64,000 nucleotides of DNA from Octopus sinensis (GCF_006345805.1 NC_043002.1:52018001-52082000); one strand, 5' to 3'. Shown: positions 1-64,000, counted from the first letter of the stretch. The notes: a model not told the origin generated them from the sequence alone. Translations and numbers: made by a program.

Positions 1-696
1 TTGCATCAATAGAAAAACTTGATCTATTGATTTGTTCCAGCCAGGTATGAAATGTTTTGATACAGCCATTTTGATGCCACTGATATGACATCAATGATTT
101 GATGCTGACTTATTTGACATTAGACGTTATAATGTTTCTCTTGTTTTCCCTGCTCCCTCACTCTCTCTTTCTCTACTTCTATGTGTGAGTATCTAGTTAC
201 ATTTGTATGTATGTGTTAATGTCTTTCTCTCTTTCTCTGATTCTATCTGTCTGTCTCAACCTTTCTCTGCTTCTGTCTGCTTGTCTCTCTCTCCCCCCTC
301 TCTCTCTCTCACACACACACTCACTCTCTATATATGTATATTTCTGCATCTGCATGTACATGTGTGTGTGAGTGTTTACCTCCAGCGCCAAAATGTACCA
401 TCACCAAAAAAAGGTTGAATGTCCAATCAACTGTGCCCAAGTCGTCAGTGCCCAAATATCTATGCCCAGCTATCATATTCCAGCTCCAACCACATTATAA
501 GCAATTAGATCTGTTAATTCCCCTCCAGGTCCCCTTCTTAACTTCAGTTAAGTCTTTTTGTAGAAAAAAAAAAAAGATTGCCCAAAATCTGTTTTTTGAA
601 GAACTATCTTCAATCAATACCAAAATATTATCACAAAGATACCATTGCAAGTGAGACAGCATTGCACCTATCCCAACTCACACCTGGGATACTTAC

Positions 697-858
697 CAAC
701 ACATTTATGAAAGAGTGCTTTGTACAATTCCATCTCTGTCGCCAGCTCAGCAAGTCTGAAGTGTACCACTTGGTGGTCAAGAACAGACTTATCAAAGATT
801 TTCCGACCAGCTGTATACTCAATAGTTTGTTCAATTATTTTCTCCAGAGGCTTAATCA
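697..858 (-). CDS. Acyl-CoA dehydrogenase exon 7 (gene continues beyond the left edge)
   Basis: IKPLEKIIEQTIEYTAGRKIFDKSVLDHQVVHFRLAELATEMELYKALFHKCV, an R..F.....Q.V...LA motif. CAG/GTAAGT boundaries. The 7 exons give about 344 codons with no stop. Confidence 0.93.
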
Positions 859-961
859 CTGCAGACATAAAACAAAAAAAAAAAAAAACAAATGGTATGT
901 TAACTCAACTCTGAAAGAGAACAATTAAACATTGGTACATTATAAATCTTTAAACTATTTA

Positions 962-1556
962 CAGTAAAAGTTCTCAACTATTTTTTACTTAAGGACCCCT
1001 TTGATTCCATTTAACTTGGGTGAACCCCCATAATCATTTGATCTTTTAAAAATCCTATTATATTTTTATAATTACATATTATTAGGACTTGTATAAAAAT
1101 TGTTCACATATTTTGTTAAAATTGTTGAATTATTAAAATATTGTGGACATATAACCAATTTATTGCACATAAAATTAGGGTTAGGGTTAACAAAATCTTA
1201 TATGGACTGCCAAGGGTCATGTGGACTTTAGTTGGGAACCACTAGACCAGGGGTTCTCAACCGTTTTTTATCTATGGGTCCCTTTGATTAATATTTTTAT
1301 AGATACTTCTTTCAAAATTCCATTTTTTTTTTTCAAACATTCACCTGTGTAGGTTGAACTAAGTAAAATGTTAGAGAAAGAAACCTGTTTCTTACAATAT
1401 ATACCAATACACACATGTAGAGCAAAATTTTTTTTTCTGGGGCCCTTAAAATACTATTGTGAATCTCCAACTTACTATGTTGTTATACAGAATGCCCCCC
1501 ACCAAAATCTTATATGGACCCTCAGGAGCTATATGGACCCCATTTCAGAACCACTG
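962..1556. mobile_element. Two adjacent hAT(Charlie)-like MITE copies (962-1244, 1248-1556); third copy at 47747-48072
   Basis: CAG(G/T)GGTTCTCAA...GAACCACT(G/A) termini and shared internal sequence (GG.CCCTTTGATT..., AAAATCTTATATGGAC). Confidence 0.6.
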
Positions 1557-2274
1557 GTTGACAGTTTTAACTATGTTAGCGATTTCATAGAGGAATCAGA
1601 TACGGCTAGATTTGGCTGGTTCAAACAAATAAAGGGGAATAATTTTCCGCAAGTTTTGGCCAGTCTAAACACTAATGGGTTAAACACTGTTATTCTCATA
1701 ACTTGCTTAAAATCAAAGTTCAAGACAGCGACAAGATAGCAGAATTGTTAGAATGTTAGGCATTTGTCTTTATGTTCTGAATTCAAAATTCCACTGAGGT
1801 CAACTTTGCCAGTCATCATTTCAGGGTTGATAAAATAAGTACCAGTTGAGTACTGGGTCAAAGTAATTGACTTATCTAAGCCCTGCGAGCTTGTTGGTCT
1901 TGTACCAAAATTTGAAACCAATATCAAAATTCAAGTTATTCCTTCTTTGGGCACCTGAAAACAAAAGTTTCACAGAAAGTAGTTCTAGATAGAAATGTCA
2001 CAAGAGAACCATGTCAGCAAATGTCTTCACAAACTAGGCTTTGTTGACCAATTCATATCCTTAACAGTACTGTAAGACATAGAGAACCAATCAAAGGTTG
2101 GTTTTGCTGCAGGGATTATTGCAAGAAACTGAAAAAAAAACTAAATCTTCAGAAGCTGAAAGCAATAAACTTGTCCCATAAAATTGAAATATTCTCTCAC
2201 TTAAAACATTATAAAAAATTTTAAAAATTATGAAAGGAAAGTTTTAGAAAATAAACAAGGAATGGAAAACTCAC

Positions 2275-2448
2275 TTCCTGCAGCACCCCACATCCTCTCT
2301 TCCTGGAATTGTAACATCTGATACAAGAATCCTTTGCCTTCCTCTCCAATAATGTAGCTCTTGGGAACCCTGACATCTTCCATGAAGATCTGACCTGTAT
2401 CTGAAGACTTCATTCCAATTTTGCTGATTTTTTTGGTCACATGAACGC
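2275..2448 (-). CDS. Acyl-CoA dehydrogenase exon 6
   Basis: VHVTKKISKIGMKSSDTGQIFMEDVRVPKSYIIGEEGKGFLYQMLQFQEERMWGAAG, containing K.G...SDT and the QEER helix G. TAG/GTGAGT boundaries. Confidence 0.95.
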
Positions 2449-5316
2449 CTAAAATTATAATTATCAATCATCATTTCTGACTGGCCTGGTGCAGCCTTCG
2501 GGCTCCCCAGACCCCAGTTGAACCGTCCAACCCATGCTAGCATGGAAAGCGGACGTTAAATGATGATGATGATCATCATCATCATTGCTTTTGTTTCTCT
2601 ACCTTAGTTGAGATTAACTCCCTTTAGTATTGCTTCTTTCTAATACAGTTATGGGCAAAGTGTACCCTGCAGGACTTCCTTAATAGCACGCCAATGAAAA
2701 ATTACCTCAATTTCCTTCTAGTAACGCAGCGCAGCCCGCCCAGTGATGAGCCATGTCTCAAGCGGCGCACTTCCCCAAAAAGGTTGCCTATGCTTGCACT
2801 GATATCACGATTATATAGTTTCAGTGCAAAGAGTACTTCTCTCTCTATCCTCACCTTCCTTGCAGTCTCTCGATCTGCTAGAAATAGCAGCCAAATCTCC
2901 TTCAAACTTATATTTAACGTATTAAAATTGGATGACTATACTGGATAACTGAGTTTTACAAATAACAAACTAGATAAAAAGAACATATATAGTCACAGTT
3001 GGTATGCCATCTGAAAATCTTTCACCCTTTTGTTACCGCCGTTCTCCATCTCCCGTTTTTTAGATACAAAACCAGACATTTATAAGAAGAAATATGATGG
3101 TGTGGCGTTAATGCCTTACTGAATGGCATTGGCAATGTAAGTCACGTGAAACTGCCTTCAACAAGTCAAAAACAGACTCATGCACTCGTCGCAGTTGTAA
3201 TTACAACGTACAATGTACGGACGTCTCCGCTTTTGCAGTCACTAACAAGAAAGATAACTCTATTTGGTAAAGTCAAGAGTATTCTCCCTTTGTTACTTTA
3301 CAGCAATTATATTTCGTTTTTTTTTTTTTCTGTATACGTATTTCGATTAAATGAGAATCTTTCTGTATTAACTCTACTTGCAAGAAAAGTAGTCAAATAT
3401 TCCTCAAACTGTATCAAAATTATGGGATAGTCATGACAAATACCTTTGACTCTAGAACTACACGATCAGGACTAATCAGGGCCGTAAAAGCAATTAAAAC
3501 AAATTCTAATCCATTCTATAACACTCTGAAAAAAAGGTTTCTATGGCTGAATGCCTTTCCTAATACCAAATTATTATTATTATTATTATTAAGGCGACAA
3601 GCTGGAAGTATTGTTAGCACGATGGATGAAATGCTTAGCGGTATTTCACCCATTGCTACATTCTGGGTTCAAATTCCACTGAGGTCGACCTTACCTTTCA
3701 TCTTTTCATGATTGTAAATTAAGTACCAGCTGAGTATTAGAGTCAATATAATCGACTATCCTACACCCCCAAATTTCAGGTCTTGTGCCTATAGGAGAAA
3801 GTATCGTTATTATTATTAAGGTGGCTAGCTCGCAGAATTGTTAGCACACTGTACGAAATGCTTAGCAGTATTTTGCTCATCGCTACATTCTGAGTTCAAA
3901 TTCTGCTGAGGTCGACTTTGCCTTTCATCCTTTTGAGGTCGATGAAATAAGTTATGCACCGGGGTCAATGCAATCGACTAGCCCACTCTCCCAAAATTAC
4001 AGGCCTTGAGCCAATTGTTGAAAGGATTATCATTATTTTTATGGAAGGCGACAAGCTGGCAGAATCGTTGGTCCCTGAATAAGATTTGCTTAAGGATGAT
4101 GAATGAAACGCCTATGTTTCCAGAAGTTAATTATTTGCACTCCAAAGAATTCCTCTCAACACACAGCTATGATGCGATCGGAGATGCACAAATCATTAGC
4201 CACTAAGAAACATGCTCAACTTAAGGTCAAACAACTGACAAGCAAATCTGTGGAACTGAGCAGAATATTTTTCTGTAGACCATCTTTTTATACCAAGACA
4301 AACATTTAAATGATAATACTTCCAATCAGTTAACATCAGAAGACATGAGAGCCAGTGCCTGGTACTGCATCAGGGCATTTATTACCCTGCACTCATAAGC
4401 AAAAGCAGGGTATTGTAATCACTCATCTTTGTTTGATTGTGTGTTTGCAAAATTACTGGAAAAGAGCTGAATGAATTTTCACCACATTTGGCAGAAATAC
4501 TCATTGGGTTAGTGGATCGAAATGATGAACATCTGGTTTGACTATCTTTAAAAAAAAAATTTCTTTTAATTTTTAAAAAACCAAACTTACAAATTTTCCA
4601 ATAAGGGAGTGGTCATATCATTTTGTTCACTTTCTTTTTCATATGAATCAACCCTTGTCTGCCTATGTATAGACCAAGGTGTACTTATACGCATGGACAT
4701 GTGCATACATACATATATACATAGATATACAACTCTGTGTGTGTGTGTTGTGTGTGTGTGTGCATGTACATGCATGCATGTGTATGCATGCATGGATTTG
4801 AGCATTTCATTTATTTACAAGTTGATTTCTTAATTTCACTGGAGTATAAATACCTAAAATGGTGATACTTAAAAAAAAAAAATTAATTCAGTTCAGTTAA
4901 AAAGCATGGGTAAGCAACACATTGTAAGCCACACCATAATTTGCAAAAAAGTTTATGTGTGTGCAGGGTATGCATCACCCCCTCCAATGCCTTTTTTTTC
5001 CATTATTATTATTAAGGCAGTAAGCTGGCAGAATCATGAACACACCAGACAAAATGCTTTGCAGCATTTCCTCTGGTTTTACGCTCAAAGTTAAAATTCT
5101 ATCAAGATTGCCTTTCGTTTCATCCTTTCAGAATTGATAAAATAAGTACCAGTAGAGTACTAGAGTCAAGTAGCTCTTTTCCCAAAATTTTAGGCCTTGT
5201 GCCAATAGTAGAAAGAATTTATATTCAGCAGTAGCTTCCATTTGAAAATTTTGGAAAATACAAAAACAAAAATAAAAAATCAAGAGAAATAAACAAAAAG
5301 TGAAGTGGAATCTCAC

Positions 5317-5484
5317 CTGGTAAATTCATTGGCATACAGATGAGACTCTTGTTCTTGTGAGAAGGTCCACCAGATGTATTGGCTAGCAAACACATCCAGT
5401 CTGCTTGGCAACCATTTGTTATCCACATCTTCTGACCATTGATTATAAGGTCATCTCCTTTTGTTACAGCCTTTGTTTGAATAC
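5317..5484 (-). CDS. Acyl-CoA dehydrogenase exon 5
   Basis: [36 protein letters not shown]... containing the NG.KMWITNG motif. CAG/GTGAG boundaries. Confidence 0.95.
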
Positions 5485-5963
5485 CTGAAAGTAGACTTTT
5501 AGTTTTACAAGATGCCAAAACTCAAAGGGAAATATCAAATATATATTACATTGGGCTGACTAATTCTTACTAAATTCTTCCTTCAGAATATTTTGTGGTT
5601 AAGAACAAGAAATATTTTAGCAAATATTGATACTTTCTTAATTAACATACACTCAAACGCACCAACTAACACATGCACACACACACACACACACACTATA
5701 CCAAAATGTGCATCTCTTAATAGAGTAGCTCATCTTGCAACACTGCTAAAGACCATGTCTTCTTAAACACCACCATTGCTACTACCTATATTTGCTGTTC
5801 ATTATTCTATAAGTAAAAATAGTTGAATGACATCAAAATAAAGTTTCTTTCTTCTACATTCCCCTATCAATCCAACATCAATGTTGAACCCTATTACATC
5901 ATAGTTAACATTATTATACACTTTCAGGTGTGTGTGTGTGAATAGATAGATATACATATATAT

Positions 5964-6017
<54 letters not shown>

Positions 6018-6811
6018 TCATTATCATCATCCTTTAATGTCCATTTTCCATGCTGGTATGGGTTGCATAGTTTGACCTGATTTGGCAAGCCAGAGAGCTG
6101 CACCGGGTTCCAGTCTGATATTTGGCTTGGTTTCAATGGCCAAATACCCTTCCTAATGCCAACCACTTTACAGTGTGTGCCAAGTGCTTTTAACATGAAA
6201 CCAGCATGAGCATTTTTGCATGGCACTAGCATAGGTGATTTTTATGTGGCACCAGCACAGGACTCTTCTGGATTCAAATTCCACCAAGGTCGACTTTGCA
6301 TTTCACCCCTTTTGAGGGTCAATGATATAAGTACCAGTTGAGAACTGGGTGGGGGCCGATGTAAGTTGATTACTCCCTACCCTGAAATTGCTGGCCTTGT
6401 GCCAATATTTCAAACTAATATCAATGTAGTTAAGTCATTTTCATTAGTTTACAGAATATACCATCTGGTATGACCTGTTGTTCAGCATAATAGCATTGGC
6501 CAGTAAAACTTACCCTGTAATGAGCAATAATAGAAGAGATGGGAGGGGAATATGTCCATAAATCCTCTCGTGAGAAGCCTAGTGTATATACCATCAAGGC
6601 TATCTTGAAGCTTCTTCTTCACAGTACATGTTTCAACTCCATGGAGAAGCATGCGCTCTACAGATGCCCTAAAGAAGGCAGGCCTTGTTTACTTTGAAAT
6701 ACTTGATTGCCAGATGTTTTGAAGTTTTTTTGCAGATATTCCAGGCTAATCAGATGATGATGCCAAGATGAATTCTTTGCCCTTACTATCTTAATTATCT
6801 CCATTTACTCC

Positions 6812-6873
<62 letters not shown>

Positions 6874-6908
6874 TAAACAAACAAATAGTGACATAGTTTA
6901 GTACTTAC

Positions 6909-7015
6909 TAGCAACATCTGATCCAGCTCCCACTTCACTGACCCCAATACAAGCCACATAGTCTCCAGCTATAGTTGGAGCCAAGAACGTTTCCTTCAGT
7001 TTATTACTGCCAAAT
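6909..7015 (-). CDS. Acyl-CoA dehydrogenase exon 4
   Basis: FGSNKLKETFLAPTIAGDYVACIGVSEVGAGSDVA, containing the SE..AGSD FAD-binding signature. CAG/GTAAGT boundaries. Confidence 0.95.
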
Positions 7016-7108
7016 CTGAAAATGCACAATTCACATTAAATTACATTTAATCTTGGAACCTCAAGTTTATAAAGTAAGATCAAATAAAGAAATCAAATGC
7101 TTTTCAAA

Positions 7109-9515
7109 ATACAACCCAATGACTGGTGTAGTAGCATAATAGTCAATTGCTACAAAGATAAAGGTGACGCCCTAGATACAAGTAATTACAGAGGTATCAA
7201 GCTGTTGGATCAGGTAATGAAGGTTACGGAAAGGGTCATAGCCCAACTGATTAGAGAGAGAGTCAACCTGGATGAGATGCAGTTTGGTTTCGTGCCAGGG
7301 AAAAGCACCACCGATGCCATATTTCTGGTGAGACAGCTGCAGGAGAATTACCTAACCAAAGATAAAACTCTGTACCTGGCTTTCGTTGACTTGAAGAAAG
7401 CCTTTGACAGGGTCCCCCGTTCCCTTATCTGGTGATCAATGAGGAAACTAGGGATAGATGAATGGTTAGTGAGAGCTGTGCGTGCCATGTACAGGGACGC
7501 TGTTAGTAAGGTGAGGGTTGGCAACGAGTACAGTGAAGAATTCCGGGTGGAGGTTGGGGTCCACCAAGGCTCAGTCCTCAGCCCCCTCCTATTTATCATA
7601 GTCCTCCAGGCAATAACGGAGGAATTCAAGACAGGATGCCCCTGGGAACTCCTCTATGCTGATGACCTTGCTCTAATTGCTGAATCACTATCAGAACTCG
7701 AGGAGAAGTTTCAGGTGTGGAAGCAAGGATTAGAATCGAAGGGCCTTAGAGTCAATCTAGCTAAAACCAAAGTCCTAATAAGTAGGAAGGTAGACAAATC
7801 CCAAACGCCCTCAGGTAGATGGCCCTGCTCGATCTGTAGAAAAGGCGTAGGTAGGAACTCTATAAGATGCACCAAGTGTAAGCTATGGACACATAAGAGG
7901 TGCAGCAATGTCAAAGGAAGGCTAACTCGGAATATAGTTTTTGTATGTGGCAGATGCTCTGGTGCAATAAACACTGAAAATGCGCAGAGACCATCTTCCG
8001 CCACATTCCAGGGAGAAAAACTAGAAATAGTTGATAGTTTCCCTTACCTAGGTGATCAAGTCAGTAGCAGGTGGGGGGGCGAAAGTGTAACTGCTCGAGT
8101 AAGAATAGCCTGGACAAAGTTCAGAGAGCTCTTACCTCTGCTGGTGACGAAAGGCCTCTCACTCAGAGGAAAAGGCAGACTGTATGACATGACGCATGTA
8201 TACTAACAGCCATGCTACATGGCAGTGAAACATGGGCCATGACTGCTGAGGATATGTGTAAGCTCACAAGAAATGAAGTCAGTATGCTCCGATGGATGTG
8301 TAATGTCAGTGTTCATACCCGAAAGAGTGTAAGTGCCTTGAGAGAAAAGTTGGACCTAAGAAGCATCAGATGTGGTGTGCAAGAGAGACGTCTACGCTGG
8401 TATGGACACGTGGTAAGAATGGATGAAGATAGTTGTGTGAAAAAGTGCCACACCCTAGCGGTTGAGGGAACCTGTGGAAGAGGTAGACCCAGGAAAACCT
8501 GGGATGAGGTGGTGAAACACGACCTTCGCTCTTTAGGTCTCACCAAGGAAATGACCAGAGACCGAGACCATTGGAAGTATGCTGTGCGTGAGAAGACCCA
8601 GCAGGACAAGTGAGGCCACAACCCGTGGCCCCTACCTCGGATGTAGTCAGTCCACCTGTGCATACCTTTCTTCTTGGGACACATAACTCTACTTGTGAAA
8701 ACCTGTTGAGGCAAGTGAAAATCAAAGAATCAAATCAAAATCGAAATCGATCAACATCAATGGAATTTGTAGTTTGTGGTACTAGTGCCAGTGGCACATA
8801 AGAGAACCATCTGAACGTGGCCGTAGCCAGCACCGCATCGACTGGACTCCGTGCTGGTGACACGTAACAAACACCATACGATCGTGGCCGTGCCAGCCTC
8901 GCCTGGCCTCCGTGCCAGTGGCATGTAAAAAACACCATCCGAGCGTGGCCATTCACCAGCCTCATCTAGCAAGACTAGTGAAGCCATAACCCGTGGCCCC
9001 TACCTGGGACGTAGTCAGTCCACCTGTGCATACCTTCCTTCTTGTGACACTTGTGAAGACCTGTTGAGGCAAGTGAAAATCAAATCAAATCAAATCAAAC
9101 CAAATCAAAATAGATGAACATCAATGGAATTTATATCCTTGTGGTACCAGTGCCGGTGGCACATAAGAAAACCATCCGAACGTGACCATAGCCAGTACCG
9201 CATCGACTGGCTTCCGTGCTGTGGGCACGTAACAAACACCATCCGATCGTGGCCGTTCGCCAGCCTCGTCTGGCACCTGTGTCGGTGGCACATAAGAAAA
9301 CACCATCCGAGCGTGGCCGTCTGCCAGCCTCGTCTGGCACCTGTGTCGGTGGCACATAAAATCACCCACTACACTCTCGGAGTGGTTGGCGTTAGGAAGG
9401 GCATCCAGCTGTAGAAACACTGCCAGATCTGACTGGCCTGGTGCAGCCTTCGGGCTTGCCAGACCCCAGTTGAACTGTCCAACCCATGCGGACGTTAAAC
9501 GATGATGATGATGAT
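7109..9515 (+). mobile_element. 5'-truncated RTE-clade LINE (inactivated RT ORF with PHD finger), antisense in acyl-CoA dehydrogenase intron 3
   Basis: NYRGIKLL, QFGF.PG.ST.DAIF, AFVDL.KAFDRV, GVHQGSVLSPLLF, LLYADDL, F.YLG, GRPRKTW motifs. In-frame TGA at 7433-35 and a frameshift near 8190-8210. Repetitive 3'UTR ends in (GAT)n. Confidence 0.95.
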
Positions 9516-9664
9516 ACTGTCACACTTTGGCACTTTCTACTTCGTGATGACACAGATATATATAATATCAGATTTTACATCACTTTTTATAATGAGTATT
9601 TCAGTTGTCCAGTCAATGAAACTATTAATCAGTTAATTGTATTATAGTGTATATGACCAAATAT

Positions 9665-9899
9665 CTTATTTCTTTATTGCCCACAAGGGGCTAAACATAG
9701 ATGGGACTAACAAGGACAGACAAAGGGATTAAGTCGATTACATCAACCCCAGTGTGTAACTGGCACTTAATTGATCGACCCCAAAAGGATGAAATGCAAA
9801 GTCGACCACGGCAGAATTTGAACTCAGAATGTCGCAACGGATGAAATACCGCTAAGCGTTTCGCCCGGCGTGCTAACGTTTCTGCCAGCTCACCGCCTT
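9665..9899 (-). mobile_element. tRNA-derived SINE family A, well-preserved copy (further copies e.g. 3590-3800, 3820-4030, 5010-5230, 13668-13901, 35590-35810, 51232-51445)
   Basis: GGCGGTGAGCTGGCAGAAACGTTAGC (A-box-like), GAGTTCAAATTC (B-box-like), conserved CTTTCATCCTTT.GGGGTCGAT core and GCAATAAAGAAATAAG tail. Confidence 0.85.
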
Positions 9900-11751
9900 T
9901 AACATTTCTTATTTCTTTATTGCCCTCATTTTTGGTCATTTATATGACCAAATATCTAAAGTGTGAGAGTTGTGTGATAAGACTGGCTCTTTGAACTACA
10001 AGTTTAGTCTGTCAAACTATAGCATCCACAGTTTTTTTTTGTCAACTCATTTTCATTCACAAATTTTGGGTTGATTTGAACCTGAAGACATGTATTAATC
10101 TCAGTGGCAGACTATCAGAAGCAACAACAACTGAGAGACAGGACCATTCTAGCACAGCCAAATTAGGAAAGATGTTATAATACATGTGCAGCCCAGGATA
10201 AGACAAACTGGGATGAAGAAGGAGCTATGGAAGCCCAGACCTGCCAGTGAATTAACAGCAAGTTCTCACCTTACTTGTCCAGCAAGCAACAAAATATTTC
10301 ATGTCTATATTAGACCTGACATACTCTCTCACTCCCTGGACCCATGACTGAAGTCACGCTCAGCAACCCATGAAAATGATGAACACAAGATGAAAGAAGA
10401 AATGTTTGGTATGGAGTGTAATGAATATAAGATGATATATGATATATATATTAGAGGATATATTGGAGGATGCATTCTGGGTTATAAGATGCTGTGAGAT
10501 CAAAGTAGCAAGAGAGTATATTACAAAGAGATAATAGAGGGGAAGTATAGTATGTAGTGTGTCTTTTAACATGTTAGCCTTTTGTTTAATATAGAAGACC
10601 TCACTTTTACATCCAGCCCATATTCTGCTGGTAACAGTACAAAATTTATTGATGATGATGATGATAAAAAAAGCAATGATGATGTGCTTATAATGATGAT
10701 GTTGATGACGATGATGATGATGATGATATCAACCAGCATGGCTGTCTGGTTAAGAAGCTTGCTTTCCAACAATGTGGTTTGGGGTTCAATCCCAGTGTTG
10801 CACCTTGGGTAAGTGCCTTGTACTATATAGCCCTAGGCAGACGAACCAAAGTCTTGAGAGTGAATTTGGAAAATGGAAACTGAAAGAAGCCTGTCATGTG
10901 CCTATGTGTTTGTGTCTTGACATTATGTGTTTGTTGTAAATGAGTATCACCGTCATACAAGTGATGTTGTTTGATTCCAATCTTCAAGAAAAGAAAATGT
11001 TTAACTATAAGGAAATATTATCTTGCTTGGAAACAGGTGAGCACTGGCAACAAAAAGAGCATCAAGCTATAGAAAATCTGCCTCAACAAATTCTGCTAGC
11101 ACAGAAAAGTGAACGTAAAATGATGATGATGATCACAATGCCAATAACAGTAATGACAATGAAAATTTTAAGAATAATACTAATAATGAAGGCAGTAACA
11201 AGGAACATTATTATTATTATTATCATTAAAAAATTTTTTTTCCTTCTTTCTTCAAATTTTCTTCAGGGCAGAAAAGCTCATTGTATGCATTCCCAGATTA
11301 CACACACAAATTCACAGGTAAAATATGTATTTAAAAAATTAATAAATAAATAAATTCATGAATGGATGTTGTTTTCACAGCGATAATGCTTTTCTCGTTA
11401 ACACGATTTTTTGCACTTCCTGTAGGGATAGTAAGCTTGGTATCATTTTCAAATAAGTTTCAGTACCTTTTTTTTTATCATTCCTAGAGATCCTACAATC
11501 ACTGGTACTGTAGTCGCCTTGAGATGCCACATTTTTTCAATTTCTATTAGCAAGTCTTTATATTTACTGATTTTGTCAAATTCTTTCGCTGCTATATTGT
11601 GATCGCAAGGAATACTCATGTCAATTAATAAACACATCCTTTTTTTTTTCATAAACACATCCTTCTTATATCTTATAACTATTATTATAATTATTATTAT
11701 TATTACTATTATTATTATTACTATTGCCAATAAAAAAGTAAAAGAACATAC

Positions 11752-11881
11752 TTGGCAAGAGCAGGAGTACTCATGTCGGTTTGTACACCAATAGCCATTG
11801 GAATGGAACCACAGTTGATGTTTCCAAGTTCTTCAGCCACAGCCATTGAGTAGGAGAAATCAAGACCAAGTCCACCATATT
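11752..11881 (-). CDS. Acyl-CoA dehydrogenase exon 3
   Basis: (E)YGGLGLDFSYSMAVAEELGNINCGSIPMAIGVQTDMSTPALA. AG/GTATGT boundaries, phases 1 and 2 consistent. EYGG.G motif. Confidence 0.93.
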
Positions 11882-14814
11882 CTAAATATTAGAAATAAAT
11901 AAAAGTAAAAATTAAAAATTAATTTTACAAATTGTTTTTTGGAGGGGAGCAGAAGTTAAATACATTCATCTATATTGACCTAGTATTTCACTGGTACCTA
12001 TTTCAAACACCAAATCCTTCATCTTAAAGACCTAAACAATGAAAAGCAAAGTTAACCCCTGTGGGATTTGAACTTGGGTTGTCTGCTGCAAAACGATTTG
12101 TCAGTAGCTGCAGTTTAAATAGTTGTGTCACCCACTGCATTTTCAATATTGATAATAATTGTTTCTAGTTTAGGAATAAGTTTTGAGGGGGAAAGAGAGT
12201 TGTCAATACATCGACCCCGGTACTTGACTGGTACTTTATTTTACTGAGCCCAGAGGGATGAAAGGGCAAGTTGAATTCAACAAGAACATAAGAAACCAGA
12301 GCAGATACAACAAAATAATTTTTTCCAATGCTCTAATAATTCTGCCTGCTTGAATAAAGATAATCCTTTCAATTATAGGCACAGGGCCTGAAATTTTGTG
12401 GGAAGGGGCTGGTTGATTGTATTGACTCAGTGCTATACTGGTACTTATTTCATTGACCCTAAAAGAATGAAAGGCAAAGTCAACTTCAGTAGAATTTGAT
12501 CCCAAAACATGAAGACGGGTGAATTGTTGCTAAGCATTTTGTTTAGCATGTTAATGATTCTGCGAGCTTGTTGCCTTAGCTTGAACAAAAATAATAATAA
12601 TTTTTTTCTAGTTTTCGGCACAAGGGCTGAAATTTTCAGGGAGTTGGAATTAATCAACTACATTGATCCCAGTATTCAACTGGTACTTATCTTATTAACC
12701 CCCCAAAAGAATGAGATACAAAGTTATCTTTGGTGGCATTTGAACTGAGAACAGAAAGAGCCAGAAGAAATTCCACTAACCATTTTGCCCAATATGTAAA
12801 CAATTCTGCTCACCAACTTAATAATTGTTTCTCACATAGGTACATGGCCAGAAATTTGGGGTGAGGGGAAACAGTTAATTATATAAAACCCCAGTACTTG
12901 ACTGGTACTTTATTTATCAACTTCTGAAGGATGACAGGCAAAGTTGAATTCAGCAGGATTTGAACTCAGAATGCAAGAACACTAAATAAATGCCAGACAT
13001 TTTCGGTTGATGAAGTAACAACATTATTGGTTTGAGACCTCATTATTCAATTAACACTGCAGAATATTGATACTGTCTGATTTTCAAAAAGGATTAAAAT
13101 ATGCAGTCATGGCTGTGTGGTTAAGAGGCTTGTTTTAGAACCATGTCATTTGGAGCTCAGTCCCAGTGTGTGACATCTTGAACACGTGTCTTTTAATATA
13201 GCCCCAGGTCAACCAATGCCTCGTGAATGAATTTGGTAGACAGAAGCTGTGTGGAAGCCAGTGTGTGTATGTGTGTGGGGGTGCGTGTGTGTGTGTGCAT
13301 GCATGCATGTGTGTCTTTGTGTCTGTGTTTATCCCACCACCACCTTTTGGCAACCAGTGTTGGTTTGTTTATGTCCTATAACTTAACAGTTAAGTGAAAG
13401 ACACAATACTAGAAGTACAAGACTTAAAAACATAAGGACTGGGGTTAATCTGTTCTGCTAAAAACCCTTCAAGGCAGTTCCCCCATACAGCTGCAATCCA
13501 ATAACTGAAACAAGCAGAAAATAAAAAATAACCAATACTATGAACTTTTTCAAAAACTACAGTCCAACACATCCTATATCGGATACAAGTTATCCAGAAG
13601 GCACCACAATTTGTGCTCTTCTTCCTTAGATGCTAAATTTGGTTGATATGTTGAATTTCTAATTTTTCTTATTTCTTTATTGCCCACAAGGGGATGAACA
13701 TAGAGGAGACAAACAAGGACAGACAAACAAATTAAGTCGATTACATCGACCCCAGTGAGTAACTGGTACTTAATTTATCGACTCCGAAAGGATGAAAGGC
13801 AAAGTCGACCTTGATGGAATTTGAACTCAGAACGTAACAGCAGACGAAATACCGCTAAGCATTTCGCCTGGCATGCTAACATTTCTGCTAGCTTGCCCCC
13901 TTCATCTAATTGCTAATGAATTTCCAATTTTTCTGCACTCTACTTTCCCGCCCTGCTCAGTTTCTGAATGTTGAGCGCTTACGAAAGCAATAGAAAGCAT
14001 GCCAGAAGTAAATATACCAAGACGTCAATGACGGTGAAATATGTTCCACATGAGCAACATTTACCAACCAGTGTATTATATGGTTCCAAATTTTGGCATA
14101 AGGCCAGCAATTTGGGGAGAAGGGTCAAGTCGACTACATCAACCCCAATGCTCAACTGATACTTATAGTCATTCAGTCAAGTCTATTCTCACAGGGGGTG
14201 TTGTGACTCTCACCACAACACATACATACATACTACATGCATGTATGCATGCATGCACACACACACACACAAGTACATTATGATTGAATGATAAGTTTAT
14301 TTTGCAACCACAAGATCCAAAGTTCAACCCCATTCTGTGACACCTTGTGCATATGTCATTTTCTATAGCCTTGAGTTACGCCATACCCTGTGAGTGGAAA
14401 TGGGTCAATGGAAACTGTATAGTAGCTAAGCATCCAGTAAAACCATTAACATTAGCTGTGAGTCAAACGAGCTACAGAAGTCTTCTTTTTTTTAAGGACC
14501 TAGAGGAGAAAAGACAGTGGCCATTATATTTTTCAGGATCTTCATGACTGGTAAGGGACTTAGCCAAATGCTTACAACAAAGTGGACTCTTCTAAAGACA
14601 CCCAAGGCTAGGAGGTGCATTAAACTAAAGAGTATGTTAGTCTATAACCCCATCACCCAGAACTAAGACACTTCTGACATGCTTCCATACAGTTTCCACA
14701 TCTAACAAATTCCACTCACAAAGCATTGGTCAATTCTGGAGTGTTTATTCCAAATGATTCCCTAATTACAATAGAAAATGTTTTAATCCTCAAAAGAGCA
14801 AAATAGTGACTTAC

Positions 14815-14935
14815 CTGTTGGTTTGTTGACTCCTAGAAAACCTTGGTCACCAAGTTTCTTGAACAGCTCATGAGCAGGGAAAAACTCTGCCTTCTCCCAT
14901 TCATCAACATAAGGGTTTATTTCTTTCTCAATGAA
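14815..14935 (-). CDS. Acyl-CoA dehydrogenase exon 2
   Basis: TAG acceptor, FIEKEINPYVDEWEKAEFFPAHELFKKLGDQGFLGVNKPT, GTAAGT donor. Typical ACAD N-terminal helical domain. Not in the ORF track; found by manual translation. Confidence 0.92.
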
Positions 14936-15651
14936 CTATATATAGAAAGGCAAAAATACATAAATAAAAATAATAAACAAATGATGTTGATGTCATAAGA
15001 ATTCATAAGCTGTGAGATAACATAAAATAATTCTTTTTTGAACACTGAAGCTTGAAGCAGACAAAGCCATAAATGACAGCTTGTAAATAGTAGTTTCAAA
15101 TTTTGGCACAAAGCCAGCAATTTGGGGGGAGGGGTGAAGTCGATTACATCAACCTTAGTGCTAAACTGGTACTTAATTTATTGACCCAGAAACAATGAAA
15201 GGCAAAATCAAGCATGTGGGAATTTAAATTCAGGATGTAAAGGCTGATGAAATTCCACTAAGAATTTTACCTGGCATGCTAATGATTCTGCCAGTTTGCT
15301 GCCTTATAGCTTGTAAATATTAGGCTAAAAACCCTTTAGAAAGAAAAAATTAAAGTCTGCCAGTGGGAAATGAAACTACATCTTCTGTAAACATGACAGG
15401 CCATTCTACCACTGGACCAAAGCAACACTCAGTTTCTCTATTCATTTTTAAAACTTTATTCTTACTAGTGAGAATTGTAAATTGTTGACCCAATATTTAC
15501 ATGCTATTATTTATAGCTTCTTTAGCTTCAAATTTCATTGTTCCAAAATTATAAATGAATGAATTTAAACAGTTTTTATGTCAGTTTTTCTGTTATTGAA
15601 TTTTACAAATAATGAAATTTGTGTGACTTGTTTCCAAGGCTTATAAATTAT

Positions 15652-16005
15652 CATCATCGTTTAACATCCGTTTACCATGCTAGCATGGGCTGAACGGTTC
15701 GACAGGGGTCTAGGAAGCCAGGAGGCTGCACCAGGCTCCAGTCTGATCTGGTAGTGTTTCTACAGCTGGATGTCCTTCCTAACGCCAACCACTCCGTGAG
15801 TGTAGTGGGTGTTTTTTACATGCCACCGGCACAGGTGCCAGGGGAGGCTGGCAATGGCCACGATCGGTTGGTGGTTTTTACGTGCCACCTACACAGAAGC
15901 CAGTCAAGGCGGCGCTGGCATCGGCCACATACAGATGGTGCTTTTTACATGCCACCGGCACAGGTGCCAGGTTAGGCTGGCAATGGCCACGAACGGTTGG
16001 TGAAT
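15652..16005 (-). mobile_element. Short RTE 3'-tail copy (others at 2470-2585, 6020-6260, 28814-28875, 28991-29250, 49705-50045, 51955-52195, 59635-59940, 60260-60440)
   Basis: Matches the RTE 3' end (GGTTGGCGTTAGGAAGG.CATCCAGCTGTAGAAAC...CATGCTAGCATGG...GTTAAACGATGATGAT). Confidence 0.85.
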
Positions 16006-17177
16006 GTTAACAAATTTTCTTCATTTTGTTGTGTCTAGGCAGAGTCATTATACCAATATTAATAACACACACACACTGATTCAGTTCCACTCCTTTATTA
16101 TTAATCAATTGGTTAAATATCTAACCAATTAACTAATTGATCAATTAACTTCATGGTCACACAATCAGTCATTAATTTTGATTTCCCTTTTATTCCTCAA
16201 AGTTCTTTTGCTGCCATTTGCAATCTTTTCAGTGACTTCTTTCTCAGTCCATTATGGAGGCTATATTTGTCTATCTGAAACTTTGTCACATGTGTATATG
16301 TGTGTGTTTATATATATAGGTGCAGGCATGGGTGTGTGGTAAGTAACTTGCATATCAACCACATGGTTCCAGGTTCAGTCCCACTGCATGGTACCTTGAG
16401 CAAGTGTCCTCTACAAAAGCCTTGGGCTGACCAAAGCCCTGTGAGTGAATTTGATAGATGGAAACTGAAAGCAGCCCATCGTATATGTGTGTGTGTGCGT
16501 AAATATATGTTTGTGTGTCTGTGTTTGTCCCCGTAATCTAGCAGTTCAGCAAAAGTATATACATATATATATACGACAGGCTTCTTTCAGTTTCTGTCCA
16601 CCAAATCCACCCACAAGGCTTTGGTCGACCCGAGGCTATATAAAATAATGAAATTATTGTATACAGTGCTCAGGTGCATTATTGTGATTATCTGCTTGCA
16701 TATGTATGTTTGTGTGTTGTTGTGTATGCGTCTTCTTGTGTCCGTTTTTACCTCTTAAAGTCAATCTCTCAATCATGACATCTTTCATATTTTATCTTTT
16801 CTTTGTTTCAATCATTGGACTGTGGCCATGTTGGGGCACTGCCTTCAAGTGTTTAGCTGAAGAAATCAACTCCAGTACTTATTTCTAAGTCTGGTACATA
16901 TTCTATCAGTGTCTTTTGCCAAACCACTAAGTTACAGTGATGTCAAGTGATGAAGTTAATAAACACAGACTCATACATGCATGCACATATGTCCATCACT
17001 CCTAAATGGGATTAAAGGTGACTTATCTCACTGGTCCACGACTTTCAGATGTTTTAACACTATGTGTTTTGAGAGAGTGTTCTCCACCTGGCAAAATCAC
17101 AGCCCACCATCAAATACCCAAGGCAGTTACATTAAGTATATGTGGCTAATAATGTTCATATATATATATATATATAT

Positions 17178-18019
17178 TTTATATATAGAGGGCATTATAC
17201 ATACATGCCAGAGGGCATTATACATACATGCCAGAGGGCATTATACATACATGCCACACGCTAAGAGGGACAATTAGTCATTTCTACCAAAAATATTACT
17301 AATCCCACCGAATGCAATTTTTCAAAGTAAGACATTTAAAAAATATAGACCTGTATCACAGTGATTTCATACTTACGTATTCATCAGCAGGCCTGAATGT
17401 ATCATAAATAAACGACCCTGTCCCGCTTAAGCCGATCAGCTAACTGATCAACATCAACGAAGCACATGGGTGAGTTTACATATATTACATCCTGTAAATG
17501 GCATACTTTTACGAATTGCATTTCGGGAAAGGAAAAGTTTTTTCGGAATAAAAATTTAGCAATTAAGGACAACTATAATAAGGAAAACTTAACAAGAATT
17601 GTCAGGTAGATAGCGTGAAAACCTCATAAGAGAAAAAATTTCGAAAATATTATTTCTTATTGAACATATTAATTTATATATAGAGGGCATTATACATACA
17701 TGCCAGAGGGCATTTTACATACATGCCACACGCTAAGAGGGACAATTAGTCATTTCTACCAAAAATATTACTAATCCCACCGAATGCAATTTTTCAAAGT
17801 AAGACATTTAAAAAATATAGACCTGTATCACAGTGATTTCATACTACGTATGTATAATGCCCTCTATATATAAATTAATATGTTCAATAAGAAATAATTA
17901 TTTTCGAAATTTTTCTCTTATGAGGTTTTCACGCTATCTACCTGACAATTTCTTGTTAAGTTTTCCTTATTAAGTAGTTGTCCTTAATTGCTAAATTTTT
18001 ATTCCGAAAAAAAACTTTT
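17178..18019 (-). mobile_element. Hammerhead-bearing tandem unit (retrozyme/Penelope-derived-like) with terminal inversion
   Basis: 17178-17380 repeats at 17673-17851 (472 nt between equivalent cleavage positions). 17848-18019 is an inverted copy of 17533-17699. Internal 23-nt minisatellite. (TA)n on both sides. Confidence 0.6.
17347..17394 (-). ncRNA. Type-I hammerhead ribozyme (complete core)
   Basis: Minus strand reads AGGCCUG-CUGAUGA-AUAC-GUAA-GUAU-GAAA-UCACUGUGA-UA^CAGGUCU. 7-bp stem I (one G-U), 4-bp stem II with GNRA loop, quasi-palindromic stem III, AUA cleavage triplet. Confidence 0.85.
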
Positions 18020-18052
18020 ATATATATATATGTATGTATATATATATGTATG

Positions 18053-18086
<34 letters not shown>

Positions 18087-18102
18087 ATATATATTATATA
18101 TA

Positions 18103-18136
<34 letters not shown>

Positions 18137-18356
18137 ATATATATATACGTATATGGATGACCAGATATTGATTGATTTTCGTTGCTTTCCTCTCTGCCTG
18201 GGTGGATTGTTTTCAAGTATTTTGGTTTCTCTGGGAGTCCCTTTTTAAAGTAGAAGAATAGCTAAGGTTTGGGCTGCTATTTCTAAACTTCGGTATATGG
18301 TAAAGCAAATCTTTGCTGAACCCTAATTATTAAGTATATATATATATATATATGTA

Positions 18357-18391
<35 letters not shown>

Positions 18392-18406
18392 ATATATATA
18401 TGTATG

Positions 18407-18443
<37 letters not shown>

Positions 18444-18623
18444 TATATATAGATATATATATATATGTATGTGTATATATGTGTATAACAAACTTTGGTT
18501 GTAGAAAACAACAAATTTAATGTCATCCCTTAACATATCACATCTCGAACATTTAATCACATATAAAGAAACATCTTGTACATAGAATAGAATATATATA
18601 TATATAGATATATATATATATAT

Positions 18624-18860
18624 ATGGAAAAAAGTCAAGGTAGAAAATGCTAAAATGATTTTATAAAAAACATTTCAGCACCGGCTTCAGTCATTGTGAC
18701 TTTTTCATCTGTAAGTCTGGAAATCAAACTTTTCGTTTAATTTTTCCAAAATTTAATTGTTTTCCATACTTACAGTTGAAAAAATTTCAATGACTGAAAC
18801 CAGTACTAGAATGTTTTGTATAAAATTATTTTAGCATTTTCTACCTTGACTTTTTTCCAT
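18624..18860. mobile_element. (TA)n-embedded fold-back (palindromic) element
   Basis: ATGGAAAAAAGTCAAGGTAGAAAATGCTAAAA... is mirrored as an imperfect inverted repeat of about 100 bp per arm. Confidence 0.7.
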
Positions 18861-19134
18861 GTATATATATCAACTCGTATGTTCCTTTTCAACCTTATAT
18901 ATATATATATATATATAATATATATATATTATATATAAAGGGAAAGATTACGAAAATAAACAAAAGATGAAGGCAGGTGGAGTACAAACAAACAAATGTT
19001 TAGTATAGCGCTCCGGAATAGAAAAGTCTTTTACTTTTCGAGCCTATGCTCTTTGACAGAAAGATACGCAAAAAAAACAGGAAAGAAAAAAAATGCGTGT
19101 AGGAGCTAAGGAACTATCATGGCGTCCTGACCAT

Positions 19135-19172
19135 GTGTATATATATATGTATTTTGTGTGTGTGTGGGTGTT

Positions 19173-19214
<42 letters not shown>

Positions 19215-20012
19215 ATATAGATATATATAATGCATGTTTAATATATATATATATATTATATATATGTAATATATATAAATATATAAATATATATATATAT
19301 CTGTGTGTATATATATATATATATAATTTATATATATATATATATGTATGTATATATATATTATATATATATAAATTTATATATATATATATGTATGAAA
19401 TGTATATATATATATATATGAAATTTATATATATATATATGTATGTATGTATATATATGTATGTATGTATATAATATATATATGCATGTTTATCTATATA
19501 TATATAATAATATATGTATATATATGTAAGTATATATAAATTATAATATATATTTCTGTGTGTATATGATATATATATATATATAAATTTATATATATAT
19601 AATTGTATGTATATATATAGTATATTATATATAAATTTATATATATATATATTTGTAATGTATATATTATATATATATAAATATTTATATATATATATAT
19701 ATTGTATGTATATATATATATATGCATATATATATATTATGCATTATATAATATATATATATATGCATATATATATGTATATATATATATATATGCATAT
19801 ATATATATGCATATATATATATATATATAATATGCATATATATATGTATATATATATATATGCATATATAATATATGCATATATATATATATATGCATAT
19901 ATATATATGCAGTATATATATGTAGTATATATATATGCATATATATATATATATATATATCTATTATAATATATATATATATGCATATATATATGTATGT
20001 ATATATATATGC

Positions 20013-20086
<74 letters not shown>

Positions 20087-20200
20087 GTATATATATATAT
20101 ATATATAATATATTATATGTATATATATATATATATAATATATAATATATATATATATATCTATATATATTGTATATATATATATGTATATATATATATA
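19135..20200. repeat. ~1.07-kb degenerate (TA)n/(TATG)n microsatellite (others e.g. 18020-18150, 29245-29400, 29925-30385)
   Basis: Direct inspection. This explains the spurious YI-rich ORFs. Confidence 0.98.
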
Positions 20201-20500
20201 ACGGGAAGCTTTATGAAAATAGACAAAAGACGAAGGCAGTGAAAACAAACGAACAATTGTATTAGTATGGCGCTCAGGAAATATAAATAAAACAAGTCTT
20301 TAACGTTTCAAGCCTACGCCTCTTCAACAAAAGATACACAGAGAGAAAAAAAACACAGAAAGAAGGAGAGAAAAAAATGCGTGCAGTAACTAACGAATCA
20401 ACATGGCGATCTGATTTCGGCCAGAGGTCAAAGATCAAACATGAGACGCGAGAGCGAAATAAGGGGAGATAATAGGTTGATAATAGGGTTGAAGGACAGC
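20200..20500 (-). mobile_element. Penelope-like terminal-repeat fragment family in (TA)n (other copies at 18935-19135 and 30385-30625)
   Basis: The three copies share GGGAAG..TTATGAAAATA.ACAAAAGACGAAGGCAG...ACGTTTCGAGCCTACGCTCTTC, each starting directly from a TA tract. The Penelope assignment is inferred from the hammerhead-like motif. Confidence 0.5.
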
Positions 20501-20830
20501 TATAGTGCGTAGGAGGGGTCTGGACGTGTGTATAGGGTTGGTGTATGTATTAGTATGTATTAGTATGTATAAGGTGTGTGTTTGTTGTGTGTATGAGAGA
20601 GTATTAGTGCGTAGGATTGGTCTGGACGTGCGTATGTATGGGGTTGGTGTATGTATTGTATGTATTAGTATGTATTAGTACGTATTAGTATGTATAAGTG
20701 TGTGTGTGTTGTATGAGAGAGTATAAGTGCGTATAGGGGGTCCTGGACGTGTGTATGTATAGTGTTGGTGTATGTATTATTAGTATTAGTACTTATTAGT
20801 AATTAGTTGGTGTATGTATTAGTATGGCAC
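20500..20830 (+). repeat. ~110-120-bp minisatellite, about 3 copies
   Basis: GTGCGTAGG...CTGGACGTG.GTAT...GGTTGGTGTATGTATTAGTATG...GAGAGAGTAT is repeated. Confidence 0.8.
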
Positions 20831-20869
20831 ATCATATATGATGTGATGTGTGAAGTCGTGTGGTGTAGT

Positions 20870-21150
20870 GAGGAGAAGAGGGGGAGGGGGAGAAGAGGGG
20901 GAGAAGGAGGGTGAGGAGAGGGGGGAGAGAGGAGAGGAGGGGGAGAAGGAAGGGGGGGGGGGGGAGGAAGGAGGAAAGAGGGAGGAGGGGAGAGAGAAGG
21001 GGAGTGAGGGAGCAGAGGGAAGGGGAAGAGGGAAGGAGGGAGGGAGAAAGAGGGAAGAAGGGAAGGGGGGTAGGGGTGAAGGATGAAGGACTGAAGAAGT
21101 AGGGGTTGGGGGAACGATAGGTGAGGGGGGTTAGATGAGGAGGGGGGGGA
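20870..21150 (+). repeat. G/A-rich polypurine tract
   Basis: About 280 nt almost entirely G/A with many GGG-GGGG runs. Confidence 0.9.
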
Positions 21151-21733
21151 GAGTTGAGACCAGTTGACAAATGGCGTATAAGAGCGAAGAGAGAAGATTA
21201 ATTCATATATATAATGTAATATGTATATATATATATGTATATATATATGTATATGTATATGTGTATATATATATATATATATTATATATATATATATATA
21301 TATATGCATATATATGTATATATATACATCTCTTTTACTCTTTTACTTGTTTCAGTCATTTGACTGTGGCCATGTTGGAGCACCGTCTTTAGTCAAGCAA
21401 ATCGATCCTAGGACTCACTCCCTGTAAGCCTAACACCTATTCTATCAGTCTCTTTTGCCGAACCGCTAAGCATCGGTTGCCAAACAGAGACAAACAGAGA
21501 CACACAAACACACACAGACACATGCATATATATATACATATATACGACGGGCTTCTTTCAGTTTCCATCCACCAAATCCACCCACAAGGCCTTGGTCAGC
21601 CCGAGACTATAGTAGAAGACACCTGCCCAAGGTTCCACGCAGTGGACTGAACCCAGAACCATGTGGCCGGCAATCAAGCCACCCACCACACAGCCAATGT
21701 AGTTCTCATGGAGATTTAGTGTGACACAAAATA

Positions 21734-21792
<59 letters not shown>

Positions 21793-22523
21793 GTAAAAAT
21801 AATTACAGACATGGACAAGAACATGAAACACCAAAGAGACGACACAAGAACCACAGGACGGGACATTCGAAGCCCTCAGTCATCAGTCAAGAACCAGATC
21901 ATCTTCGCAATTTCGGCTGAATTAATCTTGAGATTGCTCCGATCTGGGCAGCCCCCCAAGGGAAATCTAAGCCAAGCGCATTAGATCCCCTGGAAGAAAG
22001 CTTCGAATGTATACAACACACGAGGACGGAAAACGAACGAAGTACACGAACAAAAATACAGAATACTGACACCAATAAGAATACAAAAGCGTAAAAACAA
22101 TAACGGTAAAGATAAAAAACAAAACAAACCAGGACGTAGGACAAGGGTCTTTCGACAGGACGAGTTGAGTTTGGGGCTGGCTTATGAAGTTGTGCCTAAT
22201 GGCCGCAGGGAGACGAACAAATATGTGTTGTGCTTCGCGACTGCTGGAACGAAAAGGGCGCTCAGCAGTGGCTAGCGGTCACGTGAGAACAAAAGACAAG
22301 AAAAGGGCAGATGAAAAGAGAGAGAAGGTGGACTCGGGAGGAGAAGAAAGAGACAGATCGAGGGGACTGGAGGTGAGAGAGATAGAGAAACTTAGAAGGG
22401 GGGAGTATATATATATATATATGTAGGTCCCGGTTGATTCGGGGTTAACCACAGTAAATAAGTACTCAATACATAGCAGAGTAAAATTAATTTATTATAT
22501 AGAAGCTCCTTCTATATATAATA

Positions 22524-22571
<48 letters not shown>

Positions 22572-22837
22572 ACCGACCAGACCATCAGATGTTTTTACAC
22601 ATCGCTGTCAAAACGTTCGCATTGTTTTAGCCTTTGAATGACGCCAACAGAAGAGAGTGGTGAAAGAGTACACAGACAGGGATCACACCCCACACCTGCC
22701 GGGGTATCGTGGAGCTTTTAGGTGTTTTCGCTCAATAAACACTCACAACGCCCGGTTCTCGCGGTCGTAGGATCGCGAGTCCGCTGCCCTAACCACTGGC
22801 CATTGCACCTCCACATACATATATATATATTATATAT

Positions 22838-22927
<90 letters not shown>

Positions 22928-24752
22928 TGTGTGTGTGTGTATGCTAATGATTCTGCTAGCTTGCTGCCTTATGATATTTTTGTCATAATATCTGATACAT
23001 AAAATATTTTATCCTTGAACATTTTTAGCCTCTTATTCCAGATTAAACTGACACCCAAATATTAACATATCCATATTGCTAGATAGTAACAGATTTGTTT
23101 TTATACTACAAAAGAAAAGATAACAGAAAATAGTCCATGTCCTACATTTTGACCCTCTTTATGTTATCACATATCAGATTGTCATTTATCAAGTAACCGG
23201 TCATTTTGCTCTTTGTATCGCTAGTTGTAGCACTTTTGGTGTTCATATCATGATATCATGCCACCTAGTAGGAATTGAAAAGTCTCGTCTTAGCCTCTTC
23301 GTGATAAAGTCTACTAATATGGCTTATGGTGATATAAAAGAATAATCATGTTATTTGAAATTCTGCAGCCAAAAGACAATGTAATTGTTGTGTGTGTGTG
23401 TGTGTGTGTACATTCTTTTATTTGTTTCAGTCATTTGACTGCAGCCGCCTTTAGTCAAGCAAAATCGACCCCAGAACTTATTCTTTGTAAGCCTAGTACT
23501 TATTCTATCGGTCTAGTTTGCCGAACCGCTAAGTTACAGGGACATAAGCACACCAGCATCGGTTGTCAAGCGATGTTGCGGGGGGGGGGGGGGCAAACAC
23601 AAACACACAAACAAAAGACGAGATAAATAATATAGATGCACAGGGCGATCTTTCGCTTTAAGAATAGTTGTATGCCAAGGGGCGTGTCTGTCTGTGTGTG
23701 TGTATATGAATGGTAGAAATCTACAAATGCAGAAAATCACAAAACAGAGAAAATAAAATATGGACGACTTGTTCTGAAACACCCCCGAGTGGGGAACGGT
23801 CCTCAAAAATAACCCCCAGTTGTTTTTCCCCAAACTTCCTATGTTCTCGGAATCTACATAGTCCGAGGTATATTTGTAGAGAATTTCATTTAAAAAAATC
23901 CATTTTCATGAAAGTTATACACACATACACACACAATGGGGTTCTTTCAGTTTCCGTCTACCAAATCCTCTCACAAGGCTTTGGTCAGCCTGAAGCTATA
24001 GTAGGGGACACTTGCCCAAAGTACCTTGCAGTGGGACTGATCCTAGAACCATGTGGCTGGGAAGCAAGCTTCTTACCACACAGTCACACCCGCACCTAGC
24101 CACGCCTGCGTCTAGCCACGCCTGCGCCTACAATTTTTTTTCTTCTGTTGAGTTGATTTATCAATTAGATTACCGGTACACAGTCCTTTACCCGAGAATT
24201 TAAAATGCGGAAGACCCCAAATCCGAACATTTTGGTATAAATACGGTGGTCAGCTGAGGGACAGACAAGAGAAAGGTCTACGACACAGACAAGGGTTTAG
24301 TAGACCGCAGAGACCGTGTGTGTGTGTGTGTGTAAACACACACACACACAAATATATCCATTTCTGACATATCACTTCCACAGATGTATCCTGTTTCTAT
24401 TTCTAGCAACTAGTAGCAGTTGTAAACATATGCATGCAGTGAAGAATTATGTGTACCAACGACAAATTAAGTCCAGTGAATAAATTATTGTAACTAGATG
24501 TCATTCATTTGTTTACTTCAAAGGCATCCACATTCCTATCGCATCAGTTCACCAGATTCACATTTTACCACTACACACCGTCAGCTGTCCCCAGTACGAG
24601 CACACCTATAGATCTGGGGCAGAGGCAAAGGGTGCTCGAAACAACCGATTCTCAGTCGATTCTGTAATGTGCATTCGATAAGATTTAGTAAGTACGTAAT
24701 AGAGTAAACAGGATGATAACAACAAGCACACCATCAAAAATAAACAACTTAC

Positions 24753-24923
24753 CTTGTTTAAAGAATCTCGGATTTGTTTATGATCGTCCGTATAAAGTTC
24801 CACGGCGGCCAGAGAAGATTGTCTCCGGATAAATGCCCTACTTTTAAACAGCCGAGAAACAGAAAAGGAAAGACCCTTTCTTTCACTTACTAACAAGGCT
24901 TTTTTAACTAAGTTCAAAAACAT
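24753..24923 (-). CDS. Acyl-CoA dehydrogenase (LCAD/acdh-6-like), exon 1 with mitochondrial-targeting-like N-terminus
   Basis: ATG at 24923. 57 codons MFLNLVKK...RRQSS...LYTDDHKQIRDSLNK, then GTAAGT donor. Basic/hydroxylated leader. Phase 0 joins exon 2. Confidence 0.85.
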
Positions 24924-25279
24924 TTTGATTTCTTACTCACACTGGCGCTATTACACTTCAAAGAAAGTGAACTTTGTCACGTTTATTATAAAACTCGGAA
25001 CGCCGAAAAAAAATTATTCAGTCGATACGAAAATTTATATAAATGTATGTTTGAGTGCGGCAGATGTTATACAATAAAATTGATATTTATATAATTTATA
25101 TATACAGAAAATTAAAGTTGTTGATATTTTTTTATCCTGTTCTTTCAGGAAAAATTAAAACAATATTGTCAACCAATGTTTAATTTAATCGGAACGAAAT
25201 AATATCTGAACTTGTCAGACTTTATAAATGCGTACGTGTTTACAAATACACTCACATGTGGTGTGTGTGTGCGTGTGTG

Positions 25280-25306
25280 TGAGAGAGAGAGAGAGACAGA
25301 GAGGAG

Positions 25307-25370
<64 letters not shown>

Positions 25371-25404
25371 AAGAGAGAGAGAGATGAGAGAGAGAGAGTG
25401 GGAG

Positions 25405-25445
<41 letters not shown>
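25280..25445. repeat. (GA)n microsatellite upstream of the acyl-CoA dehydrogenase start; partner tract at 28646-28690
   Basis: Direct inspection. Confidence 0.97.
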
Positions 25446-28400
25446 TAGTTTCTTTATTCACATAAGGTTGAGAAAAGAGGGGACAAAACAAACGTTGGGG
25501 TCAGGGTATCGAATGAGAGACGAAACATGAATAAACAAACAATAAAATATATACAATTAATGAGATGAGTGATTAACAAAAAATAAAGCGGAGGACGCGG
25601 CGACCCCAAAAACCACATACTCACACTGAAGACTTGCTTTATCCTTTTTTACATTCTCGATTAAACAGGTTCTTTCACTCGCAACATACTTGCTATAGAC
25701 TTCCATCTTTTACGAACACACTTTGCGACAGGCATTTCTTCCCAGCCTTATTTCCGTTTCATGTGGAAAACGAAAAAGTCGATTAGCTCGAGACTGGAGA
25801 TAAACATGCCTGTTGCAATTCCTTTTACTCTCGTCTTCCACACTACTTCTTTCGCCATAGCAACTACCGAAAGAAAACAGGCTCGCTCCTCCCTATTCAG
25901 GAAGGTCGGCGGAACGATCTTAATTACAGATTCGCTCGACAGTTGTACTCTTCTCGAATGCGACAGCAGGTGTTCGACATAAGTCCAGAGTTTAGTCACC
26001 TTGGGCATTGCACAATCGCGTGCAGGACAGTTTCACTGTCCCTCTTACATCTTGCACAAACCGGCGAAGGTGCACACCCATGTCTAAAGAGCTTATCTCG
26101 AACCGGTAAAGCTCCTCTGTAACATTGCCAGGCCAGGGACTTTTGGTAATTATCCATAGGCCCCGACCGAATGTTCTTTGGAACAGGCTGGCCAGTTGAT
26201 TTTCGTCGAAGCCCAGAGTTTCTCCTAGTACGTCGTCACACTTAAACTCTACTAACCCTCTATAGAAGAAAGCGGTAGTAGCCCCGACACCGGCGTTGCC
26301 CGACTGGGAGAGAAGCACGAGTGCCTGATAGCACTCTGCATGCCACATGCCCAACCTCGGTCTACACTTGATCCATGGGTTCAGTTCGTTAAACGAATGT
26401 GAACTGTGGAAATAACAGCTTGACAAAGGAGACCACACCTGCTCACCGTCCAGGTAAATCCAGAGTGTCTAAGCCTGAGCGCATGTTCTGCGCATTTTTA
26501 GCCACGGCATCCCTAACCCACCGTTCAGCGGCTTTTGGCAGCAAATAGAGCGCCTTACAAGAGGTCTGCTGCCCCTCCACAAAAAGCGAAAGAGCATGCG
26601 TTCCAGTTGTTCAGCCACGAATCGGGGCAAGGCACTACGGTTAGGCGGTAAGTGATTACAGAGGCGATAAACACTTCTGCAACCTCCGCCCTCCCTTTCA
26701 AGGACAGTTTCCGCTCAGACCATGTCTGAGTTAGGAGAGCCACCTTTCTCGCCACCTCGCTCCAGTTCTTCTCTATCTGGAGATCTGGACCTAACCAGAT
26801 CCCAAGCATTTTCACCGGTCCTTCCGTCCAACGTCCTACGACGCTGTCGGAAGACATCGACTTGCCCCTCCAGGTGCCGAGTTGCAAGCCGACCGATTTA
26901 TCCCGGTTGACTTTCGCTCCTGCCACCGCTTCGTAGTCCCTTAAGGTCTCACCCACCCGCTGTAGGTGCTCGACTCGGGAAATAATGACGGTGATGTCGT
27001 CCGCATACGCCGAAGCTGACTTTCCGCACCCTAGATCTCATAGTTTCCAACCTCCTCAGCAACGGCTCGAGGGCCAAAACGTAGAGAAGCGGGGAGAGAG
27101 GACACCCTTGACGTCCGAACGTTCAATGCTGAACGGTTCCGAAAGGAAACCATTTACCCGAACTACCGATTCGATGTTGCTGTATAAAGCGATGATCCAT
27201 CCGCGGAAGGTCGGGCCGAAGCCAGCCGCCGCGAGGACCGCCTCCAGATACTGATGGTCCACCCTATCAAACGCTTTCGATTGGTCCAAGTGGACCATAG
27301 CCCCACCCTTGCCAGGAATCCTATTTACCCTTTCTAAGGCATAGCGTAGAAAGTGGAGATTGTCGTGGATGGTCCTTCCAGGGATGGCGCAAGTTTGCGC
27401 CTCGCCAACAAGTTCACCACGACCCTCGCCAACCTTTTGCTGCTGAGACCTTGGCTAAGATCTTCAACTCTGCGTTAAGCAGAGTGATAGGCCGGAAATT
27501 ATCAATTAAATCCCCCTTGTTTGGGTCCTTTCTTAACAGCGCTACCACCCTCGGCTCACAGACTTAGGAATTCTCCCGTTCTGCTGCCAGTTGGTGTACA
27601 CGCATGCAAGTAGGTGCCCAAACAAGTCTGGCATGCTACTATAGAGTTCGTAAGGCAAACCAATCGAGTCCGGCGATTTGTCCCCGCCGCAGTCTGCCAA
27701 CATATCCTCGACTTCTTTGGCTGTGATCGGCGCCTCACAGATTCCGCGTCCAGCTCGATAGACGCGGCGAACGGCTAGGAAGTCTGCGAGCTTCTCCCCG
27801 CGCTCCAGCCCGCCGCTCCTCCCCGCCGCTCCTCCCGAATAGCTGGGCGAAATGATCATGAAACACCTTGCACATCTCCTCGGTTTCGTTTACTAATCGA
27901 CCATTTGGGCCCGTCAGGATCGAATGGTTGAGTTGTTGCCACGCTGGCCCTCTACACCCGGGCCCATCCGGCTGCGTTGATCCCTTCCTGTCTCATTGCA
28001 CGGATCTTAGCCCTGACATGCACCCTTCATGTTTAGTTTTGAGATGTTGGTCTAGTGCTAACCTCGCCGCTAACACTTTCGATGCACTGCCTGACCTCAT
28101 TGCCTCCTCTATTGCCTTAACTAGTTCCTTTTCTACTTTGTTTCTAGCACTAGCTAGTTCTTTGCTAACCTAATTGACTCAAATTTGATGGCTCTTTTCA
28201 GGGCGTACCACCATTTATTGTTGATAATGGATCCGGTTAACGCCCTCATTACTAATTGTTTAATCCGATTCCTGTAGGCTTCACAATCCAATAGTGACTT
28301 GTTTAGCTTCCAATAGCCGGTACCGGTAATCGTCTACACATGCTATCTATGTCGAGCGTACAGGTCACTAATTTGTGATCGCTGTAGCTGACGATACGGT

Positions 28401-28640
28401 GTTGTGGACAGCTAAGTATTTTCTTATCTTTCCTTCTAGTTATGATTCTATCGATATAAGATCTGGACGACCCGTCGTTTCTTGCCCAGGTCCACGCTGG
28501 AGTGTCTGGATGGTCCAGTCTGAATCTATCTGCCAATTCGAAACGACTTAGCATATCGTTGAGGTGAGGTAATCCCCTCGTATTCTTTCTTGAGCCAACA
28601 TAATCTCCTTGCATCGCAAATTATGTTGAAGTCACCTAGC

Positions 28641-28645
<5 letters not shown>
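25446..28645 (-). mobile_element. Tx1/L1-clade LINE, 5'-truncated inside the endonuclease, frameshifted, flanked by (GA)n on both sides
   Basis: GDFN, SYIDRI, YSDH (APE endonuclease). FRPITLLNAELKIL, LDQSKAFDRVDH, AYADDV (RT). C-terminal C..C/H.IVQC motif. 3'UTR ends with AATAAAGAAACTA running straight into (CT)n. Confidence 0.93.
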
Positions 28646-28691
<46 letters not shown>

Positions 28692-28909
28692 TTTGTGTGT
28701 GTTTACATATAAAGGACATTATTCAAAAATATACTAGAATTGTTCACTGCACATGAGCATTTATTGGCCAAACCAACTCGATCCAATTGGAGTCAACGTT
28801 ATACAATATGTATAACCGTCCAACCCATGCTAGCATGGAAAGCGGACGTTAAACGATGATGATGATGATGATGATATATACATACATATATACATACATA
28901 CATAACATA

Positions 28910-28951
<42 letters not shown>

Positions 28952-29251
28952 GTATGTCTGTATATATGTTGTATATATGTATGTATATATTCATCATCAT
29001 CATCATCATCATCGTTTAACGTCCGCTTTCCATGCTAGCATGGGTTGGACGGTTCAACACTGGGGTCCGGGAAGCCAGAAGCTGCACCAGGTCCAGTCTG
29101 ATCTGGCAGTGTTTCTACAGCTGGATCCCCTTCCTAACACCAACCACTCCGTGAGTGAAGTGGGTGTTTTACGTGCCACCGGCACAGGTGCCAGATGAGG
29201 CTGGCAAACGGCCACGATCGGATTGTGCATTATACGTGCCACCGGCACAAC

Positions 29252-29326
<75 letters not shown>

Positions 29327-29357
29327 GTATGTATCTATGTATGTATATATCTATCTA

Positions 29358-29394
<37 letters not shown>

Positions 29395-29396
<2 letters not shown>

Positions 29397-29730
29397 TATA
29401 AATTAGAAAAAAACACCTTTAATCAATTCAAAATGAACAATTAATTACCCCATCTAGAAATTACATATAATAAAAATATTAAAATTATAATAACAAAAAT
29501 ATTTTTAACCTGATGAGTGGCTATATTTATATCGAACTGATTTTACTACTACTATTAATTTTTTTACTATAACTATTTCTTAAATATAGCCACGAAACAC
29601 GTGTCGTATATTCTACCAAATATATACGTTTTTATTATCATCTTGCAATTCACTTAATCTTCGGTATATTATTGTTATTTTAATTTTGATATTTCTATTA
29701 TATGTAACTTTCTAGATGGTGTAATATATA
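29395..29730. mobile_element. (TA)n-embedded element with ~62-bp inverted repeats flanking a hammerhead
   Basis: 29444-29509 and 29664-29725 are imperfect reverse complements (ATTAC.CCATCTAGAAA.TTACATATAATA...). Confidence 0.55.
29498..29612 (+). ncRNA. Type-I hammerhead ribozyme with long stem II
   Basis: CUGAUGA at 29510-16. Perfect 13-bp stem II (29517-29 with 29581-93). GAAA at 29594-97, palindromic ACACGUGU stem III, GUC triplet at 29603-05. Stem I is imperfect. Confidence 0.75.
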
Positions 29731-29929
29731 ATATAGATATATATATATTATATATATTGTTGTGTGTGTGTGTGTGTGGTGTGTGTGGTGTTGTGTGTGT
29801 TGTGGGTGTGTGTGTGTGTGCGTGTGTGGTGTGTGTGTGTGTGTATGCATGTATATATATAAGGAATTTAGATGAAATTTGTTGATTTTTTATAATTATA
29901 TTTATTTCACCTATACCCTCTGTTATGTA

Positions 29930-29961
<32 letters not shown>

Positions 29962-29976
29962 ATATATATATATATG

Positions 29977-30048
<72 letters not shown>

Positions 30049-30517
30049 ATATATATATATGTATATATATATATTATAAATATATATATATGTATGTATA
30101 TATATATATGTTATATACGTATATATACATATATACATATATACATATATATACATATATATATATATACATATATATACATATATATATAATATGCATA
30201 TATATACATTTATATATATACAATATATATACATATACATATATATACATATATATACATATATATATACATATACATATATATACATATATATATATAC
30301 ATATACACACATATATATATACATATATATATATATAATATATATATATATAATATATATATATATATAATAATATATATATTATATAACGGGAAGCTTT
30401 ATGAAAATAGACAAAAGACGAAGGCAGGTTTACGGAAATAAACAAAAGACGAAGGCAGGTGGAATACAAACAAACAATTGTATTAGTATGGCGCTCAGGA
30501 AATATAAATGAAACAAG

Positions 30518-30555
30518 TCTTTAACGTTTCGAGCCTACGCTCTTCAACAGAAAGA
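30518..30555 (-). ncRNA. Minimal hammerhead-like motif with variant core (CUGUUGA)
   Basis: UCUUU-CUGUUGA-A-GAGC-GUAG-GCUC-GAAA-CG-UU^AAAGA. Related, more degenerate copies at 20296-20335 and 19027-19064. Confidence 0.45.
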
Positions 30556-30827
30556 TACACAGAGAAAAAAACACAGAAAGAAGGAGAGAAAAAAATATGC
30601 GTGCGGAAGCTAGCGAATCAATATATATATACAAATTGAGATAGGGGTTGTAAATGCAACCCTCTATGGGATAATGTATATCCAATATACTGCTAGTGAA
30701 GTACCAACAAAGTTAATACATAAATGTTAATGATGGCGATGCAATCATTCGGTAATTGATATTTGATTTAGATGTATTTCTCCATTTTCTTATTTGTATA
30801 TATATATATATATAATATATATATATA

Positions 30828-30868
<41 letters not shown>

Positions 30869-30988
30869 GTGTGTGTGTGGTGTTTGGTGTGTATGATATA
30901 TTATGTATAGTATATATATATATATACATGTATATACAATTATTATATATATATATGTACACACACACATATTATATATATACATACA

Positions 30989-31053
<65 letters not shown>

Positions 31054-31180
31054 TATATGCCAGTGCCGGTGGCACGTAAAATGCACCAACCGATCATGCC
31101 CGTTGCCAGACCTCTCTGGCCCCTGTGCCGGTGGCACGAAAAGAGCACCCAAAACACTCACAGAGTTACACTCACGGAGT

Positions 31181-31471
31181 CAGAAAACTAAAATCATTGA
31201 TATTTTTCATCCTGTTCTTTCACGAAAAATTAGACTTTATAAACTCACACACGCATGAATGCGTGTGAGTTTATAAATACACTCACGTGTGTGTGTGTGT
31301 ATGTGTGTGTGTGTATGTGTGTGTGTGTGTGAAAGTGAGAGAGAGAGAGAGAAAGAGTTTGTGTGTGTTAACATATTAAGGACATTATATAATCGTTCAA
31401 AAATATACTAGAATTGTTAACTGTACATAAGCATTTATTGTCCAAACCAACTAGATCCAGCTGGAGTCAAC
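31181..31471 (+). repeat. Local duplication of the sequence flanking the Tx1 insertion (25105-25290 joined to 28690-28797)
   Basis: Collinear matches to both Tx1 flanks with only a short (GA)n between them. Confidence 0.85.
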
Positions 31472-34400
31472 ATTTTTCCTTGTGACCTGGTTACTCACAG
31501 TTCCATTACAAAGGCTAAATACATCTAACCTGCTGTAATTGTTTTAGATTCAATGCACGATCTCTGATCAAATCAGGTCATTACATCTCTAAAATATATG
31601 GCGGGGGGGTGGGGGTGAGACCTCGCTTGGCTCTACCTGATATTCGAAACTGAATCTGTAAATTCTCCCTAGCCGTATGACCTTTTGCTTTGTCAGCGAT
31701 AAATTGATTCTTAATCTTTTCTATGTCATGAAAAGTTCAAATATATAAGGAGTGAACTACATTAATTTAACCTGATTCCCATTTAACCACCACATGCAGG
31801 GTGTTCAAAAAGTATCTCCGCAGTGAATTTCTTTCATCCTGCGGAAGTCAGCCTAGGAAGTGCTCACACGGCAGTAAAAAAGTTGAAAATGAAGGACGAC
31901 ACTTTCAACACCTCTTATAAAGTTTTTAAAGTATTGTAAAGTCTAATATATTTTGTTTTGTAGTTTTAAACCATCTTATAAGACTACACATGGTATCTAG
32001 ATCTGGTAGAAATACCAGCCAAATCTCCTTCAAAACACCCTACTGTCTTAATCCGACAATTCTGCCTATTATGTAGTTTTAATGAGAAACTGTAACTAAA
32101 GATTAAGATTATTAACCCTACAAAGAGGTGAAAGAAGAGAGACAACATACCGAAAATTTTGGCTGACTGTCATCCTGTACTGCCTTTGTTGCTAGCGAAA
32201 TGGTATATGCCGGCTGTGTAAGCAACTGGTTGTTTTAATGGGGAAAGAAACAGGGGAATTCAATTAGAAAATGTTTTAATCGATTTTCTCGATAAGTATG
32301 GGGACTAGGAAAAAATACAAATCGCATTCCAATCTATGCACCCGTCTCCATATGTGTGCCATTTTTCACGCGTATCCACCCAGCCATTTGGTTGTGAACA
32401 TCAAGACAAGAAAGAATACAACGATCGCCCGTGTCCAATTTATATTATAGACCACCAGCTAAACCCGGTTTCACCTGGTCTGTTTGGATGATGTGACTGT
32501 AAAATCTGTTTTGTGGAAGCATTCGACTTATTTGGGCATGCTTACGTTAAAAAACAATTTTAGAATGACTTTTTTCTGTCAAAACGCTAAAAATAACTGA
32601 CCAACAAAAAAAAACCAAGATTCAATCAAATCAAAAAATAAACCCAAATACTAAGCAAACAACAGAAACAAACATAAAAATAAAACGTGTGTGTGTGTGT
32701 GTGTGTGTGTTTTCTGTGTTTGTTTGTCCTCGCCACCATCGCTTGACAACCGATATTAGTGTGTTTACATCCCCGTAGCTTACAAAGAGTAAGTCCAAGG
32801 GTTGATTTCTTAGACTAAAAGGTGGTGCTCCAGCATGGCCACAATCAAATGACTGAAACAAGTAGAAGAGTAAAAGTATCAAATTGACTAGAAAAACGTC
32901 AAGAATTACAAAAAGAACAGGGAAAAAATGTTACATAAGAGAAGTGTTCATTCATTTAGATATAGTTATTAAACTTCATCAGATTTGAAACTCATAAATT
33001 CTTCTTCATCATCACTGTTAAACATTCTTTTCATTTGTTCATCAGCCATCTACTTCAGATGCCTGTGAGGTTGAGTGGATAGGTCGAACCCCTGATTTTT
33101 AATCGAAATTTTTGGTGAATAAAGGAGGACCTATCCGCCAGTATATACGGTAATATAAATAGAAAATACAACTACTACATTGACTCCTGTGTTCCATAAA
33201 CCCCTTTCCTTCCTTTTTACTTTTTAACAGTGAAACAACATTGAATAGAATTATATGTAATCATTATAAACAAACTAATGAAGGCACGTGGCCTTCTGGT
33301 TAGGCTGCTGCACTCACGATTGCTAGATTACGGTTTCGATTCCTGGACCGGGTGGCGCATTGTGTTCTTGAGCAAAACACTTCATTACACCTTGCTCCAG
33401 TCCACTTATTTGTAATAAGTTAACCCTGCTACGTAACAGTCTTCTGATCAGGGGGTGTGTTGGCGTGTTCACCTAAAACAGTAACAGTTAAAACAGCAAA
33501 GCATATTGTAACCAGCGATGTATAACATTTGATAGTGTAATCAATACCGTGATACCGTGATAAACAAAATGGAAAAAACAGTTGTATGGTTAAGAATTTT
33601 GCTTCTCAGCAATGTGGTACCCAGTTCAATTTCACAGCACAGTACCTCGGGCAATTGTCTTATATTGTATCCTTGTATTCCTAGAGAAAATTACTATACC
33701 CATTCCCACTCCTTATGAATGAGAAGACTGAACATATTTTTGCATCCATATCATTCCTTTTTGTTAGACAAGTTTTAAACCATCTTCATATTATTAACCC
33801 TAGCAATTTGTTCGCCTCCTATTCATCTTCATGGTCACTACTTCTGAATTCATCAATAAAAAACATTGGGCCATTACCTACAAGTGGAATTTAGTTGACA
33901 GAAACTGTATGGAAGTTCGTATGTATGTCTGTCTCTGTTCGTCTCCTTTTATGTTGTGTCTTCATGCAACGTAACTTAGCGGCTCGAGAAAAAGAGTCAG
34001 GCAAGCGGAGGTTCAAGGAAGGGCCTGCCAAAAGTGGGATACTTATATGTACTGCGCCTCTTTAAATTATCAAATACAGAATATAAACATACAGAGTTCT
34101 CTCCCGTAACTAAATCGTGAGTGTGATACAGAGTAACCTCCCTTCAAAGAAAGAAAAAGGTAAAAAAAAAGGCAATCGATCTAAATTTTAACCTCCCAAC
34201 ATCATCATCATCGAAATTTCCAGTGTAGATTTCCAATATAGTTTTGAGATTTCTAGGGTCTCTCTCTTCCCCCCTCTCTTTCTCTCGTAGTTTTTATTCT
34301 GCTTGAATTTTCCTGTCTTTCCTTTACGGACGTTTAAATAAAAACCACTAATTTATTGATATTTAATAATTTGACAATATATTTCCCGTATAAAAATACA

Positions 34401-35939
34401 ATCTTGTGCAGAGCCTAATCAAAGAAATCGCTGATGGGAATCGTTGCTGGTCTTGTCGAATAGCTAGCTGCCTGTTGGTACTGTATTACCACTGTTTTTT
34501 TATATTGGATGGAAGCACTCCGTCGGTTACGACGATGAGGGTTCCGGTTGATCCGAATCAACGGAACAGCCTGCTCGTGAAATTAACGTGTAAGTGGCTG
34601 AGCACTTCACAGACACGTGCACCCTTAACGTAATACTCGGGGATATTCAGCGTGACACAGAGAGTGACAAGGTCGGCCCCTTGAAATACAGGTACAACAG
34701 AAACAGGAAGTAAGATTGAGAGAAAGTTGTGGTGAAAGAGTACAGCAGGGATCACCACCATCCCCTGCCAGAGCCTCGTGGAGCTTTTAGGTGTTTTCGC
34801 TCAATAAACACTCACAACGCCCGGTCTGGGAATCGAAACCGCGATCCTATGACCGCGAGTCCGCTGCCCTAACCACTGGGCCATTGCACCTCCACTTTTT
34901 ATATTAACAGGTGTTCAGTTCTCCAAGTTGTAAATATGTACCATTATGGCTCAGTGGTTAGAGCATAAGGCTCACAATCATGTGGTAGTGAGTTCGATTC
35001 TAGGACTGGACTGTGTGTTGTGTTCCTGTGCAAGACACTTTATTTACACGTTGCACCACTTCACTCAGCTGTAGAAATAAGTTGCGATGTCACTGGTGCC
35101 AAGCTGCATCAGTCTTTGCATTTCCTTTGGGTAACATCAGTGGCATGCAGAAGGAAGGTTGGTATGCATGGACAACTGCTGGTCTTCCATAAAATACTTT
35201 GGCTGTATTTGTGCCGTGGAGGGTGACTTTCTAGGTGCAATCCCATGGTCATTCATGACTAAAGGAGATCTTTAGACCAAGTTTTACTTTAACCTCTATG
35301 CTTCTATACTGTAATCGCTGTGTCCACGTAACACAGCCACTGTGTCATAACATTCACCATGCCTGTATATCACAACCACTGAATTGCATATATTACCGTC
35401 ATAATGCATTTTATATCACAGTCAATGAGTCTTTCTATTGCAACCACTGAACTTCTATATTACAAGTACAGTCCCTCATTGACTCACCGATAAAAAAGAA
35501 AAAAAGAACACCTGTCTTAATATAAAAACTAATAAAGTATCAAATACTATAAACAACAAACTTATAAACAGTATGTCTACAGTAGTTAAAATATTGGTTT
35601 CAAATTTTGGCACAAGGCCAACAATTTTGGGAGCAGGAGTAAGTTAATTATATCGGACCCAGTGCTCTACTGGTACTTATTTTATTGACCCCGAAAGGGA
35701 AGAAGGGCAAAGTCAGCCTTGGCGTAATTTGAACTCAGAATGTAGTGACAGACGAAATGTTGCTAAGTATTTTTCCCGATGTGCAAACAAGCCTGCCAGC
35801 TCACTGCCTGATAATATTAGAGGTGATATATAAATAGAAAACGATAAATACATCCTGTGAAAAATACACTTCCAGAAGATCAGAAAGTATCATGCAGAGA
35901 CTAAATTGGTTCCTCTAAGTGAACACAAAGTGATCTAAG

Positions 35940-36230
35940 TTTAGTTTAGTTAAAGCTTCTTAAGCCCTTCAATTCCAGCGGAACATAAGCCATCAGTGAA
36001 TTTTCCCCCGCTACTCTCAACTTTAGGCTGCCTTTTCTGCTTCTCTTCAGTTGGATTCTTGCACTTTCAGCTCCTTCTCAGTATCAAGCTCACAGCTATT
36101 TTTAGGGCACCTACTCTTCTACATCCTTTGTGGGTTCTACATCAGAGCCTGACAAGTTATGCAGGGTGATGGTTTTCTTGATGTGTGACCTCTCCACCCA
36201 ACAAAATGCTTCAGGGTCTGTTCCACACTT
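35940..36230 (-). mobile_element. Old RTE-clade C-terminal relic (different family)
   Basis: Minus strand reads TCQALM*NPQRM*KSRCPKNSCELDTEKELK, resembling the RTE C-terminal RQAL.WNPQG.R..GRPK.TW motif. Confidence 0.5.
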
Positions 36231-36575
36231 TTTGTATATGTCAATGTTTCTTGGTTGCTAGAGATAGAGTACGAAAATTATTAGCTAACTCCTATTGAGG
36301 TAGAAACACACGTCCATCATTATCTTCATATATTTAAACAATAAGCTTGTTCTTTGTCATAATTGCATGGCACCTTTGGGTAATTATTGATTCTTGAGCT
36401 CATACCCCTTTGCTTCATTGCTATCTGTAACTGGGATCCGTCTTTTAAAGGCAATAGTAGTTTTAATAAGTTGAGAATTTATGTTGTATGGTATTGGATA
36501 TACCTGTATATATATGTGTGGTGAGTGTGAGTATACATACATATATGTATGTGTGTGTGTATATATATATCTTAG

Positions 36576-36930
36576 ACGCAGGAATGGCTGCGTGGTAAGT
36601 AGCTTTCTTACCAACCACATGGTTCTGGGTTCAGTCCTACTGAGTGGTACCTAGGGCAAGTGTCTTATACTATAGCCTCGGCTGACCAAAGCCTTATAAG
36701 TGAATTTGGTAGACAGAAATTGAAAGAAGCCCGTTGTGACAGTATTTGTCCCTGTCCCCCCATCACTGCTTGACAACTGCTGTTGATGTGTTTATGTCCC
36801 TGTAACTTAGCAGTTCAGCAAAATAGGCTGATAGAATAAGTATCAAGCTTAGAAAAAAATAAGTACTGGGATTGATTCATTCAACTAAAAATGCATGGCT
36901 GCAATGATTGAAACAAGTAAAAGATAAAAG
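36576..36930 (+). mobile_element. tRNA-derived SINE family B (further copies e.g. 10735-, 13105-13510, 16322-16545, 21330-21698, 44530-45065)
   Basis: TGGCTG.GTGGTAAG head, GGGTTCAGTCC B-box, CORE-like CCT(T/A)GGGCAAGTGTCTT, (GTAAAAGA)n-like tail. Confidence 0.85.
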
Positions 36931-37142
36931 ATATTAAATAATGAAAAGCATAAAAAAATAATGACAAAACATAACAATATAACAAAGAAAATAAAATATG
37001 GAAATGTTTGTTTATTGTAGCAGAAGAAATACAAGGTTTTAAAGCCTGACGGACAGACTAAAAAATCTGCTTCTAAAAGTACAACCTTGGTATATTCTGA
37101 TTTCCAAAGTAATAAGTTTAAATATCTAGTGATTGGCCAGGG

Positions 37143-37347
37143 TTAATCTAAAATTCTGTTAGGTAGAGGTGCAGTGTCAGTGTTTGGAGGTTCAGGAATT
37201 TTCTCTGGTAACTTGTGTGGTGGCAGTTGAAACCTCGGACGCTGTGTGTCATGCAGGCGAATTTTAGAGAAGTAACCAACATAAGGGCGTTCAATTCCTA
37301 GTTTCTCTTTGACGCATTCATCAAACACGTTCTGTGTCTTGCGACAG
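37143..37347 (-). CDS. NDUFA8: NDUFA8 exon 3 (to stop)
   Basis: CRKTQNVFDECVKEKLGIERPYVGYFSKIRLHDTQRP...RILD* with TAA at 37143-37145. Spliced product is 169 aa with four CX9C motifs. Confidence 0.93.
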
Positions 37348-37476
37348 CTGGAGAAGATCAAAGAACATTTTGGTAAATTAAACAAGGATATCTCATTTCA
37401 TGACAATTTTAAAACTGGAAAATAGTATATGCCAACTAAGTATACTATGTTGTTCTATCTATCTAAAATTCATATG

Positions 37477-37508
<32 letters not shown>

Positions 37509-39354
37509 CGTGTGTATTTTAATAATACTGAAACTCTAGAGATGTTTGTTTGTACCTGAAATATCTCAGAAATAGTATATTTCATCTTAATTTTTTTTGC
37601 ACATTTATTTTCATACTTACCTTCAGCAGAGCAGTACAAATTTTTGTGACATTTGGACCCCTATTCATTAATGAAAATGAGTAATTACAATTTTTGTTTG
37701 TTATTTCTTGATGGAAAAAAAACATGGCCTTCATGATGTCAACAGACATACAGAATATACACACATGCAGAATATCATGGTGTGTCAATGAACACAAACA
37801 CACGTCTTCTATCAGTGACATATACACATACATAGTCTTTGTGCTCTCTAAGAAAAAGAAAATGTTGACTTTTGATGTACAGAATATTTTAATCATTTAG
37901 AAATATTAACTGAATGTGATTTCAAAAATGTAAGTTATTTGAACAGTAACTCTTTCTATTTTAGCTTTCTTTAAACAGACAATATTTTAATGTTTTTTTA
38001 AAATTATTTTCAAGTCGTTAATTTCCATAAAAATTTTTTATTTATTTACTTTTGTTTTAAAGTGAAAGATGTTTGTACATGTATATGAAATGGACGTGTG
38101 TGTGTGCAAAAGAGAGAGAGAGAGTGATAGGAAAAAGAAATAGAATGAGTGATAAGAAAAGAGAGAGTCAGTGAAGGAGTGTGTTATGTATATGTACATA
38201 TATCAATACATATGCATACATCTTTTTGATATGTACTTGTGTATGTGTGTATGTGTGAGAGAGAGAGTGAACATGTGTATTCTCATGTATGTGTAAGTGA
38301 CTCTCTCTTTCTCACACGTCCATTTCATATACACATTCTTACATCTTTCACTATCTCCTTTCTTCCACTTTAAAACAAAAGTAAATAGATAAAAACTTTT
38401 TACAGAAGTTAACAAACAAAACCAACTGATCCAGATGACAGTTCTGAGAGTCAAAGCAAAAGATTGCCCCTAAGGGAATACCATTACAAAAATTTTTCTG
38501 AGTGCATTTAACATATCTCAGCACTAAAGACTTGGCTGCTATTTCTATAACAGCTACTTGCAATAAAGGACTCAAAACACCTGTTACGAGGGTTTTAAAA
38601 GTCCAAATACATGTTAAATAAATACTGTAAATATGGTGTCCCTACTTTGCGGAAACCAATCTACCATGATAAATGAGGAATCACTGTGTTTCGGCTGGAT
38701 ATGGCCAGTTTAAATACTAAAGTGTTAAATAATCCTGCCTGCTAAAGGCACAAGGCCTGAAATATTGGGGGAGTGGAATACTCAATTACATAGACCCCAG
38801 TGCTCAACTGGTACTTATTTCATCGACCCCAAAAGGATGAAAAGCAAAGTTGACCTCAGTAGAATTTGAATTCAGAATGTAAAGACAGACAAAATGTCAC
38901 AAAGCATTTTGCCAGGCAAGCTAATGATTCTGCCAGCCTTAATCTTCCATTAAATAATAACACAATTTCTAATACAGAAGTATAATGGCTGCAAGTTTAA
39001 TATACAGAACTACTGAACAGGGGCTGAAATGATACTACAGATATTGCACTGTTCTCTGAATAAGGCACATAACTCAATCTGTGGGGCTGATAAAACAAGT
39101 TTCTTTCTTACTTCAAATATGACAGGTTAGTACTAGAAAGATGCTTCCAGATGCATAATCAAGCTTTGTTCAACCAGTGTAAAAATTAGATGATACCAAT
39201 TTAAAATCACTTCATATAATATGTGGTTGGAACACTTCAAGATTCAAGAATTTTTTTACTAGTTTTAATTATATTCATTCTGTACCAGAACAGGTGGTGC
39301 AGAAAAATAAAACAGAAAAACAGGAGGTAGTGGGTAAAAAAACGAAATACATAC

Positions 39355-39530
39355 TTCTGAAAGTTCATGTCATTTCCTGAATGATCAACACACTGCCAGT
39401 AATCATAAAACTGATCAGGGCAATGAGTTTTCACTTTACTAAAGAACTCAAAACCACAACGTGTAACTTCTTTGCCTTCATTTAAACAACGCCTAGGGTC
39501 ATTTGTCTCATCTCTACACAGCATGAATTC
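39355..39530 (-). CDS. NDUFA8: NDUFA8 exon 2
   Basis: EFMLCRDETNDPRRCLNEGKEVTRCGFEFFSKVKTHCPDQFYDYWQCVDHS..., containing DPRRCL.EG and CX9C motifs. CAG/GTATGT boundaries. Confidence 0.95.
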
Positions 39531-40958
39531 CTGGAAAAAAAAATGCAAATAATATGGTTGACTATTTATAGCAAGAATCACAAACAAGAGAATGATTGCC
39601 AAAAGATACTCCTAATTTAGAGTTGCTCAGACTAAATAGATCCAAGAGGCCTGATCTAATACACCAACAAATCAAAGATACTTCGATAATGAACACTCTG
39701 TCTTTTTATTTTCTTAACAGCCATAGTACTTAGGGCTATATTATCCAGTGTGTTCTAAGATAGTAAGGGATTATTTGAGAGAGATTTGGTTGCTATTTTA
39801 TAGCAGTTTAAGTGACTGCAACGAAATTCCCACTCTTTGCTCATGTAAACAAATTGTTGATCATGTATTTACCAATTTAACTCTCCTCTATTTTATCTCC
39901 TTACTTAAAATATACTTTAATCCACAGAACTGTTAGTCAGTTTTACCTCTTCTATTGCCTGCACATATATCTGTATGCATGAATGTATGTAGACCAGTGA
40001 CAACTTTTTTCTGCTGTTCTCAATTCCAGGCCGTTCTCTCCCAGTCCCTGTTGGTTTTGAATTATCAATGATACTTTTGTAACTTTGCGCTTTTTTTAGG
40101 GAGGAGCGTTGGGCCTAAACAAGCAAATTTTTACCTTTGAGAAGTGATCCGTATTAGCCTACTCTCTATCCTTTAACTTGTCTAGCGTTTGAGGCCCTAT
40201 CAACAGCCTGCACTCCCTGGCATAATTCCCTTGTTGACACACAAACAAACCACCACACCGTAGTAGGTGTGTCTGTTCTTAGGACCTGAATCCACGTTTT
40301 AAATCGAAACAACCAACACACAGTTATAGCGTTGAATTTCTCATTCTGATATTGTCTGTCGTAAAGAAGCAACTGATATGGTTGGCAACAAAAAAGGCAT
40401 CCTTCCGTAAACCACTATTTCAGAAGACTCGTACAAACCCATACCGGCGTGAAAAAAGGGAACAAATAATGATGAGTGCGTTGAGATAAAAAGGACAATA
40501 ATTATAGTCTGTTCACTCCCTAACTTAGATATGTTAAATAACATTCTTAGTGCAAAATCCCAGCAGTTAATGATATATTGCAATTATGCGATTTCTATTA
40601 CAATTTTAACCAGAAAAATACTCGAAGATACAGGAGCAACTGATGGGGCCGCTATATAGTCGCTCATCTACTCGTTCAGGACTGGCCTGGGGCTGAGCAA
40701 AACAACAATAGAGTTAAAATACAAGCATAATACTATCATTAGGGCGATACTTGTTATGGATATTTCCCCTTCATTCTGAAAACGTAATAATGCAAGGACT
40801 CAGAACTATGATATACTTTATTCTGAATGGATGATGGATAAAAGGAGATCTCAGTATGCACTGAGCTAAATACATGAAAAACGAACAAGGTGAACCGACT
40901 AAAAATATTTAAGTCACCCTTTGATAACCTTGCACACAGTAAAGGTATAAGTACTTAC

Positions 40959-41087
40959 TTTGCACTGGTAGTCACAGTATTTACCATAATACAATGAACC
41001 AGCTCGTAGTACGGATGAAGTGAGTTGCAATTCTGGTACATCTAGCTCTTCGTGACTGGGAAGCCAGTCTTCTTCTCGAAACGGCAT
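40959..41087 (-). CDS. NDUFA8: NADH dehydrogenase (complex I) alpha subcomplex subunit 8, exon 1
   Basis: MPFREEDWLPSHEELDVPELQLTSSVLRAGSLYYGKYCDYQCK, LP..EEL.V.E motif, GTAAGT donor. Confidence 0.92.
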
Positions 41088-41720
41088 GTTTGTCCTTGGT
41101 CGGGAAAAACTCAACCAAAACACACTCACTATAGCTGGCCGCTTACGAAAGTGAGTTAAGGCCGCTTAGTATGCTATCATGCAGCTCTCTCCAAAGTACT
41201 TGTTATATGTATATATAAAATATATATATTACATTATTTTGAAACTATCTATGTAAGAAACAAATTTTATTATTATTAAAATGTCAGAAAGAATTATATT
41301 ATAACGAACTCACATACAGACATACGATTACATATAAACAAAGTGAAAAAGAGGGAGAGAAAAGAGTAATAGAGTAATCTATTACTAAAACGACGTCAAT
41401 TAAAGGAAGACAAGATATCAATTAAAATAATGGGAAATGTACGAAAATGACTTGGCTATCGATTAGATGAAATGAAACAATAACCGGAAATTAATTCTTT
41501 TAAAATGATTATCTTGACTGTTATATCTTGTAATACGGTTATACCATGTAATATAGACTGTTACATCTTGTAATATATAACTCTTGTTGAGACAGATATA
41601 CATATTTCTTCATAATTTTTTTTCCTGAGAACAAAATAAAAATATATGCATTATATGCAGATCTTTCTCCCTACCTGTGCTTCCCCGTCTGTCTGTCTAC
41701 CTGTCTCTCTCACCTCTCTC

Positions 41721-42765
41721 CTCTGGCTTTACCTGGACAGTGAGCAGGTGTGGTCTCCGTTCGTCAAGCTGTTATTTCCACAGTTCACATCGTTTACCAA
41801 ACTAAACCCATGGATCAAGTGTAGACCGAGGTTGGGCGTGTGGCATGTAGAGTGCCATCAGGCACTCGTGCTTCTCTTCCAGTCGGGCAACGCCGGTGGC
41901 GGGGGTACTACCTCGTTCTTCTATAGAGGGTTAGTAGAGTTTAAGTGTGACGACGTCCTGGGAGAAACCCTAGGCTTCGACGAAAATCAACTAGCCAGCT
42001 TGTTCCAAAGAACATTCGGTCCGGGGCCTATGGATAATTACCAAAAGTCCCTGGCCTGGCAATGTTTCAGAGGAGCTTTACCGGTTCGAGATAAGCTCTT
42101 TAGACATGGGTGTGCACCTTCACCGGTTTGTGCAAGATGAGGGAGGGACAGTGAAACTGTCCTGCACGCGATTGTGCAATGCCCCAAGGTGACTGAACTC
42201 TGGGCTTATGTGGAACACCTGCTGACGCATTCGAGAAGAGTACAACTGTCGAGCGAATCTGTAATTAAGATCGTTCCGCCGACCTCCCTGAATAGGGAGG
42301 AGCGAGCCTGTTTTCTCTCGGTAGTTGCTGTGGCGAAAGAGGTAGTATGGAAGACGAGAGTGAAAGGAATTGCAACAAGCATGTTTATCTCCAGTCTCGA
42401 GCTAATCGACTTTTTCGTTTTCCACATGAAACGGAAAATAAGGCTGGAGAAAAAATGCCTGTCGCAAAGTGTGTTTCGTAAAAGATGGAAGTATATAGCA
42501 AGTATGTTGCGAGTGAAAGAACCTGTTTAAACGAGAATGTAAAAAAGGAGAAAGCAAAGTCTTCAGTGTGAGTATGTGGTTTGTGGGGTCAACTGCGTCC
42601 TCCGCTTCATTTTTTGTTAATCACTCATTCTCATTTAATTGTATATATTTTAATTGTTTGTTTATTCATACGTTTCGTCTCATTCGATACCCTGACCCCA
42701 ACGTTTGTTTTGTCTGTCTCCGTATTGTCCCCTCTTTTTCTCAACCTCATGGTGAATAAAGAAAT
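41721..42765 (+). mobile_element. 3' fragment of the same Tx1 family
   Basis: Closely similar to the reverse complement of 25446-26470. Ends TGAATAAAGAAAT. TCTCTC on both flanks (41715-20 and 42766-71) is a candidate target-site duplication. Confidence 0.9.
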
Positions 42766-42790
42766 TCTCTCCTGCCCTATCTCTGCATAT

Positions 42791-42850
<60 letters not shown>

Positions 42851-42942
42851 CGTTTGTAGAAAACATAAATCCGAAAGAAAAAGCACGCTCTAAGATGTAG
42901 AGCAGTGTACATTAAAGTATTAAAGTGGGGAAGGCTGGTCTC

Positions 42943-43005
42943 TGGGATTACCTTAGGTTTCTTGTCCATAAAGGGTTTAGCTTTATGGCGTATCATCAGA
43001 TCCCA
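42943..43005 (-). ncRNA. Type-I hammerhead ribozyme (left arm of palindrome)
   Basis: UGGGAU-CUGAUGA-uacg-CCAUAAAG..CUUUAUGG-acaa-GAAA-CCUAAGG-UA^AUCCCA. Perfect 6-bp stem I. The base of stem II is mismatched. Confidence 0.7.
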
Positions 43006-43057
43006 AAGCCTTTTGGCCCATGACCTCTTCAAAAACTTTACTCCGGGTCAACTAGTT

Positions 43058-43120
43058 TGGTGATCTGACGATATGCCATAAAACTAACCCTTTATGGACG
43101 GGAAACCTAAGGTAATCCCA
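43058..43120 (+). ncRNA. Type-I hammerhead ribozyme (right arm of palindrome)
   Basis: UGGUGAU-CUGACGA-uaugCCAUAAA..UUUAUGGacgg-GAAA-CCUAAGG-UA^AUCCCA, an inverted copy of the 42943-43005 motif. Confidence 0.65.
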
Positions 43121-43155
43121 TTAACCAGCCTTCCTCATTTTTGATATATGAGTGT

Positions 43156-43450
43156 GTGGAGTCGCAATGGCCCAGTGGTTAGAGCAGCGGAGTCGCGGGC
43201 GTAGGATCGCGGTTTCGATTTCCAGACTGGGTATTGTGAGTGTTTATTGAGCGAAAACATCTAAAGTTCCGCGAGGCTCTAGCAGGGGGTGCTGGCGATC
43301 CCTGCTGTACTCTTTCGCCGCAACTTTCATCTTCCTTCTGTTGGCCTGCTCGCTTAGCTAGCGGGGTGGCGTCATTTGAAGGCTAAAACAATGCGAAGCG
43401 CATTGTGACCAGCGATGTGTAGCAACATCTGATAGCCTGGTCGGTCACGT
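43156..43450 (+). mobile_element. tRNA-derived SINE family C with 13-bp TSD (related copies at 22565-22815, 33285-33550, 34500-34895, 34945-35270)
   Basis: TGGCCCAGTGGTTAG A-box and GGTTTCGATTTCC B-box. TSD GATATATGAGTGT at 43143-55 and 43451-63. Confidence 0.85.
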
Positions 43451-45699
43451 GATATATGAGTGTAGGACAAAAGCCCCACGGTTATATTTTTCGGGGTTTT
43501 TTTTCACCTTTTACTTGGCCATACTGGGACACTGCCTTGAAGAATTTTTAGTCGAACGTATCGACGCCAGAATTTTTTTTTTAATTATTTTTACTTGTTG
43601 CAGCAGTTATCACACTTCGGCCATGCTGGAGCACCACCTTGAAGAATTTTTAGTCGAATGTATCAACGCCAGAATTTATTTTGTTTTTACTTGTTGCAGT
43701 CATTACACAGCGGTCATGCTGGGGCACACCTTGAAGAATTTTTAGTCGTAGAAAAATCAGCATTTTAAAATTTGAATTTAATGTCTTTTGTTTTCTTTTT
43801 TCACCACTTACTTAATGAGAATGAACTGACCTTTTGAACTTTCTCTGGACGTTGAAAGTCTAACAGAATTTTGGCTCCTATACGATTGTACCGTCATCGT
43901 GTGATTCTAGCAACTCAGTGGTTTAGCTGTGTCATTATCGCCTCACCATCCATTGGTCTTGATTCGCAGCTGGCCGGTTCAAGCGTATGTTACTAATGTC
44001 TATGGACGCTGCCGGCAAGTGCCTAAAATGCGCTTAATATATAGCTGATGTCCTTATCAGAAAAAGCGTACCAAAGATGAAATTGTCTAATGAGATCCTG
44101 TTTTACCAGATATCTTAGTAGTCGGTTCCTTAATTGAGTGAATCGCGTTCGTGTTATTTAGTTGTTTTTGCATCAAATACAGCAACCTGGATGCTAATTC
44201 TCAGCGTTTTGGGGTTACCAAACCTTCTACTCCAAACTGAAACTCAACTTAATCTTCAAGCTAATTCGTCCTATGTCTGTTGATGATATTGATAACTTAC
44301 ATATCGCTAACCCAGTCCCTTCTCACTCTCTTCTTCGAGTGGAAGCAAGGTCCGGTTGAACATCCTAACTCTATAAACTCATGACAAGTTAGGACCTCTA
44401 CTTCCAATTTCCACCACAACAAAACTAATCTACCGCGCAGCAGGAAAATCAAATTAACTAAAATATTGTATTAATATATAAAATTTTAGCATACTGTAAT
44501 ATTAGATATTTTATGAAGTATAAAGCTGCAGGCATGGCTGTATGGTTAAGAAGCTCGCTTTGCAATGATGTAGTTTCGGGTTTAGTTCAATCGTACAACA
44601 CCTTGGGCAAATGTCTTCTACAGTAGCCCCTAGCCGATCAAAGCATTGTGTATGAATTTGGTAGACGGAAACTGTAGAAGCCTGTCGAATATGTGTGTGA
44701 ATGTGAGTGTGTGTGTTTGTCTTCTTTCTATTGCTTGACTGCTGGTGTTAGTTTGTTTACGTCCCTGCAAATTAGCAGCTTGGCAAATAAGACCTATAAA
44801 ATAAATACCGAACTTTAAAAAATTAAGCATTGGGGTCTATTTGTGAGACTAAATCAGGCATGGGCAACATCCTTCGAGAAGCAGTCTGCATGGAACATGA
44901 CCCATTAACCATCGAGTCGCACCCCTGAAAAAAAAGCTAAGGTAATTTATCGTTAGGTGTGCCATTCAGAAAATCCTGAGGGTTGCATATTGCTCATGAC
45001 TGAACTAAACTCTTCAAGACGGTACACTTGTACGACTGTAGTCCAATGACTAAAACAAGTAAAATATAAGATAAAAAGATTCATGTTTTATGCTTAACTA
45101 AGAACCTAACAATATGCAGAATATATTTTACTGGACTCAGTGTCTTTGGTAAAACATTGAGAATGAGACCATGCAGTGCATAGTTCTTTATTTTAGGTGG
45201 CCTAATCCCACCAAGAACTACTATGAAGAATTGTCTATTTATATTTGTTATATTATTGTCTATTTATAATTGTTATATCATGTTTACAGTATTTTCTATA
45301 ATTTTGCTATTGTGTACCGTGTTCATCAATGCATATATCACAATATTAACCCTCCTAACCATCGGTTAACACGGACAATCGGCTCAAACAAACCCTCTCC
45401 CGTTTAATACGGATTAACAAAGTTCCACTGTTTATTCAGCACATTTATTTATAGAATAGACCCATTTTATTTCCTTTTTGATAAGCCACACCTCTTTAGT
45501 ACACAAAAAGTTTGTCTTTTTTTAAAACCCGATTCTTGATTATATTTCATTACGTAGCATATATTTCATTGTCAGTTGTGGGTTAATATATTTGGTAACG
45601 ATAATATTGAAATAGTTTAATTAATTGAAAAGCAAATATATTTAAAAAATAAACTGAAAAAGCTTTCAGATTAAACAATATCAAACAACCATTCAGCTC

Positions 45700-46060
45700 T
45701 AGCAAAAGTTATTCGTGCTTTTCCGTAAGATAACCGTGCAACACGTCGTCGGGACCGGTTAGTTTTTTTGCCTTTCCTGATAATCGATTAAATTTTTATA
45801 ATTAGAATTAATATATTTTTTTTTTACTATTTTCAGCAGAGCAGTATTTTTTTTTACATTATTTATATTAAAATTAATACAGAAATTCTTATAAGATGTT
45901 TTTTCTTTTTAATGATAGTTGCTAGTAAATAATAATAATCAGCAGCAGTCAGTTCAGTTAAAGAAGCCGTCCCTAAATGTTGTAGATGGCGCCTCTTGTT
46001 CAGTAACAAACTGCTACAGAAGACATGATTTAAAATTATTAGAAAACGGTAAAAAATGAT
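45700..46060 (+). promoter_or_regulatory. Possible 5' end/promoter of the hnRNP U-like gene
   Basis: Repeat-poor stretch with local CpG enrichment, AGATGGCGCC (YY1-like) near 45985 and a possible CG|GTAAAA donor near 46049. Weak evidence only. Confidence 0.25.
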
Positions 46061-49000
46061 ATCCTCTTACAACTAATTTATTTTTATATAATTGTAAAGC
46101 TATTAGGAGTACTTCAGCGTGCTTCTTTTATAGTTCATGTACACATCTTTTTGTATTTGTGAATTTAATTTGAACCCCCTGTCTTACTTGCTATTAAATC
46201 AAAAGCTTTTTTTTTTCTTCCCCTCTGCGATGTCTTCCGTCCACAATTTTATCTTGTCTATCACATGTTTACTTGTAATATTTTCGGAGTAACTCAAGCA
46301 TGTACTCAAACATACACACATACTTATTCGGGGTTTTCTGGTGGCTTTGTAAACCTGGTATATTGTAACCTGGAAAAAATATTTTCGTTTCCAATCGGGC
46401 ATTTTTATTTTGTTTATCCTAGCTGTTTTTTTTTTTCATTTTAATTACGAGGTAATCAAATCAACTCTTTTTCTATTATTAAATTTTGGTAAATTTTAAC
46501 TTCTTTGTTATCTTTGCATTATATTATTTCTCCTTCCTTCTTCTAAGGAATAAAAACCTTTAACACTGTTCATCATTTATTAGGTCAGTCACTGATATAA
46601 ATTTCTGGTTTATCCTTGTATGTCTCCATGAATTTATGCGCAAAATTCTCATAATTTTTTTAAAAATGTAACCTTTATACAACATAAACGTGTTTTTGTT
46701 GAAATAATTTTCTAATAGTTATCTAGCCAGTGATTTTTTTTTCAATTATCGAAAGCTGTGCACAGATAAATAACGGTTTTATCTGGCTGAACCTTGTTTA
46801 GCTCCAGGTCAACCCTGCTCAAGCTGAACTGTAATCAAAATCTTTCAAGTTTCAATCGCCTTTTTCTTTTTAAGTCAATGTGCATCTTGGGTTGAATTAT
46901 CCAATGTCTTTTTTTTTTCTTTACAATTTTGAGGGAGGTTTTACTATTATTTCTAGCAGTTCGAGCGTATTAAACGTTCTCGTTTCAATCCTTGCCTCAG
47001 TACTCAGGTTAGTAGCCAGAAGGTCCAAGAAAGCCTTTAAGTTTGCGAACTGCCCGAGGGTAGTATTTTTTTTTCTCTATTTTAGTCTTCAATTAACAAC
47101 GAAATTCTCTATATTTCTTTTCCCTCGAAAATTAAAATGTTTGTTTACATTTTGCCCCTTCTCATTTCCTTAACTTTTTTCTCTCTCCCACACCGCTCGG
47201 GACTTCGAGACAGAGCTGTTCAGCAAACTTTTCTTTTTCGAGATTTCTCTCTGAAATAATATCAAATGTATATAAATAGTTTGAATGTTTATTCCCATTT
47301 TTTTTTCCATTTTGTTTCTGTGTGTTTCATATTTACCAAACTCAGCATAAAACTGATTTAAAAAGTTTTATATTGGGAAATAAATTGCTAGATTCTCTTT
47401 CACTGGCAAGCACTATGGTGTACACAAATGTTTGTTTTGTAAATTTGGACTTTGATCACTACTAAACATCATTACGAACAGAAGGATAGAAGAAAACCAA
47501 GTAATTTATTTCACATTTTCTCTCTTTTCGCGCCATATAGAAAACAAAATCCAAGTACAGAAATGTCACCACTTACGATTGCAACATAAATCTAAAGATA
47601 ATGTTTCTTTTTAGGTACTCTTATAAGAAGAAAGCAAATATTGACCATCGAATGCTACTAGTAACATTACTGCGTATAGAGATGAAGCCTATTCTTGTGG
47701 TATTTGAACTCCAATCCGTTTAGTATGAAAACTCGTTCATATTGAACAGTGGTTCTCAATTGGGTTCCCACATGACCTCTGAGGGTCCATATAAGAATTT
47801 GGGTGGGGTCTACGCAACAAAATAGTAAATTTGGGATCCACAATAGTATTTTAAGGGCTACTGAAAAAATTTTGCTTTAAATTTAAGTATTGCAAGATAC
47901 AAGTTTCTTTCTCTACCATTTTACATACATAGTTCAGCCCACAAATTAATTTGTGAAAAACAAAATAGGAATCTTGAAAAGAAGTATCTGTAAAACTAGT
48001 TTTTAAACATGGAATGGCTATGGGGTTCACCAGAATAAAATAGTAATCGAAAGGGTCCATAGATAAAAAATGATGGAATTTAGTTTTGTTTTTTACTGTC
48101 TTCACTAATTCAACCATTCTAAAGCAGAATATATAATGAAGCATTTTCTATGTTAGTGATGTGTTATAGAAGCTGTGTGAAGACCATACGCACTGCATTT
48201 TCCTCTGAAAACACAAAAAGTTCATAGCTAATATTTTGAATTAAGAAGTGTGGCTAAAAGAGCAAGGAATGTAACTTCTTACTGTTCAATATAATTTTTT
48301 TTATAGCAGGTGATATAATGCATACACACACACACAAAATGGGTGAGTAGCAGAATGTAGATGAATAGAATATTTGATGCAAAGATACAAATTGAGTTTG
48401 GAAGAGAAGGTATTCTTTAGTTATCTGAATATTTTTCAGCTTTGTGTTTAGACAGAGAGCTTTACATTTTGTTTATTTTGATCTGTACAAAAAAATGACT
48501 ACACTCTGCCAATTTTGATTGCAAAGACTCTAAAATCAATTGTCAGGGTTAGCTGCCATCTTTGTCATATTGATATTGAGTAGATTTCTGGTGGGAGAGG
48601 CTGTTGGTGCATGGGTAACTAATGTTTCCAGGTGAATGATATTTGCAGGTAGAGATGTCCAAAGAAATTCTCCAAAAAAAGATATTTGATTATTTGAATC
48701 TTTTCAATGTAGATGTTGAAGTCACATAACATCAAAGAGAGTGAATGTTTTGGAATATGGATCATGTGGAGTAAATATTTTCTTCAGCCCTGGGTTGACA
48801 ATGTTTTGTATGTGAATTTTGTGGAAGGAAACTTTGGAAACCTGTGTATATGTATATATATATATATAGTGTGCATGTGTGTTGACAAATAGTATTGGAT
48901 TTTGTTTATGTAACTTAGCAGTCCAGCAAAAGAAATGACAGAATAAATATCACACTTAAAAGATATACTGGGGTTCTGTTCAAGACAGTATTTCAGTGTT

Positions 49001-49370
49001 GCTGCAAGGAAAAGAATATAGCAATTGACCCTTTTCCAAATATGAAACCTTGAACCTGAAACTGAAGATTAAAAGTCAAGTTCAGGTTGCACTGCAATGC
49101 TAACAACCAAAGTCATGGAAAGAACATTGGAAGAGAATTAAAGAGAAAACTGTTTTCAGTTAGACTTTAATTAAAAAGTAGATTAATTGGTTTGGTAACG
49201 AAAATGAAATTTCTGATAGTGTGCATGCTGACATCATATGAAGACTCAGAATGGTATAACGCATAGTATTAAAGTAATTTTTGTTTGTTCTGAGAATTCA
49301 CCAACATGGTTGAGGGCCTATAATTTAGAATATGCAATAGAAGCAGTGATTTTTTTTTTTTTCTCAATAG

Positions 49371-49477
49371 ATGGAACTGTATCTTGGAATATATGAGACC
49401 AGAACTTGAGCTGGTTGTTATAGCAAAGAGATTTGGGAATTCTAGAAAAATCCTCATGTACCCTGTTGAATATATTG
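49371..49477 (+). CDS. Candidate upstream exon of the hnRNP U-like gene
   Basis: (T)12-CTCAATAG acceptor and GTAGGG donor. One open frame, WNCILEYMRPELELVVIAKRFGNSRKILMYPVEYI, ends in phase 1, matching the 2-nt overhang at 52503. No homology recognised. Confidence 0.3.
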
Positions 49478-50474
49478 GTAGGGAATCTTTGCAAGCATTG
49501 AAATTTGTTTTCATGTTTAGGCAGAAATGTTGATGTTGTATAAATCTGTCAGAATCACTGCATTAAAGACATTCACAAACACTGCTTTACTTTATATGGA
49601 ATTTTAAGAAGCAGTATGGTGGAAATTTAAAGAAACTAGATTTAGTTATGATGCTGTGATTGGGTTCAGAGTTTTTAAGCTAAACAGTGCAGCATCAGCA
49701 TCCTCATCATTTAACATCTGTTTTCCATGCTGGCTTGAGTTGGGTGGCTGGATAGGAACTAGCGAGGCCAAGGACTGCACCAGGTTCTATTGTCTGGTTT
49801 CTACTGCAGGAGACCCTTCCTAACACCAGACACTTTACAGAGTGTTCTGGGTGTTTTTTAATGTGGCACCAGTACCAGTGCATAAAAAGCATTGGTGCAA
49901 GTACCATATAAACAAAATCACAAGTGATGGTACCATGTAAAAAGCATCCAGTACACTCTGCAAAGTGGTTGGCATTAGGAAGGGCATTCAGCCATAGAAG
50001 CCATGCCAAAACTGACTATAGAACCTGGTGCAGACCTTGACCATGCCAAAAATTAGATTATAAATAAAAATATTTTTCTAAGCATCATTAGGCCCTGAAA
50101 TGGAATATTAATTGATTATATGAACTCTGTGAAGTGTTGGGTAAGCTTTTACTGGCAGAGCTGTAAGACACTATATTCCAAGCCTTTATAATACATGTAT
50201 GGGAGAGTGAAAATATGAGGTGATATAATCAAAAGCTGAGAGATTGCTATCAGAATAACTTAAAACATTAATGGTTTGAAAGAATTTAGTGATCTACAAA
50301 TGGAAATTTTGGGAGAGTGATATAAGGTCATTACTAGAGAATATTTTTCTAGGAACTTAATGTGGATTAGATGGTTGTATGCATTGCAAGCATTTAAAAT
50401 TTTCAAACTTTTCTACAAAAACTGATTTTTTTCTTACTTGGACCACATCCATGCTGAAGTGTTTAGTTGAACAA

Positions 50475-51147
50475 TTAAGTTTAGTACTGTGATTTGCTTT
50501 GGATCTTAACAACAGTGGTGAAACGGTGACCTTTGAGCTGCATTTTCATTTTGGGGAAGAGATGGAAGCCTGCAGGCGAATAGAGTGAGTGTGGAAGCAA
50601 TACCATGTTGTTTTTGGTGAGAAACTCAGTGATAGGGTTCATTGTTGTCATGAAGAATCCAATTCTTCCTGCTCCACAGATCTGGTAGCTTTCACCGAAT
50701 GTCCTCCCTCAAACATTTTAAAACCTCGCAATAAAACTCTCGACTGTACAATACCAGTTTTCAAGGGGTGATACTCATGGTAGGTCTTCCAGATCACTCA
50801 TTGTCTTTTGAAGTGCCTATGCCACTTGAGACATCATGTACATCCTATTACCTTGTCACTAGGCTTGCCAAAGTATGCTCAATGTCTATGTAGTAGACTT
50901 CCTAAGTTTAAAGCAAAATTTCACGTTGGCTCTTTGTTCCAACTTTCTTTACATGACAAAATTGCAGACTACAGCATACATGTGATCACAAAAACACAAA
51001 TTTCACAAGTTGTGAAGTAAACACAGCAATGTCACTTGGCACACTACCTCATAAAGGTCACTGCTAGTTCTCACTGCGCATGCAATCTTGTGCTGCCATC
51101 TGTTGGCATGCTATAGAAATAGTTGGGGAACTTGTTGATGCCACCTC
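50475..51147 (-). mobile_element. Mariner transposon relic, internally deleted
   Basis: Minus strand translates to LEQRANVKFCFKL.KS, LHDN..P.H and LPH..YSP....HLFPKMK..LKG.RF with stops and frameshifts. Mariner-like terminal sequence at about 51110-51147. Confidence 0.8.
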
Positions 51148-52502
51148 AGTTGAATATTAAGCAGTTAAATAACATCCACCTCTGTGCTTTTTTAAAAAAT
51201 TTTAATGTTCTGTATGAAGTATTATTATGAAGGTGGCAAGTTGGCAGACTCATGAGAACGCTGGGCAAAATGCTTAGTGGCATTTCATCTATCTTCACGT
51301 TCTGAGTTCAAATTCTGTTGAAATTGACTTTGCCTTTTGTCCTGGGATTTATAAAATATGTACTAGTTGAGCGCTTAGGTTGATGTAATTGACGTACTCC
51401 TTCCCCCAAAATTGCTGGCCTTGTGCCAAAATTTGAAACCAATATTTTGTATGCTTTTTTTTTTATAGATCACTGTTTATTTTGACTTTCTTGACTTTAT
51501 TTCCCATAGATATAATTCAGTCCACAGTAGAATAAAAAGTATGGTAGTCTAGTTTCTAGAATGCATATTCTATTTTTGTATTTGCTTTGTTATTTTAACC
51601 TTGCAAATTTTGACCTACTTTCATTCATAGTTTTCTCATGACGTATACGTAAAATGTCACTGTTCTTTGTTAGAGAGGTGGGAATTCACTTTCAAGCATT
51701 GGACAGCTATATCTTTAATGCATTGATATGTTGCTGTAATTGACTTCTGTGATATTTACATCTTTGTTGTTTGGGAAAAATTAAATAAACTGAACATTGT
51801 ATATTTACATAAGCACAAATAATGATGCTTAGACTATTACACACAGACATGTATGCATGGAAACAAATCCTTGTTTGTAAATGCACAAACTAATAATTTA
51901 GTGCCCTAATCTAACCATTAACCTTTAGCATTCATATTTCTCTGTCAAATGTGTCATCATCATCGTTTAATGTTCATTTTCCATGCTGGCATTGGTAAGC
52001 CGGAGAGCTGCACTAACTTCCAGACTGATTTTGGCATACTTTCTATCCCAACACCAACCACTCCATGAGTGTAATGGGTGCTTTTTACGTGCCACGGGCA
52101 TGGGTGCCATTTACATAACACTGGCAATAGCCATAACTACGATTTCCTGGGTGCCATTTACATGGCCACGACTACGGTTCACTTGTCTTCACGTATTTTC
52201 TCAAGCCCAGCATATTGCCAAAGATCTTAGTCACTTGCTTATTTATTCACATTGTTTTGAAATTAATCATATACTATCTTGTAGGTTTGAGGTTTCAGTG
52301 ATGTGTTTGCTTTTAGAATGACATTGCAAGGTAATTGTCAAAGGCTTGATCTGGTCAGTTTCAACACAAAAATCGGTAGACTATTTGGGCCTGATATGGC
52401 TGGTTTCAATGCAGAGTTAACAGATAATGAATATGGAAGTAATTTGAACCAGAAATATATTTGATTACCTCTTCAACATAGCTTCTAATATTTTTGTTGC
52501 AG

Positions 52503-52704
52503 ATATGAATCAGTATTCTGCTTACAGTTTAATTTCCATGCTCAATGGCAATGAAGCCAACAATAATCGGAATAACACCATCAGTTCGGCATATTCATAT
52601 TCTACTGGCCAACCTCCTGGCTTGAATTTTAACAGGAACAGACCTCCGTTTGAAAATCAACATGGCTTTGGTCAACAAAAAATTCCATTTGATAATAAAG
52701 ATCG
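52503..52704 (+). CDS. HNRNPUL1: hnRNP U-like protein, Asn/Gln/Gly-rich N-terminal exon (ATG at 52505)
   Basis: TTTTTGTTGCAG acceptor, MNQYSAYS...PFDNKDR, GTAAGC donor. Phase 2 matches the next exon. Confidence 0.7.
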
Positions 52705-53315
52705 GTAAGCTAGTTTTCACTTTTAAAACAAACATATATCTTATTTATTAACAGTAAAAATTCTATATTGTTGTCTGATTGTGATGTTATCTGAAATCTC
52801 ATAGAAACAGAGTTGTTCAGTGACAAGTGTGGAATGAAGATGCAGTTTATTTTTTGACATGATCATAAGTCTCATTTATCTTTTCCTCTGAAAATAGTGG
52901 ATGATTATGAAATAGGAGAACTGGAAATGCTACATTAACTAAAAGAGGAAGAGAGACATTCGTGTAGATCATCAAATCAGCTTTTTACCTGATGTAGCAG
53001 TTTGAGTTTTCATGAGCTTCTTTAAACCATGTTGGACAGTTTTGGGAAAATTGCTTTTTGATACTTTCCTTTTGCACAAAATTTAAGATAGCTTTTGAAA
53101 TTTACATAAGATTAGAAAATGGAAAAGGAAAAGATTAACTTGGTTGAAAATATAAATCAATAAAGAATGAATGGACTTGAATGAGTAAATAGTTACTTTT
53201 TTCTGTTGGATGAACAAGAATCAATTGTGAATAAGATTTAGTTTTCTCTATTCAGCAAATGAGCTGATAATTATGAACATGTCTACACTTTTTTTTTTTT
53301 TGTTTTTTACTTCAG

Positions 53316-53447
53316 AAATTATAATGGACATGGTTGGGGTGTGAAGACTGATCCAGAACAAAATGTGGAAGAAATCAATGTAGACCATTCTTTCACAGTA
53401 CTGGACCATTATAACTCAGATCTCAACCTGCTTATAGATCTTGATGG
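53316..53447 (+). CDS. HNRNPUL1: hnRNP U-like exon (pre-SPRY, LD.YNSDL motif)
   Basis: NYNGHGWGVKTDPEQNVEEINVDHSFTVLDHYNSDLNLLIDLD(G). Strong pyrimidine tract plus CAG, GT donor. Not in the ORF track. Confidence 0.88.
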
Positions 53448-53571
53448 GTAAAGTTTTTTTTCTTTTTTAAATGCTTTTCTTGATGTGCTTGTTTCAAATG
53501 TTAAATAATAATTTAATGTACTTCCAAGAATAGTAGTAAGGGTAATATTGTTTAATAAATTAACATGTACC

Positions 53572-55000
53572 AGGAATTCAAAACAGAGTGCCTCTGGGAG
53601 TTCCCCTATGCTGATGACCTTGCTCTAATACCTGAGTCACTACCTGAACTAGAGAAGTTTCGGGTGTAGAAGCCAGGTCTAGAATCGAAGGATCTTAGAG
53701 TTAACTTAGCCAAAGTCTTAGTAAGTAAGAAGGTGGACAAATCACAAATCCCTTCTGGTAGATGGCCCTGCTTGATCCGTAGAAAAGACATAGGTAGAAA
53801 CTCCATAAGATGTACCCTGTGTAAGCTATGGACACTTGATAGGTGCAGCAATATCTAATGAAGGTTAACTGGGAATATAGTTTTTGTGTGTGAAAGATGC
53901 ACAGGTGCCATAAACACCAAAAATGTACAGAAAACAAATTCCATTACATGCCAGGGGAAAAACTAGAAGTAGTTGATAGCTTTTGTTAACTAGGTGACCA
54001 AGTCAGTAGCAGGGGTGGATGTTCTGAGAGCGTAGCTGCTAGAATAAGAATAGGCTAGGCAAATTTCAGAGAGTTCCTACCTCTGCTGGTAACAAAGGAC
54101 CTCGCTCAGAGTGAAAGGTAGACTGTATGATGCCTGTGTGCAAACAGCCATGCTACATGGCAGTGAAACATGGGCTGTGATTGCCGAAGACATATGTAGA
54201 CATGAAAGAAATGAAACTAGTATGCTCCGCTGGATGTATCATGTCAATATGCATACACAACAGTGTAAGCATCCTGAGACTTAAGTTGGACATAAGAAGC
54301 ATCAGATATGGTGTGCAAGAGAAACTACTGTGCTAGTATGGTCATGTGTTGCATATGGATGAGGATAACTGTGTGAAATGTCACACCCTAACCGTGGAAC
54401 GAACCTGTGGAAGAAGTTGACCCAGGAAGACATGGGATGAGGTGGTGAAGCACGATCTTCAAATGTTGGGCCTCACTTAGGCAATGACAAGTGACTGAGA
54501 CCTTTGGAGATATGCCATGCTTGAGAAGACCTGGCAAGCCAAGTGAGATTGTAGTCATAGCCAATGCCAGTGTTGCATAACTGGTCCATTTAAAAGCACC
54601 CTTCAATTGTTGGCTGATACGCAGTGCTTGTGAAGACCTGTTGAAGCGCGTGAAATTGTAGTCATGGCCGATGCCAATGCTGCCTGACTGGCACCCATGC
54701 CAGTGGCACACAAAAGACACCATTCAAGCGTGGCTGATGTCAGTGCTGCCTGACTGGCACCTGTGCCGGTGGCACATAAAAAGCAACATTCGAGTGTGGG
54801 TGATGCCAGTGCTGGTGGCATATAAAAAGCACCCACTACACTCTTGGAGTAGTTGGTGTTAGGAAGGGCATCCAGCTGTAGAAACCATGCCAAATCAGAT
54901 TGGAGCCTGGTGCATCCTCTCAGCTTGCCAGTTCTCAGTCAAACCGTCCAACTGATGCCAGCATGGAAATCAGATGTTAAACGACAATGGTGATGATGAT
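53572..55000 (+). mobile_element. Degraded 3' fragment of the same RTE family, in a hnRNP U-like intron
   Basis: Collinear with 7620-9515 (YADDL, degraded PHD, HGSETW, 3'UTR repeats, (GAT)n tail). Many stops and frameshifts. Confidence 0.9.
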
Positions 55001-55189
55001 GTAACTTTCTTCCACTTCATTATATATAGACTATAGACAGACTTCTCATCCTTTGTAATTGTCTTTTTCACATAAGATAGAAGCTTTATAATGTGACAGT
55101 TATTTAGTTAAATTCATATGATAATGGTGTAGTTAACCTAGTTATATGTGGACATTCAAGTCATTATGGTAAGTTGCATATAAGCTGTC

Positions 55190-56076
55190 GGATCTTTTCA
55201 ATTCTGAAGCCAGGACCACAGATCTTTCTACTTAACTAAATATTCTGAAACTTCGTATGCTGATAGAGTCTAGCAAAACAAGACACAGGTTGGAACTAGT
55301 TTATTTGAGAAAAATCTATTTTATGACTTTAATCGTAGATTAAAACTGCGAATTTTAACCAATCAGATTGTTTGTTTTCATGTGTAAAACTTGACTGCAT
55401 TCTATTAGTGTGACGTAGAAAGCGCTTTTGTGACGTACTAACGTTCGGAAAACTGTAAACAAACACAGAACGTAACGGCAGACGAAATACGGCTACGCAT
55501 TTCGCCGGCGTGCTAACGTTTCTGCCAGCTCTTTGCTTTTTTAATATTAAATTTCTTGCCTTTTGCACAAATAAATACAATAAATGAAATGAAACGCATT
55601 AGCTTAGAAACGAAATCTTGTTAGAAGCCTCGTCACTGAGATGCCACTTCTTAATAGCAAACGAAAGCAAGTACTAACAGAATGGAAACATTTTCAATTT
55701 AATACATGTGGCTTATTAACTAGTTTTAAATATTGTTATTAGAAGGTGGCTGACTATAGGATCCTGGAAACATGAGTACGTTAAATAATTAGAAGGAGAT
55801 TTCACGGAGACATGCGGCTTGTTTACATTTAAGATGTTTAATACGTCACCAAATTGGTGGTCGAGACGGAGTAAATAAAATAAAGCCAAATGACGGAATA
55901 TCATTGGTTAAAATTCTAATTATTAAACAACGTTAAACTTAGATGTTACAATTCCGTTTTCATTCTGGTTTACAATTAAGTTTACTTTTGACACATTCTA
56001 CCAGTATACGAAGTTTCAAATTGTTTGGTTCAGTAGGAAAAATTTGAAAAAACTGGCTTCAGAATTGAAAAGATCC
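55190..56076. mobile_element. Non-autonomous DNA transposon with 24-bp TIR and 8-bp TSD (GG-termini, Merlin-like?)
   Basis: Perfect TIR GGATCTTTTCAATTCTGAAGCCAG at 55190-213 and 56053-76. TSD AAGCTGTC at 55182-89 and 56077-84. Contains a SINE fragment at about 55440-55535. Confidence 0.88.
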
Positions 56077-56885
56077 AAGCTGTCTTATATATTGTATTTA
56101 CTGGTATATAAAACATATATTTTCTTTTTTTTCAAATGTATCCAAAAATTGCTGTGTCTAAAATAACCATAGTATGGATAAGAGACTGAGCACCATAAAC
56201 TAGGGATCTAGATGAGCAAAATAATACTACTAATAATAAAATATTGAAAAAAAAAAGCCAAATTATCATGGACTCTCAGTACAAATTTATGAAAAATTAC
56301 TTGCAGTGTGTTGGCACTTATATGGGAAAGTCACATCATCATTTTATGCCTTTGTCTCAGATTATTTAGTGACTTTATCTTTAAGAAACCTTTATTAATT
56401 ATCTAAATTAAATATTCTTTTAGAAAAATGAAAGCAATTTTAACTGTTCACTCACCTGTTAGCTATTTGCAATTAGTGGATGATCATGGTTACACAGACA
56501 TCACAGCTAGAAATACTATTTTAACATCCTGTATGACAATAGAGATAACTATAGAGTTGATCTGAAATAAGATGAAGTTAAAATATAGTAGTTATATATC
56601 TTAGTTTATGATAAATTTATGGTTTTATACTTTATTCCTATTATTTACATGCATATTTCCCCCTAGAAAGCCTCACTTTAAAATCTTTGATCAAACACTA
56701 AATTTGCTTTTTCCACAAATAGGGTTGCATCTTATGTAAGAGTTCCAGTAAATATGGTAATTTAGTAATGTTTATTACTGTGTGAATTGTCTACAAATAA
56801 TGTATATTTTTGTGTGAATTATCTAGAGACAATGTACATTATTTGTATGTTTTTACAATATAGTTTTTATTTTGTTATCTTGCAG

Positions 56886-56973
56886 CTATGGTGGAACTGC
56901 ATTAACTAATCCTGAAGGTTTCTGTTTCTGTTGGGCTGGAGCTCGTGCAACTTATGGTGTTACTCGTGGAAAG
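56886..56973 (+). CDS. HNRNPUL1: hnRNP U-like SPRY exon
   Basis: YGGTALTNPEGFCFCWAGARATYGVTRGK, matching the family motif GF...WAGARATYG...GK. Weak GTTCAA donor. Confidence 0.9.
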
Positions 56974-58134
56974 GTTCAAATCTTTATATTTTCATTAGCT
57001 CCTTATGAATAATATAGTTTTCAGAATGCTATGAACTGGCAAGAGTCCATTACTGAACTCTTAATACAAAAGAGATAATCCTTTATTCATAATATTTGGT
57101 GCAATTACAAGTTTGAATTTGAAACTAGGGAATAAAGAAAAAGCTGTAGAGAATAGTAGTAGTATGGGAGAATGCCCTGTGACAGTGTGTCCTTGCATTC
57201 ATCATTTGTTGGTGATTCCCTACTGGAAGATGACATCTTTGCACCACATAGGCGATTACCTCTACCCAACCCATGGTTCTTGTTTTACCAGGTCGGAGTG
57301 CAAATTCTACCATGACCTCTTTTAGTTGCCTCTTATGACACGCAGAAAACGTTGGGTCTATTCTTTGACATGCCAGTCCCCACACAGCACTAGAGCAATG
57401 TGAAATGATGTGTTTTGCTTAAGATCATAATGTGCCGCCTGCTCTGGGAATCAACCTGGCGATCATGAGTGCAGCATCCTAACTACTTGGCCATGCACCA
57501 TCACATGCAGAAAGTGTACATTTTTTTTCTTTTGTTACTTATGAAGTATTTAAAATTTCTAGTCACTGGTAATTATATGTAACACTATTTCATTCCTTTT
57601 AGAAATCTTCAGCATGACATAAGCTGTAGTATATAAATTAAACATTTTATGAAGTGAGATTTTTCTAGCTTCGTAAAATGCTATAGATAGGAAATAGATT
57701 GGAAGCAATTCCTAGAATGTGTTTTTTTTTTCTAACCAATTCTATTCTACTATGATAGATAATGTTTCCTGTAATTAGTTATACTGTATAAAATAAATCA
57801 GTTATTGAGCAGTTATCTGCTAGACTAAATAGGCTATTTTAACCCTGTAACTGTATTGTTTTTTCTGTTTTTCCTTCAGTCAAATAGTACCTCCACTCCT
57901 CTTTATTTCTCAATGTCTCTGAATTTTTCTTTCTGTATCTATCATTCTCTTTATCATTTGCTCATTCTCTTTATCACTGTTAATTTATCATCTCTCTAAT
58001 TCTGCCTCTCTGTTGTAGAGCTTTATTTTCTTTCATTTCTCCTCACATTCTATCTTTTCCTCTCTCTCACCGTTTTTTTCCAATTCAGCCTTATACTTTA
58101 CAGCTTATCTTTTGTGTGTGCATAATCCTTGCAG

Positions 58135-58255
58135 GTTTTCTTTGAAGTTCACATAACTGAACACCTTCCTGTAAATTTTGGTGACAACCATAAAGAAACT
58201 GATCCCCATATAGTAAGAATTGGTTGGTCTATTGATAGCTGTTGCTTCCAGCTAG
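58135..58255 (+). CDS. HNRNPUL1: hnRNP U-like SPRY exon
   Basis: VFFEVHITEHLPVNFGDNHKETDPHIVRIGWSIDSCCFQL(G). CAG/GTGAGT boundaries. Confidence 0.92.
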
Positions 58256-58399
58256 GTGAGTTGATACTCATTATATGTTGTGTATTAGGAGATTGGTTGT
58301 ATGTGTGTTTCTCTCTCTCTGTGGCTGTCCTCAAGGCACTAAAATGTAACAGCTTGGGAGAAAAGACAGTGATTTTTAACCTGAGTGGTGGCATCACCT

Positions 58400-58813
58400 G
58401 GATTTTTTCGGTTTGAACAGCAGTTTTTTCTAGCGGTCTCATATGAAATTGTCACCCATAATTATGACCCTAGTATCGATCTATTGCATTTCAATCTGTT
58501 TTAGGGTTAGGGGTGAGGGGAAGGGTATCTTTTTTTTCTTCACAAATGTAAATAAACCCAATCTGTTGCGTAAACGAGGGACATATTCATACAGCACAGA
58601 ATGTTTTTTACCTCAATGGAAATCATTGATTGGTTGAAATTGCAAAAATTGAAGAAAAAAAAACCAACAAATATCTTACAAACTATAGAATTTTCTCAAT
58701 AAAGCTAAGAGAAAAAGATGTTTTATAAACATATTCTACCAGTATACAAAGTTTAAAATTTTTTAGTTACCTAGAAATTATGTTAAAAAATGCCGTTCAA
58801 ACTGAAAAGATCC
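58400..58813. mobile_element. Related non-autonomous DNA transposon with ~30-bp imperfect TIR and 8-bp TSD
   Basis: GGATTTTTTCGGTTTGAACAGCAG...TGCCGTTCAAACTGAAAAGATCC. TSD CATCACCT at 58392-99 and 58814-21. Confidence 0.85.
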
Positions 58814-59218
58814 CATCACCTTAGAAGCATTGTGAGTACACAAGGGGGTGGGGTTCCATGGAGTTGGTGGGTGTTAGTGGAAGTGTATAATTTCTATTAG
58901 TAACTAGCTTAGAAGCTGTACTCCATGCAGACTTTTAAGCTAGTTTTTTTTGATTCACAAAGTTTTGGTATTACTTTGAATTCAGTTTAAATGAAAACTT
59001 CTATGTTCACAAATTTTTGGAGTTCTTTTAAAATTTGAATTTTCAACTGTTAGCATATAACAGATCCCTTCCTAACGTCAACCACTCCAAGTGTGTAATG
59101 GGTTCTTTTAAGTACCAGTTGTGTGACACTTTTCCTGCAAAGTGAACAAAAAAGAAAAAGAAATCCCTGCAGTTTTGGTAATTGTTTTCATGTTTCTCCC
59201 AATTTTCTTCATGTGTAG

Positions 59219-59468
59219 GAGAATCTATGGAATCCTATGGTTATGGAGGTACTGGCAAATTTTCTGTGAACTTGAATTTCTCCAACTATGGTGAACGTTT
59301 TGGTGTGGGTGATGTTATTGGATCACTGCTAGATTTGCAATCTCACCCACCGACAATTTCTTTCACCAAAAACGGCCGTTGGTTTGGAAATGCCAAAGTC
59401 TTGCACGGTTATCCTGTGGGTGTAAAATCTAAAGCTTTATTTCCTCATGTTCTTACAAAAAATTGCCG
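59219..59468 (+). CDS. HNRNPUL1: hnRNP U-like SPRY exon
   Basis: ESMESYGYGGTGKFSVNLNFSNYGERFGVGDVIG...LFPHVLTKNC(R), containing the SYGYGGTGK and LFPHVL.KN motifs. TAG/GTAAGT boundaries. Confidence 0.95.
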
Positions 59469-60909
59469 GTAAGTTTTAATTTTTATTTTTCTCTAGTTGC
59501 TTTTAGTTATTATTAACTTGTAATTAAATATTTTATATTGTTGTGTTATTGAACTGGTAGTTTGTAGTGAACTTAATGAATACACTTTACTATAATAACT
59601 TTTGTTTGTAATCTCAATTTATTATGCCCTAATCATCATCATCATATGTCCATTTTCCATGCTGGCATGAGTTAGATGGTTTAACAGGAGATGGTAAGAC
59701 CTGGGGCTGTACTAGGCTCCATTGTCTGTTCTGGCATGGTTTCTACAGCTCGATGCCCTTCCTAATGCCAACCGCTCGACAGAGCTTTTATGTGGCACCA
59801 GCACTGTTGCTTTTATCATGGTAGCACCAGCACTAGTCTATTAACGTGGCACCAGCACCGGTGCTTTTAACGTGGTACCAGCATCAGTGCTTTTTAACAT
59901 GGCACTAGCATCAGTGTCTTTTATGTGGCACCAGTATCAATTCTGTTTCTTGAGTATAGCAAGGCACAGATATCTCAGCCTTTACTCATCTCCTTTGTAA
60001 GACTCAGTGTTTCATCCTGACAGTAAAATCTTTTAATTTTTTGGTATTCTTCCTATAACTGGAAATGGGGTTTGGAAATAATTTATTTTTTTAACACTTT
60101 TTTATGAAGACATTGTGAGGTGTATCAACTACCTTAACCAAAAATCCAGTTCTCATGATGGCGGTGGCAACGGCAAGCTTGCAGAATCGTTAGCATGCTT
60201 TATGAAATGCTTACCGGTATTTCACCAGTCACTATGTTCTGAGTTTATTGTAAATTCCTGGCCCATGCTGGTGTCATGTAAAAAGTACCCAGTACACTCT
60301 GTGAAGTGGTTGGTATTAGGAAGGGCATCAAGCCATAGAAACTATGTCAAAACAGACAATTGGATCCCTGTGCAGCTCTATGGTTTGTCAAACTGCCCAA
60401 CCCATGCCAGCATTGGAAAACCAGTGTTAAATGATGATTTCTTCATTCATTCTCATCATTTCTGTTCATGAACCCTACTCCATTTGAACTTGCTACTCTC
60501 TTATGCCATGCAAATCTAACACCTCACTTTAATAACTGTAATAATGTCACTCATCACTCTTAGTGTTGTGACCACTGTTAATGATCCAGACTGACTTAAG
60601 TATTATGTACAACATTTTATCCTTACATATTATGATGAAAGAGAATGAATTGTTAAAGGGTTAACTGACAGAATCTGTAAAATATTTGGCAAAACTGCCT
60701 TATGCTCTGAGTTCAAATGATCTATGATTGAACTTTGCATTTCATATTTCCAGAGGCAATAGAATATGTACCAATAATTCACTGGCTTCATTTTAACTGC
60801 CAGTTCTTTAAAATGTGTAGCCTTGTGTCTAAGCTAGAAATTGCTATTTTGCTATGAAAGATAGCACCATTACTGTCTGTCTATTTTTTTTTTTTTTTCC
60901 ATTTTTAAG

Positions 60910-61039
60910 ATTCAAGGTTAATTTTGGTCAGACTGATCCATGGTTTTCTCCGCCACCTGGTTTTGTCTACATAGACCATGTTCCTTTAGCAGACCGTGTA
61001 CGGGGACTTACTGGACCTTGTAAAAAAGCTGATTGTGAG
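60910..61039 (+). CDS. HNRNPUL1: hnRNP U-like exon (end of SPRY)
   Basis: FKVNFGQTDPWFSPPPGFVYIDHVPLADRVRGLTGPCKKADCE. AAG/GTAAAT boundaries. Confidence 0.93.
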
Positions 61040-61209
61040 GTAAATATCTTTAGCCTACATTTATCTAGTTTTATGGAAGCAGTTGTGGTTATTGGTATTG
61101 TAATAGTCTACAGTTTCTTGCTAATTACTATGAACAGTATCAAGTTTTCACATAGCTTGTGAAAATTGCTTGCACATGAATAACACTATAGTTGTTTGTA
61201 AATTTTTAA

Positions 61210-61423
61210 CCCTTTCATTACCATATTTCTATCAAAATAGTCTGCCTTCTTTTCAGTTAATTTAAAAAAAAATGAATTTAGTAAAATAATTTTGTAGTTA
61301 TTAAGCTGGTGTTTGAAACATATTAATATGAACTTTTGAAAGATTTTAATTTTGATCTCTTTAAAACAGGAAGTTTGTTTCCTAGAACCAGGGGCAGTTT
61401 CAGGCAAGTTGGTATCAAAAAAG
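61210..61423. mobile_element. piggyBac-like MITE (TTAA-flanked); a similar TTAA-bounded element lies at 51922-52416
   Basis: TTAA-CCCTTTCATTACC...GGTATCAAAAAAG-TTAA, imperfect TIR. Confidence 0.45.
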
Positions 61424-61671
61424 TTAAAAGATGATCTATATTTGACAACCTTCTTGCAAAGTTTTGTATAAAAAAATTGAAGGATAAAGAGTAGCTTTTG
61501 ATTTTTACTATCCAAAAGGGTTTCTCAACCCAATTTTTACATGCTGTTATTTATAGTTTGATGTGTATTCTTAAAAATATTTCAAAGAGAACTATTTCAT
61601 GTTCTCTCAAAAGTTGAGAAAATTCTTATGATGTCAACAATGTATAGTTTTCAATTTTCTTCATCTCTATA

Positions 61672-62380
61672 TTCTCAGTTGAAATTTGGCTGGAATCCTG
61701 TGTTCTATCAGATTTTCGTTGATTCTTCAGAATCAGGAAAATCCTGTACTAAACAAAAGTCAGCTGCCTTCCATGCTATGCTGCCCTTAACAAAATCATA
61801 AAGCGTGGTCTAGATGCTGCAGCTTCTGCTCCCAGCTTGAGCCAGCTGGGTTATACTAAGGGGACAGTAAAAGGCTTGAGGGTATAACAATTTTCCCATT
61901 CCATGGTGATAGGCCCCTAATCTAGGATGCCACATTCTGTGACACCTCCAGTGGCAACTTGGTGTGTTCATCCACCAACCCAGACTTTGCTGCTCATCAA
62001 GCTGAGAAAAGCAAGTTGTATTTAATTTTTTTCATATATATATTTCCAGTTGAAATTTGGCTGGAATCCTGTGTCCTATTTTTGTTTTCTTCAGATTCAG
62101 GAAAACTCTGTCCTAAACAAAAATCAACTGCCTTCCATGTCATGTTGTCCTTAAAATCATAAAGCATGGCCTAGATACTGCAGGCTTCCCTTCCCAGCTC
62201 AAGCCAGTGGGGCTAGACTGAGGGGACAATAAAAGGCCTGATGGTATAACAATTTTCCCATTCCATAGTGGTAGGCCTCTCATCTAGGATGCCACATTCT
62301 GTGACACCTCCAGTGGCAACTTGGTGTGTTTAGCCTCCAGCCCAGGCTCTGCTGCTCGTCAGACTGTGAAAAGCAAACTG
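61672..62380 (+). repeat. Tandem duplication with ~371-bp period
   Basis: CAGTTGAAATTTGGCTGGAATCCTGTG...GTGACACCTCCAGTGGCAACTTGGTGTGTT occurs at about 61676 and 62047. Confidence 0.9.
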
Positions 62381-62844
62381 TCAAAGTATCAGTTGATCTC
62401 TAACAGGTTTATGGTTGAACCTGTCACAGCAGAGAACTTCAACATTCTCAGTACCCCGATCATATCTTTGTTCACTGCTGTTGAGGCAGAGATAACTATT
62501 CTCAAGTGCAAGCCCTGTTCCATTGCATCTCCCTTGCCATCCTCCAGGGCAACACCTTTCTCATTCTGTCTGCTGTGACCAAGAGGTGGTCTGAATTACA
62601 GGAAATCAAAAGAATGTGAGAACTTCGTAGCTTGCTTCATGAACAATAGACTTATACAACTCCTCACATGCATACTCCTTTTGTACATGTTTTGGACCTT
62701 ATAGTTAATTGAAGAAATTAGTATTTGACAACCTGTTGTAAAATACAATTATGTAGTGTTAAAGTGTTTTATTTCTAGCTGTTCTTTTTGTTTTGTGTAT
62801 CTTGTTATGTGTATTTTTGATCATTTATTTTAAATTTATTCTAG

Positions 62845-63061
62845 ATGAATATGATTGTCGGTCTGCCTGGTGCTGGTAAGACCACATTAGGCATTCTGAA
62901 ACAGAAGAACTTCCCAGATAAAAGATATAATATTATTGGAACAGACACGCTCATTGATAAAATGCGTGTGATGGGTCTTGCAAGAAAAAATAACTACCAT
63001 GGTCGTTGGGAAGTTTTGATTCAGAAATCATCAAAATGTTTGAACAGGTTGTTTGAAATAG
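62845..63061 (+). CDS. HNRNPUL1: hnRNP U-like P-loop (AAA_33-type) exon; gene continues beyond the right edge
   Basis: MNMIVGLPGAGKTT (Walker A)...YNIIGTDTLIDKMRVMGL.RK.NYHGRWEVLIQKSSKCLNRLFEI. TAG/GTGAGA boundaries. Confidence 0.95.
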
Positions 63062-63738
63062 GTGAGAGTTTGTGCTTCTCTTTGGTTTAATTTACAATCA
63101 TCATCATCATCATTTGAAGTAATTCTTTATGCTATACCTAAATGCTGGTTATTGCTCTCTTTTTTGCTAGTGTAATGTTTGTGGCATCTGAGACATCTTA
63201 CCAGCATTAATTTGTGCTGTCATTCATTTTGTGGTTTGAAATGTACCAGTAATGTACCAGTAATTATCTTCCCCTTCACCACTGTTTCTTAACATCCACT
63301 TTTCCATGCTTGCATGGGTCAGATGTAACTTGTTGAGGCAAATTTTCTATGACTGGATACCTTTCTTATCACTGTTTCATGTAAGTCTGGAAACGAAGGA
63401 TGTTGCTTGTATGATGGTAATACTCATTTTACTACTATTGTATGATATTGAGACAACAAAACACACACATGCGCATGTGTCTATAACTTTTCACACTTTG
63501 TATATACTTCCTTCTTAGCTTTCCATGTTTCTTCTATTGTTCAATCTTTAGTTGTGGTTTGCACCTGATGACTATTGGGATGTTACACATGTTATAATTC
63601 ATTATTTGGCATGTTCTCAGCATAAGAAACTATTAGTAGCACATAAAAACATGTATTGTGTCTATTAAATAATATTTCTCTCACCAGATGAAGTACTTTT
63701 TTTGTTGATCTTACCATCATGGAACAATACATTTTACA

Positions 63739-63778
<40 letters not shown>

Positions 63779-64000
63779 CAAGCTTTCTTTCATTTTTCTA
63801 TGTACCAAATTTACTTTCAAGGCTCAGGGCTAAGTAGAAGACATTTGCTCAAAGTTCCATGTACTACGACTGAACCTGAGACCATGTGCTTGGGAAGCAA
63901 ACTTCTTGACTATTTAGCCAAGCTTACCTTATAAGATTAACACTTTTAACTAGAGCCATGCTTTATGTTAAGATATCTTTATGGAAAATTATTTTGGGCC

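What the first reader, a model, noticed from the sequence alone, without database searches (positions are those of the whole stretch)
17347..17394. Complete hammerhead ribozyme in the sense strand of acyl-CoA dehydrogenase intron 1
Seen: the minus strand reads AGGCCUG CUGAUGA AUAC GUAA GUAU GAAA UCAC U GUGA U A^ CAGGUCU. All invariant core nucleotides are present, with a 7-bp stem I, a GNRA-capped stem II (A-U rather than G-C at 10.1-11.1) and an AUA triplet. Predicted cleavage is between 17354 and 17353. The gene is on the minus strand, so the motif is in the pre-mRNA (intron 14936-24752). Established: intronic self-cleaving ribozymes exist in animals (CPEB3 HDV-like, amniote HH9/HH10). Inference: it could cut nascent transcript and compete with splicing of this ~9.8-kb intron.
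Basis: partly seen in the sequence, partly recalled or inferred. Interest (0 to 1): 0.8.

Follow-up and report, generated by a model that had tools for sequence, protein, structure and literature searches.

The report
Transposon-borne hammerhead motif in octopus intron
A textbook-looking hammerhead ribozyme motif really is in the sense strand of intron 1 of an Octopus sinensis acyl-CoA dehydrogenase gene, but it sits in a small repeat insertion that sister species lack at this site, so it is most likely a mobile-element ribozyme, not a conserved gene regulator.

Summary
The motif is real and at the stated coordinates (minus strand 17394-17347). All invariant core bases are present, and the predicted cleavage is between 17354 and 17353. 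The host gene and intron (24752-14936) are as stated; the window is Octopus sinensis 'probable acyl-CoA dehydrogenase 6'.

Three corrections apply:
- Stem III as drawn has an impossible 1-nt loop. It is really 4 bp plus a triloop (-0.2 kcal/mol), or a near-palindrome suited to a double hammerhead.
- Pair 10.1-11.1 is A-U, not the conserved G-C.
- Rfam scores it far below threshold (HH9, 17.6 bits against 52).

A motif this good is expected about 1.4e-4 times per window, but about 6 times per 2.7-Gb genome.

The motif lies in an AT-rich, non-coding composite repeat of about 860 bp (18027-17170). The repeat holds 1.4 tandem copies of a 472-nt unit, a 175-nt inverted arm and (TA)n on both sides. 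This is the insertion pattern described for Penelope-like elements and animal retrozymes. The repeat is absent from the orthologous site in O. vulgaris and from the O. bimaculoides intron.

Best reading: a hammerhead carried by a retrozyme-like or PLE-derived element, probably weak as a monomer. I found no evidence that it regulates the host gene. It is a new member of a known kind.

The parts
17347..17394 (-). Complete type I hammerhead motif. Stem I 5' strand 17394-17388; CUGAUGA 17387-17381; stem II with GUAA loop 17380-17369; GAA 17368-17366; helix III near-palindrome AUCACUGUGAU 17365-17355; A17 17354; stem I 3' strand 17353-17347. Predicted cleavage 17354|17353.
17819..17851 (-). Upstream half-copy of the hammerhead: stem II (one A missing from loop 2), GAAA, helix III, A17 (17826) and stem I 3' strand (17825-17819). 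It has no CUGAUGA and no stem I 5' strand. Second potential cleavage site 17826|17825, exactly 472 nt upstream of the first.
17210..17380 (-). Direct repeat, downstream copy (segment A: 3' part of the hammerhead plus about 143 nt). 98.8% identical to 17682-17851.
   Evidence: (D16)
17682..17851 (-). Direct repeat, upstream copy (segment A').
   Evidence: (D16)
17533..17699 (-). Segment B, the right arm of the long inverted repeat.
   Evidence: (I9)
17848..18027 (-). Inverted copy of segment B (left arm, 96% complementary). It joins the half-hammerhead at the microhomology ATAC. With the right arm it would form a dsRNA hairpin of about 185 bp in the pre-mRNA.
17395..17532 (-). Segment C, single-copy in the data reachable here, leading into the complete hammerhead. 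Together with A and B it completes the 472-nt unit (17825->17354).
17187..17256 (.). 23-nt tandem unit AGAGGGCATTATACATACATGCC, three copies here and two at 17682-17728, at the A/B border.
17170..17204 (-). First 35 nt of segment B after the last A copy. This is either a 3'-truncated next unit or the 30-40 bp 'tail' described for PLE insertions.
18019..18147 (.). (TA)n microsatellite flanking the composite on its 5' side (minus-strand sense). A shorter TA run (about 17155-17186) flanks the 3' side.
24753..24923 (-). Exon 1 coding part of the host gene (probable acyl-CoA dehydrogenase 6). The intron 1 donor GT is at 24752-24751.
14815..14935 (-). Exon 2 of the host gene. The intron 1 acceptor AG is at 14937-14936. 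The hammerhead cleavage site lies 2,418 nt upstream of this exon.

Best explanation
The motif is the hammerhead of a small, non-coding, AT-rich retroelement of the animal 'non-LTR retrozyme' or Penelope-like-element-derived kind. The element inserted into a (TA)n microsatellite inside intron 1 of the Octopus sinensis ACAD6-like gene.

The insertion holds about 1.4 head-to-tail copies of a 472-nt unit, preceded by an inverted partial copy. Its sense orientation relative to the host gene is incidental.

In such elements the hammerhead cuts multimeric transcripts into unit-length RNAs with 5'-OH and 2',3'-cyclic phosphate ends. These RNAs can be circularised by a tRNA ligase and copied back into DNA by a PLE reverse transcriptase.

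Helix III is weak as a hairpin but is a near-palindrome, so this ribozyme is built to work as a double hammerhead between neighbouring copies. At this locus there is one complete copy and one 3' half-copy. The complete catalytic core can therefore pair either with its own 3' strand (cut at 17354|17353) or with the half-copy 472 nt upstream (cut at 17826|17825). Cutting is probably slow, and its effect on the host mRNA small.

Shown: the motif, the repeat anatomy, absence from the orthologous sites, and the fold energetics. Inferred: retro-mobility, self-cleavage, the dimer mode, and the lack of any host function.
For: - The core is complete and three helices are present. Chance expectation is 1.4e-4 per window for this quality.
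- Helix III AUCACUGUGAU is a 5+1+5 near-palindrome. The hairpin is worth -0.2 kcal/mol and the duplex -12.1. Two copies fold into the classical double hammerhead at -31.1, against 2 x -12.1 for two monomers. Palindromic 15.2-16.2/loop 3 and dimeric action are published hallmarks of metazoan type I and PLE hammerheads (PMC4209133; PMC7229834).
- Repeat anatomy: a 171-nt direct repeat (98.8%) spaced 472 nt apart, a 173-nt inverted repeat (96%), a 35-nt extra piece at the 3' end, and (TA)n on both sides. Craig et al. 2021 describe PLE insertions as partial tandems with an adjacent inverted 5'-truncated copy and a 30-40 bp tail. They also report a microsatellite bias, including (TA)n (PMC8557442).
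- The unit resembles published retrozymes. It is 472 nt with 33% GC and no ORF longer than 56 aa. Published ranges are 150-450 bp with GC below 45% and 51-972 bp.
- The composite is absent at the orthologous site of O. vulgaris. Flanks align at 95.9% up to window 17189 and again from 18389, and between them O. vulgaris has other sequence plus (TA)n. It is also absent from the O. bimaculoides intron.
- Divergence between the internal duplicates (1.2-4%) is no greater than the 4-5% between the two species' introns. This fits an insertion around or after the species split (inference).
- A diverged second family member exists in another intron of the O. bimaculoides orthologue. It has its own short inverted 5' arm and a TA-rich 3' end. 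Its direct part begins at unit position 1, the nucleotide just 3' of the cleavage site, give or take about 10 nt.
- The MFE of the 541-nt transcript pairs the complete core with the upstream half-copy's helix III and stem I strands.
Against: - Only one complete hammerhead was found. The single other family copy reachable lacks the C plus hammerhead part, so I could not show that the ribozyme belongs to the family consensus, nor find covariation.
- About 6 equally good motifs are expected by chance in a genome of this size.
- A10.1-U11.1 replaces the 'highly conserved' G10.1-C11.1 pair.
- Helix I is 7 bp rather than the canonical 6, with no recognisable loop 1.
- Rfam scores are far below gathering thresholds, and Hammerhead_1 gives no hit at all.
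- No PLE reverse transcriptase or GIY-YIG gene is in the window. The nearby RT belongs to an APE-type LINE.
- The O. vulgaris site is not a clean empty site, so loss there cannot be excluded.
- The long terminal inverted repeat could equally mark a foldback or MITE-like DNA element.
Confidence: 0.6

Rival explanations
1. Chance motif. The 48-nt sequence only happens to satisfy the hammerhead descriptor inside an AT-rich, hairpin-rich repeat, which may be a foldback or MITE-like DNA element with about 175-bp inverted arms inserted at TA. It has never served as a ribozyme.
For: - About 6 motifs of equal helix quality, and about 30 with at least 15 bp in total, are expected by chance in a 2.7-Gb genome on both strands.
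- A-U sits at the conserved 10.1-11.1 position.
- Stems II and III are weak (-0.8 and -0.2 kcal/mol).
- The MFE sequesters the core.
- Rfam Hammerhead_1 gives no hit and HH9 only 17.6 bits.
- The only other family copy lacks this segment.
- The long inverted repeat forms a near-perfect hairpin of about 185 bp, as foldback elements do.
Against: - Per-window expectation is only 1.4e-4.
- Several features not required by the descriptor fit natural metazoan hammerheads: the palindromic helix III that gives a stable double hammerhead, a C1.1-G2.1 pair, and a unit-length spacing of the two cleavage sites inside a partial tandem.
- The 5' end of the O. bimaculoides copy lies at the cleavage position.
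- The tandem, inverted copy, tail and (TA)n pattern is the published signature of elements known to carry hammerheads.
Confidence: 0.3
2. Host-exapted intronic ribozyme. The hammerhead cuts the nascent ACAD6 pre-mRNA and tunes expression by competing with splicing of the 9.8-kb intron, as proposed for CPEB3 and the amniote HH9/HH10.
For: - The motif is in sense orientation inside the intron, 7.4 kb from the donor and 2.4 kb from the acceptor.
- Intronic ribozymes can lower mRNA output if they cleave fast enough (PMC10919898).
- Amniote intronic hammerheads are thought to derive from retroelement hammerheads (PMC6155905).
Against: - The motif is not conserved. It is absent from the orthologous intron of O. 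vulgaris (about 95% identical flanks) and of O. bimaculoides, and Argonauta shares only the exon.
- It is embedded in a repeat insertion that is probably young.
- The predicted monomer is weak, and slow ribozymes did not affect splicing in the published test.
- In Xenopus about 43% of retrozyme copies are intronic, so an intronic position needs no special explanation.
Confidence: 0.05
3. Assembly artefact. The tandem and inverted structure, or the core itself, is a mis-assembly of repeat reads in the single available O. sinensis assembly.
For: PLE-type tandem and inverted insertions are known to cause assembly problems (PMC8557442). Only one assembly of this species was reachable.
Against: The structure is internally coherent, with flanks that align cleanly to O. 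vulgaris. The duplicated parts differ by point changes and by the copy number of the 23-nt unit, which collapsed or chimeric repeats would not show.
Confidence: 0.05

Closest known systems
Metazoan non-LTR retrozymes (type I hammerheads in short tandem repeats; Cervera & de la Pena 2020, PMC7229834; Li et al. 2026 preprint)
   Same: Type I topology, a low-GC non-coding unit of a few hundred nt, a head-to-tail arrangement with cleavage sites one unit apart, and a weak palindromic helix III implying dimeric action. A mollusc precedent exists (mussel).
   Different: There are only 1.4 units and one complete ribozyme. An inverted arm is attached. 10.1-11.1 is A-U, helix I is 7 bp, and loop 2 is a GNRA tetraloop without a recognisable loop 1 partner. 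Copy number and circRNA expression are unknown.
Hammerheads in pseudo-LTRs of Penelope-like elements (Cervera & de la Pena 2014, PMC4209133; Craig et al. 2021, PMC8557442)
   Same: A partial tandem with an adjacent inverted 5'-truncated copy and a piece resembling the 30-40 bp tail, inserted in a microsatellite. The hammerhead has a palindromic helix III and is expected to act as a dimer.
   Different: There is no RT/GIY-YIG ORF in or near the element. PLE min-HHRs typically have a longer helix II (6-8 bp) with a bulged base after A9, a conserved G10.1-C11.1 pair and almost no helix III. Here helix II is 4 bp and helix III is 4-5 bp.
Newt satellite 2 and Schistosoma Sm-alpha hammerheads (double-hammerhead mode, Forster 1988; reviewed in PMC6155905)
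   Same: These are genomic repeat-borne type I hammerheads in which a single copy is poor and two copies form an extended helix III.
   Different: Those occur in long arrays or a SINE family with thousands of copies and have demonstrated cleavage. Here there is one locus and no activity data.
Amniote intronic hammerheads HH9/HH10 (RECK, CTCL, DTNB) and the CPEB3 HDV-like ribozyme
   Same: A self-cleaving motif in the sense strand of an intron of a protein-coding gene. Rfam's best, sub-threshold match is HH9.
   Different: Those are conserved at orthologous positions across classes of vertebrates and have a canonical 6-bp helix I with loop 1 and a closing stem. This motif is species-specific, transposon-embedded and scores 17.6 bits against a threshold of 52.
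Discontinuous hammerhead of rodent Clec2 3' UTRs (Martick et al. 2008; reviewed in PMC6155905)
   Same: If the complete core pairs with the half-copy 472 nt upstream, as in the predicted MFE, enzyme and substrate strands are separated by hundreds of nucleotides.
   Different: In Clec2 the insertion is in helix I of a type III motif and is conserved. Here the long-range form is only a thermodynamic prediction, arising from a partial duplication.

Membership tests
Hammerhead ribozyme (type I) | Invariant core: C3 U4 G5 A6 N7 G8 A9, G12 A13 A14, A15.1-U16.1, H17 not G | tested here: met
   Read directly from the sequence. The own descriptor finds it once. Rfam HH9 aligns the core column by column.
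Hammerhead ribozyme (type I) | Three helices around the core, with helix I open | tested here: met
   Helix I is 7 bp and helix II is 4 bp plus GUAA (-0.8 kcal/mol). Helix III is 4 bp plus a triloop (-0.2 kcal/mol), not 5 bp plus a 1-nt loop as written. The hammerhead fold is -9.7 against an MFE of -12.1.
Hammerhead ribozyme (type I) | Highly conserved G10.1-C11.1 pair | tested here: not met
   A10.1-U11.1. The pair is called highly conserved in PMC4209133. Natural compensatory variants are reported in cave-cricket repeats.
Hammerhead ribozyme (type I) | Loop 1-loop 2 tertiary contact needed for activity at cellular Mg2+ | tested here: inconclusive
   Loop 2 is GUAA. Beyond the 7-bp helix I there is only a U-rich asymmetric internal loop and a possible ACAUU/AAUGU closing stem. 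No canonical loop 1 was recognised.
Hammerhead ribozyme (type I) | Score at or above the gathering threshold of an Rfam hammerhead model | tested here: not met
   There were 0 hits at gathering and no hammerhead hit at E<=10 on 251 nt. HH9 scores 17.6 bits against 52 on 71 nt.
Hammerhead ribozyme (type I) | Mg2+-dependent self-cleavage 3' of H17 | not testable with these tools
   Needs in vitro transcription or end mapping.
Metazoan non-LTR retrozyme | Head-to-tail repeats of a non-coding, low-GC unit of a few hundred nt, each with a type I hammerhead | tested here: inconclusive
   The unit is 472 nt with 33% GC and no ORF over 56 aa. Only 1.4 units are present, with one complete and one half ribozyme, plus an inverted arm.
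Metazoan non-LTR retrozyme | Multi-copy family whose members keep the ribozyme | tested here: inconclusive
   One further diverged copy was found (O. bimaculoides L002 11945-12262), without the ribozyme part. None was found in 68 kb of O. vulgaris. No whole-genome search was possible.
Metazoan non-LTR retrozyme | Unit-length linear and circular RNAs in tissues | not testable with these tools
   No transcriptome data were reachable.
Penelope-like element (autonomous) | ORF with a telomerase-like RT and a GIY-YIG endonuclease | tested here: not met
   There is no long ORF in the composite. The 56-aa ORF has no homologue. The neighbouring RT is a LINE with an APE-type endonuclease.
Penelope-like element (insertion signature, including non-autonomous derivatives) | Partial tandem (pseudo-LTR), adjacent inverted 5'-truncated copy, 30-40 bp tail, microsatellite target | tested here: met
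   set against the description in PMC8557442. The linear ends of the unit remain unresolved.
Exapted intronic ribozymes (HH9/HH10, CPEB3-like) | Conservation at the orthologous intron position across species | tested here: not met
   The motif is absent in O. vulgaris and O. bimaculoides. Argonauta shares only exon 2.

The most novel reading that the evidence does not exclude
The locus is a working retrozyme source that uses the host gene for its transcription. The ACAD6 pre-mRNA carries the complete hammerhead and the upstream half-site, and cleavage at 17826|17825 and 17354|17353 releases exactly one 472-nt unit. That unit is then circularised and can seed new insertions.

As a side effect, this species-specific insertion would cut a fraction of nascent ACAD6 transcripts in O. 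sinensis but not in O. vulgaris. It would be a recently arisen intronic ribozyme caught before fixation or exaptation, in a lineage where no genomic hammerhead has been described in the literature I could search.
Probability: 0.12. Interest if true: 0.6.

Novelty: new member of a known kind. Interest (0 to 1): 0.3.

Why it matters
If genuine, this extends the retrozyme or PLE-type hammerhead repertoire to cephalopods. It also gives a dated example, present in O. sinensis and absent in O. vulgaris, of a ribozyme-bearing element landing in the sense strand of an intron. That is the presumed first step towards the conserved intronic hammerheads of amniotes.

The pairing of a complete core with a half-copy one unit upstream is a natural test case for long-range (discontinuous) hammerhead formation. 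It does not bear on acyl-CoA dehydrogenase biology unless cleavage proves fast.

If it is a chance motif, it is a useful warning. A perfect core plus three helices is expected a handful of times per large AT-rich genome.

Tried and rejected
- Rfam at gathering score on the whole window found nothing. The weak snoRNA and sRNA hits on the slices (TtnuCD18, snoZ267, snR75, psRNA6, Bacillaceae-1) are chance matches far below threshold.
- I tried to collect family copies through predicted proteins. The 56-aa ORF of the unit found no homologue.
- A search with the neighbouring LINE RT, meant to fetch more Octopus DNA, returned no Octopus proteins.
- An exact-pattern scan for the hammerhead found 0 hits in metagenome and viral contigs.
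- A 19-nt element pattern gave 9 metagenome hits. They have no further similarity and are chance matches.
- Widening the O. bimaculoides and O. vulgaris loci to 10-kb flanks added no copy.
- A relaxed hammerhead descriptor found no second motif in 426 kb, both strands.
- Reading the element as an autonomous PLE was rejected because it has no RT/EN ORF.
- Reading the nearby RT as the element's partner was rejected because it is an APE-type LINE.
- I considered whether the upstream junction (inverted 23-nt unit plus half hammerhead) is ancestral, because it aligns loosely with the O. bimaculoides copy. The 22-nt stretch in between is too weakly similar to decide.

Full report
**Observation**

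The minus strand of the window from 17394 to 17347 reads AGGCCUG-CUGAUGA-AUAC-GUAA-GUAU-GAA-AUCACUGUGAU-A|CAGGUCU. Every invariant hammerhead position is present: C3-A9, G12-A14, the A15.1-U16.1 pair and H17=A. Helix I is 7 bp with one G-U. Helix II is 4 bp closed by a GUAA tetraloop. The topology is type I, with helix I open.

Two details need correcting. 'UCAC U GUGA' cannot close on a single-nucleotide loop, so as a hairpin helix III is A-U, U-A, C-G, A-U plus a CUG triloop, worth only -0.2 kcal/mol.

**Host gene**

Stop-to-stop translation of the minus strand shows acyl-CoA dehydrogenase exons. A protein search gives 100% identity to Octopus sinensis XP_029638277.1, 'probable acyl-CoA dehydrogenase 6'. 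The locus maps to chromosome CM016864.1 of GCA_006345805.1. Exon 1 ends at 24753 (AAG|gtaagt) and exon 2 starts at 14935 (tatag|TTC). Intron 1 is therefore 24752-14936 and the motif is in the pre-mRNA sense, as stated.

**Is it more than chance?**

I wrote a simple descriptor: CUGANGA, GAAA, U-H, helix I of at least 4 bp, helix II of at least 3 and helix III of at least 2.
- In 4.72 Gb of random sequence at the window's GC content it finds 739 hits, or 0.02 per window on both strands.
- Of these, 28 have at least 15 helix pairs in total.
- Only 5 are as good as the observed motif in all three helices. A smaller first-order Markov simulation gave no hit as good as the observed one in 40 Mb.

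That is 1.4e-4 per window but about 6 per 2.7-Gb genome. The motif is striking for one window, yet one motif alone does not prove a ribozyme in a genome this large.

Rfam is unenthusiastic. Nothing reaches a gathering score. No hammerhead model hits at E<=10 on 251 nt. Only Hammerhead_HH9 appears, at 17.6 bits against 52, when a 71-nt slice is searched. Its core columns do align exactly.

The hammerhead fold (-9.7 kcal/mol) is not the predicted MFE (-12.1). The MFE pairs the core's UGAU with AUCA of helix III. Nearest-neighbour models do not see the tertiary core, so this is a caution rather than a refutation.

**Surroundings**

The motif is not in unique intron sequence. All positions below are read on the minus strand.
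- A 171-nt stretch (17380->17210), beginning in helix II, recurs 472 nt upstream (17851->17682) at 98.8% identity.
- The upstream copy holds only the 3' half of the ribozyme: helix II with one A missing from loop 2, GAAA, helix III, A17 at 17826 and the stem I 3' strand.
- That upstream copy is joined, at the microhomology ATAC, to an inverted copy (18027->17848) of the segment that follows it (17699->17533). The two arms are 96% complementary over 173 nt.
- After the downstream copy come three 23-nt repeats, the first 35 nt of the next unit, and then (TA)n. Another (TA)n run lies at the other end.

The composite (about 18027-17170) is therefore an inverted arm, then a 5'-truncated unit, then a nearly complete 472-nt unit. 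It has 31-33% GC and no ORF longer than 56 aa.

Craig et al. 2021 describe insertions of Penelope-like elements this way: partial tandems forming pseudo-LTRs, often an adjacent inverted 5'-truncated copy, a 30-40 bp tail, and a microsatellite bias that includes (TA)n (PMC8557442). Hammerheads normally sit in those pseudo-LTRs.

The unit also matches published animal non-LTR retrozymes in size, GC content and lack of coding capacity. These are tandem units of 150-450 bp with type I hammerheads (PMC7229834). A 2026 preprint argues they are non-autonomous PLE derivatives.

**Helix III and the dimer mode**

AUCACUGUGAU is a 5+1+5 near-palindrome. Between two copies it forms a duplex of -12.1 kcal/mol. 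Two copies of the 48-mer fold into the classical double hammerhead at -31.1 kcal/mol, against -24.2 for two monomers. A weak, palindromic helix III with dimeric action is the published hallmark of metazoan type I and PLE hammerheads, and my descriptor did not require it.

At this locus the second copy is only a half. In the MFE of the native 541-nt transcript, the complete core pairs with the upstream half-copy's helix III and stem I strands. That would aim the core at 17826|17825 rather than at its own site. Cuts at both sites would release exactly one 472-nt unit. This is a thermodynamic prediction only.

**Comparative test**

I fetched the orthologous loci of O. bimaculoides, O. vulgaris and Argonauta hians.
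- In O. vulgaris the intron aligns at 95-96% up to window position 17189, the 3' edge of the composite, and again from 18389. Between these points O. vulgaris has other repeats and (TA)n. It has nothing related to the element or the hammerhead.
- The O. bimaculoides intron is much shorter and lacks the region.
- Argonauta shares only the exon.

The motif is therefore not conserved at its site. The internal duplicates differ by 1.2-4%, no more than the 4-5% between the two species' introns. This fits an insertion around or after the split (inference). The O. vulgaris site is not a clean empty site, so loss there is not formally excluded.

One other member of the repeat family turned up, in a different intron of the O. 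bimaculoides gene (L002 11945-12262, about 74% identity to segments A and B). It has its own short inverted 5' arm and a TA-rich 3' end, and it lacks the ribozyme part. Its direct part starts at unit position 1, the first nucleotide 3' of the cleavage site, give or take about 10 nt. That is what a copy made from a self-cleaved RNA would look like, but it is a single observation.

**What could not be done**

No tool reached whole Octopus genomes or transcriptomes.
- An attempt to pull family copies through predicted ORFs found nothing.
- A search with the neighbouring LINE RT returned no Octopus proteins to use for fetching more Octopus DNA.
- An exact-pattern scan for the hammerhead in metagenome and viral contigs found nothing. 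A 19-nt element pattern gave only chance hits in metagenome contigs.
- Wider flanks of the O. bimaculoides and O. vulgaris loci added no copy.

I therefore cannot say whether the C plus hammerhead segment belongs to the family consensus, and I have no covariation evidence.

**Verdict**

The most likely reading (about 0.6) is a genuine but probably feeble hammerhead. It would be carried by a retrozyme-like or PLE-derived non-autonomous element that landed in a (TA)n tract of this intron in the O. sinensis lineage.

A chance motif inside a foldback-type repeat remains a serious rival (about 0.3). The reasons are the A-U at 10.1-11.1, the weak helices, the low Rfam scores and the genome-wide chance expectation.

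Site conservation, which defines HH9/HH10 and CPEB3, fails. About 43% of Xenopus retrozyme copies are intronic anyway. Published work found that only fast intronic ribozymes disturb splicing (Fong et al. 2009 via PMC10919898), whereas this one is predicted to be slow and lies 2.4 kb from the acceptor.

This is a new member of a known kind. I found no paper describing a hammerhead in an octopus genome, so it is a modest taxonomic extension if confirmed.

Noticed in passing
window 17533-17699 and 17848-18027: In the pre-mRNA the two inverted arms would form a near-perfect dsRNA hairpin of about 185 bp (-265 kcal/mol), with the half-hammerhead in its loop. This is a plausible ADAR editing substrate in a cephalopod.
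   Followed up: partly
L002 11945-12262 (O. bimaculoides, a downstream intron of the same gene): A diverged copy (about 74%) of segments A and B of the same repeat family, with a 40-nt inverted 5' arm. Its direct part begins at the position corresponding to the hammerhead cleavage site (about +/-10 nt). It abuts a SINE with an (ATG)n tail on the left.
   Followed up: partly
window 25992-28614, minus strand: A degraded non-LTR retrotransposon (APE-type endonuclease and reverse transcriptase ORF fragments with frameshifts), about 1 kb upstream of the start codon in ACAD6 exon 1. Its closest relatives are only 40-56% identical, including an Argonauta hians protein.
   Followed up: partly
window 16790-16931, 21334-21470, 23409-23533: Three copies of a SINE-like repeat (tttgtttcagtcatttgactgtggccatg...) in intron 1, with further copies in the O. 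vulgaris and O. bimaculoides loci.
   Followed up: no
window 18614-18727 and 18757-18870: A second foldback in intron 1 (114-nt arms, 88% complementary, 29-nt spacer). Unlike the hammerhead element, it is shared with O. vulgaris (L003 23020-23544, 86%).
   Followed up: no
L003/L015 (O. vulgaris) gene model against window 24753-24923: The O. vulgaris protein model CAI9724453.1 (439 aa) has a different N-terminus from the 425-aa O. sinensis and O. bimaculoides models. Its gene range is 48 kb with a far-upstream first exon. This may be an alternative first exon or an annotation difference.
   Followed up: no
window 19175-20200, 20868-21083, 25281-25445: Intron 1 holds about 1 kb of degenerate (TA)n and a purine-rich GGA/GAG block. 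A 165-bp (GA)n tract lies about 360 bp upstream of the start codon.
   Followed up: no
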